In this document: positions 1-64,000 of the stretch, in pieces | Numbering within the stretch: the stretch's first letter is position 1 | Layout: each line of letters starts with the position of its first letter | Assembly: GCF_000143415.4 (NCBI RefSeq) | Contig: NW_003314345.1 | Span: 328,574-392,573, forward strand | Source of the DNA: Selaginella moellendorffii | Lineage: Eukaryota > Plantae > Lycopodiophyta | Length of the DNA stretch: 64,000 bases | Direction: 5' to 3' | Made by a program: the position numbers and the translations under genes | The notes under the pieces: generated by a model | Database searches by the model: none | Told to the model about the DNA's origin: nothing | The model's input: the letters and a program-made list of their open reading frames with translations, nothing else

Positions 1-669
1 CACTTGGATTGGGAGCATCGGCTAGTCGATCTCCCAGGGGAACTAGAGCTGGCTCTTGAACACTTCACCAAGCTACTCCGCTTGTCGGTCTGTGTTCACT
101 CTAGTTTTGGACTTCCCAGTGAGCAGCTCATCACCCAACACTGGGTACAACCTTCCTAGGCCAAACTAGCCTTTCCTGGCCAAACTGGCCTTTCCTGGCC
201 AAACTGGCTCCATTGCAATCCTCCCCCTTACTATACTTTTGGAGCTCACCAAACCCCCTAGGGTCTGGGAGATGAACGCTTTGGGCTTTCACCCTCTCAG
301 ACTTGAACTCGGACTCGGACTCGGACTCAGACTCACACTCGGACTCGGGCTCGGTCTCGGTCTCGGCCTCGGCCTTGGTCTTGGTCTCAGTCTCGATCTT
401 GACTTTGGACTCCATCTCAGGTCCTTCTCGGACTCCATCTCGGGTCCATCTCGGACTCTGTCTCGGATCCATCTCGGACACTTCCACATGTCATGTGTTG
501 GTCCTCTTATGTCCCTTTTCTAGAGACTCACTTATCTCTCACTTCGTGCTTGTTCCTCGAACACTTCATTAGGAGTTCCACTCCCATTCTTGACCTTTCA
601 AGTCAAAGTTTTTAGTCCAAACATGTTACGCTCGTTTGGGTTTTGCTTCGGCCACTACTACATGTCACC
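1..669 (-). mobile_element. Family-B Gypsy LTR, outer copy (left part; continues beyond window start and at 13181-13227)
   Basis: Colinear with the LTR at ~6964-8030 (cacttgga..gcatcgg..gatctccc..gaactagagc; GGACTC array). Interrupted at TCACC by element A. Confidence 0.9.
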
Positions 670-1664
670 TGTAAGGAACCAACTCGCCGAGGTGTCGTAG
701 GCTAAAGGAACCCCGAAAGCATGACCAAAATGACAAAGAGTTCATCGGATGGGACCAAGTCGAAGATCGAGTCCAAGACCGACTCTAGGACCGAGTTCGA
801 GATAGAGTCCGAAATCGAGTCCGAACCCGAATCTGAAGTCGGATCCGAAATCGGGTCCGAGATCGAGCCAGAGACTAAGTCCAAATACTAATACCGGTCA
901 AGGGGTGAAAGCCCAAAGCCTGCGTCTCCCAGGGGGGGGGGGGGGGCTGCAGGGGGTTCCAAAAGTATAGTAGGGATAGTGAGGTCCAGGAACCAGTTTT
1001 GAAGGGACTCTCTAGTTGGGCTTCCAAACCGACTTGAGGTTGAGACTGGGACCGAGGGGCCTTGGGTGGGAGTGAGCATGGACTTGGTTGGTGCCGGAGG
1101 GGCCATCCAAGGAAGTGCTCAAGAGCAGCTCCCACTCCCGAAACCGATTGCGGTGCTTCTGGCTCATGTGGAGTGGTGCCCCACTTGAGTACCATGCAGC
1201 TAATTCATCCTCGCCCTTCCTAGGGGCTTGGGCCTTCCTTCGGGATGGAAGTGGGGGGGTAGAGGTACCCATACCGGGCCGCTAGGCCACGGTGTTTCGC
1301 CCCGGCGTCCCGAAGCAAGTGTTGCACTCAAGACTTGGGATTTAGAGGGTCCCATGATCAAGTCTTGTGGTACCAAGCGATGTTAGGAACCTGGAAGCTT
1401 GGTGTGCTTGGCTGCTTGTGCTTGTGGGGAGTGTAGCCGAACCTTAAGTCCAGTCTAACCTGGGAAGGGGGATTGGGAGTGATTTGGGAATCCGTGGATG
1501 GATGGCTAACACTCCGTTGCTCGTGCAGTGAGTAGCTGAGACCAAGTAGGAGCTAGTACCATAGGCGAGAACCTTGGCAAGGGAACTTAGCAAAGGCCAA
1601 AGCGGTGTTGGACGGATAGACGAGGTAAGCTGGCAAATTGGAAAGGAAAAATTTGTGGCTTACA
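670..1664 (+). repeat. 5' LTR of element A
   Basis: Direct repeat of 12185-13180 with about 23 substitutions and 2 indels counted by eye (~97-98% identical). TG...CA ends. Confidence 0.97.
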
Positions 1665-1667
1665 ATT

Positions 1668-1680
1668 TGGTATCGGAGCC
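1668..1680 (+). promoter_or_regulatory. Primer-binding site (tRNA-iMet type) of element A
   Basis: TGGTATCGGAGCC 3 nt after the LTR; one mismatch to canonical TGGTATCAGAGC. Confidence 0.9.
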
Positions 1681-1723
1681 TTTTCCTCAGTTCTAGCAAA
1701 GGATAGAGGCGGATTGCTGGGAG

Positions 1724-2670
1724 ATGGCAAGGGCAGGGCGTAAGCGAACCCAGGCGGAGACGGAACCTCCGCCAGAGCTGGAGCCTCCGGTCGAACAAGA
1801 GGCTATGGATGAGGAATCCTTGCATGAGGAGGACTCCAGTGAGGAAACTTCCAAACAGGAGTCCGGTGGCGAGGTTCGGTCGTCCAAGGTTCGATTGGAC
1901 GTGCTAGAAGGACAGTTGGCACAGACCAATGCCCTGCTGGAGACTCTCGTACGCAAGCTAAAGCGTGATGAGAAGCGAAGGAAAAAGCGAAAGACTGCGG
2001 ATGCTGGCAGCGTAGAAGGTGCGGACCCTTCGGCAGGGACTGAGGCAAAACCAGACAAGGTCGAACAGACCGAAGTGGAATCAGTCCCTCAGGCAGTTCC
2101 CAAGTACAAACCAAAGCCCCCACCGGTATTCAAGGGAGTGAACGACTATAAGGTTGTGGAGGATTGTTTTACGATATGGAGGACTACTTCCGAGCGTTGC
2201 GGTTACCGAGCTCGGAGAAGGTCCCATGTGCAAAACCATACTTGGCAGATAATGCCAAGTCTTGGTGGAGAACAACGGAGGCCAACGAAGGACCGGTGGC
2301 CACCTGGGACATGATGAAGGCGAGGATCCGCGCAACATACGTTCCTCCGAATGCCACTCTGCATCTGAGAGATGAGCTGAGTAGGCTGAAGCAGACTGGA
2401 ACCATCCAGGAATATGTGAATGGGTTCATGGCAAAGAGGATACTTGTCACGGACATGGGGGATATGGATGCGTTCCATGCCTTTATATCAGGTTTGCAAA
2501 CCTGGGCTCACGGTGAGGTGATGCGCTGGAACCCGACCAACTACAAGGAAGCGTTGGATGCGGCCATCAAGGTGCATTTCAACGATAACCTGCAAAAGGG
2601 AACACGACGGGGTCGGGATCCACGTTTAGCAAAGGGGCTAAACCAAGGGGAACGTATAGCAGGGGGAAAT
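1724..2670 (+). pseudogene. gag: gag of element A (N-terminal part; 1-bp frameshift near 2166; interrupted by element B')
   Basis: ORFs 1724-2314 and 2164-2823 join as VED(W)FYDMEDYF...AKSWW...LKQTGTIQEYVNGF, a retrotransposon gag motif. The right boundary is approximate. Confidence 0.88.
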
Positions 2671-3362
2671 TCAAGAAGAGTTTCTCTAAGTTTCCTAGGG
2701 CTGTTCATGGCCCTATCATTTGGCTACCTTACCGCTCCCTCCCTTGGAGCTTCCACTTTCGCCAACTCGGAGCATTTCGGAATCCCTCCTTGGAAACACA
2801 CTTCCTTTCCCGCAACTTGTTAGCGTCCAACACATTAGTGTTCCTCGCCTAACTTTGTCACTTGGATTCCTTCCAAGGGATTCCACGGCCCTATCTTGGC
2901 CACTCATCTTTTGCTCCTATCCGTTGATTGTTGCATCAAGCAACATCGAATCTCTACCTCCTTCCTTGAGGTATTGTTTTGGTTCCATAGCAAAGACTCT
3001 TCTTTGCCAAGTCCGGAGGATGTTCACCCCTAGTACGTCTCTTTAGCATCTTCTGCTATGGGCTCTATCCACGGCCCAACTTCGTGACCCTCCCATGGGT
3101 CTTTTATAGAGACTACTTTCCTCGGACTCACTATGCCATCGCACGGACATAGTTTATTTCCCTTAGGTGCTCTTCCCACTTGGTTATCACGACCAAGCCA
3201 CACCACCTTAAACAGTTCAATTTCAACATTTTGAACCAGGAACTTCATTCCTTAGCCAACCAAGGACCTTGTCCTTATCTGGCCATAAGATCACCTAGTG
3301 ATCTCACCTTGGCACCTTAACAGAGTTGCCAAGAGGTACTTGGTTTTCTAGACCTCCAAGTT

Positions 3363-3735
3363 GTTGACTATAACCCCGGGGGCATCCCCCACACTTGGCG
3401 GTGCACCCAAGCTAGCCCTTACGGCCAAGGGTTCATAGCAACTGAGATTAGGTGTCCCCATCTCACTCACCACGACCTTGGTGCCACTTGCACCAAAGTG
3501 TTCAAGTTAGATATGCTGAGCTTTCACACTAAGCAATCTAACCGTGCATCACGACTCCGAGGCATCCCTCGCTTGGCGGTGTGCCCAAACCAGTCTCCCC
3601 ACTGAGAGTGCATGACCACCGAAATATGAGTGTCCTCATATTCCAAACCATCACCACGCCCTAGTGATTTGGGACTCGAACCCAAGCACTAGAGGGTCGG
3701 GACTCGAACCCAACCTCCGTATATGCATCTACGGA
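3363..3735 (-). ncRNA. Structured 3' UTR RNA modules of element B' (two T-loop hairpins plus two cloverleaf copies)
   Basis: Reverse complement aligns to 11918-12121 with compensatory changes in the stems. Confidence 0.65.
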
Positions 3736-6229
3736 CAGCATCACACAAGATGCCTGGCGTGACTCCCCACGCCGGTGCACCAACTTATTTTTAAAGCGCG
3801 TTACAGATCACAGCTTAGGAACCTAGTTCCTCCACACTGCCAAGTCCTCTCACTTGACATGTCTGTGATCATGCATGGACTCCTCCATGCTCGGCCCCAT
3901 GGCCCACCCTTTTTGAAGTTATCACCTTCAACTAGGGTATTTGTTTCCCCGACGTGCCAATCTCGCTTGGCAAGTCCTCCGACCATTGTAACATGGTTCC
4001 TGCATAAGCGTGAAAGTCCTTGACCATCGACTTTCGTTCAAAGCCCTCTTTTTGAACACTCGGGAACTACTTCCCTAACCTTGATAACCTTGCCTCATGG
4101 CAAGCTTCAAGACCACGCTTCTGCTGCGCCACTCTGATTTCACGCGTTCCATGAACCATTTACACTTGGCCTTTCTAGGTACTACGCTACCTAGAATCAT
4201 CTTTGGGAACTTTGAAGAAACTCTGTCCCTCAGCTTGCTAAGGCCTCCCCTTTCGCAAGCTTTATAGTTGCCATATAGTCTAACATGGACAATTCCATAT
4301 TTTAGACTCTCCATGGCATCACGGTTGCTAGCAACAACATCCTCGAGCACCCTCTTGATTCTCCACTCCCAACTTTCATAACCACTGTTGGATATGCCCT
4401 TTGATTTCTATGGTTCAGTTCCATCCCAACACTACTTGCCTTTGGCTTCACACCTTTCCTTCGATCATTCTCCTCCAGACCAGGAGGATAGCTTTGCACT
4501 TTCTATCATGCCTTAGCAAGTATTCTTAGGGATGAACCTACCCAATAGCCCAGGGAGTGGTTCCTCAATCCGGGTATGCTCAGCTTATAATCCCACACAC
4601 TGGGGTTACATTGTTGCTTATGGGCCTTTACATGCCCATCACTAGCCTTGCCAAAATTCCATTTTTGGCTTTGTCCAACTTGGGTAGACAGTCCTCTCCT
4701 GTCTCCGCAACCTTGGACATTTGGATAGCACCTTCTATCCATCATTCGCTAGGGACTTAGTCCCTTGGGCTTTATCCATTGCCCTCACGATATCAAACAC
4801 CACCTTCTGGTGTTCTAGAGTGTTCGGGTGTCCCAATGATGGCTTTCTTGACAATGAGTATTTCCTTTTATGACATTGACTTACTATATCGCAACATAAG
4901 AAACTTATCCCCCGTAAGGGTATATCCGACTTCCCTATACTAGAAGTCTTGGGTAGCTACCTTCTACCCGTTTAATCAGTTATTTTGCACCTTTTGCTTA
5001 GTTGCCTCATAGTTGTCAAGTCCTACAACTCATTGCTTGGTGCTTTCACACCTCCATCACTATCTGGGTCACCACACTCCAACTGCATGCTCTGCAGCTT
5101 AAGCTATGCCATTCCCATTTCCATTGGGATTCCTTTGGCAAGGGGTTCTCATGAACCCACCAACATAGCCTCAAGGTATCACACCTTGGCACATTTGGTG
5201 TCTCCACACCATCGGCTCCACGAGCCTACCTCTATGACATTTCCCTTCGTGTCTAAGTCTTTTGCCAAGACCAACACCGCTCTTTCTCATGCCAACCATC
5301 TGTTAGCACTGCCCCATAGAGGTCACACACAACTTTATGTCAAAGTTGTTTTCTTCTGGGAACACCTTTCCCATAACTTTAGCATGGCACATTTTGCCAT
5401 CGATGAGATACTCTCTGTTCTCATCCTTGGATCCTATGATCCCCCCCCATCCTTTGTGGGGTACAACGCACCTTAGTCCAAATGCTTCATTCAGTCCTTT
5501 TTAGGACTCTACTTGAGTCGTCTAGCAGTTTTGGACTTGGTTAATCCACCGACCCGTAAGGTCCTACTTGTGAGGCACTAGCTCACTGGAATACACATCT
5601 TGCATTCTGGTCCTACTCAAAAGGACTATTTTCACAAGTGTTACTCCGACACTTGATTTTGTTCTCTGGGGGCAACCTTTGCCCCTTAGGACTACTTGTC
5701 CATGTGATGAGAATACCAACTCATCCACTCAATACACCCCCAACTCCTTGGGTTGTTCCAGCATTTATTAGAGGTAGCCCCGGCTACCATTTCAAGGACT
5801 TGAGTCCTCTTCCGTATTTGACCTTCCACGGTCATTACCTTTGGTCTCACATTCATGAGCACCAACCTCAACTATATGAGGATAATCTTGTGACTCCTTT
5901 ATTGTTTTGGAGTCTCTATCTTTCCCGTGATCCCAACTTTAGTTGTTTACCACAACAACCTTAGCCAATTTGCTGAGACAAATGCTCATCCGGATCACAT
6001 CCTCAACTCAATGAGGAAAACCTTGCACTGTTCCCAAGATCCCAAAGTCGTTCCATTATTGGCACTTTTCTATCCACCACCTCGTCTACAAGTTCACACA
6101 TGAACTGTAATGGAGATCCATGTCTTCCCGACTTGCTACTCCTCAAGGATAGACCCACTCCTTGGACCTTCCGATGCCAACACTAGTGGTGATATACTTG
6201 AGCACCAATAAAAGTCGGACTAAGGAACA

Positions 6230-6241
6230 GCTCTGATACCA
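6230..6241 (-). promoter_or_regulatory. Primer-binding site (tRNA-iMet) of element B'
   Basis: gctctgatacca is the reverse complement of TGGTATCAGAGC, 3 nt from the LTR end CTTACA. Confidence 0.92.
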
Positions 6242-6244
6242 AAT

Positions 6245-8074
6245 TGTAAGTGACTAGATTTTCCATTCTACTTTAGTCACTTAACCACACCTCCGACCAC
6301 TTGGAGGAGTCTCATTCACAACCTCCATAAGTCCAATCCAGGACTTGGGACTTGCTAGCCCCGAGAATGGCATCCATGCCACTCAACATTTGCACTTGGT
6401 CCAAGTGCTCCACGTGTCCGATCCCAAGACCGACACTCAAAGGTACCACCGACATAGCAGCCCGTTACGCTAAGGCCATGCCCAATCACCTTTGCCACAC
6501 TGGTAGTCCAATACCACTTGCATCACAGTCTTGGCTCCCCAAGACTAGGCAAACCATCCGTGAGTGGTCATCTCAGATCCACTCCTTAGCATCCTTAGGA
6601 TGCCCACAGACTTGGGGAATCGCCTTCCCCAAAGTGCCTTTGTCAGTTCCTACCAAGTCCCTTTCTGCCCCTGGCCATGTTTGCCCACACTGCCACTAGA
6701 TCGAGGCCCACAGGCCCGACCACTAAGTCCCATGGTCCTCTGGGACTTCCTCACCACACGACTGTGTCCTTGGTCACTACCCCAGAGGACTGCTCCTCTT
6801 CCTTTCCACAGTCTAGGCCTTTGGGACAACATTTCGGAACACCGTGGCCTTACGCGAGCCACCTGGGTACTCTCCCCGCCTTTCGCCTTTAGGTGCTCTA
6901 GCCATGGGCTTAGAGCGAGGTTCCGTTGAGCCACGCCTGGTATCCAAGTAGGTAGTGCCACCCACACTTGGACTGGAAGCATCGGCCAGTCGATCTCCCG
7001 GGGGAACTAGAGCCGGCTCTTGAACACTTCACCAAGCTACCCCGCTTGTCGGTCCGTATTCACTCTAGTCTTGGACTTCCCAGTGGTCAGTTCCTCACCC
7101 AACACTGCGTCTGGCCTTCCTGGGCCAAACTGGCCTTTCCTGGCCAAACTGGCTCCACTGCAGTCCTCCCCCTACTATACTTTTGGAGCTCACCAAACCC
7201 CCCAGGGTCTGGGAGACGAACGCTTTGGGCTTTCACCCTCTCAGGCTCTAGACTCGGACTCGGACTCGGACTCGGACTCGGACTCGGACTCGGACTCGGA
7301 CTCGGACTCGGACTCGGGCTCGGGCTCGGTCTCGGTCTCGGCCTCGGCCTCGGTCTCGGTCTCGGTCCCGATCTCGGTCTCGGTCTCGGTCCCAGTCTCG
7401 GTCTCGACTTCGGACTCCATCTCGGACTCCATCTCGGACTCCATCTCGGGTCCATCTCGGGTCCATCTCGGACTCCATCTCGGACTCCATCTCGGGTCCA
7501 TCTCGGACTCCATCTCGGACTCCATTTCGGCTCCATCTCGGGTCCACCTCGGACTCCATCTCGGACTCCATCTCAGACTCCAGTTCGGGTCCATCTCGGG
7601 TCCACCTCAGACTCCATCTCGGACTCCATCTCGGACTCCATCTCGGGTCCATCTCGGACTCCACTTCGGACTCCAACTCGGGTCCATCTCGGGTCCACCT
7701 CGGACTCCATCTCGGACTCCATCTCGGGTCCATCTCGGACTCCACTTCGGACTCCAACTCAGGTCCATCTCGGGTCCACCTCGGACTCCATCTCGGACTC
7801 CATCTTGGACTCCATCTCGGGTCCATCTCGGACTCCACTTCGGACTCCCACGTGTCATGTGTTGGTCCTTTTGGGTCCCTTTTTGGAGCCTCGCCTTTTG
7901 CTCGCTTCGTGCTCGTTCCTCGAGCACTTCGTTGGGAGTTCCACTCCCGCTCTTGACTTTTCAAGTTGGAGCTTTTGGTCCAAACGTGTTACGCTCGTTT
8001 GGCTCTCGCTTCGGCCACTACCATGTGGCGCCCTTCCGGCTCCACTTTGGGTCCTAGGGATTTTGTGTCTCACA
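6245..8074 (-). repeat. 5' LTR of element B' (~1830 bp)
   Basis: Minus strand reads TGTGAGACAC...CTTACA followed by ATT and the PBS. Homologous to 1-669 plus 13181-13227. Confidence 0.9.
7250..7850. repeat. Compound minisatellite in the B' LTR: (GGACTC)n, (GGTCTC)n, (GGACTCCATCTC/GGGTCCATCTC)n
   Basis: Directly visible tandem arrays. A shorter version (~180 bp) lies at ~300-480. Confidence 0.95.
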
Positions 8075-10883
8075 GTCAAGTCATATAGCAGCGTGGGAAA
8101 CAACATATGCTACAACTGCGGTGAAGCGGGACACTTTTCGAGGGAATGTCCCTACCCAAAGAAGGCCAGAGCCAATATGGCCATCAAGTCGGGTGAAGTC
8201 CAAACTGAGGTATGTGATCCAGTCCCTAACTCAAAGTTACTCATTACACGAGCAACTTTGGTAGAGAGTCGTTCCCGACATTTACTAGCCCTCCGAGGGA
8301 AGCTCGGAGGTAGCTCTGTTAAGATCCTTATTGACACGGGTGCTTCGGATAATTTTGTGGCTGCAGACATAGTCCGGCAAGCCGGAGTAACGGTGCAGCG
8401 GCTAGGCGAACCAAGGACTATAGAGTTTGTTCAAGGTAGCCAAAGCACCGATGAGGTACTTCGACAAGCGAGAGTCGAAGTAGGGATATGGAAAGTAGAC
8501 ATGGATTTCACCGTGTTGGACATGGCGGGATTTGACGTGATCTTCGGAATGGACTGGTTCAATCGGTTCGTGGTAGCCCTACATGGACAAGGTAGGAACC
8601 TTGTGGTACTGGCGAATGCCCAAGGAAGAAGATCTAGGGTGGAGGCCCAGGATCTAAAGGTAGGGCAAAGCAAGGCCAAAGAATCCTGCTTAAACCTGGT
8701 GTCCACGAGAGGACAACTCACTAAAGGAACTAAAGCAGCCTTTTTGTGCCTACTCTCGGTGAAGAGTGACAAAAAGACAGGAACGGAAGAAGTACCTTTA
8801 GTGATCCAGCGGGTGTTGGACCAATTCCAGGATACCATGCCGGAGGAGCTACCGGCGGGGTTGCCCCCCGCACGACCGATAGAACATAAGATTGAGCTGG
8901 TCGAGGGTGCTGAGGCGGTGGTTCGTCCCCCCTATCGTTTGAACGAGAAAGAACTCAAGGAGCTCAAGTGCCAACTGGAGGAGTTGGTGGACAAAGGGTA
9001 TGTTAGGTTGAGCAAGTCGTTGTATGGGGCGCCGGTGTTATTTGTGAAAAAGAAAGATGGATCTATGCGCATGTGCATAGATTACCGGTTGCTCAACAAG
9101 TATACAAAAAAGAACAAGTACCCTTTGCCAAGAATTGAGGACCTGTTCGATAGGTTGGGAAAGGCAAAATACTTCTCGAGGATTGACCTAAGGTCAGGAT
9201 ACTACCAGATCAGGGTAGATGAGGAAGATGTCGAGAAGACAACCTGTCGAACGAGGTATGGGAGCTTTGAGTTTCTGGTGATGCCCTTTGGGCTGTGCAA
9301 TGCGCCGGCAACGTTTTCGGCATTGATGAACCACATCTTTGTACCCTATCTGGATCACTTCGTGGTCGTCTATATTGACGACATCCTGATCTATAGCGAA
9401 ACGCTAGAGGAGCATGCCGAACACTTGGCGAAGGTGTTTGAGAAACTAAGGGAACACAAACTGTATGCTAAAGAGAGCAAATGTGACTTTGCTCAACAAG
9501 AGGTAAAGTTTCTTGGGCATGTGGTGGGCCAGGACGGGCTCAAAGTGGACCCGGAGAAGGTCCAAGCGATCTAGGAATGGGAGCGACCATCGAATGTACA
9601 TGAGTTGAGGGCATTCTTGGGGCTATGCAACTACTATCGAAAGTTTATCAGACACTATTCGAGAGTAGCCCTACCCTTAACGGACCAAACAGGAAAAGGG
9701 AAGATGGTATGGACAGCGGAATGCGAGGCGGCATTCGTCCACCTCAAAGGGAAATTGAGGAAGGCTCCCGTGTTGGCATTACCAGACTTTGGTAAGGACT
9801 TTGAGGTAGAAACGGATGCTTCGGACTTTGCGTTGGGCACGGTTTTGAAGCAGGACAACCATCCAGTAGCATTCTTCTCGAAGAAGTTGGACAAGGCTCA
9901 ACGAAAGTGGCCTGCCCATGAGAAGGAATTGTTTGCGGTGGTCAAGGCACTCAAGGAGTGGCGACACTACCTTGGGAGACACTTCAAAGTTTACACGGAC
10001 AATGTGGCAACGAAACACTTCTTGTCACAGCCCGACCTAAGGGGAAAACAAGGTCGGTGGGCCAATGCTTTGGCCGAGTTTGATTGCGAGATCCTGTACA
10101 AGCCTGGGAAGAGCAACATCGTGGCAGATGCGCTAAGTCGAAAAGCGAGCTTGAAGTTGGCGATATCTAGCGCGACAGCAACCTTTTGGGATGATGTGCG
10201 GACCGCATACGAGAGTGATGGTCTAGCACAAGAAGTGTTGCTGAGGAATCTAGAGGCGCGGGAAGCTCACCAGAGAGGTGAGCTGCCAACGGAAGAGAAA
10301 ACGGGCTATGCGGAACGCAACGGACTCATATATTACAAGCAAACGAGGGTGTATGTTCCAGAAGGGGAACTAAGGAAGGTAGCCTTGGAAGAGTGTCATG
10401 ACGGACCTCTCGCGGGACACGGCAGAGTGCCCAAGACGATGGGCTTACTCAAAAGGAAGTATCACTGGCCAGATATGGCTAAGGATGTCCAAGACTATGT
10501 AAAGACATGTCCAACATGTCAGCAAGTCAAAGCCGTGACGAAGGCTAGTGGGGGCTTGTTGTAAAGCATCCCCATTCCAGATCGTCTGTGGAAATGTCTC
10601 AGGATGGACTTCATCACGGGACTACCCCCAAGCGAGGGGTTCGATGCGATATTCGTGGTGGTGGACCGATTTTCAAAGATGGCACATTTCATACCCACCA
10701 CAACGGACGTGGATGCGGAAGGTGTGGCGAAGCTATTCTTCGAACAAGTGGTTCGAGTGCGGCGAAGGCCGGAAGAGATTATCTCAGATCGAGATAAGAT
10801 CTTCACCAGTAGGTTCTGGAGGACACTCCTAGAACAGTATCGCACCAAGTTGAAATTCAGCACAGCCTATCACCCACAGACAG

Positions 10884-10930
10884 GTAATGGGTATTAAGTC
10901 AAGATTGATGGCACTAACACTTCTTGACAG
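10884..10930 (+). other. 47-bp GT-AG intron in retrotransposon integrase
   Basis: ACAG|gtaatg...ctaac...ttgacag|AC. Removal restores HPQT-D-GQTKRVN in frame. Confidence 0.88.
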
Positions 10931-11348
10931 ACGGACAAACGAAAAGGGTGAATAGGCAGCTGGAGGATTATTTGCGATGCTATGTCTCGGGAGACCAGAC
11001 CGACTGGGTAAGTCATTTGGGACTTGCGGAAATGTGTTATAACAACTCACCACATTCGAGCATTGGGGTGAGTCCGTGGGAAGTCATCAATGGGCGAGCT
11101 ATTGAAGGTCCTGTGGAACTCGGCGTGGCCGAGTATCATGGAGAGTTACCCGCAGTGGAGGCATTCACGGCGGAAAGACTCAACATTTGGAATCTAGTGA
11201 GGGATTCCTTGGAACGGGCTCAACAAAGGCAAACTAAGTACGCGAACCAAAAGCGTCGGGATGTGGAGTTCCAAGCTGGGGAGAAGGTGTGGCTGAACAC
11301 CAAGAACCTCAGGCTACCAAGTGGGATCAGCCGGAAGTTGACCCAAAG

Positions 11349-11400
11349 GTAAAAATGCATGTATTCCTGTAAATGAATTGATCTTGAGTTCCTTAAGCAG
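11349..11400 (+). other. 52-bp GT-AG intron in retrotransposon integrase C-terminus
   Basis: CAAAG|gtaaaa...ttaagcag|GTTC. Removal restores RKLTQ-R-FAGPY in frame. Confidence 0.88.
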
Positions 11401-11917
11401 GTTCGCGGGGCCTTACGAGATTGAGGCTCGAATCGGTAAAGTGGCTTACCGTCTCCGACTTCCTCGAGAGATGGGGAAGATGCATCCCGTGTTCCACGTG
11501 AACTTACTCAAGCCGTATTTTGAGGATCCGCTTCGCAAGGACCAAGTAAGACCTTTACCTGAGGTTATCCAAGGGGAGGAGGAATACGAAGTCGAGGCCA
11601 TCCTCAATGCGCGCAAGAGCAAGCGACAAGGACGCGAGCTGAGAGAGTTCCATGTGAAGTGAAAAGGATTTCCACACTGTGAAGCAACATGGGAACCGGA
11701 GGAGAACCTAGCGAACGCGCGAGATCTAGTGGAGGAATTTCTGCATGGCAGAACTCTATGTACTTATGCAAAGTTCAATTAAAAGTATCAATTTGAGAAA
11801 TTGAGCAATGGCATATGTTGGGACCCGAAGGCGCGCCGAAGGTAAGCTAATTAGCATGGGTTAGCTAGGTCGACCAGGCGTAGGGAGCTACGCCCGACTC
11901 CCTGCGGGGATGTCGAA

Positions 11918-12163
11918 TCCGTAGACGTATTCTATGGAGGTTGGGTTCGAGTCCCAACCCCCTAGTAAAGCAAGGCTGGGTTCAAGTCCCGACCCTATAC
12001 TAGGGCCTGGTGAGGTGAGGAGTATAGGGACACCTATATTCCGTTGTCATGAGCTCTTGGCCGGGGAGGCTAACTTAGGCACACCGCTAAGTGGGGGGAT
12101 GCCCCCGGAGACATGGTCAACAAGTCGTAGGATAAAACGAGACGTTCGATGTGGGCATCGAAC
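11918..12163 (+). ncRNA. Structured 3' UTR RNA of element A (T-loop hairpins, GACA hairpin, four-way cloverleaf, pre-PPT hairpin)
   Basis: Multiple stems; covariation with the two copies in element B'. Confidence 0.65.
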
Positions 12164-12170
12164 TTCTTCT

Positions 12171-12184
12171 ATGGGTGGTGGAGT
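12171..12184 (+). promoter_or_regulatory. Polypurine tract of element A
   Basis: atgggtggtggagt immediately before the 3' LTR. Confidence 0.7.
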
Positions 12185-13180
12185 TGTAAGGAACCAACTC
12201 GCCGAGGTGTCGTAGGCTAAAGGAACCCCGAAAGCATGACCAAAATGACAAAGAGTTCATCGGATGGGACCAAGTCGAAGATCGAGTCCAAGACCGACTC
12301 TAGGACCGAGTTCGAGATAGAGTCCGAAATCGAGTCCGAACCCGAATCCGAAGTCGGATCCGAAATCGGGTCCGAGATCGAGCCAGAGACTAAGTCCAAA
12401 TACTAATACCGGTCAAGGGGTGAAAGCCCAAAGCGTGCGTCTCCCAGGGGGGGGGGCTGCAGGGGGTTCCAAAAGTATAGTAGGGATAGTGAGGTCCAGG
12501 AACCAGTTTTGAAGGGACTCTCCAGTTGGGCTTCCAAACCGACTTGAGGTTGAGACTGGGACCGAGGGGCCTTGGGTGGGAGTGAGCATGGACTTGGTTG
12601 GTGCCGGAGGGGCCATCCAAGGAAGTGCTCAAGAGCAGCTCCCACTCCCAAAAGGGAAACCGATTGCGGTGCTCCCGGCTCATGTGGAGTGGTGCCCCAC
12701 TTGAGTACCATGCGGCTCATTGGTCCTCGCCCTTCCTAGGGGCTTGGGCCTTCCTTCGGGATGGAAGTGGGGAGCGAGAGGTACCCATACCGGGCCGCTA
12801 GGCCACGGTGTTTCGCCCCGGCGTCCCGAAGCAAGTGTTGCACTCAAGACTTGGGATTTAGAGGGTCCCATGATCAAGTCTTGTGGTACCAAGGGATGTT
12901 AGGAACCTAGAAGCTTGGTGTGCTTGGTTGCTTGTGCTTATGGGGAGTGTAGCCGAACCTTAAGTCCAGTCTAACCCAGGGAGGGGGATTGGGAGTGATT
13001 TGGGAATCCGTGGATGGATGGCTAACACTCCGTTGCTCGTGCAGTGAGTAGCTGAGACCAAGTAGAAGCTGGTACCATAGGCGAGAACCTTGGCAAGGGA
13101 ACTTAGCAAAAGCCAAAGCGGTGTTGGACGGATAGACGAGGTAAGCTGACAAATTGGAAAGGAAAAATTTGTGGCTTACA
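12185..13180 (+). repeat. 3' LTR of element A
   Basis: Direct repeat of 670-1664, followed by TSD TCACC. Confidence 0.97.
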
Positions 13181-13227
13181 TCACCCTTCCGGCTCCACTT
13201 TGGGGCCTAGGGATTTTGTGTCTCACA
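13181..13227 (-). mobile_element. Terminal piece of the outer family-B LTR
   Basis: cttccggctccactttgg..ctagggattttgtgtctcaca matches 8033-8074. Confidence 0.92.
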
Positions 13228-13439
13228 CAAATACGGCTATGGATAGAAAGAGACTTGGTGGGGACGGAAAAAGGGATATTGGGGAAGGTTGTTCCCCATG
13301 TCTGCAAGCATTCTAAAAATTCTAAAGAATGGATTTAGAATAATCACTCATGAACGGATGGCCCAATTTTTGAGAGACAGGATTATGATGTAGGTGGTGT
13401 TACATCACCGGTGTGACTAAAGTGAATAGGCATAGCATT

Positions 13440-13665
13440 AGCATAATAGGTTAATATGTCAATGGTACCTTTGGGTGTTAGTGATGGATTGGACACATGG
13501 AGCACTTGGACCAAATGTAAAAGTTTAATGGCATGGATGCCATTGTCAAGGTTAGCAAGCCATAAGTCTGGAATAAAATTTATGGAGGTTATGAGTGAGA
13601 CTCTTCCTAGTGGTTGGAAATGTGGTTAAGTGACTAAAGAAAAATGGAAAATTTAATAGTTTACA
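13440..13665 (+). mobile_element. Old degenerate family-B LTR end, opposite orientation
   Basis: Matches the reverse complement of ~6245-6470 (gtggttaagtgactaaag..atggaaaat..ttaca). Confidence 0.75.
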
Positions 13666-13679
13666 TAAATATAGTAAGT

Positions 13680-13980
13680 TATTATGTAGTAATGTTGGGA
13701 CTAATGCTCAATATTGAAGGGTTTTTATTAAGTTAGTGCAATAAAGCAAAAGAAAATTAAAAGCCAAACCAAATATGCTCAATAACCACAATTTTATATT
13801 TATTTGGCTAAGTATAAATATTAAACCTAATTTACTACAATTGAACAAAAGGGACTAATAAAAGGAACTAGCTAAACCTATTACCATTGTAAAAAAAAAA
13901 TATCTGGACTCGTAAACAAATAACTTTTCATACTTATTATCACATTTGTAATATAGACATAAAACAAAAAGTGACACCCC
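13680..13980. repeat. AT-rich degenerate LTR remnant (family C)
   Basis: Similar to 53780-54083 (gctcaatattg.., gataaagcaaaa.., aacaagagggac.., tcacattt). Confidence 0.6.
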
Positions 13981-14485
13981 TCAATAAAAGAAGGGCTATA
14001 CTAATGTCTCAAATACCCCTAGCATATGAAAGGTCACTTAATTTATATCACTAAATATCATAAAGCTGCTTTCTACTAAGGAACTAAGGATTAAAGCTAA
14101 AAATTTATAAAGGTCATTTTTAACCTACAGAAAGTGGTGATTTTTTCTGTATAATTAAATAAATAAATTAATGCTAAACATGTCAACTATTGGTAAATAC
14201 ATTGAAACATCAGATAATAAAATCAATAAAATATGTATTTACATTAATGGTCTTTTCACATTTGTTAATTTCTGCCATTCTTGTCTTATCTACTCTTCCA
14301 AAATCTTAAAATGCTTTTTGACAAGAACAATATTCATATTTCGTTACATAATTGTTACATTGTTAAAAATCAACAGAAAAAGACAAAGGTAAAAGTTAAA
14401 CCTATGAAGATTATGCATAAAGATTATTAACTAAAGTCAGCCAAGATATCAAATAAATAGGTACTGCAAACACCTACCAAACAAA

Positions 14486-14801
14486 ATGGCAAGTACTAAC
14501 AATGTTCTTCTATTTGTCAGCATTGTGGCAGCCTCAATCATCCTTGCCTCCACCGAAGGCAGCACTTTCGTAACCTTCCAGTCCCCAGATTGCACAAACC
14601 GAGTCCTTGTTACTAGGTGCGGCTGCAACAATCTGGACGCTTCAGTCGGCTATGGCTTCGAGTGGCACAAGCAGCGTGAGAGCACCGCAAATCTCTACAA
14701 CCAGCCAGATTGCAAGGGGTTGCCACACACGTCACTAGACTCTTTCAGTCTCCGCGTGTGGCCCCATCGGCTGGAAGAGCATCGAGATCAGCTGCAAGTA
14801 G
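14486..14801 (+). pseudogene. MiAMP1-family antimicrobial peptide with a frameshift near 14753
   Basis: Signal peptide plus C..RCGC..GY.F....TANLYNQPDCKG.PHT. The conserved C-terminus ACGPIGWKSIEISCK* is in another frame. Confidence 0.85.
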
Positions 14802-14890
14802 CTCGAAACAAACTCATTCCTTTCCATTTCGTATGCGAAAGCGTTACAGAAGTATGGAAGAAATGAATAAACTCACAGCTCTTTCGTTTG

Positions 14891-15822
14891 TCACTTGTCC
14901 TTGGGTGTCGCCCACTCCACGCGCAGGATGAGATTGTCGTAGCCATATCCGTCCAGCTTCTTGATGGCACGAACTGCGTCGTCTCTGAGAGGCACACTCG
15001 TGATCAACACAAAAGCAAAAGCAACCACAGAGAATGAAAGGGGGACACAAACCTGTTAACAAAGTTGATGAATGCGAAGCCACGGCTGAGGCCTGTCTCG
15101 CGATCAAAGGCGACGTAGATGCGAGAGATGTTTCCAAAAGGTCGGAAGAGCTCTTGCAAGTCCTGCTCTCTCGTGTCCTCGGACAGATTCGTCACTCTGA
15201 TCGAATTGCTATCGTCTCTGGAACCGTGGCGCATGCTATCCCCCTCGCGCTTGGCCCCTCCACGCAGGCTGGGAGGAACATACGAGGTGGGCTTTCCGGG
15301 AGCTCCGGAGGCCGCCGATGGAAGTCCTGGAACATCGTCCTCCGGCTTGTCAAAGGAGAGATTTTTGCCGAGCAAATCCTTGTAGGGACATCTCGAGGTC
15401 CAGTGATCTCCCTTCTTCCCACAAGCTCGGCAAACGACCAGCGAGGGATTGCTCCCTGGAGCCCCCTGCAGTGCCGCAAACTCGTTCTCGTCCTGCTTGT
15501 TCGTCTGGCCGTCAGTCCGGGGCCTCTCGAGAGTGATCTCGTCGATGGAGATCACGGTGAAATTGTCGGAAGCGTTCTGACCGATGGCATCGCCGAATTT
15601 GCTGAGCTGTCGGCGCTGTAGCACCGCCGGATTCATCTTCTTCACCTGTTTCTTCACCCTCACCGTCGTGATTAGCTTGCTGAGCTTACCAGTGTCCTCG
15701 TTCTTGCGCCACTCGGTGATGATCTTGATTCCCTTCTCGTCCGGCCCGACGATCTGTGTAGACGGCACCACATCCTCGAGGCCGTAATCGTCGTCCTCCG
15801 CATCGCCCCACCGGAAGCTCAT
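14891..15822 (-). CDS. eIF3g: Eukaryotic translation initiation factor 3 subunit G (intron 14985-15052)
   Basis: CRACGKKGDHWTSRCPYK zinc motif and RRM (IRVTNLSEDT..RGFAFINF); exon 2 DDAVRAIKKLDGYGYDNLILRVEWA. Confidence 0.96.
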
Positions 15823-16077
15823 CGCGCGCGCCCTGGCCGCAATCTATCCGGCTGCCAGAACCCTAGAATGCGAGCAAGAACCCTAAAAACGAGGTGAAGA
15901 ATCGAACCCAACACTAAAGGAGTGTGAGTCACGGGATGTACGGCAACGGGCCGTTACGGCACAGATGGCGCTTACACAATCCCCACCGTCGGATCTCATG
16001 CCACGTGGCCACACGTTTATATAGCACCCCCCTCTCATAAATGTGGCCCAGAAGAAGGGAGCGCGGCGCGAGAGAAG

Positions 16078-17240
16078 ATGCGAAACTGCTGGATTGCGTC
16101 GGCAATCCTGGCGGCGGTGGTGGCGGGAGCCCTGGCGGCGCCGCCACACTCGCCACCGCCAGCGCTCCCCGTGGTTCCTGGCGGAGGAGGAAGCAATGGC
16201 AGTTCTAGCGACGAAGAGGGCACAGTGCCATCCCTGCCAGTAGAGTGGCAAGCCATGGCCTGCGACCTCCATTTCGCGGGGATCAGCTTCGGTGGGCTCA
16301 GGAGCGCTTGCGAGAAGAAGCACCATAGCCAGGATCTCCGCTCGCGCTGCTGCCCTGTTCTCGCATCGTGGCTCTTCGCCGCGCAGGCCGAGACCACAAT
16401 GCGCGCCATCGCCGCCGCCGCCGCCACCAGCTCTTCGAGCTCTTCCTCGCCATCGCCACAGGTGGAGATGCCAGTGCCGCCGGACGATTCGGCGGTGTGC
16501 GCCGCGAGCTTGCAGCAGGGCTTCCACTCCCGCGGCATCGACCTCCCGCTGCTCAACGCGTCGTGCGACATGAGCCTGTGCTACTGCGGCATCCGGCTGC
16601 GCCAAATGGCATCGCTCAACTGTCCCGTGGGCTACTTCCACAAGAACAGGAGCGCGCTTCTTCCATCTCACGCGCCCTTCCTCCGCCACCTCCAGTCAAA
16701 CTGCTCCGATCCATCGCTCCACGGGTGCTCCTCTTGCATCGCCGCCCTCGACAATGTAAGTCCTTCTTTCGAGTTCTATAGGCTCCATTCCATTCATCGT
16801 TTTCTCTCGCGTTTTCTTTGTGGATGGATCGTGATGATCACGCACAGTCCGTGGTTTGGATCGGGCAGAAGGTCGCCGCCAATCCAAAAGCTAGCAGCAG
16901 CGGCGCGACGCCATCGACATTGGATTGCCGGCTCATGGGATTGATGTGGCTGCTGTCGGACAATCGGACGCGTTTCATCCCGACGGTGTCGGCGGTGCTG
17001 CGAGCGCTCCTCTACAGCACGGATTCGGATGATCAAGATGCTAGCGCTGGCGATGGCGAAGTTCCAGCGGCCGCCAGCCCTGGCGCTTGCCGCAGTGATC
17101 AAGCGCAGTTGCCACTGGCGAGTGACAGTCCGGGACCAGAGGATTCGGCAGCGCTGCTAGCGCATTCGCCATTAACGCTCTCCTTCCACCGCGCCTTCTT
17201 CTTCGTCTTCTTCCTCAAGCTTGGCCTCTCGGTGTGGTGA
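16078..17240 (+). CDS. SPARK-domain GPI-anchored protein (At4g28100-like); intron 16756-16868
   Basis: Signal peptide, RCCPVLASWL, CYCGIRL, DCRLMGLMWLL..NRT, hydrophobic C-terminus. Confidence 0.88.
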
Positions 17241-17845
17241 ACGATCCAACTCTTGCTCGATGGGATTGGATCGGATCGCCCTTTATGTTTGTGCTTCTTT
17301 ATTTTTCCACCTTTCGCTCTTGGTCTTCGTTTTGACGACTCGGGTCGGGTCTCTTTTCTTCCTGTAAATAAGACTCCACTTCAATCACTCTCGCCACCGC
17401 GGGCCGAGATTTTCAAAGGCGTGATCGCTGGTTTTTAACGAGTTTCTGGAAAAGCGACCGCTCAAAGGCAATGTGGGACAGCACATGTTTGGGAGGATCA
17501 AAGTCGAGGGTCTCATGGTTTCCAAAAGGAAACTCGAGCTACATGGTTCCATGGTTAAGAAAAACAAAGAAATGGGCGATTATCTATCGATCGATCAAAT
17601 CGATCAAACGTGACAAAGATGGTGGCGCTAGCTAGCGCGTGAAGGAATCATGCGTGTGGCAGTGTGCACAAGTGAGTTTGAGTGATATTGTCTGTGATTC
17701 CTTTTCCCGCCAGGAAAAAGAATGATAGCATTGGTCACGCCAGAGAGGAATATGACCCGACGTGCTTGTCTTGTGTGTCCTTGCCCAGAGCCGTTGGATC
17801 GCCCTAGGGTTGGAGTCTCCCCGACGTGGATCCACACCACGTCTT

Positions 17846-17918
17846 GCGCTTGTAGCTCAGTGGATAGAGCGTCTGTTTCCGGAGCAGAAAGTCACAGGTT
17901 CGATCCCTGTCTGGCGCG
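17846..17918 (+). tRNA. trnR-CCG: tRNA-Arg, anticodon CCG
   Basis: 73-nt cloverleaf with A box TAGCTCAGTGG, anticodon arm TCTGT-TTCCGGA-GCAGA and B box GGTTCGATCC. Confidence 0.93.
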
Positions 17919-18478
17919 CAAGGAGAATATGCTCCTTCCAAGAGAAGGATGTTCTCCTTTTTATTTTCGTTTTTGCTTTGCCTCCAACGTCTCGTTCCTT
18001 CCTTGTTTGTCCGGTGAATCGCTCGCTCCTCTCCTCAACGTTTAAAGTTTGATAGATGAGTTTGTTGGTCGCGAGATGGGGTCTTAAAATCTGGTTTGGC
18101 GCTTGACAGGGTCTTCGGCGATCGTGGTTTTAGATTTTTCTTTTTTTTCTTCGTTGTGGGCCGCAGGCTAGAAGACCTGGAACGATGGAAGAAATCGTGG
18201 TTGCCGGCATTGTCTCGCAAACAGGGGAAAAGGACGCTGCATTTTAGCTATAGTGATTTTCGCAAACACGCGCTTATAATCCTAGCTAGCAAACGCGGAG
18301 GAACGAGCAACGCGGAGGGACTAGATCGCGTCTAAATGGAGGAATGGGTCGCAGGGCTCGAGGATCGGTAGCCCAAATCCGGGCAGCAGCGCTGTAGGGC
18401 TTCTCAATCGATCGATCGATCGATCGACACAGCGCGAGAGTTTGAGCGAGCGAGAGATTCTAGATTGATAGATGAGCT

Positions 18479-20634
18479 ATGGCGAAGAATCGTGATGAGA
18501 GATTGCGGTGGATCGGCTCCAGCTTCTTCCTCGTGGCGATTTGGGCCTCTTGGGCAGCGGCGCAGCAGCCAGCGTTCGAGGACGCCTCCAATTCCACATG
18601 CCGGGGCGTGCTGCTCCACTACTCCATCCGGCGCGTCGCCAAGATCAGCCCCTTTCTCACCGATGCCGCGCAGCAGCCCTATCGATTCGAGTCGGCGCTC
18701 CAGCTGAGCAATCTGGGCTTCAGCGAGGTGAAGAACTGGCGCGCGTTCGTGGGATTCCAGCACCGCGAGATGCTCGTCCAGGCGCCCGGGGCGCTGCTGG
18801 CCGACGGCGAGAATCTGCCAGTCACTGTGGCCCCTGCCGGCGCCACGCTCGCGGGATTCCCCCAGACCGATCTCCTTAACGCGGTCGAGACCGCCGGTGA
18901 CACCACCAAGACCTCGGTGACGATCAATCTGGTCGGCACCGAGTATGGCGTCGAGGATTTCCCGCTGCCCGCCAATATCAGCTTCCCAGTGCCCGGCTAC
19001 ACCTGTGGATCCGTCCAGAAGCTCGGAAGTAAGTGCCTCTTTCTTTTCCCCCTTCTTCCCTCGCGAAGAGCCCTAAAATTTCTTTTCTTTTCCCCCTTCT
19101 TCCTCGCGAAGAACCCTAATTTTTTCTTTTCCTTTCCCCCTTCTTCCTCTTTCTCTTCCCCCTTTCTTCCTCGCGAAGAACCCTAACATTTCCTTCTCGT
19201 TTCCTTCTTCCAGATGATACGCTTCAGCTGTGCTGCACGGAGAATGCGACCGCGATCAACAGCACCAGCACGGATCAGTTCGCGCTGCCGGAACCGGGCG
19301 ACCTCACCATTACCTACAGCGTGATCCAGACCTTCACGGACAACTACTGGGCCGAGGTAGACATCTCCAACGACAATCCCCTGGGCCGGATCGATGGCTG
19401 GAACCTGACATGGGAGTGGCAACAAGGCGAGTTCATCTTCCAGATGCGAGGCGCGCAGGCGCTCGACCAGGATCAAACCGAGTGCCTCTCGGGCCCGGCG
19501 GGCGCTCACTACAAAGATTTCGACTTCTCCACGGTGATGAGCTGCAATCGCCACCCGACCATCGTGGATCTTCCTCCCGAGCGAGCCAACGACACCAGAG
19601 TTGGGATGATCCCATCGTGCTGCCGGAGTGGACTTCTCCTCCCGGCCACCATGGATCCAAAGCTCTCCAAGTCGGCCTTCCAGCTCTTCGTCTACAAGGT
19701 CCCTCCAAACCTCGACCGCGACACTCTCGCTCCCCCGGCCAACTTTAAGATCGATCCCAGGTACTCTTGCGGGCAGCCCCAGCTGATCGCTCCCGTGGAG
19801 AAGCCGGATCCCAGCAGCCCGACGAGGATGATCTCGGCGATTAAGAGCTGGCAAGTTACGTGCAACATGACCCGGAATGGCAGGCTGGAGCAAGTCGGCC
19901 AAGTCGAGAACTTGGAGACGAGGCGAAAGTGCTGCGTTTCCTTCTCGGGTTTCTACAACTCGTCCGCGGTTCCATGCCCGACTTGCGCCTGTGGCTGCTC
20001 CGCCAACTCCACCCTTCCTCGGCCTTCCTGTGACACAAGCTCGCAGGCGATGCTCTTGCCTTCGTACGCGCTGCTGCTCCCGTTCCAGGACCGCATTGGA
20101 AAGGCGCTCGAGTGGGCGAGGATGAACAGGAAGCCGGTTCCAAGCGTGGCTCCGTGCTCGGACAATTGCCCCGTGAGCATCAACTGGCACGTCGTGTCGG
20201 ACTTCACCGACGGATGGACTGCCCGGCTCTCGCTGCTCAACTGGGACGAGACGGCCGTTCCCGAGTGGTTTGCCGCGGTGGAGCTCAGGAACGCGTTCCC
20301 GGGGCTCGAGCGGGTCTACACTCTCAATGGGACTTTGATCAACGACAACACCACCTTGTACTTCCAGGGGCTGCCAAACTATAGCGACTATCTCAACCGG
20401 ATCGACAAGAACAATCCGGGGAAGCTCCAGGCAGTGATCTCGTTCGACAAGAGGAAGACGCCCGGGATCAACGTCACTGGCGGCGATGGATTTCCAACCA
20501 GGGTGGTGTTCAATGGCGAGGAATGTGCGCTCCCAGACGCGATTCCAATCAGTCATGGATATCGTCTTCGCGCGGTGCCGAGGTTGGTTGTTTCGCTTCT
20601 CCTTGCTGCTGTTCTTGCGGCCTTTTGGCTGTGA
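18479..20634 (+). CDS. COBL: COBRA-like protein (COBL7-11 subgroup); intron 19029-19213
   Basis: QPYRFES, GDLTITY, LGRIDGWNLTWEW, CCVSFS, DNCPVSINWHV, GFPTRVVFNGEECALP, GPI tail. Confidence 0.95.
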
Positions 20635-20769
20635 ATGAACTAAGCTCTGATCGATCGATGCATCCATCGTGGAAACTGTAAATCTTTCTTTTGCCTTTAT
20701 TCCCTTCATCTGCTGACTTTGGAAAAGTTTTGTTGTGCGGTTTTCGATACGAAAATAAATATGTTCTGG

Positions 20770-23045
20770 CTATCTGCTTTTGTATTGGGTTATAATCCCT
20801 GTTACAGACGAGTAGGTTCCAGCAATTGCTGCAATCACTCCTATGAATATGGTCACGACACAAATAATAGCCTGCAAAACAATCATGTTTTAGCTAGCTC
20901 CAAGGTTTTACTCAGACTCTTACCTGTGTTTTTGGAATCCTTCTGCCACTTATGCTGAGATAACATGCTGAGGGTAAAATTAATGACTACAAAAACCATG
21001 AAATTTGTTAAATACTTCAAACGATCATAATACATTGATTATACATACTCCAGTAAGACTTAGAAACGATCCAATAAAAGCCATCACAAATCCTGAAGAA
21101 TCAATAAAACGTATAAATCTGAAATACTTCAAATCTTTATCGAATACTTACCAAAGAATGGTATCATAAGCGCCACAAATAAAGTTGATGTTACCAAACT
21201 AGTTCGTATAAGAACTGATGCAAAATGATTTTTTGAAACTTGAGTTGGCAGAAGTTCTTCTAAACTCAAGGCGACAGGGGTGATTGTTAATGCATATTTT
21301 GTAAGAGGTGTAATAACCTGAAAATAAAATTTAAAGACTTATAGCACTAAAAACACAATTAAATTACTTACCGTAGTCCATAATGCAATTTTAGATGCAA
21401 CAAACTGCTTTGGAAGATTTAATGTCACTTGAGACTGAGTTTCTGCTCCAAACATTTTAAAACCCATAATCGCTACTCCTCCATACATTAATATACATAA
21501 TAGAAAGCTAATAACAAATTATCAGAATTTAAAAGTAATAAAGCAAAATAGGTTGAAATACACTTACCACAATTGTAAAACTCGATTGAATTGCGCTCTA
21601 TCTTTCATAGACGAATAAATATTAGGAAAAACAGCGTGTCCAGAGAAACAAAATCCTATAAGTCCAATAGAGACTGGCAAGTTTCCAAAATTTATAAATG
21701 AGCCAGTGTTCCGAAACCCAACCCCATCAACCGCTCCAACCCACCAAACCGAAACAACAACAATAATTGATGTCACAACTCCACCAGCTTTTAAAAAAGA
21801 AAAGTCAACAAACCAGAACCTGAAAAAGGAACAAAACACATACCTGAAATGTATGATAACAAGCTGAGATCTCGAAGCCAGACAGTAGGCAGTATAAACA
21901 GCGCAGCTATCATGCTAAACACTTTCTGTGACTCCATCTTGCGGCCATTAAAACTGAAATGAGCATTGGGGAAAAGGGATGCAAGATTATCCCCTTCAAG
22001 AATCAAAAACTCCACACAGCATGCCTACAATATAGCATCTGTTAATACAATCAAGATTATAGAAGTTTAACACACGTACGTAGAGTTCCACGTAGAGAAT
22101 TATCTGTTAAGAAGGATCACAGTGAGAAGATGGACAAGCTAAAGCAAAGACAACGTACCGAGATAACAAGACGTCCAATCCGGCCAAATGCTGCTTGCCC
22201 AATGTCAGGATATGTGACAAGACCTGGCTCACTCTCCAAGCATTTGCGCAAAAGGATTCCTGTGTAGCAGCAAACCACTGCGAAGAGTAGCAGTATGATA
22301 GCTCCAATCCAGCCTCCTTGCTTCAGAGCATAAGGAGTGGAAAGAACCCCCACTCCAGCGAGAACATTGATCCCTGAGAAACATCGAGGTTAGAACTTTG
22401 AGAACAATGGGAAAGCTTTGAGCTCAAACCGTTTAGCGTTGCCTGGAAGAAGGTGCAACCTTGCTTTGGAAGCTGGAGGTGATGGTAGTCTTGCGCATCG
22501 CTGGAAGGAGAAATCCTGGTCGAGGAAGTCTTCCTGAGCCTCGTCTCGGAGGATACGGTGACAATGTGAGATTGCGGGGGTGGTGGCGGTGGCAGCGATG
22601 GAGTCAGTCGTTTTTCATCCTTGTCAAATTCCTGGTCTGTCAAGAGCGGATCCAGAATGGAAGTTGCGCTCTCGTAGTGCTTTCCCAGCGAGGTTGATAG
22701 CAGCGAACTGCGAGACACATTTGGACTCGTGAGGAAATTCAAGCTTGGAGAGGGCATATGACTGTAGATATCCATCGATTTCCTGGCAAGGAAGAACAAA
22801 AGGCCTCAGCAAAGATCTCTCTTCCAAATCCTTTTCACTCACCTGTAGCTCTGCGGCCATCTAGGAGTAGCCAAAGCATCGTCTTCCTCTTCTTCCTCCT
22901 CGTCCTCGCCATCTTCTTCTTCGATTTTGTGATGGAATCCATCGCCGCTGCTTACTTTGCGTTGCTGTTGCTGCTCGTCCTCCTCGTCGGCATCAAAATC
23001 GAGATAGAATCTGGCCTCGGGGGGCGACGCTCGCTCACTCTCCAT
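20770..23045 (-). CDS. AVT1: Vacuolar amino-acid transporter AVT1-like (multi-exon)
   Basis: WPQSYR, GVGVLSTPYA, TYPDIGQAAFG, EFLILEGDNL, CFSGHAVFPNIY; last exons SLILPSACYL / GTYSSVTGII. Confidence 0.93.
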
Positions 23046-23246
23046 CGCCAAATTCCTACTCAAACCTTCGCAATCCCCATTCTAGAGTGCTCGATTCCAA
23101 AGATCTTAATTCTCCAGCCAGCTAAACCCTAGCTACCTCTACACCATAAATTAAGGTTGGCCACTTGGAAGATAGGATTAGGGCAAACGTGACAAAAATA
23201 GTAAAATGTTAAGGAAATAGAAAATAAATTAAGGACAAAAGTAGAA

Positions 23247-23319
23247 TGGAGATGCCGGGTATCGATCCCGGTGCCTCTCGCATGCTAAGCGAGCGCTCTA
23301 CCATCTGAGCTACATCCCC
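23247..23319 (-). tRNA. trnA-AGC: tRNA-Ala, anticodon AGC
   Basis: Reverse complement GGGGATGTAGCTCAGATGGTAGAGCGCTCGCTTAGCATGCGAGAGG...CATCTCCA, a typical plant tRNA-Ala. Confidence 0.97.
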
Positions 23320-23420
23320 AACTTCCTCGAGATAAAATCATCGTCAAGAATCTCTCTGTGGTCAAAGTTAAAAGGGTTTAAAAACAACTTAGGGCTTGCC
23401 ATTGTTCCTTGGTTCTTGCC

Positions 23421-26400
23421 ATGGCGGATGAATCGGCGACGGTGCGCGACAGCATTCTCTACCTGCTGAGGGATTTCCACGCCCAGATTCCTCCCGATTT
23501 CCTGGGCGTCGTCCCGTCGGGGCAGCCGCGCGTCGAGAATTCTTTCACAGAACCGGAATGGCTGGCGCATCTGGAGCTCAACTTCGTTTGCCTGGCGCTG
23601 CGCATGGAGCTGCTGCGATCTCTTGGCCGGTGCGTTGGGGCAATCGGATCGGATGCGGCGGTTCCAGCGCCCTCATCGTCCATAGCAGTGTGAGTTTTTT
23701 CTCCTTTAAACTTCTTTACACGCGGCTAAGTTGGAGAGACTTTGCAGAAGAGAAGCTCTCTCGTTGGTTGAGAAGCTGCTGCAAGAACTCGCAACCAGAG
23801 AGACGGAACGACTTCCCAAGGATCCAAACAAGCATCCCCTCGTTTTGAAGCTAGCACAGAGATATGGACTGTCACCCGCCGAGACGTGTTTGTTTCAGCT
23901 TCTCTTCGTCCGGGGTGCATCCAAGGCTCCTGCTGTTCGTGCCGCTCTAGGTGATCTCTAAAATTCTTTGTGCGCATGCTTATGGATGTTTTTGTAGGAG
24001 GGAGACAGGAAGACAAGGAAATGGCGATGGATCTCTGTGGTATGAGCTTGATGGAACTAGAAGAATTTCTTGACGACAAACGCACTCATATGGTTGAAGG
24101 CATCATAATGGGACAGGTTCTCACTTAAGTTGTTCTTCAAGCTTGATGGTGTATACCTTTCCTCTACATTTCTCAGGACGATTACGATGGAAAGACTTTC
24201 CGTATGGTGAAGGAAGCTGTCTCTGTGCTGCGTTTACGGCCAATAAAAACTGAGCAGTGGTTAAAGCTGAGCAAGACGGAGGTCTTGAACGTCGTCGACA
24301 GTAGTCACGTAAGTTTGCTTACATTCATTTGTCAGGGTCCTATTGAAAATGAGTTGCTTGTTTTACAGCTCGAAGGCAAGGGGGATGCCCTTGTAGCTGC
24401 AGAAGATCCTGAAAATGAGGTGGCCGTTTCAGCTGTGTCAGGCCAAGGAGCAAACAAAAAACGGAAGTTTGAAGATATTGAGAGTATAACTGGCCTTTCC
24501 GGCAAGCAAGTTGACGAACTCTTGGCTGGTACCGAGCCAGTAAAATCGTCCAAGAAAGTCTCGCTACCTGCTGAGCAAGAAAGCGAGATGATTCCCGCGG
24601 TAGAGACCAGTGATGCTCAGACAACCGTCGAGAAGGCATCCAAGGGAGATCTTCAAGCTTATGCCTCGAGTCTTGAATACCTGGATGACGCATTTCAAAT
24701 GCTAGCTTTGATGCTGAGGGTCGCAAAGGCTAGACACAAGGAAGATATGAAGGAAGCTTTCAATGATGAACGCTCTTGGTATGATTCTTATAGGTCTACA
24801 AAGGTAATACTCTCCTGTCTTTGCCAAACATTTCGTTCTTACACTGTATCCAGCAGGCTGCAAGCATCCGTGAGCTACAGGCGAAGCTTAGATTTGCCAA
24901 GAATCGGCTGCAAGAAAGAATGAGACTTACTGAAGAAGCTGTCAAGCAAGACAAAGGACAATTGCCACGACTCGAGGTGTTGTTCTGTCGATGCCCTTTC
25001 TGCTGATAACTGAACTTTTCTATCAGGCTCTAGCTCTCAAGCTTGGACTGGACGAGTTTGAAAAGGGAGTCGTTTTAATGCTTACAGGTACTATGATTTG
25101 CGCTAGGAACTTTCTCAATAATCGTCTTACACTGCAGCTGTGTCCATCTCGCCTGTTGTTAAAAGCATTTTCGAAGGAGACAACGGTGACACTGGCTTTC
25201 GGCGCAGCAGCGACTACGTTCAAGTTAGTCTATTTTTCTTTTCTTGTTTTTATTGCATTCACCAGCGTGGGTTGTCTGGTTTGCAGGTGCAAGACATCCT
25301 TACTGTCTATTTCAATTCGTTCAAAGAACAGGTAAGTCATGTTATTTCCAGCTAGGTTAGTGACTGACTGTTTTCGACAGGTTCTAGCAAGGACATATTT
25401 CTATAAGTCCAGCAGGCTTGTGTCAAGAGGCCTGATCAAACTGAGAAATGCAGTGTACAACAGAGCAAGGTGTGATTTGATGGATCAGCAAGTTGAGCTT
25501 GACCGCAGAATGCTTGACTGGATTGTTGGTCTCGACACTGAAATGAACGAGCTTGTCGATGGGAGCTATTTATATACGCCAAAGGTGATCTAACGTTTAT
25601 GCACTTTGTCGTCCGAGTACAGTACTTATATCTGGTGTTACGCGTAGATTCCTATGGATCAAGTCGTTCTTCCTGAGGAACAGAAAAATATGCTTTTAAA
25701 AACAGTCGAGAATTTCTCTAAATTTAAGGATTTTCGGAAATCGGCAGGTCTCGAGGACATTATGAGCTATGCTGCGGGACTTGTAATTCTCTTATGTGGT
25801 GCGTCAGGGACCGGGAAAACTATGACGGTAAATGCAGTCGCTCATCACCTTGGTACGTTCTCACCGGCACCTGTTTAGCTGACCACATCCTTCTTTCTTT
25901 TATTTTTGTTTCTGCTACAGGTAAACGCGTTCTCCTTGTGGACTTCCGTGCGCTCCACTTATCCGGTCGTGAAGACAATTCTGGTGATATTCGTGGTTTG
26001 TTTCGGGATGCCGACATGAACGATGCCGTGATATTTTTTGATGAGTGCGAAGCGATTTTTGCTCAGGTACAGTCTTGTTATAGAAGATTGGTAATATTTT
26101 GGTTATTTTAGAGAGAGCATGGAGGCGACAAAATGCTAAATGCTCTATTGACGGAAATGGAAAGGCACGAGGGCATCGTTATGCTTGCAACTAATCGTCC
26201 TCAAGATCTCGATGAAGCTATGCACAGGCGAATTACGTATGATATCAGCTAGTTATTCAGCGGTCACTAATTTTGCCTTTTTATACAGTTGTGTTAGCGA
26301 GTTTCATCCGCCAGACCACACACAACGCCGGGAAATATGGAAGTTATCATGTTCCCGGTTACCTATGACAAGTAACATTGACTGGGATAGAATATCATTA

Positions 26401-27800
26401 AGGTACGAAACCTTGTCAAAACAACTCTCATCGAAGTGTGTTTACAGATACGAGCTTACTGGAGGCTATATTAAAAATGCAGTCGTTAGTTCTTTGCTTA
26501 TTGCCATTTCAAGAGATAGTGCGAATCCTATAGTTTCCGAGGAAGATATCGTCGAAGGCTGCCGCTTGCAGATGCGTGGCAGCTTGCAGGTAGCTTTGTG
26601 TTTTAGTTTGTGTTAGTGCACTAATGCCTGAATCCACAGATGAAGTCGTTCACACACAGGGTTGTCCCAAAAGCCGGAGTAGACGACCTTGTTCTTTGTA
26701 CAGCGATGCGAGAAAGGATCGAAGGAATTCTTAAGTTTGAAAAAGCGAGAGCGATTTTACAAGGACAATGGGGATTTCAACAAGAGCGCTTAGGAACTGC
26801 ATGCTTGTTTTACGGTTCCCACGGCACCGGGAAATCTGCCGTTGCAGAGGTATATGAACCGTGGTTGTTGATTTCGTTGAGCTCTGTTTTGCGTTTGTTG
26901 CAGGCAATAGGATTTGAGTTAGGACGCCCTTTGAAGGTTAGCACATGTCTTTCCTTGAGATACTGATATTGAGCTTTGGTTTGCAGGTTATCAATTGTTC
27001 CCAGTTGATTTCGCGTGAGAGCAGTGCCAAAACTAGCGCCAATATCACCAGTGTCTTCAAGGATGCAAGGTTGATGGACGCGGTTCTCGTGCTTGAAGAT
27101 TTTCAGGTCTGCCATTCCAACTTATCCACTCTACTTTAACTTCCATGGAACAGATTATGGGAAGTGAAGAGGAAGGCATTGGCAACGGTCTAACTAGCAT
27201 TTCTGCTTGGTCTCATGTAGCAATAGGATTGCTATTGCACGAGCTAGAACGATTTCCTGGAATATGTCTCCTTGTCGCTAACGTTTCCAAGGTGCGCACA
27301 ACATTCATTTCTTTCTCTTTGTTACACAAGTGTTTTGCGTGTTATAGGGAAGCGCCATTGTCAGACTTGATCCCGAGCTTGTTCGAAGGCTCAGGTTTGT
27401 CGTGGAGTTTAAAATGCCCGATCAGTCTATCCGTGCCGCAATGTGGAAGAAGATGCTACCTGCAAAGGTAAATCGCATAGTGTTTTTTCAAGCACTTTGA
27501 CCTTAAGTTGATTCCACTGCAGGCACCTCTGGCCGCTGACATAGATTTTGACGAGCTGAGCAAGCGATTCAACTTTACCAGCGGAGCTATAAGCAGTGCT
27601 ACAGTTAGAGCGGCCGCTAAGGTTGTATATTTCTCCCTTTGTCCACCTTGCTGAGAAACTTTCTTGGCTGCTTTCAGGCTGCGTTACGCTCTTCTGATGC
27701 GTCTAGAATTGGACAGAAGGATCTAGTGGAAGCTGCCGAAGCTGAAAAGGAACACCTCCGGGATGAATCGCGTGAGATCATGATGAGAGCCTTCATCTAA
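23421..27800 (+). CDS. Two-domain AAA+ ATPase with duplicated N-terminal helical module (many short introns)
   Basis: Walker A GASGTGKT and GSHGTGKS, Walker B IFFDECE, LATNRPQDLDEAMHRRI, YELTGGYIKNA. Second Walker B is degenerate (VLEDF). Confidence 0.88.
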
Positions 27801-27978
27801 ATGCGGTAACGCTCTCGCCACGCAGTTTCAACTCTTTCTTTTGTCGCAGAGAGAGTCGACGAGCAGTCGTACCATGACTACTTGTCTGTTTTTGACGTGG
27901 TAATATAGCTGAGTATCATCTTCTTAAGCTAAAGTGTTGCTACAGTAGTTTGGGAAGGGTTTTGAGAGTGAGAAGAAA

Positions 27979-29213
27979 ATGGGAGCTCCAAGAGTGAAGC
28001 TTGGTAGCCAGGGGCTAGAGGTTTCACGGCAGGGTCTTGGTTGCATGGGAATGTCTGCGTTCTATGGCACTCGCAAGCCCGAGTCGGAGATGATAGATCT
28101 CATCCACAAGGCTGTCAACGATTTGGGGATCACTTTTCTCGACACTGCTGATGTTTATGGTCCTCACACAAACGAGATCCTCGTCGGAAAGGTACGTGAG
28201 TGCTTTGTTTGTGCCACTTTACTCTCGTCTTTGCGCTTTCTTTCGCGTTGCAGGCGATTAGCAGCTTGAGAAGAGAAAGTGTCCAAGTCGCGACCAAGTT
28301 TGGCATCACGAGCCAGGGAATTCGAGGTGATCCCGCTTACGTTCGCGAGTCATGCCTTGGCAGCCTCGAGCGACTCGGTGTGGACTACATCGATCTTTAC
28401 TACCAGCACAGAGTGGACACCAGAGTTCCCATCGAAATCACGGTATGGTGGCATGATTTTCCGAGATGTTTAGCAGTTGAAGCGTTTGCTCTTCTTCAAG
28501 GTTGGGGAGATGAAGAAACTCGTCGAGGAAGGCAAAGTCAAGTACATTGGCCTGTCGGAAGCATCGGCTTCGGACATCCGGCGAGCTCATGCAGTCCATC
28601 CCGTGACTGCTGTTCAACTGGAATGGTCGCTGTGGACTCGAGACGTGGAAGAAGATGTCATCCCAACATGCAGGTAATGCAAAACTCAATACCAAGACGA
28701 GAAAAAACAGTTTTTTTTCCAGGGAACTCGGCATTGGGATCGTTCCTTACAGCCCTCTCGGCCGGGGATTCTTCTCCATCGGCAAGAAGATCATGGAAGA
28801 CCTGCCAGCAAACGACTTCCGGAAGGTAGGCTGGTTTCCCGCACGAGCATTCTTCTCGTGGTGTTTTCCATGGTGATCAGGTTGGCAATGACCCCCGGCT
28901 CATGCCCGAGCACATCGACAAGAACGCGGCCTTTTACAACAAGCTGCTGGAGATGTCCACGAGCAAGAACTGCTCGCCGGGACAACTCGCCCTGGCGTGG
29001 CTCCAGCACCAGGGTCGCGACGTGGTTCCAATCCCCGGCACCACCAAGCTCAAAAACTTGCAAGAGAACGCCGGAGCTCTGGCGGTGGAGCTGTCCGAGC
29101 AAGAGCTGCGAGCGATCGAAGACGCTGTTCCCATTGTGAGCATCTCCGGCGAAAGAAAAAAGGACATGTCGCTCACCTGGAGATTCGCTTCCTCGCCCGC
29201 GCTAGAGAAATGA
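27979..29213 (+). CDS. Aldo-keto reductase (AKR13 / auxin-induced PCNT115-like)
   Basis: [49 protein letters not shown]; GT-AG introns. Confidence 0.95.
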
Positions 29214-29548
29214 CGATCAAAGTATATTCTCCTCGTCGAGAGAATATTCTTTAAAGCATATTCTGTTGGAAGGAATATTCTCTATGATAAACCCTGAAAG
29301 AATGTTCTTGGGATCTATGTTTTCAAACAAGGCGTGTGGGCAAGGGTTCTTTAGTCAAGGCGCGAGCCGGGTAGTGCCGCCCATTCCAGCAACAGGGGGC
29401 ATTCTTGTCCAGATCTCCATCGCCATCGCATCACCGTGTTGGATCGATCGCGGTGCTGTAGGGGCGGCAAATTTAGATGGCCCGGCTTTGTCCCTGGCGG
29501 AGCCTAATTTGGAGACGCAGGTAGCGCGCGCTGGGCACAGATCGAGCC

Positions 29549-31045
29549 ATGGGCAGCATGGAGCTGTGGGATTTCGAGAATCTGGCGGATGGCCGCGCGC
29601 CTAGGGTTGTCCTGGGCGTGGATGGAGGATCCACTTCCACGCTGTGTGTGTGTGTAAACGCTAACTCCAGCAAAGAGTCCCCAAAGGTTATTGGACGAGC
29701 TGTGGCTGGCTGCTCCAATCGCAACAGTGTTGGAGGTATGTTCTTGTGAGTTTTCGTGAGTTTTTCCTTATTTTTTTCATGGACTGGACGCTTCTCTACT
29801 TCTTTCTTTGTAGATGAGCTTGCAAATGCGGCTCTAGAACTGGCGCTTGCGGGAGCTCTCAAGAACGCGGGAGTTCCTCGCTCGTCGGTCCAGGCGGTGT
29901 GCGTGGGAATCTCGGGAGTGGACACTCGAGACGATGAGGAGCGAATGCTGTCCTGGCTGAGGTGTGAAGTAGTAAATTTCATATGCTGACTGATAAGCGT
30001 GAGATGATGCAGCGCACCATTTCACTGGTATTCTGCGTGCTGAGATTCAATCCTTTCACGCTTTGCTAAGTTTTTCACTGGTTTTTTTCTTTGTTGTTTG
30101 TTCTACCAGGCAACTTTTTCCGCGCACGTCTCACATTTTTGCTTACAACGATGCTGTTGCAGCCTTGGCGAGTGGAACTCTCGGAAAGCTCCATGGCTGT
30201 GTGCTCGTCGTTGGAACCGGAACAATTGCGTATGGATTCACGAGTGATGGACGCAAAACTCGCTGCTCGGGCTATGGTCCTCTCCTCGGAGACCAAGGCA
30301 GGTCCGAGTCTCTTCCACGTTTTCTTTTATAGCTTTCTCTTTTGGCCACCACTTACTCGGGTGCTTTCTTGGCAGTGGCTTTGCCATAGCGTCGCAAGCT
30401 TTGGCATCAGTAACTCGTGCTCACGATGGACGCGGTCCTCCTACAGCGCTGTCTGGAGCGATTCTAAAGCATCTCCACCTCAAGCATGTTGACGACTTAA
30501 TCAGGTATCGTTCTTCATTGTACCAAACTTTGGTTGACATTGTTGCTGGCAGCTGGGCCTATACAGATTCCTCGTGGGCTCGTGTAGCAGCTCTTGTCCC
30601 GGTTGTCAAGGCTTGTGCTGCGGCAGGAGACTTTGCTGCTCAGGAGGCTCTCAATTTTGCTGTACAAGAGCTGTCTTTGAGCGTCAACTCTGTTGTCACT
30701 AGACTCGGTCTCGCCGGTGAAGGTAAGCACTCTCGGTTTTGCGAGGCATTTCTAAGCTGGCTTACAGATGGAAAGAAACCGTTTCCGCTGGTTTTGGTCG
30801 GTGGCGTTTTGGAAAAGAATGACTCGTTCGACCTCGTCTCTGCGATCGTTCATTGCGTATGTGCTTCCTTTCCCGGCGTTGAAGCTATTCGCCCCCAGGT
30901 GATAACCTTTCGCGTTTCCTTATGTGTTGTTGATTTGATCCATTCCATTCCACAGGTGGAGCCGGCTGTTGGAGCGGCGTTGCTTGCGCTGAGACAATCC
31001 TCTGTTGCAACCTGCAATGGTGATATGAGCGCGGCTGAGGTGTAA
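29549..31045 (+). CDS. GNK: N-acetyl-D-glucosamine kinase (BadF-type ATPase fold)
   Basis: VLGVDGGSTST, NDAVAALASGT, VVGTGTIAYG, GPLLGDQGSG, PLVLVGGVL. Confidence 0.92.
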
Positions 31046-31687
31046 AACACTTTTTTAACTTGGACTCGATTTGGCTGACCGTTTGTAAATTGCTTTGTTA
31101 TAAGTGGAACTTTGAAATGGTTTAAGATAAACGCTCCTTGGTGGATAATGGCTTCATACTTTCGCGCATGGATGAAAGTTCCCGTCAAATATGATTTTGA
31201 CTCGGGAGACCCAGGAAAGTAGAGCACGCGGTGACATACTAGCAGCAGGAAAGACCCTCTGACTGAGTTGACCATAAAGCTGCAAAGTGTTCTATCGTTC
31301 AACTGAAGAATGTTTTTCTAATGGATCACGAGTTGTGGAGGTGAAGAGGAAGAAGAGCTGGCCTGGAAATAGGCACGGCAGAATCTCAAGGTGGCTAGGG
31401 TCAAGATAACGAGTTGGATTTCCTAATTTGGATCCAAAGGGCCGATACAATCCTTCTCACAGCTTGCATCGAATTGCGTCAAGGTGCCACGCGCTCATCC
31501 TTGGGATCTGGCGGCAGCAGCAGGATTCGAACCCTTTAACAAAAAGAATATGCCCCATGTTCAAAGTCAAGACAGATGAGCAGATTCGCACCATCAAATG
31601 AGTCAGCTGAGTGCCGTGCCGTGTGCGATCAAGCCCTGGCCTCGATCTATAAAGATGTCGTAACACTTTGTAAGTAGCTAGAACACA

Positions 31688-33629
31688 ATGGAGCCTGCTG
31701 TATTGTCTTGCATGTTTCTATCAATTCTTGTGGTGGCAACAGTGCAGCAGGGCCTCGCGGCGGCGTCGCCTCCCAACATTCGCGCCGTCAACCTTGGGGG
31801 ATGGCTGGTGATCGAAGGATGGATGACAATGTCCTTGTTTGATAAAATTCCAGAAAACAATGATCTCTTGGTTTACTTCTAGCTAACATAGGACACATCT
31901 GATAATCAAAATTTGTTTCTTGGCTGCAGGATGGGACCCAAATCCAGCTCAAATCTTTGAAACTGGGGAAGTATGTGTCTGCCGAGAATAGCGGTGGAGG
32001 CAAGATGGTTGTCAACAGGCAAAACCCATCCAGCTGGGAGACATTCAAGGTTTTTCCTCTTCCAAAAATTCATTTTTTGAAACAAAATATGTTCTAGCTA
32101 TGGCGAGTAAGCAGCAACAGATTCTATCTCCGTGTATCCAACAATATGTTCGTGTCGGCTCTCAATGGAGGCGGAAGTACAGTCGATTCGACCAAAGACA
32201 CCCCTAAGGAATGGGAAACATTTAAAGTCGTTCGCAATAAATCTCTAGTTCACATCAAAACTTTCAATGGCAGATACTTACAAGTAATGTAATGCTCACT
32301 GTGAAGTTTTCAACTTCCATTTCAACTTGCAGGCCAAGGATGAGAGCCAGCTGACCGCGGATTACAGTGGCGAGCCCGGGTGGGATAATAACAACCCTGC
32401 TGTATTTATCATGACTGTCAACACTGCTCTTCGAGGAGAGTTTCAGCTGGCCAATGCCTATTCCAGAGCTCCTCAGCAAGTCTTTGACGTAAGAAGAGCT
32501 GCTCAGCAAGTCTTCGTGTTCTGATATTACGATATTGTTTTGTTTTTCGTCAAAAGAGACATCGAAACAACTTCATCACAGAAGGCGATTTTCAGTTCCT
32601 TGCTTCCAAGGGAATTAACGCTGTCCGGATTCCCGTTGGCTGGTGGATTGCATACGATCCCAATCCACCGAAGCCGTTCGTTGGAGGATCCATGAAAGCT
32701 CTAGACAACGCATTTACATGGGCTAGGTGAGAGCAACATTCTCTTCTGATGGATTTCCTAAAACTTTCGTCTCAATGTGGTGGTGTTGAAGCAAACACAA
32801 CATCAAAGTTATTATTGATCTTCATGCGGCACCTGGATCACAGAATCCCGAGGATCACAGTGCAAGTCGGGACGGAGTTTCAACGTGGAGGCAGGAAGAG
32901 AATATCGCTCAAACGCTCGAAGTCATCGATATTCTTGCCTCCAAGTAATCGATCAATCTAGATTTTGAAACTCGACTTAAAATGCCTCTCACACATGTAG
33001 GTACTCAAGTCATCCGGCTCTATTAGGCATCGAGCTTCTGAACGAGCCTAATGCTGCCGATGTTGATCTCGACACCCTCAAAAGTTACTACAAACAAGGA
33101 TACCAAAGAGTTCGAAGCAAGAGCCCTAATGCTTACGTGATCATGTGTCAGAGGCTTGGAAGCGATCCAATGGAGCTTGTCAACGCTCTAGACCCTGGCT
33201 CCACAAATGTGGTTCTCGACGTTCATTACTACAACTATTTCACTGGCGAGTTCAAAGGCAAAACTATCCAGTGGCACATTAATTACATCAACAACGAGAG
33301 GAAATCAGACATTGCACGACTGAAGAATGCAAAAAACGCTCCTCTGATCTTTGTTGGTAAGGCTCTCTCCAACATCGAACTGGATCACGAGTGACGAAGA
33401 ATATGTGTCATGTACTTTTGCAGGGGAATGGAGCAACCAGGTAGACGTCCCTGGTGCAACCGACGACGACTTTACAAGATATGGCACTGCACAGCTTACA
33501 GTATACAAAGACGCATCGTTTGGATGGGGATTCTGGAGTTTCAAAACTTTTGATAAAAACATCCACTGGGACTTTAAGAGGTCTGTAGAGAAAGGACACC
33601 TTCGCTTGCCATCGCTTGCCATGAAGTAA
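31688..33629 (+). CDS. GH5 exo-1,3-beta-glucanase with fascin-like insert, copy 1
   Basis: Signal peptide, [19 protein letters not shown] fascin repeats, [32 protein letters not shown]. Confidence 0.93.
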
Positions 33630-34154
33630 AAGCCTTCTTCTTTAGTAAAAGAAGAAACTAGAATAATCTACAATATTATTTTCATTAATATTACAATATT
33701 ATTTTTATTATTATTATAATAGTTCTTATTTCGTGCAATGTTGTCACTGCCAATAATTTTGAAATTTCTTGCTGTCCAAAGGATAGTATATCAGGAAAAA
33801 CCTTTGTTCTGAAAATATTCATTTACTCTATTCTAGCTTGCCAACAATGTTACAGGCACCGCAAAATCTGACCGTCCGCAAACTGTCGCGCAAGCACCAT
33901 GGGCCGTCGGATCTCAACTGGTATGGCCGTGGAGCAAAAAAATGAATAAACACTGCATGAGAGCGGCCAGTTAGTGAGCTGGGCGTCAGCTTTTACCGTA
34001 TTCATGTGCCTGGCGTCTTTGTCAAGTGGTATTCCCCCCAAAACAAAAATTCTTCCCTTCCAAACCTCAATGTTTTCTTCCACACTCCACCGCAACACCT
34101 TTCAATCGAAAGCTCGCATGCTTGCCCCTTGATTTATAACATCGGACGAGAAGA

Positions 34155-35573
34155 ATGTCCTCCCCCTCTTCACTGCTCCTCGGGGCGATTCTTACCCAAT
34201 GTTTGCTCTTGGCTTCCTGCGCAGCAGGAGAATCGCAGCTGCGAAGAGCCCGCGTTGATTACGAGCAGCCGGAGCACGTCATGGATCGAAACGAGCAAGA
34301 GGCGCTCTACCAGGTCATGGAATCCCTGCTCAATGAGTCCTCCCAGTGGCGAGCCAAGCATCCCCACCCCTGTAGCAGCTACCATCCATGGCCGGGCCTC
34401 GAGTGCCAGCAGCTGGGAGGATCCAGCGGCAGCAGCAGCGATGACTACCTTCTTCACGTCACCAAGATCACGCTTGTCGGCTCCAACCCGGCCACCGCTT
34501 GCAAGAAGAATGCCTCCTTGTCCCCGGCAATCTTTAAGCTCCCCTTCCTCAGGGCACTCGTCATCATGAGCTGCTTTGTATCCCCCAGCACCAACAGCAC
34601 CAACATTCCTTGGTCGGGCCTCGACAAGCTTGCCTCGTCGCTCCAGGTCCTTACTCTCCGCGGGAACTCGGGCCTCACGGGCACCATCCCCAAGCAGCTG
34701 GGAAGCTTGGCCAAGCTCGAGGTTCTCAGCTTGTCGCAAAACGGGCTCCATGGGAGCGTCCCGGTGGAGCTGGGAGGCCTGGAAAAGCTCCAGAATCTCG
34801 ACTTGAGCTACAACTCTCTCGCAGGAGCGATTCCGGGTGAGTTGGGACGGTTGCAGAGCCTGTCGATTCTCGATCTTAGCAACAACAAGCTGGGGGGGCA
34901 TATCCCGGATTCGATCGGGAAACTGGCGCAGCTCAAGAAGCTGGATCTAAGCAGCAACGCGCTGGATGGATCCATTCCAGCCGCGCTTGGGAGCTTGAGC
35001 AATCTCCAGTTCTTGGCTCTGGACAGGAACGGCATCACTGGCGGCATCCCTCGCGAGCTGCAAGGATTGAGCAACCTCCAGTCACTTCTCCTCCAGGATA
35101 ATCCCATGCACACGACCATACCTGACTTTTGGAAGAGCCTTGGAAAAATCTCGCAGCTGAGGCTTTCCAACTCGGGATACACGGGCGGCATTCCGGGATC
35201 CATTGTTCTTCTCAAGAACCTCACGGAACTGGCGCTGGAAAGAAACTTCCTCACGGGCTCCATCCCCGAAAGCCTGGGATCACTCCCAAACATCTACCAC
35301 TTGAATCTCAGCAACAACCTCTTGTCCGGTCTCGTCCCCTTCGCTCCTAGTTTCTACGCGAGACTGGGTGATAACTTGGATCTTCATGGCAACACCGGAT
35401 TGTGCTCTACTGCCGCTGCTAGATCCGATGATCTGAGGAGCTGCCCGGGTGGAAAATCGAGCCAGTCATTGTCATCATCCAGCTCTTCCTCGGCTCCATC
35501 ACAGCAGCAACGAGTTCTTCGCAGCTTCTTTTCCATCTCCGTGTTCTTTTACTTCATCTGTACGATTCCTTAG
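34155..35573 (+). CDS. LRR receptor-like protein (PII-2/RLP29-like), intronless
   Basis: 472 aa: signal peptide, HPHPC..WPGLEC cap, about 11 plant LRRs (LxxLxLSxNxLxGxIP), hydrophobic tail, no kinase domain. Confidence 0.93.
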   Translation: MSSPSSLLLGAILTQCLLLASCAAGESQLRRARVDYEQPEHVMDRNEQEALYQVMESLLNESSQWRAKHPHPCSSYHPWPGLECQQLGGSSGSSSDDYLLHVTKITLVGSNPATACKKNASLSPAIFKLPFLRALVIMSCFVSPSTNSTNIPWSGLDKLASSLQVLTLRGNSGLTGTIPKQLGSLAKLEVLSLSQNGLHGSVPVELGGLEKLQNLDLSYNSLAGAIPGELGRLQSLSILDLSNNKLGGHIPDSIGKLAQLKKLDLSSNALDGSIPAALGSLSNLQFLALDRNGITGGIPRELQGLSNLQSLLLQDNPMHTTIPDFWKSLGKISQLRLSNSGYTGGIPGSIVLLKNLTELALERNFLTGSIPESLGSLPNIYHLNLSNNLLSGLVPFAPSFYARLGDNLDLHGNTGLCSTAAARSDDLRSCPGGKSSQSLSSSSSSSAPSQQQRVLRSFFSISVFFYFICTIP

Positions 35574-35982
35574 AAAAATTTTGTCCCTCGAGCGATTGGA
35601 TCTATATAAAACTCTCTCGAATCTGCTAATCTCGAGCCAAGTACCCACTATCGAAGTACCCACTGTGACCGTTTGCTCCGACCACGCTCCCTCCAACGAA
35701 GAGACCCCACACGGAACGGGAGAGCAGAGAAGAAAAGTAGAAAAAGGCAAAAAGAGAGAAGCGACATCACACCCCCATCTGCTGCATCGCTGATGCTTGC
35801 TTGCTAAGAGATGCGTACTTGGAGTACTTGCCGCTGCCAGATCTTCAGTGGGCGGTCTTGTCTATTTTCCCGCTAGCAATGAACCCTAAATTTTGGATGA
35901 CACCAGGAGATTATGATAGTTTAAAGCTATATAGGATAGGGAGAGTTCAAAAGAAGCTTACATTCTTTAGCTTCCTGATAAT

Positions 35983-36060
35983 GGAATTTTGTTTACGATT
36001 GATGTGTTGTTTGACTGTAGAGTTTTTGAGGAGAGTGGAGCACGATCTAAAACTCAATGC
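35983..36060 (+). other. Inverted captured fragment of NOL10 intron 1/exon 2
   Basis: atgtgttg.ttgactgtaga.tttttgaggagagtggagc matches the reverse complement of ~48423-48515. Confidence 0.8.
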
Positions 36061-36227
36061 AACGCTAGGTATGGTCCACGGACGTTTGACATAAGGAGAT
36101 TTCATACCAGCTGTGTAGATCCACTGGGTGTCTGGAATTGTCGAAAGATTCACAGGCACGGGCAAAATGGAAAGAGTAAGTTCCACTTGACCGTAAAACT
36201 GAGTTGCGTTTGACGGTCCCGAAATTC

Positions 36228-36277
36228 TATTTCCGCCTGTCACGCGGACGACCCGGGTTCGATCCCCGGCAACGGCG
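36228..36277 (+). pseudogene. 5'-truncated tRNA-Asp(GTC) fragment
   Basis: tccgc-ctGTCac-gcgga anticodon arm, then cccgggttcgatccccggcaacggcg. The 5' acceptor strand and D arm/A box are absent. Confidence 0.88.
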
Positions 36278-36357
36278 AATTTCTACCCTGGTACGTTTTT
36301 CTAAAATAACACACAAGTGGTGTGTTTTGGGTTCTTTGAATGATCCTTCATCACGTT

Positions 36358-38104
36358 TTACATTCTGAACATTGAGATGATCTCATCCATGCTAAGGCTG
36401 TGCTTGTCACACCCTTTCTCGCCAAATGCAAATTCCACCATCTTCTTTTTCTTCTCCTGAATGGCCAGAATCTGCTCCTCCACGCTCTCCTTCACCATAA
36501 ACTTGGTCACGTGGACCGGCCGGGTTTGAACGATGCGGTGCGCCCGGTCAATTGCTTGGTCTTCCGTCGTCGGGTTCCACCACATGTCGATTAGCAGCAC
36601 ACACGAAGCTGCTACCAAGTTGAGACCACACCCAGCTGCTCTGAGCGATAATAGCAATACCATCACCTCTGGATCCCTGTTAAACCTGCTGATTTCAGCT
36701 TCTCGTTTTGTCATGTTCATGCTCCCGTCAATTCTGGTGAATTTGATCCCCCAGCTCCAGTTCGATCAGGTCAAGCATCGAAGTCCATTGCGAGAAGATA
36801 AGGGATTTCTCTCCCAGAGGGATCATCTTGAGAACACCCATGGCGGCTCTCAACTTTGCGGACTGGCCGATTTCCTGCACACCTCGCTCAAAATCGTGTT
36901 GCTTCTCCTGGGCCTCCAGCTGGAGCTTCTTCAAGTTCAATGCTTGTCTCATATGCTGCTGGTCCTCATCGTCATTATCTTCTCCCAGATCATCACCTTG
37001 AAACAGATCTTCACTCTTGAGTAGTGCAGGATGGTCATACATTTGCCTGAGCCGCAGTAGCATGCTCAAGATCTTGAACCTATTCTTCTGCAGCGTCCCT
37101 TCATTACTGTACTCGTCAATCCTGTTGTTGTACTCGCGTCGAAGTGACTCAGAGATTTGTCGCTCTGGGCTTGAGAGCTCCACCTCCACCCGGCTGACCA
37201 GCCTCGGTGGCAAGCTCAACACAGGCTGGCCATCAATGAGCGAGGTCTTGCTTCGCCGCAGGACAATGCATTTTAGTGTCGCTGAGATGCCCGTCTTCTC
37301 AAACTGCTCGTAGTGGAGCTTGAAATCCGCATGAGACTTGTGTGGGCTGATCCGGAGAAAGCGGAAGAAAGCAAAGAGGTCCTTGATGTTGTTCTGCAAG
37401 GGCGTTCCCGAGAGACCCCATCTGTAGGTCGCAGAGAGATCCCTGCAAGAGAGCGAGACTTGGGTGTAGGCATTCCAGATGGATTGCGCCTCGTCCAGCA
37501 CCACCCTATGCCACGCCACTGTGGCCAGCGGACCGAACGGGAGATGCCAGCTCTTCTCAAGTCTCTTCTTGAGCGGAGCAATCTGGCTGTAGTCAACACC
37601 ACAGTAGTCCTTCGTGACCACGTTGGACTTGTATGGCACCTCCTTGGCCACGACCCCGTACGTGGTGATCACCACGTCGTATGATGCCAGCGTCTCGGGC
37701 GTTGCCTTACGCTTGTTCTGGTCGTGGTAGACAAGCGTGGAGAGCTGGGCCTGGGGCGCCACCTTGATCGCGATCTCACGCTCCCACTTCATTGGGCAAA
37801 GAATGAGGCTGCCACCTTTGATCTTGTCAATGGTAGGGTCAATGCCATTGGTCCTTGGCCCAGCCTTGAGGAGAAGAGCGATGGTGGAGACGGTCTTACC
37901 CAAACCCTTCCACGTCCGCAAGGATGCCTCCTTTTGTGACGCTAGACTCGCACGCTAGCATCCAGGGTGCTTCATCAGGTCAGCCCTCATTGACCCAGCT
38001 TCCACGTCGCAGTCCGCCTTTGCTTCTATGTACATAGACGACTCCTGCATCATTCGTTTCTTCCTCCATATGTCCACAAATTCCTCCTTTCGCTTCTTCG
38101 CCAT
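36358..38104 (-). pseudogene. Intronless RAD5/RAD16-type SNF2 helicase pseudogene (RING finger absent)
   Basis: GGILAD/GLGKT, RVVLDEAQSI, WGLSGTPLQN, IFSQWTSML, QAIDRAHRI. Frameshifts near 37910-37970 and 36745. Confidence 0.88.
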
Positions 38105-38569
38105 TCTGTGCAAACGAAATGAAAATGGAAACCCGGTTTATAGATGTTCTTTCAATGCAAGAATATTCCGTCTCGCATACTCTAGAAATTGTGAGATCAG
38201 ATACAAATGCTTGTAAGTGTGAACTGCGGCTACTGGTAGCCGGTGGTCAGCGAGTTTACGAGAGCTCTCTCTTCTTATTCCACGCTTTTCATCGTCGTGA
38301 CAAGCTATGTTTGTCACAAAGTTTTTGAAGTAAGCTTCTTTTGCAACTCGAAAAAACCTTACTGCTGGAAAACCGGCAAAGTATCTTGGCTGCGTTTGAG
38401 AGAGGAAGAGGCTGTTCTTACTTACGTGCAAGATCTGGCGATGCCAAGTTGTCCTCTCATACAGTTGCATGGTTATCAAGAACGAGACAAGGATAAGATT
38501 GACGGCTAGACCATTATCTTTTATTTATTCTATTTGAGGTTCTTAAAACTGTTTAGACGTCCTACATCT

Positions 38570-40524
38570 TCAGTTTATGGCTCCACGCTGAAGCTGTCCC
38601 GTTTGAACAGACCTCTCAAAATCCCAGTGGAGGTTTGATTGATCTTCATTTCTTATGCTCCAGAATGACCACCCGAATGAAGCCTCTTTGTACACCGTCA
38701 GCTGTGCAGTTGCGTACCTTGCGAAGTCTTCATTAGAAGCTCCTATAACGTTGATTTGGTTGCTCCATTCGCCTTGGAAAATATTACCAGTGAATTCTCT
38801 TCTTCCACAATAAAAGAATAAACTTCGGCAAGAACGTACCAACAAAAATGAGAGCGTTTCCTGCTTTTTCCAGGTTTGCAATGCTTGTTCTTCGCTCATT
38901 GTTGATATAATCGACATGCCACTGGACAGATTTGTCGTCGAAGGTTGGAGTGTAGGCGTTGTAGTAATGAACGTCAAGGACCACATTCGTCGAGCCATTC
39001 AGGGTGTTGACGAGCTCGATTGGATCGGCTCCAATTCTCTGGCCCATGATCACGTAAGCAGTGGAGCTGTATTTTCGAACTCTTTCATAGCCTTGCTTGT
39101 AGTAAGTTTCGAGAACGTCGAGGCTAACATCTTCCTTTCGAGCCTCGTTTAGGAGCTCGATGCCCAACAACGCTGGATGTCTCGAGTATCTGCTATGTTG
39201 CAATTTTTCGTCAGTTCCTCGAATTTCTGGAAATAATACCTGGAAGCAAGAAAGTCGATGACTTCGAGTGTTGTATCGATGTTTTCCTTTTTGCTCCACG
39301 TTGAAACTCCATCTCGATTAGCACTGTGCTCCCAGGGATTCTGTGATCCAGGTGCTGCATGAAGATCGATAATAACATTGATGTTGTTGCTCCTGTGACC
39401 ATGAAGGATAAGAGAGAAAGTTATTACTGAAGAGCCAATTTTCACCCAGCCCATGTAAATGCGTTGTCTAGAGCTTGCAAAGATCCTCCAACGAAAGGCT
39501 TCGGTGGGCTGGGATCGTACGCTATCCACCATCCAACGGGAATCCGGACAGTATTGATTCCATTGGCAGCAAGGAACTCAAAATCCTTCGCAGTGACAAA
39601 GTTGTTTCGATGATTCTTCAAAACGTTAATTGAAAGAAGGAACATTGTAATCAGCGTGGATATAACTTTGAAAATCATACGAACCGCAAAGACAACTTGG
39701 GCGGCGGAAGAAGTGCCGAAAGCATTGGCTAGTTGAAACTCTCCATGAAGAGGGGCTCGATTGCTCATCTCGAAAACGGCAGCGTTGTTATCCCACCCGG
39801 GCTCGCCATTGTAATCGGCAGTGAGCTGGTTTTCATCTTTGGCCTGGAAATTTGGAACCACAAGGAACTCAACGAGGCCATGAATCATGATCATATAAAA
39901 ATGTTTGGAGAGATCTTACCTGCAAGTACATGCCACTGTAAGCTTTTATATGAACTAGCTTGGGGTTATTGGGATTGCGAAGAATCTCAAATGTTTCCCA
40001 TTCTCCCGGAGTGTCTTTGGTTGAATCCACGCCGCTCTGATTAGCCACCGAGACAAAGTTGTTGTTGAAGACACGGAGCTGGAATTTGGTGCTGCTTACT
40101 CGCCATAGCTACACCAGAATTTGCTTGAAAATTGGGAACAGAGATTCTTGTGCTCAATGTGAGGACTAAACCTTAAATGTCTCCCAGCCCGATGCCATTT
40201 GCCTGTCCACAACCATTTTCTGCCCTCCTCCATCCTCGGCGCAAACATATGTTCCTAGATTCACGGATTTGAGCGCTATTTGCGTTCCATCCTGCAAAAG
40301 ATCTTATCCATAGGCAATGATGATTGTTTTCTTTTGTGAACCTAACCTACCAGGAGATCCCTGTTTTCTAGAATGGCGTCGAACAGGGACATTTTCATCC
40401 ATCCTTCAATCACTAGCCATCCCCCAAGGTTGACGGAGCGAATCTTGAGGGGCGAAGCTGCAAAACTCTGGATTACTGTCAGCAGGGAAATTGTTAGAAA
40501 CATGAGCAAAAAATCTGGCCGCAT
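38570..40524 (-). CDS. GH5 exo-1,3-beta-glucanase with fascin-like insert, copy 2
   Basis: Same motifs and exon layout as copy 1 ([40 protein letters not shown]). Confidence 0.92.
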
Positions 40525-41699
40525 TGTTGCAAGACTCTAAAAGTTAATGGGACACCTATAAAAATACCAAGAAGCACTGGGTGAAGCACTCTCAGCCATG
40601 GTTCTCAGCTATATTGCAGTAACAGTCAAAGCACTGAAAGGCACCTCATTTTTTAACCAATTACTTGAGGAGCGCATGGTATATCCAAATCTTTTGGCCT
40701 ACATTAACTTAGTTGACTTCAAGTCAACAAGGAAGTTAACGTTAGTTCAATGTATGCATGTTCATATGTCTAGTAGATGGAGAGCCTTTGACCCCAGATG
40801 TTTGTTCACTTAGGGATTGGTCATGTCTTTGCACTGTGGGTAAATGAGGCATTTTGAATGAGTAAGCCTTTATCTGTGTATTTAACAAAAATGTATTTAT
40901 TATATCTTTTTAAAGTTTATTAGAAGAGGAAGAAGATAATAGTTTGTCTTTGTCAGGTCGTGAATCAAATGCTTCAAGTGTTAAGAGTGAAGGTAATCCC
41001 ATATTCCCACTTAAATAGTGTTTGAATTTTTGCTGTAGGCATTTGGAAGTAGGATTTAATAGTCCTACGACATTTGGCACTTAGATGAATTTCAAGATTT
41101 GGAGACTAAGACAATGGGCTTTCTAGCAAGTTATCTTCAAATTTCTCATTCTCAGTCCATAATTTACAAATATATGTGGCTCATCGATCCACATTGGAGT
41201 AGTGTATACTACTATATTCCTCCATATGAGGTACTTAATCATGTCCAAACAAATATTGCTACCATGTCGGCACAACATAGAAAATTGTCAATTCCTGCTC
41301 AAGTTGTGGAATTGCAGGATATCATTTCAGTAGTTGTTACTTTTGTGATGCTTTAGTCATACACTACCCAAGATAATTGCAAGATAAGCATCATTCAACT
41401 ATTGATATATGTAAATGCTTTATGCACTGAGAAACAGTGTCAGATGCTTGGGTTTGAAAACAAACTAATATAAGGAATTATCACAATCCAATTGTAAACT
41501 TATACCATGTGATAAAATATTGTGTCTTATGCTATTTTTACACTTTGGGATGCAGATAGAAGCTTTATACAAAGGATAGTTTCAAATTCGTGGTGGTTTT
41601 CCATCTACAACCACACTTTATGGTGGCCAAGCTTTCCAAATGCAATTTGGGAATGACAAAGATCACATAAGATCGCCAACGGAACACTGATGGCTGATC

Positions 41700-42470
41700 C
41701 TGAAAAGCTAGGTGCTCCTCCCTTAAGCAGCTTTTCTTAAGCAGTTAAGAGCTTTTCTTGGCTTTGCTAACTATTTGAGGAAGTTTGTGCAGCATTTTTG
41801 CGACAGCCCTCACCGACATTATATGCTGTCTACCTTTTCGTGGTAAGAGGCGGCCCAGAAAAGCATCCGTCTCGACTACAAATTCCTTGGAGAAGTCTGA
41901 AACGGAAAGCAGGCGCTCTTTAAAGGATGCCAGACGTGGGAGTCGGGGGCGTCTTGCTACAGAACAGTCGCTTCATAGCGTTCGAAAGTTGACGGCTCTC
42001 GATAGCAGAATCTCGGATGACCGCTTATGAGCAGGAGATGACAGCAGTGATCCACACAGTTTGCAAATGGCGCCACTACTTATCATTACGACATTTCCAT
42101 TTGCAAGTGGATCACCTCAGTCCGTGCTTCTTGATGGATCAACAACACCTCAATTAAAAACAACGACGACGAGTTAGCAGAACCTTCTGGTTTTGCAAAC
42201 ACGTCAGGAATGATATTGGAAGTACCTGCTTGTGTACGGCGTCCCAGAGTATCAGCATTGGCGGCAGCCGTCAGCGGGAGTGCAACAGCCGATTGTTTTG
42301 GATGGGGGACTTCTCTGCAGGAAAGGCTGCATCATACTCAGCAACTGACACACGTCAAGTGTTTCGAGAGTGTGGTCTCGTTGCTGGTCACCCAGGAGGA
42401 TCTTCCACATTAGCTGCCATCAAGTTACGTTTCTATTGGAAGGGGATGCAGAAGGAGGTGAAGCCGTCCT
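41700..42470 (+). mobile_element. Degenerate Gypsy RT/RNase H/integrase remnant
   Basis: FLGFANYLRKF, YEQEMTAVIH..CKWRHYL and RFYWKGMQKEV fragments in broken frames. Confidence 0.7.
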
Positions 42471-42690
42471 TGCTGCCGCCCTGATCGAGCGCTAGCCTAC
42501 GCCACCGCAGCCAAGCTCGAGTTCGTACGGCGTCTTCTGTGAAGAAAATCGCCCAACCAAGCACCACAACCGGCTACTTAACTGCTTCTTTGTTCCCGAA
42601 AGTTTAGTTCTTCGATCACATTACAAATCGCGATAGTTTGTTGCCTAGCTATAGACATCGAAACAACTCCGGAAAAACTCCTCTTGACTT

Positions 42691-44513
42691 TTAAGCTAGT
42701 CCGGCCTCCTTCAAAACCTTTTCGAAAGCTTCGTCGTCATCCCAGGCCACCTGCAAGAGAGAACACTTTAAACCCATCGAGGAAAGGAGACAAAAAGTGT
42801 CGTAGAAATACCGGGGAAATGGTTTTGCCGAAGTGCTCCTCGATCAGAGTTAGCATCCTCGTGTCCTCCTGTGTGACAACCAGATTAAATGCAGCTCCTG
42901 CAACCAAAGCTCTCACACGTGAGACGATGCTCTGGTTGAATGATTCTTTCTACCTTTCCTTCCAAATCTTCCACTTCGGCCGATGCGGTGTAGATAAGTT
43001 TCATAGTCCGGCTGCTTGGGATAATCCCGCGTGACTGGAAGATCGAAGTTAACGACCAAAGTGACCTGAAAAGCATCCGCAAGTCAGAGACGGGTACGAA
43101 GAAAAACACCTCAAAAGAAAAGCATTGACAAGGACACCTGCGCGACATCGAACCCCCTTGAAAGAACGTCAGTTGAGATTAAGATCCTGGTTATTCCCTG
43201 TCGGAACTCGTCGATGATCTTGTCACGGAGGTCGGGACTATATCCTCCCTGGATAGAACTGCACTTATGACCGTCTGCTTCCAGCTTCTCGTGCAGCTCG
43301 GTCACACTACGTTGGCTCTTGGCGAAGATGATCGACTGTCCGAGCTTCTCGGCAATGGGGAAGATTCTATCCTTGAGAACCTCAAACTTGGCAGCTTCAG
43401 AGGGACAATCTACACGGTACTGCTTGATGACGTCCAGCGAGAGCTCGAGCTTTTCGACGAATACTCGGTTTGCTATCGGGATACTTTTGGACACGAAATT
43501 CTTCACCTTTTCGCTGAAAGTTGCAGAGAACAGCAAGAGCTGCAAGGAAAAGTCTTATCTTCTTTCCTAGGCAGCTAGGAAGAATGAAATCTCACCTGGC
43601 AACTCGGTGCTTGCTTGTTGATGCGTCGCAATAGCTTCATGGAAAAGTCGCGAAACCCATTCTGCAAGGACGTATGAGATTGAAACAATCACAACAGCAT
43701 TGAAGCCTACTTGGTCTAGCATATGATCAGCCTCATCAAACACCAACACTTTCAAGTGTTGCACGTCTAAGTTTCTCTCGTTGACGATAGCCCTCTCCAA
43801 AGACCCAGGAGTACCGAAGATAACTTGGTCGACTATATGTCCGCGGAGTGAGCCCCTGATACTTTCCGTAGGAGGTATGATACAGGTCGATTTGATATCA
43901 CTGAAGCGTGCCATTCTTTCGAGCACTGCTTGGTTCTGCGAGGAAAAGAAAAAACGAGGATCGATCGTTTACATATCACCGAGCACAACAAAGAACTACG
44001 AACCTGGAGTGCCAACTCTCGTGTTGGACAAACGCACAGAGCTTGCGGTTCGTGCAAAGAAGTGTTGACGCGACTTAGCATGCCGAGAACAAAGCATGTA
44101 GTTTTCCCAGAGCCATTGTGCGCTTGAGCCACCAGATTGCGGTGCGGGGGATTCATGATCAGCGGCAGCGTCTCGGCCTGGATCTTGCTCGGCCTCTCAA
44201 ACTTCATCTCGGAGTAGATCCCTCTCAGCAGCGGCTCGGAGATTTGAAGCTCCTCAAACGTCTTGGCCGAGGTATACAAGCTGTTGCCCTCGACGAGCTC
44301 CTGTTTCCCACACACCAGGATTTCACCCGCCGCTCATCTTCGACACCAATGACATACCTTGTCGATCTTCGTCTCCACTTCGTCGTTGAGCTTCTCGGAT
44401 CGCGGCTTCACTGGCGCAGCTTTCGAATCGGCGCCACCAGAGATCGCCAGCGCTCCAAAATCCAAGTCTGCTTCATCCGCCCAATTCGTCTTTGGCGCGG
44501 GCGCGGGATTCAT
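42691..44513 (-). CDS. LOS4: DEAD-box RNA helicase 38 (Dbp5/LOS4 mRNA-export helicase)
   Basis: [56 protein letters not shown]. Confidence 0.95.
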
Positions 44514-45079
44514 GATGCTGTAGCCCTAACTAGGGTTTTAAGAATGTTTAAAAATACTCTTGCGTTTAAAACAAAGCGGGATGTTATCGATGGGAGCTAG
44601 TCTGGAACACGGGCTGCATGGCAATCATGGGACGAGAAATCTTACTCTCTCTTAAGATCCGGCACTTCAACCCGAGAAACCCGCCGGTGTTCTTCTAGAG
44701 GAGATCAAATCCAAAAGCGTGAGTGCTCTCTTTCCCCACAGGGGACGAGGAAATCGACTGGGCTGCACTGAGTGGCTCTTGGCTTCGATGATATACTCCA
44801 TATATTGTGTCTAGGATTCTGGCAAAGAATTAGAAGGAGAAAAGGAACATGCCTTCTTACAAAACAAAGGCTCTTCCACCGTGGTGGCATTCATGGCATA
44901 TGCCCTGAAGGGTTCGCCTTGCTGAGGCTAGAAACACGTTTCATGATGTTGTCCTAGAATGTTCTTGTGTCTCTGTGAAGGAATGACGCGAAACATGGTA
45001 TCCATGGTGGAAAAACTATGCCCATTTTGGGCATTTGGAAGAGGCAAAGCACCTGTTTTATCGAATGCCACGTCAGATT

Positions 45080-45153
45080 GGATGTGGAATGGAGACCTGG
45101 AAGACGCGAACAAGTTTTCTGATTCTATGCCACAGCAGAACGTAATCTCTTGA
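45080..45153 (+). pseudogene. PPR-gene fragment
   Basis: NGDLEDANKFSDSMPQQNVIS* resembles the PLS-class PPR motif G.LEDA..FD.MP.RNVVSW. Confidence 0.55.
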
Positions 45154-45831
45154 ATAACCTATGAGATAGATGAAATGCATCTAGTATCCTGGAATGCTAT
45201 GTTCTTTGCATATCCAAGCGTTCAAACCGCTCCAGATCAAGGGGACAAGATTCTTGCGCATGGCCTGTCCATCGGGCCATGGGTGTAAACCGCGGAATAT
45301 TTCCTGGGCACCAAAGACTGTCTTCACCAAGACAACCTGGAATTCTGTGCTACAGTTTCCGGCTTCTGGAGAGAGCACAATTATCTTGAAAAACTTATGG
45401 AGTACTCCTGGAGGGAGAGAGGAAGAACTTAATTAACAGGAGAACCAAGCAAGCTCCTTTCGACCTTCTCTTGACAAGGTGTTGGGCGCCTCCACCACTG
45501 ACCAGAACTTGGAATCGGCTCCAAACTGCACAATATATACTGCTCTTGCCATCAGTGCACGTCATGGCCACCCATGAATCATCAAACTCCTCGTCACAGC
45601 GTGAAACAATGCCTCTCAGCAACTGTCAGTTGGAAACGATTTTTCATTATGCATTTGAAAGCCGGTCCTGATCCAGCTGACGGAAGGACAAGCCGTAATG
45701 AGTTTCCAGCCCCACTCTTTGGAATCAACCAGAAAAATTCGCTAGGAACCATCCCACAGGTTCTGTATCTCGTGATCCTCGTCGCGAAACACCACCAGCT
45801 CACCATGATCCAGCACTTCACGGCATTATAA

Positions 45832-48671
45832 TCATCCTCTGCCTCTCCCTCGTCCTCCTCGGCCCCGCCCTCTTCCTCCTCGTCCTCTTCCACGGCTACT
45901 TGGCCTACCTCTGTCCTCGGACTTCAATCCCAGCGATTGGATCCCTCGCTTTGATGAGCTCTGGCTTTCTCTTTGGGGACGCTCTTGTTTCCTCTCCTGT
46001 CGTGAGAAACTCAGCTCTCTGCTGCCCCATCGCCCACCTGACACGGGATTGCTGCTTTGCGCTGCGGTGACGCGCTCCTCCATGGGCATGTTGTGCTCGG
46101 CAGCCAGCGAAACTTTGTCCCGGAATGCCTTGGCATGGATCTCGTCTTTAGCCTTGTAAAGCCTGTGACCAAAAAAGAGAGGTACGTTGTTTTACAAAAG
46201 CTTTCGCGAGTGGTTGGTCTAACCTCGGAGCCGAGTTGGATTTGTGCGTTTCCTTGTCTTCGCCTTCGCTGCCGCTGGCGTCGCCCTCGGAGCCACTCGA
46301 CTCTTGCAATTCGAAATGCTCTTGGATCAAAGATGCGTTCTTTTTGTTTGTCTCGTTTGGATGCCGAGCTTTGTACTCTTCTGCCGTTTCGTCAATCTCA
46401 AAGTCCTGGGCGAGCAGAGCTTAAGTATCGCGGGACACGGAAAGAAGTAGAGCTACAAACCTTGTTTGAAAATAATGACGCGAAACGTTCATCATCGAGA
46501 ATTTCAGAACGTAGACGTTTTTTCTTCTTGTCATCGACCTCGTCACCGGCTGCTATCAAACGAGCAGCCAAGTCCTGGTTGACCTTCGGGAGCTTTCTTT
46601 TCACCTGTCATACACGTCGAATGAGAAGCCATAGAAAAGAATGAAGAAACAGAAAATGCTCTCACTGTTATTCGCGATGCACGTTTCTCATCCAGCTTCT
46701 CCTTAATACGCTGTTGTCGATATACTTCATATGCAAAAGGATCAGCGATCGACTTTGCCTGAAAAGACGAACTGTAAATTTGATACAGTTGCAGCATCGA
46801 TTACCTTGCCATACAAGCGATGATCTATGAAGTATCCATGCATATATGCTCGAAGCAAATTCGTCCCTATTAAGTTGGTTAGATTCAAACGTTCTAAATC
46901 ATCTTTTGTCACGAATTTGTAGTCGTCATATATAACAGTTTGTGCACCGTCCTCGAGTTCCTCCTACAGCAAACACGTTACAATCAGCCGCCAAAAGGTC
47001 TCTAATCACACTCACCGTAAGATTTTCCAAGTACGAACACCACTTTGGAGCCGGTCCCAGAGCGGGAATAAAATATGCAGGTATTTGAGTATTGTCCACG
47101 GCAACAAATATCAGCCCGCTGTTCGGAAAGACGCACACATCATTGATGTGGCCATTCGGTGGTTCTATGTTCGTTATGCTTTTTCCCTGTACAAGGCAAA
47201 AGTTAAGATCGCGCGCGTCGAAAACTAGCACTGTAGAATTACCGTTTCAGGCTCCCAGATTCTAATAACCTTTGTATCCGAAGTTACCAATTTCCTGGGT
47301 GACGAAAGATCTCCATGCCATTTTATGTCGACAATGGGGGCGTCATACCTGAGAACCAAGTCCGTCTCACAAAGGATTAAAAGAGCGTGAATTAGCTACA
47401 AACATGTGATCCTTGATCGCTATAGGTGCAGAAGAGCGTATGTCGTAGACTAATACCTGTCACAGGGAAGAAAGAAAACTTACCAGGTTATAAATTTTAA
47501 AGTTTTCACTTGCCTGACCAGCACTTGTTCCCGCAGCTAGGAAGAGTCCTTCTGTATCGTCAAAGCGCAAGGCTGTTACTTCCTGAAGGAGAAGTGAGAA
47601 TCATTCAAGTGCAAACATAATTCCACCTGATCAACATTTCCCGTTGGCTTTACGGCGTCGATCCGTGCGACTGCAGCCCTTTGACGCAAATCAAAGCATT
47701 CCAATGCACCGTCTTCACCTCCGCAAGCGATCAAACCATGGGCTGGACTGCCAAACAGAAACAACCAGTGATTCTTTTCCAGGATAATGTCGAACTGACC
47801 GACCTTCTTCCAATAACATTGACGCCAGGAGAGCGACTTGAAAGAGGAGCAAGAAACCTTCCCTGGAGAGAAAGTAAGAATGAAGGAAAACTTACGAAAT
47901 GGAAAGAACAGCGTACCTGTTCTAAATTCAAGCAATATATCTCCGGAGAGGACGCCGCGACCAAAAGATCGCAGGACCATTTGTCATAAGCAAGATCCCT
48001 CCCCATCCTATGCGCGAACTACTAGTTGAACGTTTCAACAGTGAAAGCCTTCGAAAAAATACCTGGGTATTCTTGTGCTGTAGTAGCGTCCAAACTTTGC
48101 ATGCAGACATATGGATCGATCTGTGCAAAGAAATGCGAGCTTGGAGAAATCATCCCCCAAAACCTGGAAGGAGAAATGCTTGAAAAACAAACGCGATAGA
48201 ACAAACAGCAGACCTGGAAATCAACGATTTCAGAGGTGAAGTGACGATCAAACTTGAGAGACATTTCTCTGAGCTCGTAAACTCTGACTTGTGGTGGATA
48301 GACACCTGAAATAACATCACGATCACGTTTTTTTCTTGTTTTCTACGCAACAAAGCAATGGAACGAACCAGAGGCGATGATACATTCTTGATCCGGAGTG
48401 ACTTTCATCCTCGTGGCAGCAGCACTGAACTTTAGATCCTGGATGAGCTCCACTCTCCTCAAAAATTCTACAGTCAAGCAACACATTCTAGTGATCGATC
48501 TAAAACAAAAATTCCAAGAGACAAGGAAGAAGAAGAAGAAGTACCTTCATCCTTGCGCCTGGATTTGCGCCTGGCGGTCTTCTGCCACGATGCTACCACG
48601 CGCTGCCCCGTGATCGAGTAGACCTTAACGCCATTCACAGCGCTCACCTTCAAGCCTCCCTCTGCCGCCAT
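45832..48671 (-). CDS. NOL10: Nucleolar protein 10 (Enp2), WD40 plus NUC153
   Basis: NGVKVYS, LKFDRH, GRDLAYD, IPALGPAPKWCSYLENLTEELE, YDDYKFVT, DDERFASLF, RG-rich tail. Confidence 0.94.
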
Positions 48672-48710
48672 TCTCATAAACCCTAATCTCGGGCCAGGGT
48701 TTTTGGCGGC
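48672..48710. promoter_or_regulatory. 39-bp bidirectional spacer with telo-box (AAACCCTAA), GGGCC and an inverted telo-like AGGGTTT
   Basis: Lies between the NOL10 ATG (48671, minus) and the BCCIP ATG (48711, plus). Confidence 0.7.
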
Positions 48711-49948
48711 ATGAAGAACAAGCGCAAGGGCAAGGAGATAGCGAGCGATCCTAGCGACGAGGACGACGATCACGACGCGTCCCATAGCAGCGACGACGAA
48801 GAATCGGAGTCAGACGAGGTAGATCCATCGTGTTTCTTGTGCTGTGCTTGAGAGATTTCGCCATAGAATTCCACCGTGAATGTGGACTTCGAATTCTTTG
48901 ATCCAAAGCCGGAGGATTATCACGGCGTGAAGCTGCTGCTCCAGAATTATCTCGACGATTGTGAGTGGGACATTGCGGGATTCGTGAATTTGATCCTCGG
49001 CCAGACGAGAGTGGGGACTATTGTCAAAGCCGGTGGAGACGATCCAATTGGTCTTATCACAGCTCTTAACATTAGGAGATACAAGGTAATGGATTTTTCA
49101 CTCGCATTTCTTCTCCAGGAACTTTGGTTTTCAGCGGACTCGTCCTCTTGCCTGTTTGTTGCAGGAGCTTCCATCGATTCAAGCCATCCGAGACTTCCTT
49201 GTGAAGCGTGCCAAGAACAGTCCAGAGCTTTCCAAGCTCCAAGCTTTGTGGCAAAGCGATAAAAACGTTGGACTGCTTGTCAGCCAGCGTCTCATGAACG
49301 TTCCTCTGGAGCTCTGTCCGCCTCTACACGATGCCATCTTCGATGAAATCGCATGGGCCACCGAAGACGAGGTATAAAACCTTCTAAAAGAACTGAAAGA
49401 AGCTTTTTTTTTTTCTTTTGTTTGTTTGGAACAGTCTTCTGCGGAACTAAGGGAGAGCTTCAAGTTCCAGCAATACCTCATTCAGACTCGGGTCTATAAG
49501 GAGGTTCGTACTCACGACACTTTTAAGAAAAAAAAGAAGGCAAGTTATAATCGCGAGTTCCAGAAGGCTGATTGTCCCTTTTCTTTTCTTTCTGTTTTGG
49601 CAGAAAGTCCCGAAGAAACAACCAGTAAACGAAGATGGTAACTTTATATTTATTAAGCCTGAAGACGAGCTATTTTTCCAGGTAACACTAACACTATCCT
49701 TTGCTCGTTACGTTGGATTCACTAGCAGTTCTGTTTCAGTTAAGCTCGTGGCACTTTACCTTTCCAGTCCAGGCCGAAACTATGTTAGCCCATCAGGTTC
49801 GAACTTTTTTTCGCCTTTTGATCTTTTCCAAGTGTTGTTCTATGATGTTCACCAGACCAAAGGGTTGCAGCTCCTGGGATTGGTAATGGCTGTCAGTGCA
49901 AAGCAAATCAAGGCCTTCAGATCCAAGCTAAAAGGATTGGTCTGTTGA
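48711..49948 (+). CDS. BCCIP: BCCIP/Bcp1 homolog
   Basis: Acidic N-terminus, VNVDFEFFDPKPEDYHGVKLLL, VGLLVSQRLMNVP, FIKPEDE. Confidence 0.92.
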
Positions 49949-50699
49949 GTTAGAGCAGCAAACTTCGAGCTCATCCAAGCTATAAAGCCGTCGAATTTGA
50001 AATCACGTGTGGATCGATATCCGTAGCCTTTTCTTGATCGTTCTCTCGTTTTGTTTTTCGCCTGACCGCCTTCTATTCTCTCTGGGCAGAATTCTTTCCG
50101 TAGCTTCTCTATAAGAGAAAGGAAACACTTAAAAACATGTCGAAGTAAATGTTCTCTAACTCAAGAATTGGAATAATGCCTTGGCTGCCGTCTGGATGGC
50201 CATATCCCGATGAAAAGTTTTTGCAAGGTTGGGCTGGGGGTATGAAGTGTTATTCATATGACAAAAGACCGTGTGGTGTGAAAAACAGAATTCCATGAGT
50301 GAAATTGAATATTCCATGAGTGAAACGTATGTGAAATCGAATATTTCATGCGGATCATACAATTAGTAAATGCTCCCAAAGTCGGCAGCAAGAGTTGCTC
50401 ACGAGGCCTTCAGGAATTTCCCGGACATGTTCAAGAGTGTGCCCATGGAAGCTAATCTATGCAAACCCAAACTTGCCATGACGTGGCAAGGTAGTCTGGG
50501 TTTAGCTTTGGGTGATGAATGTGACCTCAAAGTCTGATTTGTGAGGCATAGTAAGTGAGCTGGACAAAAAAGCTGCTTCTCTGTTTTGCATGAGACGACT
50601 GTGGCTAGTGTTGTGCCAGGCTTGCATTTTCTCCTTGAGACATGGCAAGTAATGAGGCAAATGTGGCTCAGGACGAAGCAAGATAGTAAGGGACATCAC

Positions 50700-52600
50700 A
50701 GATAGCTGTCATGAGAAGAAGAAAATTTGAGGAAGTATCTCCTTCAGCCAGATTGAAGTATCCTACTTACCAACTAGGAGAGGAATTTGAAATTTACCTG
50801 GATGTATTTGAGTGTGCTGCATATAATAATTAAGTGGCTGGACATGAGAAGGTTAATGCCTTTTGTATGGCTCTATTGAGAGGGGCATAGAGAGGGGCAT
50901 AGAGAGGGGCATAGAGAATGTTCATTTCACGCTGAGAAGATCAGATCTTGTGAGATGAAGCAGTGCAGTTGGCAAGGTGTCTCTTTATTGTTGGTAATCT
51001 TGAGGATCAAGCTTTTGAGATTATTAACAATAAAAAATATCAGAGAGGAGAGACTGTGCAGCAGTATTTGGTGACACTCCAGCAAGTAGTCATGTATATC
51101 TCGAATGATAATCATAAAGCAGCAAAGCATGCTTTTTATCCTGGTGTTCCTGAGAAATTGCAAAAATGGGTTCAGTCATCTGAAGCTTTGAAGAAATCTT
51201 GTTAGAAATTTGTTAAAAAATGTGTGAAATTTCTGTTGTGTTGTGTGAGGACACACAAATTTTAAAGGGGAAAGACCGCTACAACAACAAGAGGTTCTTG
51301 AGAAAAGGGGGTTTTTGATGGGCGGGAGGAAGTGGAGGCTGGGGTTTAGAGTAGGGGCCAGTGCTCTGCATGTGCAGGGACACTCACTGGAGGTTAAATT
51401 CTTGAATTGTCAACTTTGTTTCAGTTAGGAGTCATTTCTGTCTGTGGTCCATTTTTAGGTGGAGGCAAGGGGCATGGCTCTTCAGCTATCAAGGATGCTA
51501 GGGGCCTACTTTTCATGCTAATCATCTTTCTCCTGATAAATTGATAGATTGTTTAAGGTAGTGAGCCTAGAAAATTTTAAGCTTAGAAGATTTCTGTTGT
51601 GATGCTCATAAATCTTTGAGATTGTGAGATGAAAATTGTGTAAGTTGGGCTAGCATGATAAATTTGTGGATAAAGAGCTTGTGATGTGATGCTCACAAAT
51701 GTTTTGAGGTTGTGAGTTGGATAATTGTGTAACCTGGGTTAGCATGACAAAATTATGTGTGATGTATCACTCAATAGATCTTTTAAGATAGTTGAGAATT
51801 AAAAGAGCTAAGCTAGCATGACAAACTCATGGTCTAAAAGCTTTGTGAGATGTGAGTTGGCTTAATCCTAGATAGAGAATTATGATTGTGGAGTGATTAT
51901 GATGTTGCAAAGAGCTATGATGGTTGAGTGTGCCGAACACCTTGTGCATGTAAAGATTTTTGTGATTAGTGCAATTTTCAGTGAGGCTAAGATGGAGGGA
52001 TATGATGCTAGAATAAAAGATAAGTCTTTTGTGTGAGGTCACACAATTTTAAAGAGTGGAGTGATTGCTACAGGTGGGTTATTGTAGCCTTTGTACTCAG
52101 GACTTGACCAATTAGGTTAAGCAGGATTGAGCAACAGGAAGGAGATGAAATGGCAGGGAGAGGTTCTTGAGAAACAGGGAGGACTAGGAACAAGTAGTGG
52201 AGGTGGGGTTTGAGAGTGGGGGCTGGTGCTCTATGTGCATGGGATGTCCATGCTTAATTTGAGACTAGCATGCAAGTGCATGGCATTATCAAGTTTATCT
52301 TTGATCCCAAGGTCCTCAGCATGATTGGGTGAATCTTCATACTATCCAACTTGGAAGAGGACTGAAGAGTTCAACAAATGGTTACATGAGATTGGACTTT
52401 ATGAGCTTCCAAAAATTATAGATAAACCATATGATCTCAACATCATGAAAAAACTTCTCTCGGCATATTAGGAAGACTTTGTCTACACAAGTTTTTCATA
52501 CATGCCAAATATTTTGTGTGAGCTTTTAAGCTCCCCACTGATGGAGAGTGAGTGATATCAATCTTACACATGAAGGGGATTTCACCAAAATGCATCAAAG
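50700..52600 (+). mobile_element. Decayed retroelement internal region (gag-like remnant) with tandem repeats
   Basis: KYQRGETVQQY gag-like fragment, (AGAGGGGCATAG)x3 at ~50878-50916, degenerate ~75-bp repeats at ~51600-51850, duplicated block ~51290-51380 / ~52160-52245. Confidence 0.5.
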
Positions 52601-52719
52601 TTCTTGAGAATTACAACAACAAAAACTCTTTACAAAATAAGTAATATAATCAATTTAATACACTCTTTTCATGCCTTTTCGGACTTAAATTAACTAAACT
52701 TCAAGCTTGCATTCACATT

Positions 52720-53085
52720 ACTTTTATTTCAGCTTTAGAAAAGTTTATGACAATAACTATTTAAACTAATAGACTAATCCCTACAATCTTGATTAATCCA
52801 TTCATAATCATATTCAAAATCCTTTATCCCTAATACTTTATTTTTGGACTCAACTTGATTAAACCTTAAATTTTCATTCACACTACCTTCAATTTAGCAT
52901 TAGAAAAATATATGGGAGAACATAGCAATAACTATTTGAACCAATAGATTAATTTTTATAGTCCTGATTAATCCACTTATAATTATAATACTTTATTTTT
53001 GGACTCAACTTTACTAAACCTCAACCTTATGTTCTCAATACCTTCAATTCAGCTTTAAAAAAGTTTATGAGAAAACATAGCAATA
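52720..53085. repeat. Degenerate ~150-bp tandem repeat
   Basis: taatactttatttttggactcaactt recurs at ~52831 and ~52986; cagcttta.aaaagtttatga recurs at ~52730 and ~53050. Confidence 0.65.
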
Positions 53086-53199
53086 ATGTAGTATATTTGG
53101 TTTTCACCCTTTACCTTATGGTGATTTACCATAGGATTACCATGGACACATGGATTAAACACTTTGTTTACACTCCACATGCCATATGTCACATATAAT

Positions 53200-54125
53200 A
53201 ATATGAAGCTAAAAAGTGAAGGAATATGAGCATGGAGCAACTCTTAAATGTACAACCCAAGGGGTGAAAGGATAGAAGTATAGATCAACTTTTAAGCGTA
53301 CAACCTAAGTAGTGAAGGGACAAAAACACGAAGCAACTTAGAACATTTCTATAACATTCAACATCCCAATGCTAAAACTAACATATAGAATAGAGTTAAA
53401 CAAAATCTGGTGTTATTTTAGCATACCGATGACGATATAAATACTCCACTAGCTAACATGGTATGGAGCTTAGACTTAAACTTAAACCAGATGCAAAACA
53501 AGGACAAACATGTAAATAGGAGTTACACTAAGTCTTAGGTTGGTTGGCCATGGCTAACCTACCAACTATCCCTACTATACATTTAGAACCCTCCCCATTT
53601 TGAGAAATGCATGCTTTGGGCTTTCACTTCAGTCCTAGGAATTAGTATTTAGGACAATCACAAAAACATACTAATTATGGAATGGTTTTAGATTGTGAAT
53701 TTGAAGCCATTGGGACCAAATGGGACCAACACATGGGGTATGATAGGGAGGGTGTCTTGACGGACATAATAAGCTATCACTTAATAAATATTGAGGGACC
53801 AAGCTCAATATTGCAAAGGTTCTTGTCAAGCCATACAGGATAAAGCAAAAAAGAATTAACAAACTAGGCTAAATATGCTTGGATAAATAGATACTTTAGA
53901 ATTCCTTCCTTATGCTTGTTTAGCCAAGTATAGATGTTAAATTAAGTTTACTAACATTTAAACAAGAGGGACCGATAAAGGGTCCAACAATACTGATGTC
54001 TTACTACTATAGTAGTAAAAGAAGAATATCTAAAAGGACTCATTGACATATAATTTTTGATACCCAAAGTCACATTTATGACACTGTCCCCCCTTTAGGG
54101 GAGATCGATGTCCTCATCGATGCAT
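53200..54125 (-). mobile_element. Family-C LTR remnant with PPT junction
   Basis: Minus strand: gaggacatcgatct..aaaggggggacag|TGTCATAAATG, LTR starting at 54083. Related copies at ~55806-55900 (inverted), ~56760-57560 and ~13680-13980. Confidence 0.65.
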
Positions 54126-56129
54126 ACTCTAATTTAGACCATTGACAAAGAAAGAACTCTAGAAAAAATTTATGGTGTTCACACTTTGTAAGAAATGTAT
54201 GAACTTAAATGAATTAGGGGGTAATTTCTCTGTTTAACACAAATGTGTTACAATTTAAACACCTTTTGGCTATCATTAACAAAGAAATAACCAATAGAAT
54301 TAGCCACCCTTACTACTTTAAGTGTCACCTAGTTTATAAAAGATTATATACCCCTACTTGTATATAATATAGAAAGAGAAGCTAGAGGCTCCAACCCTCT
54401 TGAGAACATAAACTAAACCTATTGGTAAGATTTAGATAAACTACTGTAAACAGGTAGTTAGAGTTGTTTAGACAATTATGCCCTTTTAACAGAATTAGGA
54501 ACATTGAGAGAAAGATATATTATATGATCAATCAACAATAGTTATCCCATGACTAAAGATTTCATCATGCATATAAAGTGCTAAAGTCAGTTTACCTTTA
54601 CTAACCTAAACTCAAAAATTAATAGATGGATAATATCAAAGTCATAGACAAAGATATTTTTCTAAATCAATTACTTTACATAGTATGCCCTATTACGATG
54701 GAAGCTCTAGCATTGGCATTCTCTTAGTTGTGATAGCTCCAACATGGGCAAGCACATAGGCAACAAGATTGAATGTATTGCTCCCTCATTTCTATCATTT
54801 TTTCTTGTTCCTTGATGTTTTTCTCATGTGGGTAGACTCCTGTTGCAATAGTAGACAAGAAAGTAGAGGATTTCCTAGCACTACCCTCACAGCTCGAGGC
54901 AGTGATTGCCAACAGTGACACTGTTCCCAAGTATGATGCACTTATACTTGAAAAGGATGACAAACATGACTTGCAAAAGGTAATTCCAGATATAACTAAT
55001 CTTCTCTTGCAGCCTGTTACTCCAATCGAGCTAGAGGATTTGTCCCCCTCATAGTTCAAGGCAGTTATTGCTAGTAATCACACGGTAGCATCAAGTGTTC
55101 CTAAGTATGATCCACCACCATTATCTGTACTTGAGGATGACAACCACGATTCCCAAGAGGTAACTTGAGAGCTTAGATAGTTTGCCTGGAACTACACCAA
55201 CCTTCTCTTATAGCTAGAGGTAATCATGGTTGGCACTATAGATTCAGTTTGGTATACTTCTCTCGGTGGTAAGATACTAGCAATTGACAATGATGACAAC
55301 CTAAGATGTGAGGATATCTAGAGCTTCGTTTAGACTTGGACATTCCTATCAATGTAGCTACCGTCTAGAGCCGAAAAACTCCAATAAGGGAAATTCATAA
55401 TCAAGCTCATCTAGATCTTCTTGTGTTGTCATCATACCTCCTTGGTGACAAAGGTTACCTATGTTGTTTATGGATCATAATGTCATTTTTGACAATTAGT
55501 AAATCTTAATGCAACCAAGTGTTTTTAGAACAAAGAGCTCTCAAGAGCAAGGTAGGTAGTGGAATATAGATTTGGCTTGCTTAAAAGTATGTTTTATATC
55601 TTTTAGCTTCATTTTAGTTTTCTCTATTATTTTTAATTTTTTTTCTTTTCATTTCTACAAGAAAGTCTCAAATCTTGGAACATAAGTTGAGAATGCAGTT
55701 TAACATTGCCCTAGATGTTGTCTACACTTACTACATTCTACATAATTTTTTAATTGATGCAATTGACATTAAAATCATGGAATAGAGGTGAGATCTAAAG
55801 CTAGATGTTGTGAATGTGACTATGGGTATCAAAAATTATTTGTTAACGAGTCCTTTTTGATATTCTTCTTTTATTGTTATGACAGCAAAAGGTTGATATT
55901 ACTAAAGTGTTAATACAATATAGGTATTTGATGATATGGTCTTTACAATTATTCTAAGGAGAGAGCTTACAAAAGAAAAGTTTATAAACATATTAATTTC
56001 TGAAAGAGAAAAAGATAATGATATTTGTGCAATTCTCTTTGCTATGCCTAGGAAAAACTATAAGAACAAAACCCAATCTAAGAAATGAATGATAATATAT
56101 TTTAGCATCTTTTAAACCCAACACCCCAA

Positions 56130-56323
56130 TGTAAGCTTATGAGTTTGGACTTCCCAGGAGGTCACCCAACCTAGTACTATTCAAACCCAAAGACGCTTAA
56201 CCTCAAATATCCCAAGACCCTTAACCGATTGGAAAAGGGGGTGCACTCATATTCATGAGCCCTTTCCCTTTATATTTGAACCCCATGGATTGTCTCTCAA
56301 GTCATTCTCTTTGGTTGCTTACA
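56130..56323 (-). mobile_element. 194-bp solo LTR carrying a 5S rRNA-derived segment (Cassandra-like)
   Basis: TGTAAGC...GCTTACA termini and TSD CCCAA on both sides. 56147-56201 is the reverse complement of the 5S internal control region. Confidence 0.85.
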
Positions 56324-58422
56324 CCCAAACACTCAACCACTTAATTGAGCATAACAAGTCTTCTTTATTTCATTTAACCTTTACTTAGTGAAGAACCATC
56401 CTTTGAAAGAGTATAACAACAATAGGTAACACAAATTGTTTACTCACTCAGAATGTTTTTATATATGATGTTATTAACTAAGTAAAATCCACTATAATTG
56501 ATTTTAAAACAAACTTAGATTTTTTATGCCATACCAACTATTAGTTGTTTAAATGACATTGCATTCATACATCTTATTAAAGTTTTTATTATTCAAAATT
56601 TTATAAAATATTGTAGAAGGTTATAATGTGTTTCTTTTTTATTTCATTTTGGTGAACGATCACACTTACCATCATCAATATAGTGTACATCTTTTACCTT
56701 ATAGTGATTTAATATAAAATAATCATGGAGTGGAATTTTAACCTATAGTAGAGTGAAACTTGGGCCTTAAGCCATTAAATAAAAGAACAGAACCAAACTC
56801 CCTAAGGAACGAAGGAATTGGAGCATGAAATAACTTCTAAGTGTATAGTTGAGGAGTAAAGAAACATAGATATTTAATATCACAATGCTAAAATTAGCAT
56901 ATAAAATGAAACCAAATAAAGTTTGGCACAATTTTAACATATTGGTGGCCTAATGCGAAGATATGAGTACTCCACCAGCTAGTGTGGCATACAGCTTGGG
57001 CTAAACTCAAGTTAAATGTAAAACAAGAATAAGTATATAAACATGGAACTAAACTATGCCTCAAGTTAGTCAGCTATACTTGACCTATTTACTATCCCTA
57101 CCATATATTTAGAACCCCTTTGGGATAATCATGAAAACTTATTGATAGATTGTATAATCCACACTATTGTGTTAGGACAATCTCTACATTTTATAAATAT
57201 GCCTCATTAGCAAATTTAGACATTTTCTATAAATAGCCATTAGGACCAAATAGGACCAACACATTGGGAATGATAATGAGGGTGTCTTAGTGGATATAGT
57301 AAAATATTATATAGTTAGTATTGAGGGACTAAGCTTAATATTGTAAAAGTTCCCAACATTAGCAAGTGTAAGTAACAATATGAGTTTCTCGTCACTATGT
57401 CAAGTATGTTAAATTAGGATTTGCATCCGTGCTAATTTGTTCCAAGCAAATAAACTAAACATGTCATTAAAGTTTAGATAAACTATTGTAAACAGACAAT
57501 TAAAGTTGTTTACATACCCTTTTAAAATAGAATTAAGAATATCAAAGGATAGGTATACAAGAAAACTCTAGTCTTTTAATTACCTTAAGCTAATTTAAAC
57601 ACTAATCTTAAATATTCAGTCTTGAATTATGTCTTGAATTCAAATTTTACGAGCAAAGGTTTGAGGTTCAAATCTTATAATGGATAATGATGGAAAAATA
57701 TACTTCAACAAATACACTTTGAGTGTATAAAATATTTCATTTCTTATTTATTCTTACTGACATATGCATCTATGAGTAAGTGTCATCATTAATAATAGAG
57801 TACAAAGAGTAGTATAAAATAAATGAAACAACATACTAAGTATTTAATTAATCAAAGAGCAATGCTAGTATTAATATTAACAATATTCAGTTGAACCCAA
57901 AGTTATTTCTATAGCTCATTTATTAAGTTATAAATAATTTAAACCAGGCATCTAATCAAATATTCTCTCTGACAAAAAAAATGATTTAGAAACTTTTTGT
58001 TGCACTATCAATCTCTCTATCAGGTTCTTTTAAATTTTACTAATGCAATTTATTAATACTATGGTATTTTTATTAAGCTTTTAATAGCATATACTATTTA
58101 GTATACACATTCAAGCCAAGTGTTACTTCAATACAAAATGTAGCAACTTATTTTTCCTCAAGAGGGCTAGCTTTAATATTGGTATGAAGCATTGAATATT
58201 CTATTAATTAGCAATAGTAGTGATATTAAGAACAAGTGTATTTCTGAAGGAAAAAATATTTAAACATTATATTAGTTTTATTATAGTAAAATAATAATAT
58301 TATTAAGATATTTAGTAGCGTAATATAAGAGTTTATCCTATGTTTAACACTGGGCTTGATAAGATAAACTTGTTTTAGTATAAAACTGAATTATTAATGA
58401 GGTTTCTATAAAATTAATATTA

Positions 58423-58921
58423 ATGACAATTCATATACACTACATTCTATTCATGTTTTTGTATTCATATTTTATCATATTTGTATACAGCAGTAAGGTA
58501 AGAGTTTGAATACTTAAGTCCAGTTAATGTGCATAATCTAACTTAAGAAAATCTTAACTAGTGTGATTATACACTTAGGGTAAAAACTGGATGTTTAGAC
58601 AGAGCAGGAACTGATGCTAATATTGATATTTTTTTTTCCTCTCTTGAAGGGCGTATGTTACCATTTTATAATATAGATAACAAAGATGATAATTTTGAGA
58701 AATGCAAGCTTGACATATTTAATGTTCAGGGAGATTGTTTACCTAATGAAGATAAGATATGTAGAATGATTATACAACGGGATAATGCTGGTCGATATCA
58801 AGATTGGTATATTGAGTGGATACAAATTACAGGAGCAAGAGATAGCCCTCAAACATTTTATGTGAATGCTTGGCTTGATAATGATAACCAAAGTAAAGAA
58901 ATTGATTTATGCAATGGATAA
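58423..58921 (+). CDS. Secreted PLAT/LH2-domain protein (intron 58498-58561)
   Basis: 25-aa hydrophobic leader exon, then CDYTLRVKTG..AGTDANI..NFEKCKLDIF..RDNAG..DWYIEWIQI..FYVNAWL in frame; TATA-like ctataaaa upstream. Confidence 0.82.
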
Positions 58922-60044
58922 TAATATTTTGGTATAATTAAAAAAGAGTAAAGATATACTGGAGGTAGAATAATTAAATAATCTTATAAAAATAGTTATT
59001 CATTTTAATCTGGTTTATGATATGATATAAAATGATATGACACAATAAAATGATCCTAATTATTTTATTTAGTCTTATAAATCTTCTTTGACATCAAAGC
59101 TCTAGTTGTCTTTATATAATGAATATGGAAAGTAATTTCTTTAGTATATATATTCTATGTAAGTAGATTCTAAGCTAAATACAAAATCCATTTACACAAT
59201 CATGAATTATCCAACAACATTCAATAGTAAGTATACCAACAAAAAAATCTCAATTATAAACTTAACTGCTAAAGATTGTAGATAGCATGCTAGAAAAATT
59301 ATAAAAGACAACTCAAAAAGTAAAAAAATATCATCAACTAACAAGCAAAAAACTCATGAATGTATCATTCAAAGAAAATTAAATCACATCCCAATCTATC
59401 AAAACCAATATTAATAATAATTCCAAAATGAATGCTACAAGGCTAACAAACATTTGTTCATGTTAGTTATTGCACTAATTAGTCAAAATAAATTATAATT
59501 AATAATAATAAAGAATTAGAGTTGCTCAAGCAAGTGTTAATAACACTTTATAGATATCTCAAACCCAAGAAACCAATATAAGTAAATCACAAAAAATGTG
59601 GTAATGCAAAAAGCCAAAAACTATTAAGATAACAATTCACCATCACAAAAGACTCTTATTAATAGAGATGCAAAATCATTATCAAAGAAGAATCTACATC
59701 CCAAAGAATGACAAATTATCCATCATTAACAATAATCAAGCAGAAACTTTAACAAAAATAATCAACTATCCTAGATGACAATCAATTATTACTATTAACT
59801 GTTAGATGTGAGAACTAATTGAAACACTTAAGCATTTAATATCATATCCATATACTTGCTAAGTATTGCAAAATACCAATAAATACCCAAGACTTCAAAA
59901 TTACCAAGAATTTTATCTAATATGACCCTAAACTACATAAGATAAATAACTATATGGAAACTTTCAACCTTTTAGAAACTTTATTTGTTAGATCTCTTTT
60001 CCTTTCTTGAATATCTGGAGTAAGCTAAGACCACATAGTAAACT

Positions 60045-60190
60045 ATTAAGTTTGGACTTCTTAAAGTATTATAAAATCTTTAATTGATTAGAAAATTTGA
60101 AAAAAGAAGTGTATTTTTGTTCATAGATCCTTTCCTTTTATATTTAAACTTATACAAATCATCTTTTGAATTATTCTCTTTGGTTGTTGA
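60045..60190 (-). mobile_element. Degenerate second copy of the 5S-bearing solo LTR
   Basis: agtttggacttc ... cctttcc.tttatattt.aac ... attctctttggttg is shared with 56130-56323; the 5S core is mostly lost. Confidence 0.55.
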
Positions 60191-61019
60191 AACACACTTG
60201 TAAACCATAAAAACCTTCAATACAATAGTGCTGTCAAGAGTTCCAGCCCAGCTTGAGCTTAGTAGCTCAGGTGCCTCAGGTGCTTGAGCTTAAGTTTTGG
60301 GTTCTTAATCCGAATAAATTGTAAAAAGAATTCTAGCAAAAATTTCATTATGGAATTTTTAATTATCTTGAACATGAATTCCACTTTAAATTTTGATTAA
60401 ATTTTTTATCAAATTTCTCTTAATAAAGGTCTATATGCCTGGGAGCAATAGCCCTTCAAAGCCAGAATCCCAAAAGCATGAACTTGCGGAAGAGAGGAAC
60501 TTACTTAGCAGGAGACCAAAGCAAGCTTACAACTTCGTCTGATGCCTCCACCAAGAACATGTAGGACTATTAATATGAATTGCATAATAGGTGTTTGTAA
60601 CACCCTTTCTCTCATCATTATTCTTTCAATGGGCTTGTTAGAATTATATTTTGATAGTATGACCAGCACTTGACTCCAAAGTTGCAGTCAGCAACCAATA
60701 TACTGCTCTTGCCATCAGTGCATGTCAAGCCCCAATCAGGCTTCTTGGAGAGAGCAATGAAAAATGCTAAACAAAAAGCTTTATTTTATTTTAGAGAACG
60801 AGATTGTCTTGGTCAAGTTCTTTCATAACCGTCATACGGAGATCAAGGTGGTACAAGATTGTACCCGCGTTTTAAGAAGCGCTACAGCTCGTGGCATAGT
60901 GATATTTGGAAGCGTCCAATGTTTGATGAAATGCCACAGAAGAAAGAACCAAGGGGAGAAATTCTTGATTTTGGGTCACTTATGCTTTTAGGATCGCATG
61001 AGGACATAGCGGTTTGCAA

Positions 61020-61981
61020 TAGCTCTTGGGCTTCTTCCAAGCAGCAGGCGAGGCTCACTAGGCGTAGACGAGGCAGAGAAATCGTGAGAGGATCTTGGAG
61101 CGCGGCAACCAAGATGAAGACAAGGTGTGCTAACATAGTCACCTTTTCCTGGCGTTTTGAGTTCAAACGATTAAGGTTAGAGCTAGACAGAAATGGGAAG
61201 CGTGGTGATGTGGGAGGCAGCGAGTCACAGGGGACAGCGAGCATACCAGGAGGACAGGTTGTTGGCGATCCCAGGAAAGGTGGGACTGTTTGCGGTCTTT
61301 GATGGCCACCGCAGATGACAAGCAAGCGATTTTGCAGCGACCTGGTTCTACGAAAGATTCAACTATCACTTGAACCAAAGCAACGACAACACCCAATTGC
61401 AATTGCAGCTGATGGCCGCTCTGTCCTCTGCAGTCTCAGAACTGGAGGCTGCCTTCATTAAGGAATCGGAAAAGCATGGAATTGTCGCCGGTACCACAGC
61501 TTGTGTTGCAGCCGTCACCGGCCACACCCTTGTGGTGTTGAACCTTGGAGACTCGAGGGCTATCCTTTGTGGTATGGAGCCTGCGGATTGTGTAAGGCTG
61601 ACGCGTGACCATCATCCGTACTGGGAGGACGAGAGGAAACGGATCCAGGAAGCTGGTGGAAGCATTCACAGCAACGGGAAGCTGTTTGGTGAGTTTGAGG
61701 TGTCGAGGGCTATAGGTGATCGTGATCTCAAGGCGTTTGGAATGAGCGCAGTGCCGGAATTCACAGTATATGACCTGAGGCAACACAGGCCAAGACCTCT
61801 TTACCTTTTGGTTGGATCTGATGGGATTTTCGAAAAGCTGAGATTTCAAGGTGTCTGTGAAGTAGTTGGCAATGCAATTAGGAATGGAACATGCGAGGGG
61901 ATTCCTTCGAAAGTGATAGACACAGCACTTAAGGCTGGGACAAAGGATAATCTCACTCTTGTAGCTGTCAAATTAATATGA
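61020..61981 (+). pseudogene. Protein phosphatase 2C pseudogene
   Basis: GLFAVFDGHRR* (TGA at 61316) is in frame with GTTAC, NLGDSRA, LTRDHHP, VSRAIGD, GSDGIFE, KDNLT. The 5' boundary is approximate. Confidence 0.85.
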
Positions 61982-62917
61982 AATTTCTAACGATCATCGA
62001 TTGCATCTGACCAAATTTCTGTTTCTGGTGGCAATGAATATGCTCTGCATCTCTCACCTCTGCATCCGCGACACCATTCCCCGCGCAGCAAGTGGCGCCA
62101 CTTCCAGACACTCGAGATTGTTGCCTGGTGGACTTCCGGCAGTGCTACAGCTCCGCCCCGGTGGGAGTTTCCTTCGCCCAGTGGCCAGCGACCGGACGTT
62201 TTTGGTGGTGTACAGCCGCGAGAGGGATCGATCAACGCGAGAGTTCTGCATTGCTAGCTCGGCTAGGGGCGAGTGGTTCAGGGGCGACGATTGCCCAGAA
62301 AGAATGCCGGCGCTGGATCACGGTGAGGTGGTGGCGTTTTGCCATGAGGATCGCGATATACAACCTGTGGGATGGTTCCTGGCGAGTTTTTCGTGTTCCA
62401 CGAGTTGCTGGGATGTTCTATCGGGTGCTACCTTCGGCTGGATCGGGACCAGTGTTTGGTGGTGAGCGAATTCGATGCTGATGAGTTTCACGATAGCAGA
62501 GGGAGGGAGAGGAGTGGGAGATTGTGTTTTATGGTGAGGACATTGTGAATAGCAGCTTGCTTGGTTCTCCTGTTAAGTATGCTTTTCCTCTTTTCAAGTA
62601 AAACCTTACCAGGAGCGAGACACTGGGCCTCGGACCACGCATACTCAATTCTTCGTTTTGTGGTTGTTTTAGATGCAAACGTGGAGGATAAGAGACCCAA
62701 GGTGTAATCCGAAACTCGTGAAGATCCAACAAGCAGCCTCAAGAGAAAAAAAGAGAAGATCCAACAAGAGCGCTCTTGGCACCTTTGACAAACTTTGTAC
62801 TTCAGTGTCCTTCACAAAGATAAGGTTTCTTTTTCCTGCTGCTGGATCATCTTGTCAAGGCACGCCAACTATGCAAAGTTTTGAGCAACCTTTGTGTGAT
62901 GCTCCAGCTCCAGTAAG

Positions 62918-64000
62918 TTAAACCTCAGCTTTACCCGCAAGTGGAACAGTCCCATTGACAGTCCTGTGCCTGGGATCGGTTAATCTCGCGCAAACGCTAA
63001 TGAATCCCGCCTCGCGCATTGCCTCTTCCAGATCCAAGCCATAGTAGTCATCCAACCAAGGCTCGGTCGACTTTTGAAGTGTAAATAACACCGGTGGCAG
63101 GCTTTGCAGAATTTTAGACTTCGGCTGCAACAACAACGAGATTCAAGTTACTGTGGACTGATAAAAGAAAGAGAAAAGAACATACTGAATTGTCTGTGAT
63201 TGCAATTGTGCCTCCCGGTTTGAGAACCCTATATGCCTCTTTTAGAAGTCCCTTAGTCGCATGGACCGGACACTCGTGGATCTAAGCACAATGTCTTTCG
63301 TCAGCTGGTTCTATGAAAGAAAAGCAAGTTTCACGTACCACATACGCAATGGACACTATGTCGAAGGTGCATGAAGGAAATCCTGTGTGTTCGCCATTTG
63401 CGTGATGCCAGCGGATGGGATTCCTTTGGAGCTTGCCATCAGCAATCCGCTGCTTCTCTTTGTGCTGGGCAACGGCAAGGAAATAGGGGGATAAATCTAG
63501 CCCCTGGAAGCCATCGTTAGCAAGAGAACGAAAACTATCTACTAGAAAGGAACACACAGTGATTTGAGCAGAAGGAAAAGCTTCAGCAAGGTAGATTGTG
63601 CTCAAACCAACCGAACATCCCACGTCTAAAACTTGAGAGACTGGGAGGACCGAGTTCTGGCTATGGTAGCTCTCAAGTGCTCTTATCCAGTTTCCCCTGA
63701 GCACTTCTAGCGCTTCTTCCGTGGTTTCTGCGGCTGGAAGCGCCCGCCTGACCATCGACATTGTGGCTACCTCAGCTTCGGAAGCTGCCTGATACATGAT
63801 CCTGGTTTTGTAGCTATCAGTCACGAAAGAAATAAAAAAAAAGTTCGTGCGTGAATCTCACCTCCCAGCAAAGGTTGCCTTTGGTATAAGCATGGAACTT
63901 CTGGAGATAATCTAGAAACGAACAAAACCATAAACACTTGAAAGTTTCTCTAGCTGGAAAGAAGAACTTACACTCGGGATACACGATCGACTTGTTCTCA
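62918..64000 (-). CDS. SAM-dependent methyltransferase (type 11/25), 5' end outside the window
   Basis: FHAYTKGNLCWE, VLDVGCSVGLST, GLDLSPYFL, FDIVSIAYV, KSTEPWLDDYY. Confidence 0.9.

What the first reader, a model, noticed from the sequence alone, without database searches (positions are those of the whole stretch)
12008..12121. Covarying cloverleaf/pseudoknot RNA module in retrotransposon 3' UTRs (three copies in two families)
Seen: A 12043-12121 and B' (minus) 3544-3619 and 3363-3442 all fold into a four-way junction with compensatory changes. Closing stem: GTTG-TCATG/CATGG-T-CAAC vs GTTG-CTATG/TATAG-T-CAAC vs GTG-GTCATG/CGTGAT-G-CAC. Arm 1: CTCTT/GGGAG vs CTCTC/GGGAG vs CCCTT/AAGGG. Arm 2: CTTAG/CTAAG vs TTGG/CCAA around a G(C/T)(A/G)CACCG loop. 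Arm 3: GGGG/CCCC vs GAGG/CCTC around GATG. Each is preceded by a GACA-loop hairpin (GGAGTATAGG/CCTATATTCC vs GAATATGAG/CTCATATTT) and an invariant TGGTGA that could pair with the CACCG loop. The structure persists in B' although its coding region has decayed. Inference: a functional cis RNA element (packaging/dimerisation signal, unspliced-RNA export element, exonuclease block or ribozyme), possibly what selects the intron-retaining genome. I do not recognise it as a known family.
Basis: partly seen in the sequence, partly recalled or inferred. Interest (0 to 1): 0.8.

Follow-up and report, generated by a model that had tools for sequence, protein, structure and literature searches.

The report
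Folded RNA tag shared by parasite
A plant jumping gene and a gene-less parasitic relative share a 250-base stretch whose predicted RNA fold is kept despite many letter changes; it is likely the tag by which their RNA is paired and packed into the helper's particles, a signal not found described for plants in the papers searched.

Summary
Real. The three copies are at the stated places and keep one predicted fold through compensatory and G-U changes on the RNA strand only. Two corrections. The unit is the 3' half of a ~250-nt module (A 11868-12122; B' 3781-3544) that also has an 8-nt palindrome, a GGAG-loop hairpin and two tRNA T-arm mimics. A fits SM1-Galahad of Selaginella (PMC3350952). B' is a high-copy non-coding LTR element, and the module is the only interior sequence beyond the primer site that it shares with A. 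No Rfam family matches. No copy was found in 99 loci of related elements, whose sampled members mostly lack a long 3' UTR. Best reading: a dimerisation/packaging tag (0.45); main rival: an export element for unspliced RNA (0.27). It lies 3' of the candidate introns, so alone it cannot select unspliced RNA. The pseudoknot is unproven. The scan noted this module at least three times before on other DNA of this genome.

The parts
11868..12122 (+). Whole structured module in the 3' UTR of element A (between the chromodomain ORF stop at 11780-11782 and the PPT)
11868..11875 (+). 8-nt palindrome, the only one in 11850-12122; candidate dimer-initiation site (weak, post hoc)
11877..11894 (+). 7-bp hairpin with GGAG tetraloop; same loop with changed stem pairs in B' 3773-3756
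11895..11938 (+). Two further hairpins, present at the same places in B' (3754-3737, 3735-3716)
11939..11959 (+). T-arm mimic 1: 7-bp stem, loop UUCGAGU (11946-11952)
11960..12005 (+). Long hairpin capped by T-arm mimic 2, loop UUCAAGU (11981-11987)
12008..12013 (+). Invariant UGGUGA; candidate pseudoknot strand for the arm-2 loop
12019..12042 (+). 10-bp hairpin with GACA loop
12043..12121 (+). Four-way junction, copy A: closing helix 12043-12057/12107-12121, arm 1 12058-12072, arm 2 12073-12092 (loop 12079-12086), arm 3 12093-12106
3544..3781 (-). Whole module in B' (B1): palindrome 3781-3774, T-loops 3708-3702 and 3680-3674, UGGUGA 3656-3651, GACA hairpin 3644-3621, junction 3619-3544
3363..3472 (-). 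Second copy of the 3' domain only in B' (B2): UGGUGA 3472-3467, GACA hairpin 3465-3443, junction 3442-3363
670..13180 (+). Element A, Ty3/gypsy chromovirus fitting SM1-Galahad; LTRs 670-1664 and 12185-13180 (96.6% alike), TSD TCACC, PBS 1668-1679, PPT 12171-12184
2664..8074 (-). Element B', non-coding LTR element nested in A's gag; 5' LTR 8074-6245, PBS 6241-6230; its 3' LTR is missing in this copy and the 3' boundary is approximate
10884..10930 (+). Candidate GT-AG intron 1 in A's integrase (splicing not shown here)
11349..11400 (+). Candidate GT-AG intron 2 in A's integrase (splicing not shown here)

Best explanation
The module is a conserved stretch, predicted to fold as RNA, that an autonomous-type chromovirus (A) and a non-coding LTR parasite (B) share, and it likely works as the signal by which genomic RNA is dimerised and packed by the helper's Gag. 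Shown: the shared sequence, the structure-preserving changes on the RNA strand, B's lack of coding capacity and its sharing of PBS, PPT and LTR ends with A. Inferred: a row of short hairpins and a compact four-way junction, probably closed by the UGGUG/CACCG pseudoknot, display G-rich loops (GGAG, GGGGA, GAUG) to the CCHC knuckle of Gag; the 5' palindrome may start dimer formation; the T-arm mimics probably give tertiary docking. B would keep the module, and a second copy of its 3' domain, to compete for A's particles. Because the tag is on spliced RNA too, retention of the introns would need a separate filter, such as splicing that removes the primer site.
For: The module is the only interior sequence shared by A and B' beyond a 32-nt PBS match: blastn gives 73% over 188 nt and 77% over 120 nt, and nothing for pol by blastn, tblastn or profile. 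B is abundant with the same non-coding interior (14,794 contigs laid on 641 nt in one DNA run; few majority differences across the interior), so it must borrow Gag, RT and integrase, and has no use for a translation signal. B-type LTRs are preceded by A's PPT (loose end at 8074 and joint 8071/12187). Structure is selected at RNA level; 9 of 9 visible common B-family variants at paired sites keep the pair, where 150 of 270 possible transitions would. A encodes a CCHC knuckle (PF00098). A GGAG tetraloop is a high-affinity NC site in HIV-1 SL3 (PMC13736810, passages). The only 8-nt palindrome of each module lies at the same place, with a central swap that keeps self-pairing (chance 0.023; A-A -17.1, B-B -18.3, A-B -9.7 kcal/mol). 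In B' the module lies at least 690 nt from the missing 3' end, against 63 nt in A, so it does not depend on PPT distance.
Against: No binding, packaging or probing data. Retroviral Psi lies in the 5' leader, not here. Related elements package without this module: 0 hits above E=1.6 in 99 loci, and in 27 loci where it could be placed the LTR starts 32-73 nt after the chromodomain match. The same review calls SL3 as sole determinant misleading. The palindrome is post hoc and predicted partly paired (unpaired probability 0.01-0.89). B' is hairpin-rich throughout (mean z -2.0, 18 of 35 windows at or below -2), so folding energy alone does not single out the module. B and A also share an LTR segment (12268-12485 vs 7385-7170) that could carry the signal. 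Covariation rests on three copies from one genome. That A is B's helper is inferred.
Confidence: 0.45

Rival explanations
1. A CTE/RTE/MTE-like element that exports or protects unspliced genomic RNA. A's genomic RNA would retain introns and an early stop; B's is long and non-coding; both would need splicing-independent export or shelter from decay.
For: Position between pol and the 3' LTR is that of musD MTE, which also needs a pseudoknot (PMC4588558, first part of the text). Relatives without the module also lack the extra integrase length: 435 nt in 34 of 65 loci against 519 nt in A. Export of plant LTR RNA has not been studied directly (PMC12786077, passages).
Against: The intron-module link is one lineage against the rest. 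No likeness to a described export element in Rfam. It does not explain the palindrome or why B carries the 3' domain twice. Not exclusive of packaging.
Confidence: 0.27
2. A tRNA mimic or tRNA-binding platform: the two T-loops dock on each other or on the primer tRNA, or recruit a tRNA-handling factor, to deliver primer or to cyclise the genome.
For: Two loops UUCRAGU on 5-7 bp stems in both families; weak mascRNA match through the T-arm (14.1 bits, cutoff 42.5).
Against: ARAGORN finds no tRNA here. The arm-2 loop pairs with the 5' end region no better than shuffles (0.14-0.43). The duplicated copy B2 has no T-arms yet keeps UGGUGA and CACCG.
Confidence: 0.09
3. A DNA-level Pol III element: the two GGTTCRAGTCC are B boxes (promoter or TFIIIC site), as in Helenus TRIMs, and the hairpins are a by-product.
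For: Both match the B-box core; Helenus with tRNA-like LTRs occurs in Selaginella (PMC10886601, abstract and passages).
Against: Not in the LTR; G-U changes are strand-specific; most of the conserved pairs lie outside the boxes.
Confidence: 0.06
4. A new self-cleaving ribozyme or exonuclease block that processes the RNA's 3' part.
For: Compact four-way junction with invariant loops and a possible pseudoknot; non-autonomous gypsy partners with ribozymes exist (retrozymes, PMC4918200, passages).
Against: No Rfam ribozyme or xrRNA match; none of 3 hammerhead-core matches in the window lies in A or B'; cleavage between pol and PPT would destroy the genome.
Confidence: 0.05
5. No specific function: an old shared stretch kept paired by general selection for folded RNA or by hairpin-repair mutation.
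For: B' is structured throughout on both strands; two-sided changes are also in excess on the opposite strand in 3 of 4 tests.
Against: 78% identity in the module against none detectable elsewhere in the interior; unpaired bases are kept too (44 of 54).
Confidence: 0.05

Closest known systems
SM1-Galahad, Galadriel-clade chromovirus of Selaginella moellendorffii (Novikov et al. 2012, PMC3350952; section 2.1 read whole, passages, supplement searched for two terms)
   Same: LTRs near 1 kb with poly-G, tRNA-Met PBS, main ORF ending before the chromodomain, a 309-bp chromodomain ORF (11471-11779), high copy number.
   Different: The paper has no occurrence of 'untranslated', 'hairpin', 'intron' or 'non-autonomous'; it describes neither the module nor the partner B. 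No sequence of SM1-Galahad was available for direct comparison.
Retroviral packaging signal Psi with DIS (HIV-1 SL1-SL3, MLV SL-A to SL-D; PMC13736810, passages)
   Same: Cluster of short hairpins, GGAG tetraloop, palindrome next to it, a CCHC-knuckle Gag in cis.
   Different: Located 3' of pol, present on spliced RNA too, has T-arm mimics and a four-way junction; GACA is not the MLV GACG loop; no function shown.
musD MTE / IAP RTE / MPMV CTE export elements (PMC4588558, first of two parts; PMC12786077, passages)
   Same: Between pol and 3' LTR, multi-hairpin, possible pseudoknot, in an element whose genomic RNA is likely unspliced.
   Different: No sequence or Rfam likeness; plant host; shared with a non-coding partner that carries part of it twice.
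Non-autonomous plant LTR elements: LARDs (name recalled and from earlier scan notes), TRIMs/SMARTs, retrozymes, Helenus (PMC4918200, PMC10886601, PMC4717578; passages)
   Same: B has LTR, PBS and PPT like a gypsy helper and no genes; shared interior sequence between parasite and helper is reported for SMARTs and Helenus.
   Different: Retrozymes share only PBS/PPT boxes and carry hammerheads in the LTR; Helenus has its tRNA-like part in the LTR; none of the passages seen describes a shared folded module.

Membership tests
SM1-Galahad (element A) | About 1-kb LTRs with poly-G, tRNA-Met PBS, PPT, gag-PR-RT-RH-INT order | tested here: met
SM1-Galahad (element A) | Chromodomain in a separate 309-bp ORF after the main ORF | tested here: met
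   ATG 11471 to stop 11780-11782, 309 nt; paper text
SM1-Galahad (element A) | Over 80% DNA identity to the published family sequence | not testable with these tools
   sequence not held; no genome for the window
Galadriel clade | Grouping with Galadriel in an RT-RH-INT tree | tested here: inconclusive
   quick RH-INT tree of 91 unnamed or loosely named rows leaves A on a long, unsupported branch; best full-length relatives 66-68% in RT
Retroviral Psi/DIS | In the 5' leader, absent from spliced RNA | tested here: not met
   module is 3' of pol and of both candidate introns
Retroviral Psi/DIS | Hairpins with exposed G-rich loops; kept by a defective derivative | tested here: met
   (predicted folds)
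Retroviral Psi/DIS | Exposed palindrome that starts dimerisation | tested here: inconclusive
   8-nt palindrome at the same place in both families, predicted partly paired
Retroviral Psi/DIS | Binds Gag and is needed for packaging | not testable with these tools
   needs experiment
CTE/RTE/MTE export elements | Between the last ORF and the 3' LTR | tested here: met
   A: 11868-12122, LTR at 12185; B' 3' end is missing
CTE/RTE/MTE export elements | Sequence or structure match to a described element | tested here: not met
   Rfam
CTE/RTE/MTE export elements | Drives export of unspliced RNA | not testable with these tools
   needs experiment
Known self-cleaving ribozymes / retrozymes | Conserved catalytic core; hammerhead in the LTR | tested here: not met
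tRNA gene, tRNA-SINE or Helenus (TRIMp3) | Box B core GGTTC | tested here: met
   two per module
tRNA gene, tRNA-SINE or Helenus (TRIMp3) | Whole tRNA-like unit, inside the LTR of a short element | tested here: not met
   ARAGORN finds 2 tRNAs in the window, neither here; module is interior; elements are 5-7 kb
LARD-type non-autonomous element (B') | Long non-coding interior with PBS, many copies | tested here: met
LARD-type non-autonomous element (B') | Two LTRs and PPT in one copy | tested here: inconclusive
   this copy lacks its 3' end; other copies show A's PPT before the B LTR

The most novel reading that the evidence does not exclude
A 3'-located packaging and dimerisation signal of a plant LTR retrotransposon, built from tRNA T-arm mimics and a pseudoknotted four-way junction, which a gene-less parasite has copied and partly doubled to hijack the helper's particles, while a two-letter swap in the palindrome makes parasite and helper RNAs pair only with their own kind and so stay separate lineages.
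Probability: 0.15. Interest if true: 0.8.

Novelty: new variant of a known kind. Interest (0 to 1): 0.5.

Why it matters
[quoted passage not shown] Here evolution has narrowed the candidate to one 250-nt structure with defined helices and natural compensatory variants, which makes the question testable with short RNAs. Limits: one species so far, no function shown, and already noted by this scan on other pieces of the genome.

Tried and rejected
Strict DNA patterns: 0 matches in viral contigs and metagenome contigs; these only find near-identical family members. No RNA holder was listed. Two raw RNA runs, read in part, laid 248 and 131 reads on 3300-12300, over 90% running on into other loci, depth under 1 on the module and no splice joints: no evidence either way on expression or splicing. 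One run of another organism laid nothing, no proof of absence. Long-range pairing of the arm-2 loop with the 5' end: not above shuffles. Arm-2 loop as DIS: palindromic in B2 only, and a common variant removes it. UGGUGA as a masked splice donor: 6, 5 and 7 of 8 consensus places in A, B1, B2, left as a lead. One search had wrong coordinates for four 5' helices; its A-B1 counts were discarded and redone without hand-set helices. The 5' half alone shows no two-sided change in the main stretch tested (11919-12004). Exact protein look-up of two host ORFs found nothing. The protein tree did not finish its careful search.

Full report
Setting. The window is plant DNA (COBRA, LRR, PP2C and other hits). 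Element A spans 670-13180 with LTRs 96.6% alike, TSD TCACC, a tRNA-Met-type PBS, gag, CCHC knuckle, protease, RT, RNase H, integrase and a chromodomain. Its LTR size, poly-G, PBS and separate 309-bp chromodomain ORF fit the published description of SM1-Galahad of Selaginella moellendorffii (PMC3350952, section 2.1 read whole; ORF length). That lead came from earlier scan notes. The species and family are thus inferred from a description, not from a sequence comparison, and my own tree left A unresolved. B' lies on the minus strand inside A's gag, with an LTR at 8074-6245 and a PBS, and has lost its 3' end. Its three frames have 45-49 stops in 828 codons and a profile of 20 related polyproteins finds nothing in it. 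Contigs of a DNA run cover B' at least as deeply as A and show few majority differences in the rows displayed (40 of 532), so B spread as a non-coding family. B-type LTRs elsewhere are preceded by A's PPT.

The observation. Each folds alone into a four-way junction, but not quite as drawn. On the three-copy alignment 10 of 39 pairs change on both sides and 95.7% of cells pair, above all 500 shuffles; slid partners give 37-50%. That structure was derived from the same three sequences, so I also took pairs from one copy only, mapped them by plain sequence alignment and placed the same substitutions at random: A to B1 gave 7 broken against 14.6 expected and 5 two-sided against 1.7 (P 0.013); all six comparisons of the 3' domain gave fewer breaks than the null (P at most 0.016). 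One-sided, pair-keeping changes occur on the RNA strand (12, 8, 4, 5) and hardly on the other (1, 1, 0, 1), which points to RNA and not to a DNA cruciform. Variation among B copies agrees: of 15 visible variants at 10% or more in 3363-3774, 9 fall on paired sites and all 9 keep the pair, where 150 of 270 transitions would (about 0.005 by my arithmetic). Caveats: 15 of 42 such places in that run were not displayed, pairs came from the window copy's own fold, and one variant (3698) may stem from A contigs laid there.

The unit is larger. Identity between A and B' runs from about 11868 to 12122 while the chromodomain region scores at shuffle level. From 5' to 3': an 8-nt palindrome, a GGAG-loop hairpin, two more hairpins, two T-arm mimics with loops UUCRAGU, UGGUGA, the GACA hairpin and the junction. 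That is the only support for the pseudoknot: five possible pairs, invariant in 3 of 3. The palindrome is the only 8-mer palindrome in each module, sits at the same place and differs by a central swap that keeps self-pairing (simulated chance 0.023); I noticed it after the fact and it is predicted partly paired.

Spread. Rfam has no match above chance (best relevant: mascRNA 14.1 bits through the T-arm, cutoff 42.5). Strict patterns found nothing in viral or metagenome contigs. A covariance model found only the three input copies in 606,321 bases. In the 27 loci where an LTR start could be placed it is 32-73 nt after the chromodomain match, against 436 nt in A. So the long 3' UTR and its module look lineage-specific, on a narrow sample.

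Mechanism. A gene-less element must be exported, packed, primed, reverse-transcribed and integrated by a helper. PBS, PPT and LTR ends account for the last three. The module is the one interior piece that B shares with A, B has doubled part of it, its distance to the PPT differs between the two, and it displays G-rich loops, a GGAG tetraloop (an NC site in HIV-1; PMC13736810, passages, which also warns that SL3 is not the sole determinant) and a candidate dimer palindrome. I therefore put packaging/dimerisation first (0.45). Export or protection of unspliced RNA is the main rival (0.27): the position and possible pseudoknot recall musD MTE (PMC4588558, first of two parts read) and relatives lacking the module also lack the integrase inserts. 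The two may both hold. All functional steps are inferred. RNA data gave no verdict.

Literature and novelty. Nine paper searches that returned and one on Galahad/Selaginella showed no description of this structure; I saw listings and abstract starts for most, passages for PMC2864245, PMC6317226, PMC3592414, PMC12786077, PMC4918200, PMC5680766, PMC13736810, PMC4717578 and PMC10886601 (plus its abstract), part 1 of PMC4588558, and section 2.1, passages and a two-term supplement search for PMC3350952. Subscription journals, Repbase entries and other supplements were not seen and could hold the B family or the motif. The terms LARD, T-loop consensus and DIS subtype incompatibility are recalled. 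This scan noted the same module on other pieces of the genome at least three times (e1-10289757, e1-10291063, e1-10291085), two reading it as a packaging tag and one as an export signal; these are not independent support.

Verdict. A real, selected RNA structure of no catalogued family, most likely a cis signal of genomic RNA shared by a helper and its parasite: a new variant of a known kind, interest 0.5.

Noticed in passing
window 10884-10930 and 11349-11400 (+): Two short AT-richer GT-AG inserts break the integrase frame of A; the spacing from core to SH3/chromodomain is 519 nt against 435 nt in 34 of 65 relatives. Many earlier scan notes cover this. Splicing not seen here.
   Followed up: partly
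window 1625 to about 1690 (+): A strong donor-like site 40 nt before the PBS and an acceptor-like site just after it would remove the primer site from spliced RNA; B' has an acceptor-like site after its PBS too. Lead from earlier notes; untested.
   Followed up: partly
window 12143-12163 (+); L001-L082 just after the chromodomain: A small hairpin with core GATG-N4-CATC lies just before the PPT in A and in 53 of 67 related loci, with changed outer pairs in L066.
   Followed up: partly
window 2670-6240 (-): The whole interior of B' is hairpin-rich on both strands (mean z -2.0 and -2.3).
   Followed up: partly
window 1-669 and 13181-13665: A is inserted in an older B-type LTR (TSD TCACC), and B' is inserted in A: three-level nesting of the two families.
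   Followed up: partly
window 12268-12485 vs 7385-7170; 53565-53655: A and B LTRs share a segment with 12-nt GAGTCC-type repeats and a conserved box; a further decayed copy of the box lies near 53.6 kb.
   Followed up: no
L001-L079, 150-500 nt after the chromodomain: The LTRs of the 52 grouped relatives look rich in short hairpins, unrelated to this module; not folded.
   Followed up: no
window 31760-33341 and 38852-40461: A long inverted duplication, 73-86% alike, around an LRR gene and an SNF2-domain ORF.
   Followed up: no
window 17846-17919 (+), 23246-23320 (-): tRNA-Arg(CCG) and tRNA-Ala(AGC) genes.
   Followed up: no
L082-L099: Eukaryote-type chromovirus integrase matches in 18 loci of prokaryote genome records, most on short contigs, probably contamination.
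   Followed up: no
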